Shown here: piece by piece, positions 1 through 11,081 of the stretch | How positions within the stretch are numbered: position 1 is the first letter of the stretch | Layout of the letters: each line of letters begins with the position of its first letter | NCBI RefSeq assembly: GCF_003334315.1 | Contig: NZ_QOWR01000086.1 | Direction: 5' to 3' (one strand) | Source: Escherichia coli | GTDB taxonomy: Bacteria > Pseudomonadota > Gammaproteobacteria > Enterobacterales > Enterobacteriaceae | Length of the DNA stretch: 11,081 nucleotides | Notes under the pieces: model-generated | The model's input: only the letters and a program-made list of their open reading frames with translations | Databases searched by the model: none | What the model was told of the DNA's origin: nothing | Made by a program: the position numbers and the translations under genes

Positions 1-615
<615 letters not shown>

Positions 616-764
616 TCAGGGATCCCCACCATCTTCGCTCGAAATGCATCGATATTTTTTCAGAATGCTCATTAAAATATCATTTTTTCATGCAATCGTC
701 ATCAATGTGAGAAATAAAACACAATGAGTAAAATCTTATGTTTAATTTATTTGTGGGGTTTTAA

Positions 765-1130
765 TTAATTTAATCGTATTGTGCTGGCATTTTCATCAGC
801 CCCTTTTTGCCATACTTCATGCAGTTGGCTGGCATTTTCAACATTGTTGCAGCTGGCAGGAAAGCTTTTACCGGAAAGTCCTCGGGCATAAGTAAAATCG
901 GTCTGGCAAGTTTTCTTTTGTCCTTCGGCATATCCTTTAAGGTATAGACCGCGATCCGCCTGTGAATCGCTAAATGCATCGTCATCTTTTATGGCGCTGC
1001 CCGATATCGCATCTTCCATACCGACATCATACCAGTCGGTGCTGGTCAAGGTTGGCGCGTGAGTATAAGGATCAATCTGACATCCGCTAACCAGTAAAGC
1101 CAACAAGGGGGCGATAAACTTTTTCATCAT
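765..1130 (-). CDS. yfiL: YfiL, small lipoprotein of unknown function (DUF2799-like)
   Basis: The track ORF runs 765..1169, but the likely start is the ATG at 1130, preceded by AAGGAG with a 6-nt spacer. That gives 121 aa beginning MMKKFIAPLLALLVSGCQ, i.e. a signal peptide plus lipobox (LVSGC). Confidence 0.8.
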   Translation of the reverse strand: MMKKFIAPLLALLVSGCQIDPYTHAPTLTSTDWYDVGMEDAISGSAIKDDDAFSDSQADRGLYLKGYAEGQKKTCQTDFTYARGLSGKSFPASCNNVENASQLHEVWQKGADENASTIRLN

Positions 1131-1175
1131 TTCTTTCTCCTTTTTCAAAGCATAGCGGATTGTTTTCAAAGGGAG

Positions 1176-1268
1176 TGTAAATTTATCTATACAGAGGTAA
1201 GGGTTGAAAGCGCGACTAAATTGCCTGTGTAAATAAAAATGTACGAAATATGGATTGAAAACTTTACT
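1176..1268. promoter_or_regulatory. Cluster of three TyrR-box-like operators in the yfiL/aroF divergent region
   Basis: Matches to the TyrR box consensus TGTAAA-N6-TTTACA: TGTAAATTTATCTATACA (1176..1193), TGTAAATAAAAATGTACG (1228..1245), TGGATTGAAAACTTTACT (1251..1268). aroF is the classic tyrosine-repressed TyrR target. Boxes were matched by eye. Confidence 0.6.
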
Positions 1269-1282
1269 TTATGTGTTATCGT
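1255..1282 (+). promoter_or_regulatory. Candidate aroF sigma-70 promoter (-35 TTGAAA, -10 TATCGT, 16-bp spacer) overlapping a TyrR box
   Basis: TTGAAA at 1255..1260 and TATCGT at 1277..1282, about 60 nt upstream of the aroF ATG. AGGA Shine-Dalgarno at 1328..1331. Hexamers picked by eye. Confidence 0.4.
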
Positions 1283-1339
1283 TACGTCATCCTCGCTGAG
1301 GATCAACTATCGCAAACGAGCATAAACAGGATCGCCATC

Positions 1340-2410
1340 ATGCAAAAAGACGCGCTGAATAACGTACATATTACCGACGAACAGGTTTTAATGACTCCGG
1401 AACAACTGAAGGCCGCTTTTCCATTGAGCCTGCAACAAGAAGCCCAGATTGCTGACTCGCGTAAAAGCATTTCAGATATTATCGCCGGGCGCGATCCTCG
1501 TCTGCTGGTAGTATGTGGTCCTTGTTCCATTCATGATCCGGAAACTGCTCTGGAATATGCTCGTCGATTTAAAGCCCTTGCCGCAGAGGTCAGCGATAGC
1601 CTCTATCTGGTAATGCGCGTCTATTTTGAAAAACCCCGTACCACTGTCGGCTGGAAAGGGTTAATTAACGATCCCCATATGGATGGCTCTTTTGATGTAG
1701 AAGCCGGGCTGCAGATCGCGCGTAAATTGCTGCTTGAGCTGGTGAATATGGGACTGCCACTGGCGACGGAAGCGTTAGATCCGAATAGCCCGCAATACCT
1801 GGGCGATCTGTTTAGCTGGTCAGCAATTGGTGCTCGTACAACGGAATCGCAAACTCACCGTGAAATGGCCTCCGGGCTTTCCATGCCGGTTGGTTTTAAA
1901 AACGGCACCGACGGCAGTCTGGCAACAGCAATTAACGCTATGCGCGCCGCCGCCCAGCCGCACCGTTTTGTTGGCATTAACCAGGCAGGGCAGGTTGCGT
2001 TGCTACAAACTCAGGGGAATCCGGACGGCCATGTGATCCTGCGCGGTGGTAAAGCGCCGAACTATAGCCCTGCGGATGTTGCGCAATGTGAAAAAGAGAT
2101 GGAACAGGCGGGACTGCGCCCGTCTCTGATGGTAGATTGCAGCCACGGTAATTCCAATAAAGATTATCGCCGTCAGCCTGCGGTGGCAGAATCCGTGGTT
2201 GCTCAAATCAAAGATGGCAATCGCTCAATTATTGGTCTGATGATCGAAAGTAATATCCACGAGGGCAATCAGTCTTCCGAGCAACCGCGCAGTGAAATGA
2301 AATACGGTGTATCCGTAACCGATGCCTGCATTAGCTGGGAAATGACCGATGCCTTGCTGCGTGAAATTCATCAGGATCTGAACGGGCAGCTGACGGCTCG
2401 CGTGGCTTAA
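1340..2410 (+). CDS. aroF: Tyrosine-sensitive DAHP synthase (3-deoxy-D-arabino-heptulosonate-7-phosphate synthase)
   Basis: Track ORF 1271..2410; the start is taken at the ATG at 1340 ([15 protein letters not shown]...), giving 356 aa, the known AroF length and N-terminus. Class I DAHP synthase sequence. Followed 10 nt later by tyrA, the classic aroF-tyrA operon. Confidence 0.95.
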
Positions 2411-2420
2411 GAGGTTTATT

Positions 2421-3542
2421 ATGGTTGCTGAATTGACCGCATTACGCGATCAAATTGATGAAGTCGATAAAGCGCTGCTGAATTTATTAGCGAAGCGTCT
2501 GGAACTGGTTGCTGAAGTGGGCGAGGTGAAAAGCCGCTTTGGACTGCCTATTTATGTTCCGGAGCGCGAGGCATCTATGTTGGCCTCGCGTCGTGCAGAG
2601 GCGGAAGCTCTGGGTGTACCGCCAGATCTGATTGAGGATGTTTTGCGTCGGGTGATGCGTGAATCTTACTCCAGTGAAAACGACAAAGGATTTAAAACAC
2701 TTTGTCCGTCACTGCGTCCGGTGGTTATCGTCGGCGGTGGCGGTCAGATGGGACGCCTGTTCGAGAAGATGCTGACCCTCTCGGGTTATCAGGTGCGGAT
2801 TCTGGAGCAACATGACTGGGATCGAGCGGCTGATATTGTTGCCGATGCCGGAATGGTGATTGTTAGTGTGCCAATCCACGTTACTGAGCAAGTTATTGGC
2901 AAATTACCGCCTTTACCGAAAGATTGTATTCTGGTCGATCTGGCATCAGTGAAAAATGGGCCATTACAGGCCATGCTGGCGGCGCATGATGGTCCGGTGC
3001 TGGGGCTACACCCGATGTTCGGTCCGGACAGCGGTAGCCTGGCAAAGCAAGTTGTGGTCTGGTGTGATGGACGTAAACCGGAAGCATACCAATGGTTTCT
3101 GGAGCAAATTCAGGTCTGGGGCGCTCGGCTGCATCGTATTAGCGCCGTCGAGCACGATCAGAATATGGCGTTTATTCAGGCACTGCGCCACTTTGCTACT
3201 TTTGCTTACGGGCTGCACCTGGCAGAAGAAAATGTTCAGCTTGAGCAACTTCTGGCGCTCTCTTCGCCGATTTACCGCCTTGAGCTGGCGATGGTCGGGC
3301 GACTGTTTGCTCAGGATCCGCAGCTTTATGCCGACATCATTATGTCGTCAGAGCGTAATCTGGCGTTAATCAAACGTTACTATAAGCGTTTCGGCGAGGC
3401 GATTGAGTTGCTGGAGCAGGGCGATAAGCAGGCGTTTATTGACAGTTTCCGCAAGGTGGAGCACTGGTTCGGCGATTACGCACAGCGTTTTCAGAGTGAA
3501 AGCCGCGTGTTATTGCGTCAGGCGAATGACAATCGCCAGTAA
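2421..3542 (+). CDS. tyrA: Bifunctional chorismate mutase / prephenate dehydrogenase (T-protein)
   Basis: 373-aa ORF with an N-terminal chorismate mutase region and a Rossmann-type motif ([14 protein letters not shown]) for the NAD-dependent dehydrogenase. AAGAGG Shine-Dalgarno overlaps the aroF stop. Confidence 0.95.
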
Positions 3543-3549
3543 TAATCCA

Positions 3550-3586
3550 GTGCCGGATGATTCACATCATCCGGCACCTTTTCATC
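3550..3586. terminator. Palindromic terminator between convergent tyrA and pheA
   Basis: Perfect inverted repeat GTGCCGGATGA (3550..3560) / TCATCCGGCAC (3567..3577) with loop TTCACA, followed by CTTTTCATC on the + strand. It lies 8 nt after the tyrA stop and immediately 3' of the pheA stop (3585..3587). Confidence 0.7.
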
Positions 3587-4745
3587 AGGTTGGATCAACA
3601 GGCACTACGTTCCCACTTGGGTAACAGCCCAATACCTTCATTGAACGGGTGATTTCCCCTAACTCTTTCAATGCTTTTTGCATTTCCGCTGATTCAAGAT
3701 TGGCCTGAATATCCAGATAGAACATCTCTTCCCATGGATTACCGTGAATCGGGCGTGATTCCAGACGGGTCATAATCAGATTGTGGTTGCGCAGTACCAG
3801 CAACGCTTCAACCAGCGCACCGGCTTGTTGCCCGGTCGCCATTAACAACGTGGTTTTCGCCGGAACCTGATCAGACACGTTAATGGCTTTACGCGCCAAC
3901 ACCACAAATCGGGTGAAGTTTTGTCGCTGATTTGCTTCAATACGCTCCAGTACCTGCAAACCGTACAAAGTGCCGCCAGCTTCGCTTCCCAACGCAGCAA
4001 CATGCGGTGATTTTGCCTGTGCAACCTTTTCCATTGCCGCAGACGTACTTTCGGTATATTCAATCTTCCAGTGCGGATAACGATTAAGGAATTTGCTGCA
4101 TTGCTGGAATGGCTGCGGATGGCTGTAGACCGTATTGATGGTGGATAAATCAGTAGTGCCGGAGACCAACAAACAATGGTCGATAGTTAACGTCATCTCG
4201 CCAACAATCGACAAGCTGGTATGTTGCAGCAGATCGTAAACGTCGTTTATGGCACCGGAGCTGGTATTTTCAATCGGTACGACGGCATAGTCGGCCTGGC
4301 CGGTTTCCACCTGATTAAAAATATCGGCAAATTTGGCGCAGCCACTTTCAATGAATTGCTCAAAGTGACGGGCAGCATACTGGCGCGCCGCAAGATGGGA
4401 ATAAGAACCTTTGGGGCCGAGAAAAGCGATGCGTGCTGAGTGCGGATTAATTTTATTGAGATGTTGTTGGAGCAAAGCCTGCTGAGTTAATACGGAATCT
4501 TCAATGATGAGCTGGAACAGGCGAGTAATGTAATGGGCGTCCAGATGGTGCGCTTTACCGAGCGTAATTAATCTTTCCAGCAAATCGCGTTCACGATCAA
4601 TATCACGTACCGGGCGATGCGAGAGCAGTTTGGCTTTTCCCACCTCGACGGCCAGTTCGCGCCGTTCTGCCAGTAACGCTAATAATTTTTCATCCAGCGC
4701 GCTGATTTTCTCTCGCAGCGCCAGTAACGGGTTTTCCGATGTCAT
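3585..4745 (-). CDS. pheA: Bifunctional chorismate mutase / prephenate dehydratase (P-protein)
   Basis: 386-aa ORF beginning [22 protein letters not shown], matching PheA in length and domain order (chorismate mutase, prephenate dehydratase, C-terminal regulatory domain). Confidence 0.95.
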
Positions 4746-4765
4746 AGTGTTGCCTTTTTGTTATC

Positions 4766-4797
4766 AATAAAAAAGGCCCCCCGATTTGGGAGGCCTT
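4766..4797 (-). terminator. pheA attenuator (intrinsic terminator of the pheL leader transcript)
   Basis: Minus strand reads GGCCTCCCAAATCGGGGGGCC followed by TTTTTTATT, a GC-rich hairpin plus U-run. It sits between the pheL stop (4844) and the pheA start (4745). Confidence 0.85.
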
Positions 4798-4843
4798 ATT
4801 GTTCGTCTTCGCATTCTGTTTCACACGACGAAACGCCTCCCAT

Positions 4844-4891
4844 TCAGGGGAAGGTAAAAAAGAATGCGAAGAAAAACGGTATGTGTTTCAT
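4844..4891 (-). CDS. pheL: pheA leader peptide (Phe-rich attenuation peptide)
   Basis: Minus strand ATGAAACACATACCGTTTTTCTTCGCATTCTTTTTTACCTTCCCCTGA translates [15 protein letters not shown]: 15 aa with 7 Phe codons. Too short for the ORF track; found by reading the sequence. Confidence 0.9.
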
Positions 4892-4916
4892 GTTTGTTTC
4901 CTTAAGTGACTTTAGT

Positions 4917-4946
4917 ACAGTACCCGTACTGTTTTCACGCTGTCAA
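4917..4946 (-). promoter_or_regulatory. Candidate pheL-pheA promoter (-35 TTGACA, -10 TACTGT)
   Basis: On the minus strand, TTGACA (4946..4941), an 18-nt spacer, then TACTGT (4922..4917), about 25 nt upstream of the pheL ATG. The -35 directly abuts the raiA terminator U-run. Confidence 0.55.
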
Positions 4947-4947
4947 C

Positions 4948-4970
4948 AAAAAACGCGCCCGAAGGCGCGT
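4948..4970 (-). terminator. raiA intrinsic terminator
   Basis: Minus strand ACGCGCC-TTCG-GGCGCGT hairpin (stems at 4964..4970 and 4953..4959) followed by TTTTTT, about 25 nt after the raiA stop. Confidence 0.8.
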
Positions 4971-4994
4971 TGGCGATACACTCAATATAAAGGA

Positions 4995-5390
<396 letters not shown>

Positions 5391-5407
5391 TCAAAATGTG
5401 TGATGAA

Positions 5408-5436
5408 AATCTCATAATTTTGTCACTTTTTGTCAA
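5408..5436 (-). promoter_or_regulatory. Candidate raiA promoter region (-35 TTGACA with weak -10 candidates)
   Basis: Minus-strand TTGACA at 5436..5431, with a second TTGACA at 5394..5389, in the AT-rich region upstream of raiA. No convincing -10 hexamer could be assigned by eye. Confidence 0.25.
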
Positions 5437-5560
5437 CGAATCTTTTTTGTGAGAAATCGCAGGAAGAGATGTTTTTTTACTTGAGGAATATCTCAAAGCG
5501 AGCCATATTTGATGAGATCGATAGCGACTAAATCGCTTCAGTTTCACAACTGACAGAATA

Positions 5561-5590
5561 AAAAAACGGCAGCTCAAGGGCTGCCGTTTT
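5561..5590 (-). terminator. bamD intrinsic terminator (symmetric, A-run / hairpin / T-run)
   Basis: + strand AAAAAA, then CGGCAGC (5567..5573), loop TCAAGG, GCTGCCG (5580..5586), then TTTT. On the minus strand the hairpin is followed by a U7 run, about 20 nt after the bamD stop. Confidence 0.8.
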
Positions 5591-5606
5591 GTGTTTCAGG
5601 TTTCTG

Positions 5607-6344
5607 TTATGTATTGCTGCTGTTTGCGGCGATGATTTTCGCTACTTTTTCAGCTTGCGCATTCATCTGCATCTGACGGTATGCATTTTCCATCAGCGGC
5701 AGCGCATCACGCGTAGCCTGGGTATCCGGGTAGTCGCGCAACATGCCTTCTACGCGGTTAACGACGGCAACCCATGCGCCACGTTCTGTATAGTACTCGG
5801 CCACGGAGTATTCATATTTCGCCAGACGATCTTTCAGGAATACCAGACGTTTGGTGGCATCGGTGGTGTACTGACTGTTCGGATAGCCGCGCACCAGTTT
5901 GGAAAAGTCACTAAACGCAGCTCGTGCATGTTGAGGATCGCGATCGCTACGATCGACGCCAAAGAACCCTTGCAGCGCACTGTCATCCAGCGCCATATTG
6001 GTCAGGCCACGCATGTACATGACATAATCGATATTCGGATGGGTCGGGTTAAGGCGAATAAAACGATCGATGGCAGCCTGTGCTAACGGCAAATCGGCGT
6101 TTTTATAGTAGGCGTAGATGAGATCCAGCTGCACCTGCTGCGAATACGGACCAAACGGATAGCGATTATCTAACGCTTCCAGTTGCGTTATTGCCTGTCT
6201 CCAGTTACCGTCCTGCAGCTTTTGTTGTGCAGTCGCGTAAATTTCATTTGGCGGATTATCAGGTACTTCTTCCTTTGACCCCGAGCAACCCGCCAAAAAC
6301 AGGCTTAGTGTGGCGGCTGCCACCAGATATTTCATGCGCGTCAT
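5607..6344 (-). CDS. bamD: Outer membrane protein assembly factor BamD (YfiO), BAM complex lipoprotein
   Basis: 245-aa ORF with signal peptide and lipobox ([22 protein letters not shown]), followed by a TPR-like sequence. Matches BamD in length. Confidence 0.95.
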
Positions 6345-6478
6345 GACGTTTTGACTTTCCTCAAAATGTAATACGGGAGATTCTCTGTTCCTGCTCCCGG
6401 TTAAGACCAGCTACAATAGCACACTATATTAAACGGCAAAGCCGTAAAACCCCAACGATAAACGAAGAAGCAGTATAT

Positions 6479-7459
6479 ATGGCACAACGAGTACAGCTCA
6501 CTGCAACGGTGTCCGAAAACCAACTCGGTCAACGCTTAGATCAGGCTTTGGCCGAAATGTTCCCGGATTATTCACGTTCGCGAATAAAAGAATGGATCCT
6601 CGACCAGCGAGTGCTGGTTAACGGCAAAGTTTGTGATAAGCCGAAAGAAAAAGTATTGGGTGGCGAGCAGGTTGCCATCAACGCTGAGATTGAAGAAGAA
6701 GCGCGTTTTGAACCGCAGGATATCCCGCTGGATATCGTCTATGAAGATGAAGACATTATTATCATTAATAAACCGCGCGACCTGGTGGTACATCCTGGCG
6801 CGGGTAACCCGGATGGCACGGTACTGAATGCGTTGCTTCATTACTATCCACCCATTGCCGATGTACCGCGTGCGGGCATCGTCCATCGTCTGGATAAAGA
6901 CACCACTGGCCTGATGGTTGTGGCAAAAACCGTTCCGGCTCAGACGCGTTTAGTCGAATCTTTGCAACGGCGTGAAATTACTCGTGAGTATGAAGCGGTG
7001 GCGATTGGTCATATGACCGCAGGTGGCACGGTGGACGAGCCAATCAGTCGCCACCCGACCAAACGTACCCATATGGCGGTGCATCCGATGGGCAAACCAG
7101 CGGTGACTCACTATCGCATCATGGAACACTTCCGTGTGCACACGCGTCTGCGGTTGCGTCTGGAAACTGGACGTACGCACCAGATCCGCGTGCATATGGC
7201 CCATATCACTCATCCGCTGGTGGGCGATCCGGTTTATGGTGGCCGTCCGCGTCCGCCAAAAGGTGCTTCGGAAGCATTTATCTCCACGCTGCGTAAGTTT
7301 GACCGCCAGGCGCTACATGCAACCATGCTGCGTCTTTATCACCCGATCTCCGGCATCGAAATGGAATGGCATGCGCCTATTCCACAAGATATGGTGGAGC
7401 TGATTGAGGTGATGCGCGCCGATTTCGAAGAACATAAGGATGAAGTGGACTGGTTATGA
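6479..7459 (+). CDS. rluD: 23S rRNA pseudouridine(1911/1915/1917) synthase RluD
   Basis: 326-aa ORF with an N-terminal S4-like RNA-binding region and the RluA-family catalytic motif HRLDKDTTG. Matches RluD in length. Confidence 0.95.
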   Translation: MAQRVQLTATVSENQLGQRLDQALAEMFPDYSRSRIKEWILDQRVLVNGKVCDKPKEKVLGGEQVAINAEIEEEARFEPQDIPLDIVYEDEDIIIINKPRDLVVHPGAGNPDGTVLNALLHYYPPIADVPRAGIVHRLDKDTTGLMVVAKTVPAQTRLVESLQRREITREYEAVAIGHMTAGGTVDEPISRHPTKRTHMAVHPMGKPAVTHYRIMEHFRVHTRLRLRLETGRTHQIRVHMAHITHPLVGDPVYGGRPRPPKGASEAFISTLRKFDRQALHATMLRLYHPISGIEMEWHAPIPQDMVELIEVMRADFEEHKDEVDWL

Positions 7460-8187
7460 GTAAGCTGATTGTCCCGCAGTGGCCGCAGCCAAAAGGTGTT
7501 GCGGCCTGTAGCTCCACTCGTATCGGCGGCGTGAGCTTGCCCCCGTATGACTCACTCAACCTCGGTGCCCATTGTGGCGATAACCCGGATCACGTTGAGG
7601 AGAATCGCAAGCGACTTTTTGCTGCGGGCAATTTGCCTTCTAAACCGGTCTGGCTTGAGCAGGTACACGGCAAAGATGTGCTTAAGCTCACTGGCGAACC
7701 TTATGCCTCAAAACGGGCGGATGCCTCTTATAGCAATACGCCCGGCACGGTTTGCGCAGTGATGACTGCCGACTGCCTCCCTGTGCTGTTTTGCAATCGA
7801 GCGGGAACGGAAGTCGCCGCCGCTCATGCTGGCTGGCGTGGACTGTGCGCAGGCGTGCTGGAAGAGACGGTTTCCTGTTTTGCTGATAATCCGGAAAATA
7901 TTCTCGCCTGGTTAGGGCCGGCAATTGGTCCACGCGCGTTCGAAGTGGGGGGGGAGGTTCGCGAGGCGTTTATGGCAGTAGACGCTAAAGCAAGTGCAGC
8001 TTTCATTCAGCATGGTGATAAGTATCTGGCGGATATTTATCAGCTTGCCCGGCAGCGTCTGGCGAACGTGGGTGTTGAGCAAATTTTCGGCGGCGACCGT
8101 TGTACATATACGGAAAATGAGACTTTCTTCTCTTATCGTCGCGACAAGACCACCGGTCGTATGGCAAGTTTCATTTGGCTGATATAA
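7456..8187 (+). CDS. pgeF: YfiH/PgeF (DUF152 / LACC1-family purine nucleoside phosphorylase; peptidoglycan editing factor)
   Basis: 243-aa ORF beginning MSKLIVPQWPQPKGVAACSSTRIGGVS. Its start overlaps the rluD stop by 4 nt (ATGA), implying translational coupling. Confidence 0.9.
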   Translation: MSKLIVPQWPQPKGVAACSSTRIGGVSLPPYDSLNLGAHCGDNPDHVEENRKRLFAAGNLPSKPVWLEQVHGKDVLKLTGEPYASKRADASYSNTPGTVCAVMTADCLPVLFCNRAGTEVAAAHAGWRGLCAGVLEETVSCFADNPENILAWLGPAIGPRAFEVGGEVREAFMAVDAKASAAFIQHGDKYLADIYQLARQRLANVGVEQIFGGDRCTYTENETFFSYRRDKTTGRMASFIWLI

Positions 8188-8249
8188 CCTAAAGAATCAA
8201 GACGATCCGGTACGCGTGATTTTCTTTTCACATTAATCTGGTCAATAAC

Positions 8250-8278
8250 CTTGAATAATTGAGGGATGACCTCATTTA
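8250..8278 (+). promoter_or_regulatory. Candidate sigma-32 (heat-shock) promoter of clpB
   Basis: CTTGAA at 8250..8255 and CCTCATTTA at 8270..8278, separated by 14 nt. This fits the sigma-32 consensus (CTTGAA ... CCCCATNT). clpB is a known heat-shock regulon member. Confidence 0.6.
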
Positions 8279-8316
8279 ATCTCCAGTAGCAACTTTGATC
8301 CGTTATGGGAGGAGTT

Positions 8317-10890
8317 ATGCGTCTGGATCGTCTTACTAATAAATTCCAGCTTGCTCTTGCCGATGCCCAATCACTTGCACTTGGGCACGACAACCAATTT
8401 ATCGAACCACTTCATTTAATGAGCGCCCTGCTGAATCAGGAAGGGGGTTCGGTTAGTCCTTTATTAACATCCGCTGGCATAAATGCTGGCCAGTTGCGCA
8501 CAGATATCAATCAGGCATTAAATCGTTTACCGCAGGTTGAAGGTACTGGTGGTGATGTCCAGCCATCACAGGATCTGGTGCGCGTTCTTAATCTTTGCGA
8601 CAAGCTGGCGCAAAAACGTGGTGATAACTTTATCTCGTCAGAACTGTTCGTTCTGGCGGCACTTGAGTCTCGCGGCACGCTGGCCGACATCCTGAAAGCA
8701 GCAGGGGCGACCACCGCCAACATTACTCAAGCGATTGAACAAATGCGTGGAGGTGAAAGCGTGAACGATCAAGGTGCTGAAGACCAACGTCAGGCTTTGA
8801 AAAAATATACCATCGACCTTACCGAACGAGCCGAACAGGGCAAACTCGATCCGGTGATTGGTCGTGATGAAGAAATTCGCCGTACCATTCAGGTGCTGCA
8901 ACGTCGTACTAAAAATAACCCGGTACTGATTGGTGAACCCGGCGTCGGTAAAACTGCCATCGTTGAAGGTCTGGCGCAGCGTATTATCAACGGCGAAGTG
9001 CCGGAAGGGTTGAAAGGCCGCCGGGTACTGGCGCTGGATATGGGCGCGCTGGTGGCTGGGGCGAAATATCGCGGTGAGTTTGAAGAACGTTTAAAAGGCG
9101 TGCTTAACGATCTTGCCAAACAGGAAGGCAACGTCATCCTATTTATCGACGAATTACATACCATGGTCGGCGCGGGTAAAGCCGATGGCGCAATGGACGC
9201 CGGAAACATGCTGAAACCGGCGCTGGCGCGTGGTGAATTGCACTGCGTAGGTGCCACGACGCTTGACGAATATCGCCAGTACATTGAAAAAGATGCTGCG
9301 CTGGAACGTCGTTTCCAGAAAGTGTTTGTTGCCGAGCCTTCTGTTGAAGATACCATTGCGATTCTGCGTGGCCTGAAAGAACGTTACGAATTGCACCACC
9401 ATGTGCAAATTACTGACCCGGCAATTGTTGCAGCGGCGACGTTGTCTCATCGCTACATTGCTGACCGTCAGCTGCCGGATAAAGCCATCGACCTGATCGA
9501 TGAAGCAGCATCCAGCATTCGTATGCAGATTGACTCAAAACCAGAAGAACTCGACCGACTCGATCGTCGTATCATCCAGCTCAAACTGGAACAACAGGCG
9601 TTAATGAAAGAGTCTGATGAAGCCAGTAAAAAACGTCTGGATATGCTCAACGAAGAACTGAGCGACAAAGAACGTCAGTACTCCGAGTTAGAAGAAGAGT
9701 GGAAAGCAGAGAAGGCATCGCTTTCTGGTACGCAGACCATTAAAGCGGAACTGGAACAGGCGAAAATCGCTATTGAACAGGCTCGCCGTGTGGGGGACCT
9801 GGCGCGGATGTCTGAACTGCAATACGGCAAAATCCCGGAACTGGAAAAGCAACTGGAAGCCGCAACGCAGCTCGAAGGCAAAACTATGCGTCTGTTGCGT
9901 AATAAAGTGACCGACGCCGAAATTGCTGAAGTGCTGGCGCGTTGGACGGGGATTCCGGTTTCTCGCATGATGGAAAGCGAGCGCGAAAAACTGCTGCGTA
10001 TGGAGCAAGAACTGCACCATCGCGTAATTGGTCAGAACGAAGCGGTTGATGCGGTATCTAACGCTATTCGTCGTAGCCGTGCGGGGCTGGCGGATCCAAA
10101 TCGCCCGATTGGTTCATTCCTGTTCCTCGGCCCAACTGGTGTGGGGAAAACAGAGCTTTGTAAGGCGCTGGCGAACTTTATGTTTGATAGCGACGAGGCG
10201 ATGGTCCGTATCGATATGTCCGAGTTTATGGAGAAACACTCGGTGTCTCGTTTGGTTGGTGCGCCTCCGGGATATGTCGGTTATGAAGAAGGTGGCTACC
10301 TGACCGAAGCGGTGCGTCGTCGTCCGTATTCCGTCATCCTGCTGGATGAAGTGGAAAAAGCGCATCCGGATGTCTTCAACATTCTGTTGCAGGTACTGGA
10401 TGATGGGCGTCTGACTGACGGGCAAGGGAGAACGGTCGACTTCCGTAATACGGTCGTCATTATGACCTCTAACCTCGGTTCCGATCTGATTCAGGAACGC
10501 TTCGGTGAACTGGATTATGCGCACATGAAAGAGCTGGTGCTCGGTGTGGTAAGCCATAACTTCCGTCCGGAATTCATTAACCGTATCGATGAAGTGGTGG
10601 TCTTCCATCCGCTGGGTGAACAGCACATTGCCTCGATTGCGCAGATTCAGTTGAAACGTCTGTACAAACGTCTGGAAGAACGTGGTTATGAAATCCACAT
10701 TTCTGACGAGGCGCTGAAACTGCTGAGCGAGAACGGTTACGATCCGGTCTATGGTGCACGTCCTCTGAAACGTGCAATTCAGCAGCAGATCGAAAACCCG
10801 CTGGCACAGCAAATACTGTCTGGTGAATTGGTTCCGGGTAAAGTGATTCGCCTGGAAGTTAATGAAGACCGGATTGTCGCCGTCCAGTAA
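8317..10890 (+). CDS. clpB: ClpB disaggregase (Hsp100/Clp AAA+ chaperone)
   Basis: Track ORF 8305..10890; the start is taken at the ATG at 8317 ([18 protein letters not shown]...), giving 857 aa. GGGAGGAG Shine-Dalgarno at 8307..8314. Two Walker A motifs (GEPGVGKT and GPTGVGKT) and a coiled-coil middle domain. Confidence 0.95.
8749..8763 (+). promoter_or_regulatory. Internal translation initiation site for the short ClpB isoform (ClpB-80)
   Basis: In-frame GTG at 8761 (codon 149), preceded by GGAGGTG (8749..8755) with a 5-nt spacer. E. coli clpB is known to yield a truncated isoform from an internal GTG at codon 149. Confidence 0.65.
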
Positions 10891-10895
10891 ATGAT

Positions 10896-10922
10896 AAAAC
10901 GAGCCCTTCGGGGCTCGTTTTT
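10896..10922 (+). terminator. clpB intrinsic terminator
   Basis: CGAGCCC (10900..10906), loop TTCG, GGGCTCG (10911..10917), followed by TTTTT. It begins 6 nt after the clpB stop. Confidence 0.85.
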
Positions 10923-10985
10923 GTCTATAAGTTAGACGGAAAAGACTATATTTAAGATGTTTTGCCTGAAAAGTGAGCGAACGAT

Positions 10986-11042
10986 AAAGTTTTTATATTT
11001 TTCGCTTGTCAGGCCGGAATAACTCCCTATAATGCGCCACCA
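10986..11042 (+). promoter_or_regulatory. rRNA operon P1 promoter (UP element, -35 TTGTCA, -10 TATAAT, GC-rich discriminator)
   Basis: AT-rich UP-like stretch AAAGTTTTTATATTTTTCG, then CTTGTCAGG (-35 at 11006..11011), a 16-bp spacer, TATAAT (11028..11033), discriminator GCGCCACC and inferred start A at 11042. This matches the canonical rrn P1 sequence TTGTCAGGCCGGAATAACTCCCTATAATGCGCCACC. The rRNA genes lie beyond the window. Confidence 0.85.
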
Positions 11043-11081
11043 CTGACACGGAACAACGGCAAACACGCCGCCGGGTCAGCG

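Follow-up and report, generated by a model that had tools for sequence, protein, structure and literature searches.

The spacer between yfiL and aroF of Escherichia coli separates two divergent genes and contains sequences that resemble TyrR operators, which raises two questions: whether these sequences are the tyrosine-responsive switch of aroF-tyrA, and whether they also act on yfiL. We addressed both in a window of 11,081 nucleotides, by which we mean the whole stretch of DNA that was analyzed. The 1-kb stretch around the spacer matches E. coli K-12 MG1655 with 100% identity and was found in all complete E. coli genomes (5,426/5,426). The RefSeq annotation gives the following genes.

765..1130, minus strand: yfiL, DUF2799 lipoprotein gene, divergent neighbor of aroF
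1340..2410, plus strand: aroF, tyrosine-sensitive DAHP synthase, first gene of aroF-tyrA
2421..3542: tyrA, second gene of aroF-tyrA
farther along the window, past tyrA, minus strand: pheA

Because yfiL occupies the minus strand up to 1130 and aroF the plus strand from 1340 on, the region 1131..1339 represents the whole yfiL/aroF intergenic spacer, 209 bp in the annotation of the MG1655 match, with an A+T content of 63%. The annotation bears out the gene calls yfiL and aroF-tyrA made in a preliminary description of the locus. That description had also labeled the yfiL product a lipoprotein, which is reasonable because its N terminus, MMKKFIAPLLALLVSGC, carries a lipobox. Downstream of yfiL, yfiR follows after a gap of 149 bp in this window. 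An Rfam search returned zero RNA families in the spacer. Elsewhere in the window, matches above the gathering score were Phe_leader, the pheL attenuator upstream of pheA (4767-4892, minus strand), and the RyfD sRNA (8198-8336, plus strand), which lies just upstream of a long ORF at 8305..10890.

TyrR boxes and the aroF promoter

Candidate sites were scored by their matches, out of 12, to the consensus TGTAAA-N6-TTTACA. TyrR boxes with at least 10 of 12 matches are classified as strong and those with fewer than 10 as weak, and a G-N14-C pair is invariant and essential in functional boxes (PMC4374768). The operator and promoter elements on the aroF side are as follows.

1176-1193: distal strong TyrR box, TGTAAATTTATCTATACA, 11/12, with G-N14-C, 22.1 bits, matrix rank 1
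1228-1245: proximal strong TyrR box, TGTAAATAAAAATGTACG, 10/12, with G-N14-C, 21.8 bits, matrix rank 2
1251-1268: weak TyrR box, TGGATTGAAAACTTTACT, 8/12, with G-N14-C, 9.75 bits, matrix rank 3
1255..1282, plus strand: aroF sigma-70 promoter, -35 TTGAAA (1255-1260), 16-bp spacer, extended -10 TGtTATCGT (1274-1282)
1289..1339, plus strand: predicted aroF 5′ leader of about 51 nt, with a hairpin (1289-1303), the block TATCGCAAACGAG (1307-1319) and a Shine-Dalgarno sequence, AGGA (1329-1332)

The G-N14-C pair is present in all three boxes of the spacer. The preliminary description had reported three close matches within 93 bp, and three sites do lie in 1176..1268, but the third reaches only 8 of 12 matches. 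Since a strong box is defined by at least 10 of 12 matches and a weak one by fewer, the cluster comprises two strong boxes, at 1176-1193 and 1228-1245, and one weak box. The weak box sits beside a strong one, its center 23 bp from that of the proximal strong box. The distal box, which we take to be "box 3" in the Pittard nomenclature, is 52 bp from the proximal strong box in this window.

The aroF promoter is the only sigma-70-like promoter in 1000..1500. Its -10 hexamer, TATCGT (1277-1282), is preceded by TG, and a genomic SELEX study with RpoD holoenzyme lists the same aroF hexamers, TTGAAA and TATCGT (PMC3946193). The -35 hexamer is contained in the weak box, which thus overlies the core promoter, and the proximal strong box stops 9 bp upstream of the -35. 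Two of the boxes had been described as adjacent to or overlapping the -35 and -10 hexamers; this holds for the -35, but no box touches the -10. Relative to an aroF start predicted near 1289 from the position of the -10 hexamer, the boxes are centered at about -104.5, -52.5 and -29.5.

The predicted aroF mRNA begins with a hairpin, AUCCUC-GCU-GAGGAU (1289-1303), that is present in most of the 17 Enterobacteriaceae genera compared below but displays little covariation or compensatory change among them. Overall, the leader folds no better than shuffled sequences (z = -0.26). The block TATCGCAAACGAG (1307-1319) is invariant across the 17 genera and is not accounted for by the TyrR boxes, the promoter, the Shine-Dalgarno sequence or any Rfam family; it could be a translational element or a contact site for an sRNA or a protein. 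The supplements of Kim 2012, which we searched for mapped start sites, mention neither yfiL nor aroF. The spacer also figures in a genomic SELEX list for the RpoH holoenzyme, with an intensity of 3.5 against a cut-off of 3.0 that is too marginal to interpret (PMC5493296).

Conservation, chance expectation and register

We scanned 80 aroF loci across the Gammaproteobacteria, with one genome per species, and aligned the spacers of 17 Enterobacteriaceae genera, one genome each, for footprinting. The invariant columns of this alignment coincide with the half-sites and the -35, and the spacer is otherwise scrambled. They read TG.A / T.C in the distal box and TGTAA / T.C in the proximal strong box, and over the weak box and the -35 the sequence TGGATTG....CTTTAC is nearly invariant. 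The spacing is conserved as well. The proximal strong and weak boxes are 23 bp apart in 17 of the 17 genomes, and the distal and proximal strong boxes are separated by 51-53 bp in 14 of them; in the other 3, namely Klebsiella sp. BIGb0407, an Enterobacteriaceae MAG and Mangrovibacter (loci L014, L015 and L016), the distance is 61-62 bp. The step of 9-10 bp between these two classes is approximately one helical turn. As far as spacing can tell, it would be consistent with a requirement that the distal and proximal boxes share one face of the helix, with 52 bp here and 51-53 or 61-62 bp elsewhere.

Outside this group, most Yersinia, Serratia, Pectobacterium, Brenneria and Budvicia loci have an adjacent pair of boxes at 22-23 bp. 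In a set of Vibrio loci (L036, L039, L040, L045, L050 and L053), a strong-plus-weak pair is found with boxes at about -137 and -114 from the ATG. The third strong box of these loci lies not upstream of the promoter but downstream of it, about 29 bp ahead of the ATG.

Within E. coli itself, the identity of the spacer goes down to 90%, with 1,956 of the 5,426 genomes in the 90-95% band. Substitutions are concentrated in 1165-1232, where they fall within the N6 spacers and the stretch that separates the distal box from the proximal strong box. Neither the TGTAAA cores nor the G and C positions are hit, and the aroF promoter and leader are spared, as are the 35 bp proximal to yfiL.

We then asked what chance would produce. 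The number of sites with three mismatches or fewer is not enriched in the window (4 observed, 4.84 expected), and 8/12 sites with a G-N14-C pair are common (20 observed against 14.5 expected per 11 kb); by itself, the weak box is thus statistically unremarkable. Sites with at least 10 matches are a different matter. Only two exist in the 11 kb, against 0.30 expected per window, and both are in the spacer, 52 bp apart. The three-site cluster occurred in none of 2,000 dinucleotide-preserving shuffles of the whole window and in none of 20,000 such shuffles of the spacer, which control for its 63% A+T content; two sites with at least 10 matches appeared in 0.015% of the spacer shuffles.

Scoring of the region with a TyrR weight matrix, which the preliminary description had proposed as a check, gave a concordant picture. 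A matrix trained on 96 aroF-upstream boxes from genera other than Escherichia placed the three boxes first, second and third among the 11,060 positions of the window. The 95th percentile of the maximum in simulated windows was 12.7 bits with the same matrix, and 0.2 sites are expected per 11 kb at the 9.75 bits of the weak box. This test is only partly independent of the consensus, because the training sites were chosen by consensus match. That the matches are functionless products of an AT-rich spacer, as its composition, the expected number of sites with up to three mismatches and the frequency of 8/12 sites might suggest, has a negligible probability and is refuted by the spacer shuffles, the invariance of the half-sites amid scrambled flanks and the conserved spacing of the boxes.

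A second alternative concerns the register of the third operator, which could be placed at 1256-1273 (TGAAAACTTTACTTTATG, 9/12) rather than at 1251-1268. The former is nearer to the bare consensus, with three mismatches instead of four. However, position 17 is not a C in this register, so that the G-N14-C pair needed for function in TyrR boxes (PMC4374768) is incomplete, and the matrix score is 4.6 bits, compared with 9.75 bits for 1251-1268. Moreover, it is the 1251-1268 register that yields the constant 23-bp spacing in the 17 genera, and a spacing of 22-23 bp is repeated at the majority of the scanned loci of the Yersinia, Serratia and Pectobacterium type. The shifted register is therefore very improbable as the third operator, and we treated the 1256-1273 match as an echo of the weak box at 1251-1268.

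Repression of aroF-tyrA by TyrR and tyrosine

Taken together, these observations make it almost certain that the region is the operator-promoter of E. coli aroF-tyrA, repressed by TyrR in the presence of tyrosine. The sites, their register and their conservation were observed here; the binding of TyrR and the dependence on tyrosine come from the literature. The architecture for tyrosine-mediated repression put forward in the preliminary description is supported by the consensus matches, the G-N14-C pairs, the matrix ranks, the invariance of the half-sites and the spacing, and we found no sequence evidence that contradicts it. The published work agrees. A TyrR hexamer blocks RNA polymerase at aroF-tyrA (PMC10170061), aroF is among the TyrR targets identified by genomic SELEX (PMC5791370), and deletion of tyrR in Yersinia pestis increases the expression of aroF 39.5-fold and that of tyrA 19.4-fold (PMC4325908). 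When tyrosine and ATP are available, TyrR forms a hexamer that has a higher affinity for DNA and fills adjacent weak boxes too (PMC4374768).

The sequence is the aroF TyrR operator itself, base for base, and as such is already known. Compared with the E. coli K-12 aroF-tyrA operator, the locus is the same and the sequence identical, with two strong boxes, a weak box over the -35 and tyrosine-dependent repression by the hexamer; there is no difference between them, and what we add is the conservation across genera, the phasing analysis and the yfiL side. Repression of aroF-tyrA by TyrR with tyrosine is textbook knowledge, and TyrR dimers bind strong boxes. The operator was reportedly worked out by Garner and Herrmann, Cobbett, Andrews and Pittard, and Andrews et al. 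are said to have dealt in 1991 with the position of the TyrR box at tyrP and aroF.

The arrangement suggests how the switch may work. TyrR dimers would be anchored with high affinity at the strong boxes, 1176-1193 and 1228-1245. Tyrosine and ATP would cause the protein to self-associate into the hexamer, which would then also occupy the weak box at 1251-1268, with the -35 inside it, 23 bp from the proximal strong box. The distal box is removed from the proximal strong box by 52 bp, approximately five helical turns, so that the two would lie on the same face of the DNA and one hexamer could hold all three boxes, with the DNA between them bent or looped. RNA polymerase would thereby be excluded from the promoter and aroF-tyrA repressed.

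Other TyrR-controlled promoters share parts of this layout. Like aroF, tyrP has an adjacent strong-plus-weak pair at its promoter and involves self-association of TyrR with tyrosine (PMC4374768). Relative to tyrP and aroL, aroF adds the distal strong box about five helical turns upstream. At its promoter, aroL likewise has a strong box next to a weak one and involves self-association of TyrR with tyrosine; its third box is located downstream of the promoter. The Vibrionaceae aroF loci scanned, where one box lies near -29 relative to the ATG, resemble this aroL layout.

The yfiL side of the spacer

The preliminary description had left open whether the operators also affect yfiL, rightly so: nothing that we found places yfiL under TyrR, and some evidence places it under RpoS instead. 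The minus strand of the spacer region (1000..1500) contains no canonical sigma-70 promoter. In the alignment of the seven genomes with a divergent yfiL, only one block is conserved in the interval from the distal box to the start codon of yfiL, and from it we propose the following element.

1156..1149, minus strand: candidate -10 element of yfiL, GCTATGCT, sigma-S-like, with a C at -13, inferred from the conserved GCTAYGCT

The GCTAYGCT sequence is conserved in 7 of the 7 genomes with a divergent yfiL amid unconserved surroundings, and it is absent where no yfiL adjoins aroF. Sigma-S promoters typically have a C immediately before a TATACT-like -10. We consider GCTATGCT a candidate sigma-S-type -10 of yfiL on account of this feature and of the presence of yfiL in the RpoS iModulon of the PRECISE compendium. 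In addition, yfiL is upregulated on entry into stationary phase in O157:H7, and one paper ties yfiL to the sigma-S response. The sigma-S consensus string KCTAYRCTTAA occurs in PMC5650638. The yfiL start predicted from this element lies at about 1142, which would leave a leader of about 12 nt in E. coli.

A different yfiL promoter has been put forward in print, TTTTCA-17-TTTTAT at 1261..1233 on the minus strand (PMC3946193). It is unlikely, as its -10 lacks an A at -11 and it is not conserved in the other genomes with an adjacent yfiL. This published guess maps onto the proximal TyrR boxes.

With the candidate start at 1142, the distal box would be centered at about -42.5 from that start, where bound TyrR would overlap the -35 region of the putative promoter, and the distance between the box and the candidate -10 is 21-25 nt across genera. 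The operator might thus be bidirectional, its boxes, and above all the distal one at 1176-1193, also controlling yfiL and possibly yfiR-dgcN-yfiB. The proximity of a -10 candidate to the distal box in all seven yfiL-adjacent genomes speaks for this idea, as does the inclusion of yfiL with the downstream genes in the designation yfiLRNB (PMC10294631). A precedent is provided by the divergent pair akr-ipdC of Enterobacter cloacae UW5, in which, as between yfiL and aroF, the TyrR boxes lie between divergent genes and a weak box relies on a strong one (PMC4374768).

Several observations nevertheless make a bidirectional operator unlikely. First, yfiL does not adjoin aroF in 10 of the 17 Enterobacteriaceae genomes, and these 10 keep the three boxes, with boxes and spacing equally conserved; aroF alone therefore explains their retention. 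In some genera (loci L007, L010 and L012), aroF has yfiR as its divergent neighbor at a distance of 486-666 bp, and no yfiL was detected in the interval; yfiL is thus an insert of variable presence that separates aroF from the yfiRNB module. Second, the distance from the distal box to the yfiL -10 drifts over its 21-25 nt and is not conserved in phase, in contrast to the tight spacing on the aroF side. Third, the RpoS iModulon includes yfiL, which is not among the genes listed for the Tryptophan (aroF-tyrA) and GntR/TyrR iModulons, and yfiL expression rises as cells enter stationary phase. Fourth, both akr and ipdC were shown to respond to TyrR, and the 2015 paper describing them presents itself as the earliest account of TyrR governing two divergent genes (PMC4374768), whereas of the yfiL/aroF pair aroF alone has a known response and the expression data for yfiL point to RpoS. 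Finally, the yfiL start site on which the -42.5 position depends is itself a prediction.

A strong control of yfiL by TyrR is thus unlikely, and a real effect of any size improbable. In its specific form, in which a TyrR dimer or hexamer on 1176-1193 would modulate a sigma-S-type yfiL promoter with GCTATGCT as its -10, the proposal is doubtful, slightly more so than that of a bidirectional operator in general. A protein bound near -42.5 could interfere with RNA polymerase at the yfiL promoter or contact it.

The aroF-tyrA operator is a textbook case in which a ligand-driven change from dimer to hexamer turns two anchors and a weak promoter site into a tight switch, and it is used in metabolic engineering and in biosensors. 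The comparative spacing, with a fixed 23 bp between the adjacent boxes and a shift of about one turn in the position of the distal box, lends modest added support to bridging of boxes on the same face of the DNA. Apart from the yfiL side, the finding is textbook material throughout. If TyrR did act there, yfiL/aroF would be a second TyrR-controlled divergent pair and the E. coli TyrR regulon would gain yfiL as a member; and should yfiL share a transcript with yfiR-dgcN-yfiB, a c-di-GMP operon in Escherichia, Citrobacter and Enterobacter would be linked to aromatic amino acid status.

Follow-up and report, generated by a model that had tools for sequence, protein, structure and literature searches.

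The stretch of Escherichia coli DNA analyzed here (11,081 nucleotides; referred to in the following as the window) almost certainly carries a ribosome-mediated transcription attenuator, the native pheL-pheA element of E. coli. This regulatory element is already known, and its mechanism has been fully described in published work. As judged from the list of open reading frames (ORFs) and the RefSeq annotation (K-12-derivative locus), the window contains aroF-tyrA, pheA, raiA, bamD, rluD, yfiH, and clpB; all features of the attenuator are positioned on the minus strand. A comparison with the Rfam Phe_leader family (RF01859) yielded a match at positions 4892..4767 (minus strand) that scored 132.3 bits (gathering threshold 55; E = 2.4e-24) and extended over the complete model (positions 1-125 of 125). 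We found the 301-base leader region in all 5426 of 5426 complete E. coli genomes, many of them, including a K-12 derivative, at 100% identity, and the RefSeq labels in the matching genomes read 'pheL: phe operon leader peptide', 'Phe leader region', pheA, and raiA. A first-pass annotation of the window had described a complete pheL-pheA attenuator and had regarded it as textbook biology, an assessment with which Rfam, RefSeq, folding, conservation, and the literature agree. Its view that the window possesses intact native regulation is borne out as well, in that the sequence elements are all present where they had been placed.

The leader ORF, its Shine-Dalgarno sequence, and the regulated gene were located at the following positions.

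4903..4899, minus strand: Shine-Dalgarno sequence AAGGA of pheL, 7 nt 5' of the ATG (read directly)
4891..4844, minus strand: pheL leader ORF, 15 codons plus UGA (translation; RefSeq CDS WP_010723158.1)
4876..4868, minus strand: pheL Phe codons 6-8 (translation)
4864..4856, minus strand: pheL Phe codons 10-12 (translation)
4852..4850, minus strand: pheL Phe codon 14 (translation)
3585..4745, minus strand: pheA (chorismate mutase / prephenate dehydratase), the regulated gene, with its ATG at 4745 (ORF list, RefSeq)

Translation of 4891..4844 (minus strand) confirmed that seven of the 15 pheL codons specify phenylalanine, just as had been proposed at first pass. When we collected the 189 ATG ORFs of 6-41 codons present in the six frames of the window, pheL proved to be the sole short ORF with at least five Phe. 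The GGA of its Shine-Dalgarno sequence is kept across the aligned upstream regions. Ribosome profiling has demonstrated that pheL is translated and that the ribosome density on its UGA is heavy (Baggett et al. 2017, PMC5373646).

Folding of the free leader RNA gave a structure of -52.9 kcal/mol (z-score -5.6), to which none of 200 shuffles was equal in stability, and in which both a protector and a terminator were present. The helices of the leader and the associated T-run are listed below.

4877..4801, minus strand: protector (1:2), in which the Phe-codon segment 4877..4854 pairs with 4824..4801 (-31.2 kcal/mol folded alone)
4853..4836, minus strand: small hairpin CUUCCC-CUGAAU-GGGAGG spanning the final pheL codons together with the stop codon (-7.4 to -7.8 kcal/mol)
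4842..4787, minus strand: antiterminator (2:3), in which UGGGAGGC (4842..4835) pairs with GCCUCCCA (4794..4787) (-22.5 kcal/mol folded alone)
4797..4773, minus strand: attenuator (3:4) terminator hairpin AAGGCCTCCC-AAATC-GGGGGGCCTT, in RNA AAGGCCUCCC-AAAUC-GGGGGGCCUU (terminator scan; -18.5 kcal/mol)
4774..4769, minus strand: attenuator T-run, six T (terminator scan)

The protector appears in the minimum-free-energy structure of the free leader, and the same helix is found in the Rfam consensus. The core of the antiterminator consists of GGGAGGC (4841..4835) paired with GCCUCCC (4794..4788), with UCGUC paired to GACGA inside; it captures GCCUCCCA, which is the 5' arm of the terminator, and hence excludes the terminator. 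The attenuator stem comprises 10 bp, seven of which are G-C pairs, and its T-run ends 23 nt 5' of the pheA ATG; the GC-rich terminator with a U-run that had been noted just upstream of pheA is thereby confirmed at 4797..4769 (minus strand). The stability of the antiterminator exceeds that expected by chance: the 46 nt from the stop codon to the terminator arm fold with -20.9 kcal/mol, compared to a shuffle mean of -10.8 (SD 2.4), none of 1000 dinucleotide shuffles was equally stable, and one of the 1000 paired at least nine bases of the arm. The first-pass annotation had suggested that the RNA be folded in search of mutually exclusive antiterminator and terminator hairpins and that the result be compared with the published pheA leader. 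Both hairpins form (-22.5 kcal/mol for the antiterminator versus -18.5 kcal/mol for the terminator), and the identical 1:2 / 2:3 / 3:4 scheme is given by Gurvich et al. 2011 (PMC3082878), who describe seven Phe codons, a 1:2 pause structure, a 2:3 antiterminator, and a 3:4 attenuator.

Related leaders were collected by pattern searches. A loose pattern (TTYTTYNNNTTYTTYTTYNNNTTYCC) applied to genome contigs returned mostly chance pyrimidine tracts among the matches listed; among these same listed matches, at least three loci, from Citrobacter werkmanii, Enterobacter sp. Bisph1, and E. albertii, fit a tighter leader pattern. A Haemophilus haemolyticus locus (L080) that had been picked up by the loose pattern did not match the tighter one and was dropped. 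When metagenome contigs were searched with a tighter pattern, 63 loci were recovered, which yielded 40 further distinct leaders, with about ten chance matches filtered out. The alignment (A1) obtained after filtering and removal of duplicates holds 44 distinct leaders. A RaiA homologue is encoded directly upstream in 47 of 52 related loci, and a PheA homologue directly downstream, less than 300 nt from the leader, in 49 of the 52. Since the PheA proteins of these loci are 74-99% identical, the loci have diverged from each other; we take them to be enterobacterial. For comparison, Gurvich et al. 2011 (PMC3082878) studied 53 pheL genes, which fall into two groups.

The alternative helices are preserved in these 44 leaders. 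The cells of the protector are paired to 95.1% (47-59% in slid controls), those of the terminator to 97.5% (36-80% in slid controls), and those of the antiterminator to 85.4% (37-50% in slid controls). Compensatory changes were detected in the protector at one pair, which involves the third base of an Ala codon (U-A in 33 leaders, A-U in four), and in the terminator at two pairs comprising nine cells, a level that none of 500 shuffles reached. We sought covariation in the antiterminator across the 44 leaders as well and found none; its core (GGGAGGC:GCCUCCC and UCGUC:GACGA) is essentially invariant. Because the core pairs never vary, covariation is silent on the antiterminator and speaks neither for nor against it. 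A likely reason for this invariance is that each arm is also bound by a second partner.

Variation on both sides of segment 3 was observed in Escherichia albertii (L098, 6296..6435), where the antiterminator arm reads GGAGGC instead of the GGGAGGC of E. coli and the terminator 3' arm reads GGAGGCC instead of GGGGGGCC. Each of the two partners of segment 3 thus has one G fewer; the two differences may be correlated or may have arisen by chance. The equilibrium folds of the E. coli leader contained an extra helix between the end of pheL (UCCCCUGA) and the 3' arm of the terminator. In the relatives, 84% of this helix is paired, yet 39 of the 44 leaders lack one central pair and what remains reflects a C-run against a G-run; we claim no feature here.

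To represent the translating ribosome, we used an unpaired block that extends to 10 nt past the A-site codon; this footprint is assumed and crude, and the outcome of the modelling depends on it. For nascent RNA lacking segment 4, an A site at any position from Phe6 to Phe12 is predicted to yield the antiterminator, an A site at Phe14 a weakened form of it, and one at the stop codon none. In the full leader, stalls at Phe6 to Phe11 kept the antiterminator, and stalls at Phe12 onward, or the absence of a ribosome, led to the terminator. An equilibrium calculation in which the 5'-UTR was left free to pair agreed with this, although less clearly: the probability of the terminator stem was 0.00-0.46 for stalls at codons 8-11 and at least 0.92 for stalls at codons 12-16, and stalls at codons 5-7 (including Phe6 and Phe7) resulted in a terminator probability of about 0.6, i.e., a partial switch. 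With this model, the geometry of the leader is such that a stall on the Phe codons would free segment 2 and a ribosome positioned at the stop codon would block it.

Published transcript data place one 3' end within the leader. This sole leader Term-seq end (MG1655 position 2737663; Adams et al. 2021) corresponds to C4827 of the window, 82 nt 5' of the pheA ATG, and apparently derives from the minimal-medium sheet. C4827 is located 9 nt 3' of the small hairpin at 4853..4836, which ends at -10, and its context corresponds to the pause consensus (G at -10, pyrimidine at -1, G at +1). The small hairpin is 99.2% paired in the 44 leaders and is likely to be an RNA polymerase pause hairpin that sets a pause at C4827. 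RNA polymerase has been reported to pause in pheL with a half-life of 16.7 s, prolonged 1.9-fold in the presence of NusA, in a text that gives no coordinates (PMC9291695); we infer that this pause coincides with the Term-seq end at C4827.

The curated Term-seq list of Adams et al. 2021, which covers three conditions, lacks any entry at the U-run of the attenuator. In the same tables, the ends for leuL, ilvL, thrL, and pheM are found inside or just past the leader ORF, and trpL and hisL are absent. Since other classical attenuators also come without U-run ends, the lack of such an end for pheL seems to be caused by the list itself. A drop in DirectRNA-seq reads from 899 to 109 across the leader was rejected as evidence for attenuation because the upstream 800-nt window contains raiA. 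Basal pheA expression has been put at about 10% of the starved level (PMC3082878, citing Gavini and Pulakat 1991, and Hudson and Davidson 1984).

One could read these data to mean that termination in the leader is mainly Rho-dependent, or that the observed ends arise from processing, and that it is not the 3:4 hairpin that brings transcription to its end. In the data of Adams et al., the pheL leader (2737662) is classed as a region of Rho termination with a score of 1.99 (p = 2e-7), and the only leader Term-seq end is the one at -82, with none at the U-run. We nevertheless consider such a scenario very improbable. The Rho score was derived from 800-nt windows, the upstream one of which is dominated by the highly expressed raiA mRNA, and a two-fold effect is weak. 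Furthermore, the 3:4 element is canonical in form, with 10 bp (seven G-C pairs) in its hairpin and six U, it is conserved, compensatory changes included, and the -82 end fits the pause consensus. In classical in vitro work, pure RNA polymerase is reported to terminate efficiently at 4772..4769 without Rho.

The heavy ribosome density on the pheL UGA, together with the readthrough and frameshift products that were reported for pheL (Baggett et al. 2017, PMC5373646), could also suggest that pheL acts mainly through its peptide, by a TnaC-like arrest, or through recoding at UUC_CCC_UGA, with a +1 frameshift leading over the attenuator, and not through the sensing of Phe codons. Our analysis of the reading frames (window 4846..4690, minus strand) shows what such products would comprise. 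Readthrough of the UGA in the 0 frame would add 15 codons, MGGVSSCETECEDEQ, up to a UAA. The +1 frame is open for 51 codons after CCC_U and, by our own count, ends 53 nt inside pheA, compared to the 80 nt given by Gurvich et al. (PMC3082878); the 66-residue length of this +1 product is consistent with the FLAG-tagged product of 9 kDa observed by Baggett et al. (PMC5373646). This open +1 frame into pheA is a further point in favor of recoding. However, frameshifting at UUC_CCC_UGA amounts to 15% and was judged incidental (Gurvich et al. 2011, PMC3082878), tests with tRNA-Pro mutants in the same publication revealed no influence of the frameshifting on pheA expression, and the extension peptide is unconserved (PMC3082878). 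The extended products are missing in strains with a B-type RF2 (PMC5373646). The conservation at the nucleotide level is explained by the pairing of CUUCCC (4853..4848) with GGGAGG (4841..4836), in which 99% of the cells are paired. We accordingly give very little credence to a regulatory role of the peptide or of its recoding, and favor sensing through the Phe codons. The notion that pheL is a chance short ORF beside an ordinary terminator, with its regulation uncoupled, can be dismissed: nothing speaks for it except that short ORFs are generally abundant (the window has 189), and it is already refuted by the Phe content (one such ORF only with at least five Phe), by the Rfam match (E = 2.4e-24), by the retention of ORF, helices, and synteny across loci whose PheA proteins are just 74-99% identical, and by an antiterminator that beats all 1000 shuffles.

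Upstream of pheL, the end of the raiA transcription unit and the presumed promoter of pheL-pheA are closely packed.

4971..4952, minus strand: intrinsic terminator hairpin of raiA, AACGCGCC-TTCG-GGCGCGTT (terminator scan)
4953..4948, minus strand: T6 run of the raiA terminator (terminator scan)
4946..4941, minus strand: TTGACA (6/6), read directly, the putative -35 region of the pheL-pheA promoter
4922..4917, minus strand: TACTGT (3/6), candidate -10 region with an 18-nt spacer (conservation)

A scan for consensus promoters called no sigma-70 site in the pheL upstream region, and a text search of the literature on the pheL promoter found nothing. The -35 sequence TTGACA named in the first-pass annotation is present at 4946..4941 (minus strand) and perfect, and given this hexamer, TACTGT is the only plausible -10. 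TTGACA is invariant among the homologous pheL upstream regions, and TAnTnT (T, A, and the final T) recurs at the 18-nt spacing in 40 of the 41 upstream regions that fit the T-run/TTGACA pattern. This sequence conservation supports the proposed -10 and -35 assignment, from which transcription would be expected to start at about 4911..4910 (minus strand).

It had been stated that the -35 hexamer abuts the U-run of the raiA terminator without any spacer; G4947 intervenes, so that the spacer is 1 nt. The description of the arrangement as very compact is correct, but the layout is a conserved enterobacterial one and not specific to the window. In a comparison of the junction that covered the related loci L059, L086, L098, and L122-L184, 41 of 43 distinct homologous upstream regions contained a T-run followed by one purine and TTGACA, and 38 of the 43 contained the complete GCGCC-loop-GGCGCG hairpin plus T-run 5' of TTGACA. 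The compactness of the junction represents an ancestral enterobacterial arrangement. The 3' end of the raiA mRNA mapped by Term-seq (MG1655 2737542; Adams et al. 2021) corresponds to window position 4948, the last T of the run, and is supported by about 62,500-72,000 average reads in two LB conditions. The raiA mRNA therefore ends with the T that lies two bases 5' of the -35 hexamer.

We found no study in the literature on a functional role of the overlap between the raiA terminator and the pheL -35 region. It is conceivable, albeit unlikely, that terminator and promoter constitute one conserved and functionally coupled composite element (hairpin, six T, purine, TTGACA). If they were coupled, the T-run and hairpin could set or insulate the strength of the pheL promoter, a polymerase residing on this promoter could aid raiA termination, and leftover readthrough from raiA could feed the pheL attenuator; the exact 1-nt junction would then be under selection rather than reflecting tolerated compaction.

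The elements described above suggest the following course of events. Transcription would be initiated, at a predicted start site, from a promoter whose -35 region is perfect and whose -10 region is weak, located directly past the raiA terminator, and RNA polymerase would read the 15-codon leader, probably pausing at C4827 behind the small hairpin over the end of pheL. The outcome would be decided by the ribosome translating pheL. With an ample supply of charged tRNA-Phe, the ribosome would reach the UGA and cover GGGAGGC, thereby blocking the antiterminator, and the 3:4 hairpin and its U-run would then stop transcription ahead of pheA. If charged tRNA-Phe were scarce, the ribosome would stall on the early Phe codons and occupy segment 1, allowing segment 2 to pair with segment 3; this 2:3 pairing would remove the 5' arm of the terminator, and the polymerase would continue into pheA. 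Without translation, the 1:2 protector would form and, with it, the terminator. The response to Phe in vivo, the start site, and the nature of the pause are taken from the literature or deduced, and the sequence elements, the helices with their energies and conservation, and the influence of the modelled ribosome position on them were determined here.

The pheL element is one of the classical amino-acid attenuators, has entries in both Rfam and RefSeq, and has been studied in detail by experiment; it is of little discovery value. It does serve as a positive control, in that a functional ORF of 15 codons, a putative promoter, and a terminator were recovered from the raw sequence without tools, and the alternative-structure logic of the leader is reproducible by computation. 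Mildly new are the junction between the raiA terminator and the -35 region, which is fixed at one purine throughout the enterobacteria, and the finding that the published leader Term-seq 3' end matches a consensus pause site and not the attenuator U-run.

Several observations were made elsewhere in the window. A perfect 12-bp hairpin, GTGCCGGATGAT-TCAC-ATCATCCGGCAC, at 3550..3577 fills the 42-nt gap between the convergent genes tyrA (end 3542) and pheA (end 3585) and is probably a bidirectional terminator shared by both. Upstream of aroF, two sites resembling TyrR boxes (TGTAAA-N6-TTTACA) were found at 1176..1193 and 1228..1245 (plus strand) with one and two mismatches, respectively, at a chance expectation of 0.36; they are consistent with TyrR control of aroF-tyrA, in contrast to pheA with its control by attenuation only. 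The Rfam family RF02768 (Ysr155/RyfD sRNA) matched 8198..8336 (plus strand) with 125 bits, overlapping the clpB ORF where it begins (8305); a very abundant 3' end classed as ryfD primary / clpB internal appears in the Term-seq tables. The rluD gene (6479..7459, plus strand) is an intact ORF of 326 codons in the window; in the K-12 derivative ER1709 (L001, 3043..4022) it is annotated as a frameshifted pseudogene of 980 nt, and the pheL region of this strain is identical to that of the window. The window thus does not stem from precisely this strain.

Among known systems, the pheL/pheA leader of E. coli K-12 (RF01859; a member of the CCC_UGA group of Gurvich et al. 2011) is the same element, and we detected no difference between the two. 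They share the peptide, its UUC_CCC_UGA ending, and the 1:2, 2:3, and 3:4 helices, and both lie between raiA and pheA. The trpL leader of the trp operon follows the same attenuation logic, although its sequence is unrelated: it combines a short leader ORF containing regulatory codons with a pause structure and mutually exclusive antiterminator and terminator helices, and uses the position of the ribosome as the sensor. It possesses two Trp codons among 14, in comparison with seven Phe codons among 15 in pheL, and the trp operon is also governed by a repressor, unlike what is known of pheA control. To our knowledge, there is no repressor of pheA; the former 'pheR' is, going by the title of reference 69 in PMC3082878, a tRNA-Phe gene.

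The pheM leader of pheST is likewise a Phe-codon-rich attenuation leader of E. coli; EcoCyc lists it as a leader peptide, and its pause has been mapped. It differs from pheL in locus and sequence, and it regulates the phenylalanyl-tRNA synthetase instead of biosynthesis; furthermore, its pause is unresponsive to NusA, whereas that of pheL responds (PMC9291695). A comparison of pheL with tnaC, the leader of the tryptophanase operon, was drawn by Gurvich et al. under the section heading 'pheL and tnaC' (PMC3082878). Both encode a short peptide that ends in Pro-stop and are subject to slow termination at the stop codon. The tnaC leader responds to free Trp via its nascent peptide and acts on Rho-dependent termination. 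In pheL, by contrast, charged tRNA is sensed by codon-dependent stalling of the ribosome, and the terminator under control is intrinsic.

Follow-up and report, generated by a model that had tools for sequence, protein, structure and literature searches.

The GTG at codon 149 of Escherichia coli clpB almost certainly (probability about 0.97) serves as an internal translation initiation site that yields ClpB80 alongside full-length ClpB. This start is real but already known, is already annotated in E. coli K-12, and represents no new biology. We observed the sequence anatomy of the site, the strength of its Shine-Dalgarno (SD) sequence, its position at a domain boundary, its identity with the annotated ClpB80 start, and its conservation; actual initiation at this codon and the role of the short form are taken from published papers. 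That two ClpB species occur in vivo, the short one depending on the GTG, likewise comes from the literature; the element analyzed here is identical in sequence to that of K-12.

The clpB Locus

The window, i.e., the whole stretch of 11,081 nucleotides that was analyzed, is E. coli chromosome. Its genes are ordered yfiR-yfiL-aroF-tyrA-pheA-pheL-raiA-bamD-rluD-yfiH-clpB, after which an rRNA operon begins. A segment of 2751 bases spanning clpB matched every one of 5426 complete E. coli genomes, in several cases at 100% identity, with clpB as the annotation. Translation, annotation, and Pfam domains agree in placing the gene at 8317-10890 on the plus strand, with a full-length product (ClpB95/ClpB93) of 857 aa. 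The host gene thus encodes the class-1 AAA+ disaggregase ClpB, comprising an N-domain, NBD1, middle domain, and NBD2, as identified by 100% identity to annotated E. coli clpB and by Pfam matches to Clp_N (twice), AAA, AAA_lid_9, AAA_2, and ClpB_D2-small.

Compared to K-12 MG1655, the gene differs by a single nucleotide outside the internal start element. The difference lies at position 8382 (plus strand), the third position of clpB codon 22, which is T here and C in MG1655. A mechanical list of open reading frames gives the clpB frame as 8305-10890, compared to the annotated start at ATG 8317; the ATG at 8305-8307 (plus strand) is in frame, lies four codons 5' of the annotated one, and overlaps the primary SD sequence (ATGGGAGGAGTTATG).

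Anatomy of the Internal Start and Identity With ClpB80

The sequence at the internal start reads ATG CGT GGA GGT GAA AGC GTG AAC GAT, and its component features are listed in Table 1. Position 8761 equals 8317 + 444 and is in frame 0, hence it is the first base of clpB codon 149. The preliminary description had assigned GGAGGTG to 8749-8755 and an in-frame GTG to 8761-8763, five nucleotides downstream and at codon 149; coordinates, spacing, and frame are all correct. The Gly145 codon that opens the SD sequence is GGA, a rare codon that serves only 3 of the 63 glycines in this clpB gene.

Table 1. Features of the two clpB translation starts in the window.
Feature	Position	Strand	Comment
Heat-shock-type promoter-like elements CTTGAA-N14-CCTCATTT	8250-8277	+	Read by eye
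clpB primary start: SD GGAGG, spacer AGTT, ATG 8317	8308-8319	+	SD -10.2 kcal/mol
clpB codons 1-148, N-terminal domain, long isoform only	8317-8760	+	Pfam Clp_N repeats; PDB 1KHY
Internal SD GGAGGTG	8749-8755	+	Gly145 (GGA), Gly146 (GGT), first base of Glu147
Spacer AAAGC, 5 nt	8756-8760	+	Separates internal SD from GTG
Internal initiation codon GTG	8761-8763	+	Codon 149; Val in long form, initiator in ClpB80
ClpB80 coding sequence, 709 codons plus stop	8761-10890	+	K-12 2731600..2733729 mapped onto window

The internal start coincides with a domain boundary. Pfam places one Clp_N repeat at ClpB residues 17-68 and another at 94-145, with the first AAA module beginning near residue 203, and the solved N-domain of E. 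coli ClpB (PDB 1KHY) comprises residues 1-148. Since the second repeat ends at residue 145 and 1KHY at residue 148, initiation at codon 149 removes the N-domain cleanly, which bears out the earlier proposal that the product lacks this domain; the linker, NBD1, middle domain, and NBD2 are all retained.

The same start is present in the reference record. In the K-12 RefSeq sequence NC_000913.3, locus b2592 carries two coding sequences, one for full-length ClpB and one designated 'ClpB80' (YP_010051194.1, 2731600..2733729), and the first codon of the latter maps to position 8761 of the window. Because the K-12 ClpB80 coding sequence begins at this very GTG, the element is already annotated in the reference genome, and this coincidence, together with the literature, supports the earlier identification of the site as the known ClpB-80 internal start. 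The accompanying claim that annotation misses the site stands only in part: the PGAP annotation of strain CP53 has a single clpB coding sequence, but the curated K-12 record includes ClpB80.

We propose that a single heat-inducible clpB mRNA, presumably transcribed from the promoter-like elements CTTGAA-N14-CCTCATTT, would carry two ribosome entry sites. By eye, these elements resemble the sigma-32 consensus. Binding of a 30S subunit at the 5' SD and ATG would give full-length ClpB (ClpB95), whereas binding at the internal GGAGGUG would lead to initiation at GUG codon 149 and to the 709-aa ClpB80. The latter would be devoid of residues 1-148 but retain the middle domain along with both AAA+ modules. 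Published work describes hetero-hexamers of ClpB95 and ClpB80 that outperform either form alone in reactivating aggregates.

Strength of the Internal Shine-Dalgarno Sequence

We compared the pairing energy of the internal SD with those of other sites in the window. Pairing of GGAGGTG with the 3' end of 16S rRNA yields -13.6 kcal/mol, a value that no other 9-mer of the window's ten genes reaches and that exceeds the SD sequences of all ten annotated starts, that of the primary clpB start included. Among the 51 in-frame internal ATG, GTG, or TTG codons of clpB, the runner-up has an upstream SD of just -8.4 kcal/mol.

The frequency of the motif is less telling. The exact arrangement GGAGGTG-N5-GTG occurs once in the window compared to 0.01 expected from shuffled sequences, though this motif was picked after the site had been seen. 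A looser pattern, GGAGG-N4-9-(A/G/T)TG, was found four times over both strands where shuffled sequences predict 4.19, which is chance frequency; taken by itself, the pattern is therefore weak evidence and proves nothing. Moreover, the codons for Arg-Gly-Gly-Glu are G-rich in any case, and the likeness to an SD sequence is therefore partly a by-product of the protein sequence.

Local RNA structure gave no additional signal. The 91-nt fold around the internal start was unremarkable (z = -0.02), and the unpaired probability of the 25-nt site, from an RNAplfold-type calculation, fell at the 64th percentile of the mRNA. The annotated clpB start scores even lower in accessibility, which renders this measure uninformative here.

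Conservation Within Enterobacteriaceae

Of 5426 E. coli genomes, 5400 carry the 39-mer at 8737-8775 unchanged, and another 19 show one difference. We also compared clpB from four Enterobacteriaceae, namely E. coli, E. albertii, Citrobacter werkmanii, and Enterobacter cloacae, which share 85.5-94% nucleotide identity in this gene. Only 42.5% of the clpB codons that encode the same amino acid are identical in all four, and fully identical windows of six codons make up only 1.7%. Codons 144-149 (CGT GGA GGT GAA AGC GTG) are identical in all four species, and the conserved run consists of exactly these six codons. Codons 144-149 are thus under synonymous-site constraint whose extent matches the SD, spacer, and start codon. 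Within Enterobacteriaceae, the element is therefore constrained beyond what the protein sequence requires; this is not general to Proteobacteria, where GTG149 occurs at the frequency expected from codon usage.

Distribution Across Gamma- and Betaproteobacteria

For the wider comparison, the sample comprised 78 gamma- and betaproteobacterial clpB genes with 66-100% protein identity, drawn from 80 of more than 600 matches. The comparative counts leave out L010, a truncated gene, and L033 and L074, which are out of frame at the site. In L033 (Dokdonella fugitiva) and L074 (a Zoogloeaceae MAG), the longest open reading frame gives an unrelated peptide across clpB codons 138-156, which suggests a frameshift, an assembly error, or a wrong frame picked by the script.

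The protein sequence at the site is conserved more widely than its codons. The peptide RGG(E/Q)xV is kept in nearly all 78 homologues irrespective of the codons used, and Val149 was found in 75 of the 78 genes. GTG at Val149 was not enriched (36 observed versus 35.0 expected from the valine usage of each gene, n = 75; P = 0.45). GGA at Gly145, the codon that creates GGAGG, was enriched, with 13 observed versus 5.9 expected across the 78 genes (P about 0.004, kinship among the genes being ignored). The two codons are also associated: GTG149 accompanies GGA145 in 11 of 13 genes versus 25 of 65 genes that lack GGA145 (Fisher P = 0.0045, again ignoring kinship). Likewise, a strong SD (-9.5 kcal/mol or better) was present in 13 of 36 genes with GTG149 versus 4 of 42 without (P = 0.006, with the same disregard of kinship).

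The combination of GTG149 with an SD of -8.5 kcal/mol or better was observed in 16 of the 78 species, spread over about ten or more lineages; four of these positives are Enterobacteriaceae. Within codons 125-175 of the other 62 species, there was no in-frame start led by an SD of -8.5 kcal/mol or better, except in L066, where ATG141 is the best candidate. The genus Marinobacter is split, with M. daqiaonensis (L031) carrying cgaggcggtgaatcc-GTG and an SD of -10.4 kcal/mol, and M. lipolyticus (L022) carrying cgtggtggtgagccc-GTC, which does not end in a start codon. This difference suggests that the internal start was gained or lost within the genus. GTC or GTT also stands at codon 149 in, e.g., Pseudomonas (L060, L062, L063, L069) and Photorhabdus (L005). 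From these codon patterns we tentatively suggest, at a little short of even odds, that the internal start of ClpB may be confined to certain lineages, with repeated gains or losses among Proteobacteria, as opposed to 'highly conserved'. The conservation of Val149 without enrichment of GTG, together with the patchy occurrence of SD plus GTG, in any case qualifies published statements to the latter effect (PMC6168691).

Published Evidence for Two ClpB Isoforms

Previous studies support initiation at this codon. Together with infB and mrcB, clpB is one of three E. coli genes with earlier characterized internal starts (Meydan et al., bioRxiv 10.1101/520783, citing Park et al., 1993), and specific Ribo-RET peaks have been reported at verified internal starts, that of clpB included (Meydan et al., bioRxiv 10.1101/520783). 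Published work also reports that the E. coli clpB site has been mutagenized.

In Salmonella Typhimurium, HiBiT-tagged ClpB gave two bands, the short form being approximately ninefold weaker (PMC11005335). Both bands remained when Met143 was mutated, and only the long form was left when GTG445, encoding Val149, was changed to CTT (PMC11005335). The ratio of the Salmonella isoforms depends on growth conditions, consistent with E. coli heat-shock data; the alternative starts sit inside detected transcripts, and their differential expression was ascribed to translation (PMC11005335). With regard to function, ClpB95 and ClpB80 have been summarized as forming hetero-oligomers whose reactivation activity is enhanced (PMC6941012, citing Nagy et al., 2010). 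The same arrangement has been described in Mycobacterium tuberculosis, where ClpB-deltaN arises from an internal start at Val149 (PMC6168691).

A second potential start lies close by. The ATG of Met143 (8743-8745, plus strand) is in frame, six codons 5' of the internal GTG, and is without a usable SD. In Salmonella, the Ribo-RET software called Met143 as the internal start, and mutagenesis then pointed to Val149 (PMC11005335). We rejected Met143 as the true start on account of its missing SD (it ranks below -2.5 kcal/mol) and the persistence of the short form in the Salmonella mutant.

Alternative Explanations

Three other readings of the site were weighed. The SD-like sequence and GTG could be a coding by-product of Arg-Gly-Gly-Glu-Ser-Val that has no consequential initiation, a reading that accords with the chance frequency of the loose motif, with the retention of RGG(E/Q)xV in nearly all 78 homologues whatever their codons, and with a count of GTG149 (36) that hardly departs from expectation (35.0). 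However, it is at odds with the enrichment of the rare GGA145 and its linkage to GTG149, and with the synonymous freezing of codons 144-149 in the four Enterobacteriaceae. Given in addition the annotation of ClpB80 in the K-12 record and the published Ribo-RET and GTG mutagenesis in E. coli and Salmonella, its chance of being right is very small. It is very improbable, too, that the short protein derives from a separate internal transcript, with a promoter in the N-domain coding region, or from proteolysis of the N-domain. Internal transcript ends have been described for the clpB gene of Leptospira, in that organism as well as in an E. coli host (PMC6941012). Our promoter scan, which covers sigma-70-type sites only, found no sigma-70-like promoter on the plus strand between 8317 and 8761, and an internal transcript would need the same SD and GTG anyway. 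The Salmonella starts, moreover, lie within detected transcripts with differential expression attributed to translation, and mutation of the GTG alone abolishes the short form there, which excludes proteolysis (PMC11005335).

The internal SD-like sequence might instead act mainly as an elongation pause site that aids co-translational folding of the N-domain, with initiation being incidental. It is indeed the strongest anti-SD match in clpB and lies exactly at the boundary between N-domain and linker. SD-induced pausing in ribosome profiling has largely been put down to technical artifact. Pausing also leaves unexplained why a GTG is linked to this sequence at the right spacing and why the short form is lost upon mutation of that GTG (PMC11005335), and we consider it a highly unlikely account of the element. 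Overall, all three alternatives are contradicted by the GTG-specific mutagenesis (PMC11005335) combined with the codon-level linkage and constraint, and internal initiation at codon 149 is the reading we retain.

Other Features of the Window

Several further features were observed around clpB. The small RNA RyfD, which is annotated as ryfD in K-12, matches Rfam RF02768 at 8198-8336 with 125 bits, and its site spans 8195-8337 (plus strand). Encoded on the clpB strand, RyfD extends across the intergenic region between yfiH and clpB, takes in the promoter-like elements of heat-shock type and the SD of clpB, and reaches 21 nt into the clpB coding sequence. Upstream, the stop codon of rluD overlaps the start codon of yfiH at 7456-7459 (plus strand; open reading frames 6479-7459 and 7456-8187), which is the usual layout for translational coupling. 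Within yfiH, eight consecutive G with AGG directly after them (GTGGGGGGGGAGGTT; 7947-7974, plus strand) constitute the second-strongest anti-SD site of the window at -12.2 kcal/mol. Codon 173 of yfiH is an in-frame ATG at 7972, 14 nt past GGAGG, a gap that is probably too long for SD-led initiation. The G8 tract, being situated in the yfiH coding region, is a potential slippage site.

On the minus strand, the Phe leader, i.e., the pheL attenuator upstream of pheA, was recognized at 4767-4892 (Rfam RF01859, 132 bits); its region holds two of the four chance matches to GGAGG plus a start codon. Downstream of clpB, a near-consensus sigma-70 promoter (TTGTCA-16-TATAAT, 11/12) is located at 11006-11033 (plus strand), approximately 115 nt past the clpB stop. 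It presumably belongs to the rRNA operon that lies downstream of clpB in E. coli; in strain CP53, the 16S gene starts approximately 440 nt past the clpB stop.

Significance

The clpB locus is a textbook example of how a single bacterial gene gives two N-terminal proteoforms by way of an internal SD and GUG, and mixing of the two forms, ClpB95 and ClpB80, reportedly adjusts disaggregase activity during heat stress. Being an experimentally validated internal start that was recovered from raw sequence and is left out by PGAP, it is a useful positive control for genome scans. The only mildly new point is comparative, namely that the start codon is not kept beyond codon usage across Proteobacteria.

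Comparison With Known Systems

The closest parallels come from other bacterial ClpB proteins and from other E. coli genes with two starts. In the distant lineage of M. tuberculosis, ClpB and ClpB-deltaN likewise include a truncated isoform initiated at Val149 (PMC6168691). That report calls the GTG 'highly conserved' on the basis of a protein alignment, whereas in our proteobacterial sample the residue is kept and the GTG codon is not enriched. The ClpB pair of Salmonella Typhimurium (mBio 2024, PMC11005335) uses the homologous Val149 GTG and shares with E. coli the Met143 ATG six codons upstream; it differs in belonging to another species, and its short form is approximately ninefold weaker with a condition-dependent ratio (PMC11005335). 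In E. coli itself, infB (IF2 alpha/beta) and mrcB (PBP1b) similarly produce two N-termini from one gene through an internal SD and start, though the proteins are unrelated to ClpB and so are the functions of their N-terminal extensions.

The element described here corresponds most directly to dual initiation in E. coli K-12 clpB, in which the ATG gives ClpB95/ClpB93 and GUG codon 149 gives ClpB80/ClpB79 (Park et al., 1993, J Biol Chem 268:20170; annotated as YP_010051194.1 in NC_000913.3). The K-12 gene agrees with that of the window in locus, GTG position, SD, spacer, and 709-aa product. Compared to K-12, nothing of substance differs: a single base, at 8382, sets the two genes apart, and the internal start is the same.

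Follow-up and report, generated by a model that had tools for sequence, protein, structure and literature searches.

The closest described systems to the promoter analysed here are the seven rrn P1 promoters of E. coli K-12, among which rrnB P1 has a mechanism established by work of the Gourse laboratory. The position of rrnG P1 behind clpB has reportedly been in the literature since the 1980s, with later papers citing Shen, Squires and Squires from 1982, and the UP-element and FIS work on rrn promoters reported by Hirvonen et al. in 2001 is likewise cited in later papers. Across rrn P1 promoters, the literature quotes effects of 20-50-fold for UP elements and of 3-8-fold for FIS sites, and it counts rrnG P1 among the UP-element promoters. 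rrnG is the second strongest of the seven rrn promoters, and FIS shifts an rrnG promoter fragment, giving more than six complexes in gel shifts (Maeda et al., 2015, PMC4696680); the same paper puts the number of FIS sites previously reported for rrnG at three.

Within the 11,081-nucleotide stretch of Escherichia coli DNA that we analysed (the window), positions 10896-11081 are almost certainly the clpB/rrnG junction, comprising the intrinsic terminator of clpB and then the complete rrnG P1 control region (Table 1). The feature is the known, already characterised rrnG P1 lying behind the clpB terminator, and is in that sense ordinary: P1 sits about 100 bp behind the terminator, and clpB is co-oriented with rrnG. 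A 382-base query (window 10700-11081) found matches in 5426 of 5426 complete E. coli genomes, covering at least 80% of the query length in 5420 and reaching 100% identity in many. The query occurred at a median of four places per genome because its last ~80 bases are common to four rrn operons; the unique 115 bases from the clpB stop to the -35 hexamer were found in every one of the 5426 genomes, almost always as a single copy. Coordinates for clpB were transferred from one genome (locus L001, 4618-7191, offset +3699) that is 100% identical over the 382-base query. Gene order in this identical genome is pheA, pheL, raiA, bamD, rluD, yfiH, clpB, 16S, tRNA-Glu, 23S, 5S and kgtP, and the K-12 annotation likewise gives clpB, a 442 bp gap and then rrsG.

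Table 1. Features of the clpB/rrnG junction, in window coordinates.
Feature	Position	Strand	Basis
clpB CDS (ATP-dependent chaperone ClpB)	8317..10890, stop codon ending 10890	+	RefSeq annotation, 100%-identical genome
clpB intrinsic terminator	10896..10922	+	RNA fold: G+C-rich hairpin, then U-run
Candidate distal FIS site GTCTATAAGTTAGAC, centre -112, abutting terminator T-run	10923..10937	.	Full match to GNNYRNNWNNYRNNC, score 9.6
Candidate FIS site I GCCTGAAAAGTGAGC, centre -71	10964..10978	.	Full consensus match, score 9.6
UP element CGATAAAGTTTTTATATTTTTCG, -60 to -38	10982..11004	+	A+T content; same position as rrnB UP element
-35 hexamer TTGTCA, rrnG P1	11006..11011	+	Promoter scan, direct reading, K-12 alignment
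Spacer, 16 bp (suboptimal length)	11012-11027	+	Promoter scan
-10 hexamer TATAAT	11028..11033	+	Promoter scan, direct reading, K-12 alignment
G+C-rich discriminator GCGCCACC	11034..11041	+	Direct reading; identical in rrnB/A/C P1
Inferred start +1 = A 11042, plus first 40 nt of P1 leader	11042..11081	+	Identity to rrnB P1

Three further observations concern clpB and the genes upstream of it. The open reading frame list starts clpB at 8305 (861 aa), compared with 8317 (857 aa) in RefSeq, and an internal-start product, ClpB80, is also annotated for clpB in K-12. An Rfam match to the sRNA RyfD (125 bits) covers 8198-8336 on the plus strand, running from just before clpB across its annotated start at 8317, and a very abundant Term-seq 3' end is recorded at K-12 2734153, which corresponds to window 8337 (Adams et al., 2021). 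Upstream of pheA, at 4767-4892 on the minus strand, the window carries an Rfam match to the Phe leader (132 bits).

A sequence-only reading of the window had predicted that an rRNA operon would begin just past its end, co-oriented with clpB, and rrnG is found there in the 100%-identical genome. Extending the sequence downstream recovered the P2 promoter, the leader boxA and the 16S gene that this reading had proposed looking for. P2 (TTGACT-16-TATTAT) lies 118 bp past P1 in that genome and the leader past the window contains a boxB hairpin, boxA TGCTCTTTAACAA and boxC; 16S starts 252 bp past the window end (Rfam SSU rRNA, 1579 bits) and is followed by tRNA-Glu, 23S, 5S and kgtP. The features specific to rrnG are thus all present, namely the clpB and kgtP flanks, tRNA-Glu in the 16S-23S spacer and unique sequence upstream of -40, and among the 5426 complete E. 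coli genomes we found no identical genome whose downstream DNA was without rRNA genes.

We then compared the promoter base by base with the seven K-12 rrn P1 promoters, aligned in register with the window; as a check of register, consensus 15-mers were recovered in the aligned rrnB row at -71, -102 and -143, the known centres of the rrnB FIS sites. Over -160..-61 the window matched K-12 rrnG at 100 of 100 positions and the other K-12 rrn operons at merely 29-43 of 100, and the UP element matched that of K-12 rrnG at 23 of 23. Over the core the window was identical to rrnB, rrnA and rrnC P1 (38/38 over -37..+1, 39/39 over +2..+40), and its sole difference from K-12 rrnG over -160..+40 fell at +37 (11078), which is A here and G in K-12. 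TTGTCA-16-TATAAT has 11 of 12 consensus matches in a promoter scan in which the shuffled region averages 0.5 hits. The discriminator is of the GCGC type, with C two bases past the -10 hexamer, and the start, placed at 11042 because of the identity to rrnB P1, lies 9 nt past the -10 hexamer. The earlier claim of an rrn P1 core at the window end (UP element, TTGTCA, 16-bp spacer, TATAAT and discriminator) therefore withstood comparison with the rrn P1 references, every element lying where it had been placed.

Could the promoter instead be a chance sigma-70 look-alike, or an rrnB, rrnA or rrnC promoter joined to clpB by an assembly error? The core from -37 on is identical in four operons, the 382-base query accordingly hits four loci per genome at the median, and draft assemblies are often broken at this junction (many draft contigs in a scan with ClpB end there, as would be expected of a repeated rRNA operon), all of which would suit such an artefact. 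However, the 115 bp upstream are single-copy and contiguous with clpB across the 5426 complete genomes, the window matches K-12 rrnG throughout -160..+36, and the order clpB-rrsG-gltW-rrlG-rrfG-kgtP is annotated in a complete genome, so this reading is refuted and we give it virtually no chance of being correct.

The +37 position also bears on an observation from published RNA 3' end mapping. An orphan, abundant RNA 3' end is recorded at +41 of the rrnG P1 transcript (Adams et al., 2021; window-equivalent 11082, K-12 2731408 on the minus strand), immediately beyond the 3' side of a leader stem predicted to span +2..+38. We infer that rrnG alone received this call because its G at +37 in K-12 allows reads to be mapped uniquely; at 11078 the window carries A.

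The UP element is 78% A+T, compared with 50% for the whole window, and shares 13 of 23 positions with the UP element of rrnB. Its distal half resembles the UP consensus, and its proximal half is a T-run where the consensus has an A-run. Among the E. coli strains sampled, the region varies at 10973 (G/A, a non-consensus position of FIS site I) and within the UP element at 10983 (C/T) and 10989 (A/G), with no changes at consensus FIS positions or in the core hexamers.

FIS sites had been expected, without being located, in the gap at 10925-10985, roughly 60 bp of A+T-rich DNA between terminator and UP element, and at the level of sequence this expectation was borne out by two full matches to the core rules. 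Every window position was scored on the motif rules summarised in Hancock et al. (2016, PMC4784862), which ask for G at -7 and C at +7, for Y-R steps at +/-(3-4) and for an A/T-rich centre and which exclude G at -8 and C at +8; the score penalised a G at -8. The cores at 10923-10937 and 10964-10978 conform in full to these rules for high-affinity binding and are most likely FIS sites of rrnG P1. Their score of 9.6 is reached by just 6 of ~11,060 window positions, two of which are these sites in the stretch from the terminator to the -35 hexamer. The plain consensus GNNYRNNWNNYRNNC occurs 22 times in the whole window, compared with 23.2 expected from shuffles, and two of the 22 fall within the 84 bp between terminator and -35 hexamer; because the plain consensus occurs at chance frequency, both assignments rest on position, score and conservation and not on the pattern alone.

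In the aligned promoters, candidate site I lines up with rrnB site I (GGTTGAATGTTGCGC, likewise at -71). Sites of consensus grade with this centre were found in six of six Enterobacterales (E. coli, Citrobacter, Superficieibacter, Enterobacter, Photorhabdus and Providencia), with variation at the non-consensus positions. In each of the four Enterobacteriaceae genera the distal candidate begins immediately after the T-run; Citrobacter, Superficieibacter and Enterobacter retain its consensus positions but differ at the others. Citrobacter werkmanii has an 11-bp deletion relative to window 10941-10951, between the two FIS-like sites, so that its distal site is centred at -101 instead of -112 but is still flush with the terminator.

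The flush placement admits a different reading, in which the conserved GTYTA...YRNNC block at 10923-10937 is kept as the distal part of the terminator U-tract and not for FIS, the FIS sites of rrnG lying elsewhere. The left half of the block (GTCTA or GTTTA) is U-rich in RNA and contiguous with the U-run in four of four Enterobacteriaceae, and the FIS consensus alone is frequent by chance. Against this reading, the right half-site, which lies 11-15 bp past the U-run, also keeps Y, R and the terminal C in four genera although its other positions change (TTAGAC, CCAGGC, ATGAGC and ATAGCC). The distal site and site I are 41 bp apart in three genera and 30 bp apart in Citrobacter, a difference of one helical turn that leaves both sites on the same face of the DNA, and the base at -8 of the distal site is T and not the inhibitory G. 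We consider the U-tract reading rather unlikely and retain 10923-10937 as the candidate distal FIS site.

Candidates were placed for two of the three FIS sites reported for rrnG, the best remaining candidates for a third being weak. One, centred at -153 (10882-10896), scored 7.6, has no terminal C and spans the clpB stop codon; another, at -91 (10944-10958), scored 7.0 and has one half-site only. On the opposite strand, a promoter-like TTTTCA-16-TATAGT (9/12; 10945-10972, minus strand) overlaps FIS site I and points toward clpB, and is probably a chance match in A+T-rich DNA.

We examined the clpB terminator by direct folding, and the hairpin and T-run claimed at 10896-10922 were confirmed. 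An A-tract (10896-10899) is followed by the stem CGAGCCC (10900-10906), the loop TTCG (10907-10910), the returning stem GGGCTCG (10911-10917), the T-run (10918-10922) and then GTCT. The 7-bp G+C stem with its UUCG loop, followed by UUUUUGUCU, folds at -13.2 kcal/mol alone; with the A-tract/U-tract extension the value is -20.3 kcal/mol, a fold matched by 0 of 200 shuffles (z = -5.5 to -6.3). A calculated terminator score is clearly positive (d ~32). An automated terminator scan reported nothing at 10896-10922; given the strong hairpin and U-run seen on direct folding this is a false negative, and we infer that it arose because the scan's stem extension consumes the T-run. Term-seq tables list no 3' end between K-12 2731408 and 2734153, in cultures grown without heat shock (Adams et al., 2021).

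The reverse strand of 10885-10935 folds too (-17.7 kcal/mol, z -6.4) and continues with UUUUAUCAUUU, so the terminator appears, from its sequence, to be bidirectional. In E. coli NCTC10444, unrelated DNA replaces everything to the left of ~10903 (compared with window 10871-10903), so that the hairpin has a shorter left arm, and the stretch examined, which reaches ~50 bp past the ~10903 breakpoint, has no annotated clpB. This change may be an insertion or a rearrangement breakpoint inside the terminator.

How far the junction is conserved was assessed by scanning one genome per species with the ClpB C-terminus and comparing loci among the matches listed, in which Salmonella, Klebsiella and Yersinia do not figure. 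The order of clpB stop, terminator, 60-100 bp, A+T-rich block, -35 hexamer and CCCTATAATGCGCC was found in at least eight further species, comprising, among the matches listed, Citrobacter, Superficieibacter, Enterobacter, Photorhabdus, Providencia and three Vibrio. A terminator hairpin stands at the equivalent place in nine of nine species examined among these matches, with sequences that are unrelated outside the Enterobacteriaceae, and the Superficieibacter hairpin carries a compensatory A-T to G-C change. The three Vibrio species show clpB, a terminator and an rrn P1-like promoter CTATAATGCGCCTCC, and in V. bivalvicida 16S was confirmed downstream of clpB. The clpB-rrn linkage is absent at the inspected loci of Aeromonas, Shewanella and two Pasteurellaceae (Haemophilus and Rodentibacter) among the matches listed, Pseudomonas and more distant scan matches lying outside the inspection.

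Because the hairpin is strong, heat-stable and conserved, the contribution of clpB read-through to rRNA synthesis is, on the evidence of sequence, probably negligible. The sequence-only reading had called such read-through plausible, and nothing in the present analysis supports a meaningful role for it. The competing account holds that heat-induced clpB read-through adds meaningfully to rrnG transcription or interferes with P1, making the junction a regulated coupling device in place of a plain insulator. Such leakage is conceivable given the U-run, whose five U are followed by G (UUUUUGUCU), so that termination is probably incomplete, and given that clpB and rrnG are co-oriented and ~120 bp apart; the absence of a clpB terminator 3' end from the Term-seq table fits as well, although low clpB expression without heat shock explains it equally well. 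Yet the hairpin, with its cUUCGg loop, still folds at -9.9 kcal/mol at 50 °C, which rules out a heat-labile terminator, and its clearly positive terminator score is on the same side. The terminator is also kept in nine of nine species among the matches listed despite unrelated hairpin sequences, which argues for insulation. The firing rate of rrn P1 exceeds that of a heat-shock mRNA promoter by orders of magnitude, and on this general ground leaked transcripts would make up a tiny fraction. A literature search on clpB-rrnG read-through found nothing relevant, and we regard regulated coupling as highly improbable, with simple insulation the preferred reading.

A different extension of the insulator idea would join the distal FIS site to the clpB terminator in a single composite and conserved insulator. 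The candidate FIS core starts right after the U-run (10923), so a polymerase at the termination point would have to overlap FIS-bound, bent DNA. FIS might then serve as a roadblock, making termination more efficient when growth is fast; where FIS is scarce, heat-induced clpB transcription might run on into rrnG or clear the upstream activating region. Four Enterobacteriaceae genera keep terminator and FIS-like site in this flush layout, with clpB-rrn linkage extending as far as Vibrio among the matches listed. We consider the composite insulator very unlikely; if it holds, a nucleoid protein would here be shaping termination beside the cell's strongest promoters, a small but neat case of its kind.

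Taken together, these elements suggest a junction at which clpB transcripts would end at the hairpin-plus-U-run terminator, and where the next ~120 bp carry, in order, the candidate FIS sites centred on -112 (distal) and -71 (site I), the UP element, the near-consensus sigma-70 core, the discriminator and the predicted start A at 11042. The rrnG P1 core is identical to that of rrnB P1, and by analogy the same regulatory behaviour would be expected of it. FIS dimers upstream and the UP element would recruit RNA polymerase through its alpha C-terminal domains, and the 16-bp spacer and G+C-rich discriminator would give a short-lived open complex, through which ppGpp/DksA and the initiating NTP would control the promoter. 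P1 would drive synthesis of 16S-tRNAGlu-23S-5S in fast growth, with P2 and the boxB-boxA-boxC antitermination leader downstream. Beyond correct annotation the significance of the locus is small; what the analysis adds is exact coordinates for the promoter elements, the placement of two candidate FIS sites and a modest conservation result.

Set against the known systems, the locus is closest to K-12 rrnG P1, with which it shares the same sequence from -160 to +40 save one base, the same clpB upstream and the same 16S-tRNAGlu-23S-5S and kgtP downstream; at the exception, +37, K-12 rrnG has G and window 11078 has the A found in rrnB, rrnA and rrnC. It resembles rrnB P1 in its identical sequence from -37 to +40, in a UP element at -60..-38, in FIS site I at -71 and in the P2 and boxA leader downstream. 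The two differ farther upstream, where rrnG and rrnB P1 are identical at 43 of 100 positions beyond -61 and where the second FIS site lies at -112 in rrnG (a candidate) compared with -102 in rrnB. The position of rrnB site III (-143) is in rrnG taken by the clpB terminator hairpin (-142..-125). At the more distant clpB-rrn junctions of Vibrio the best FIS-like site is at -82, compared with -71 in E. coli.
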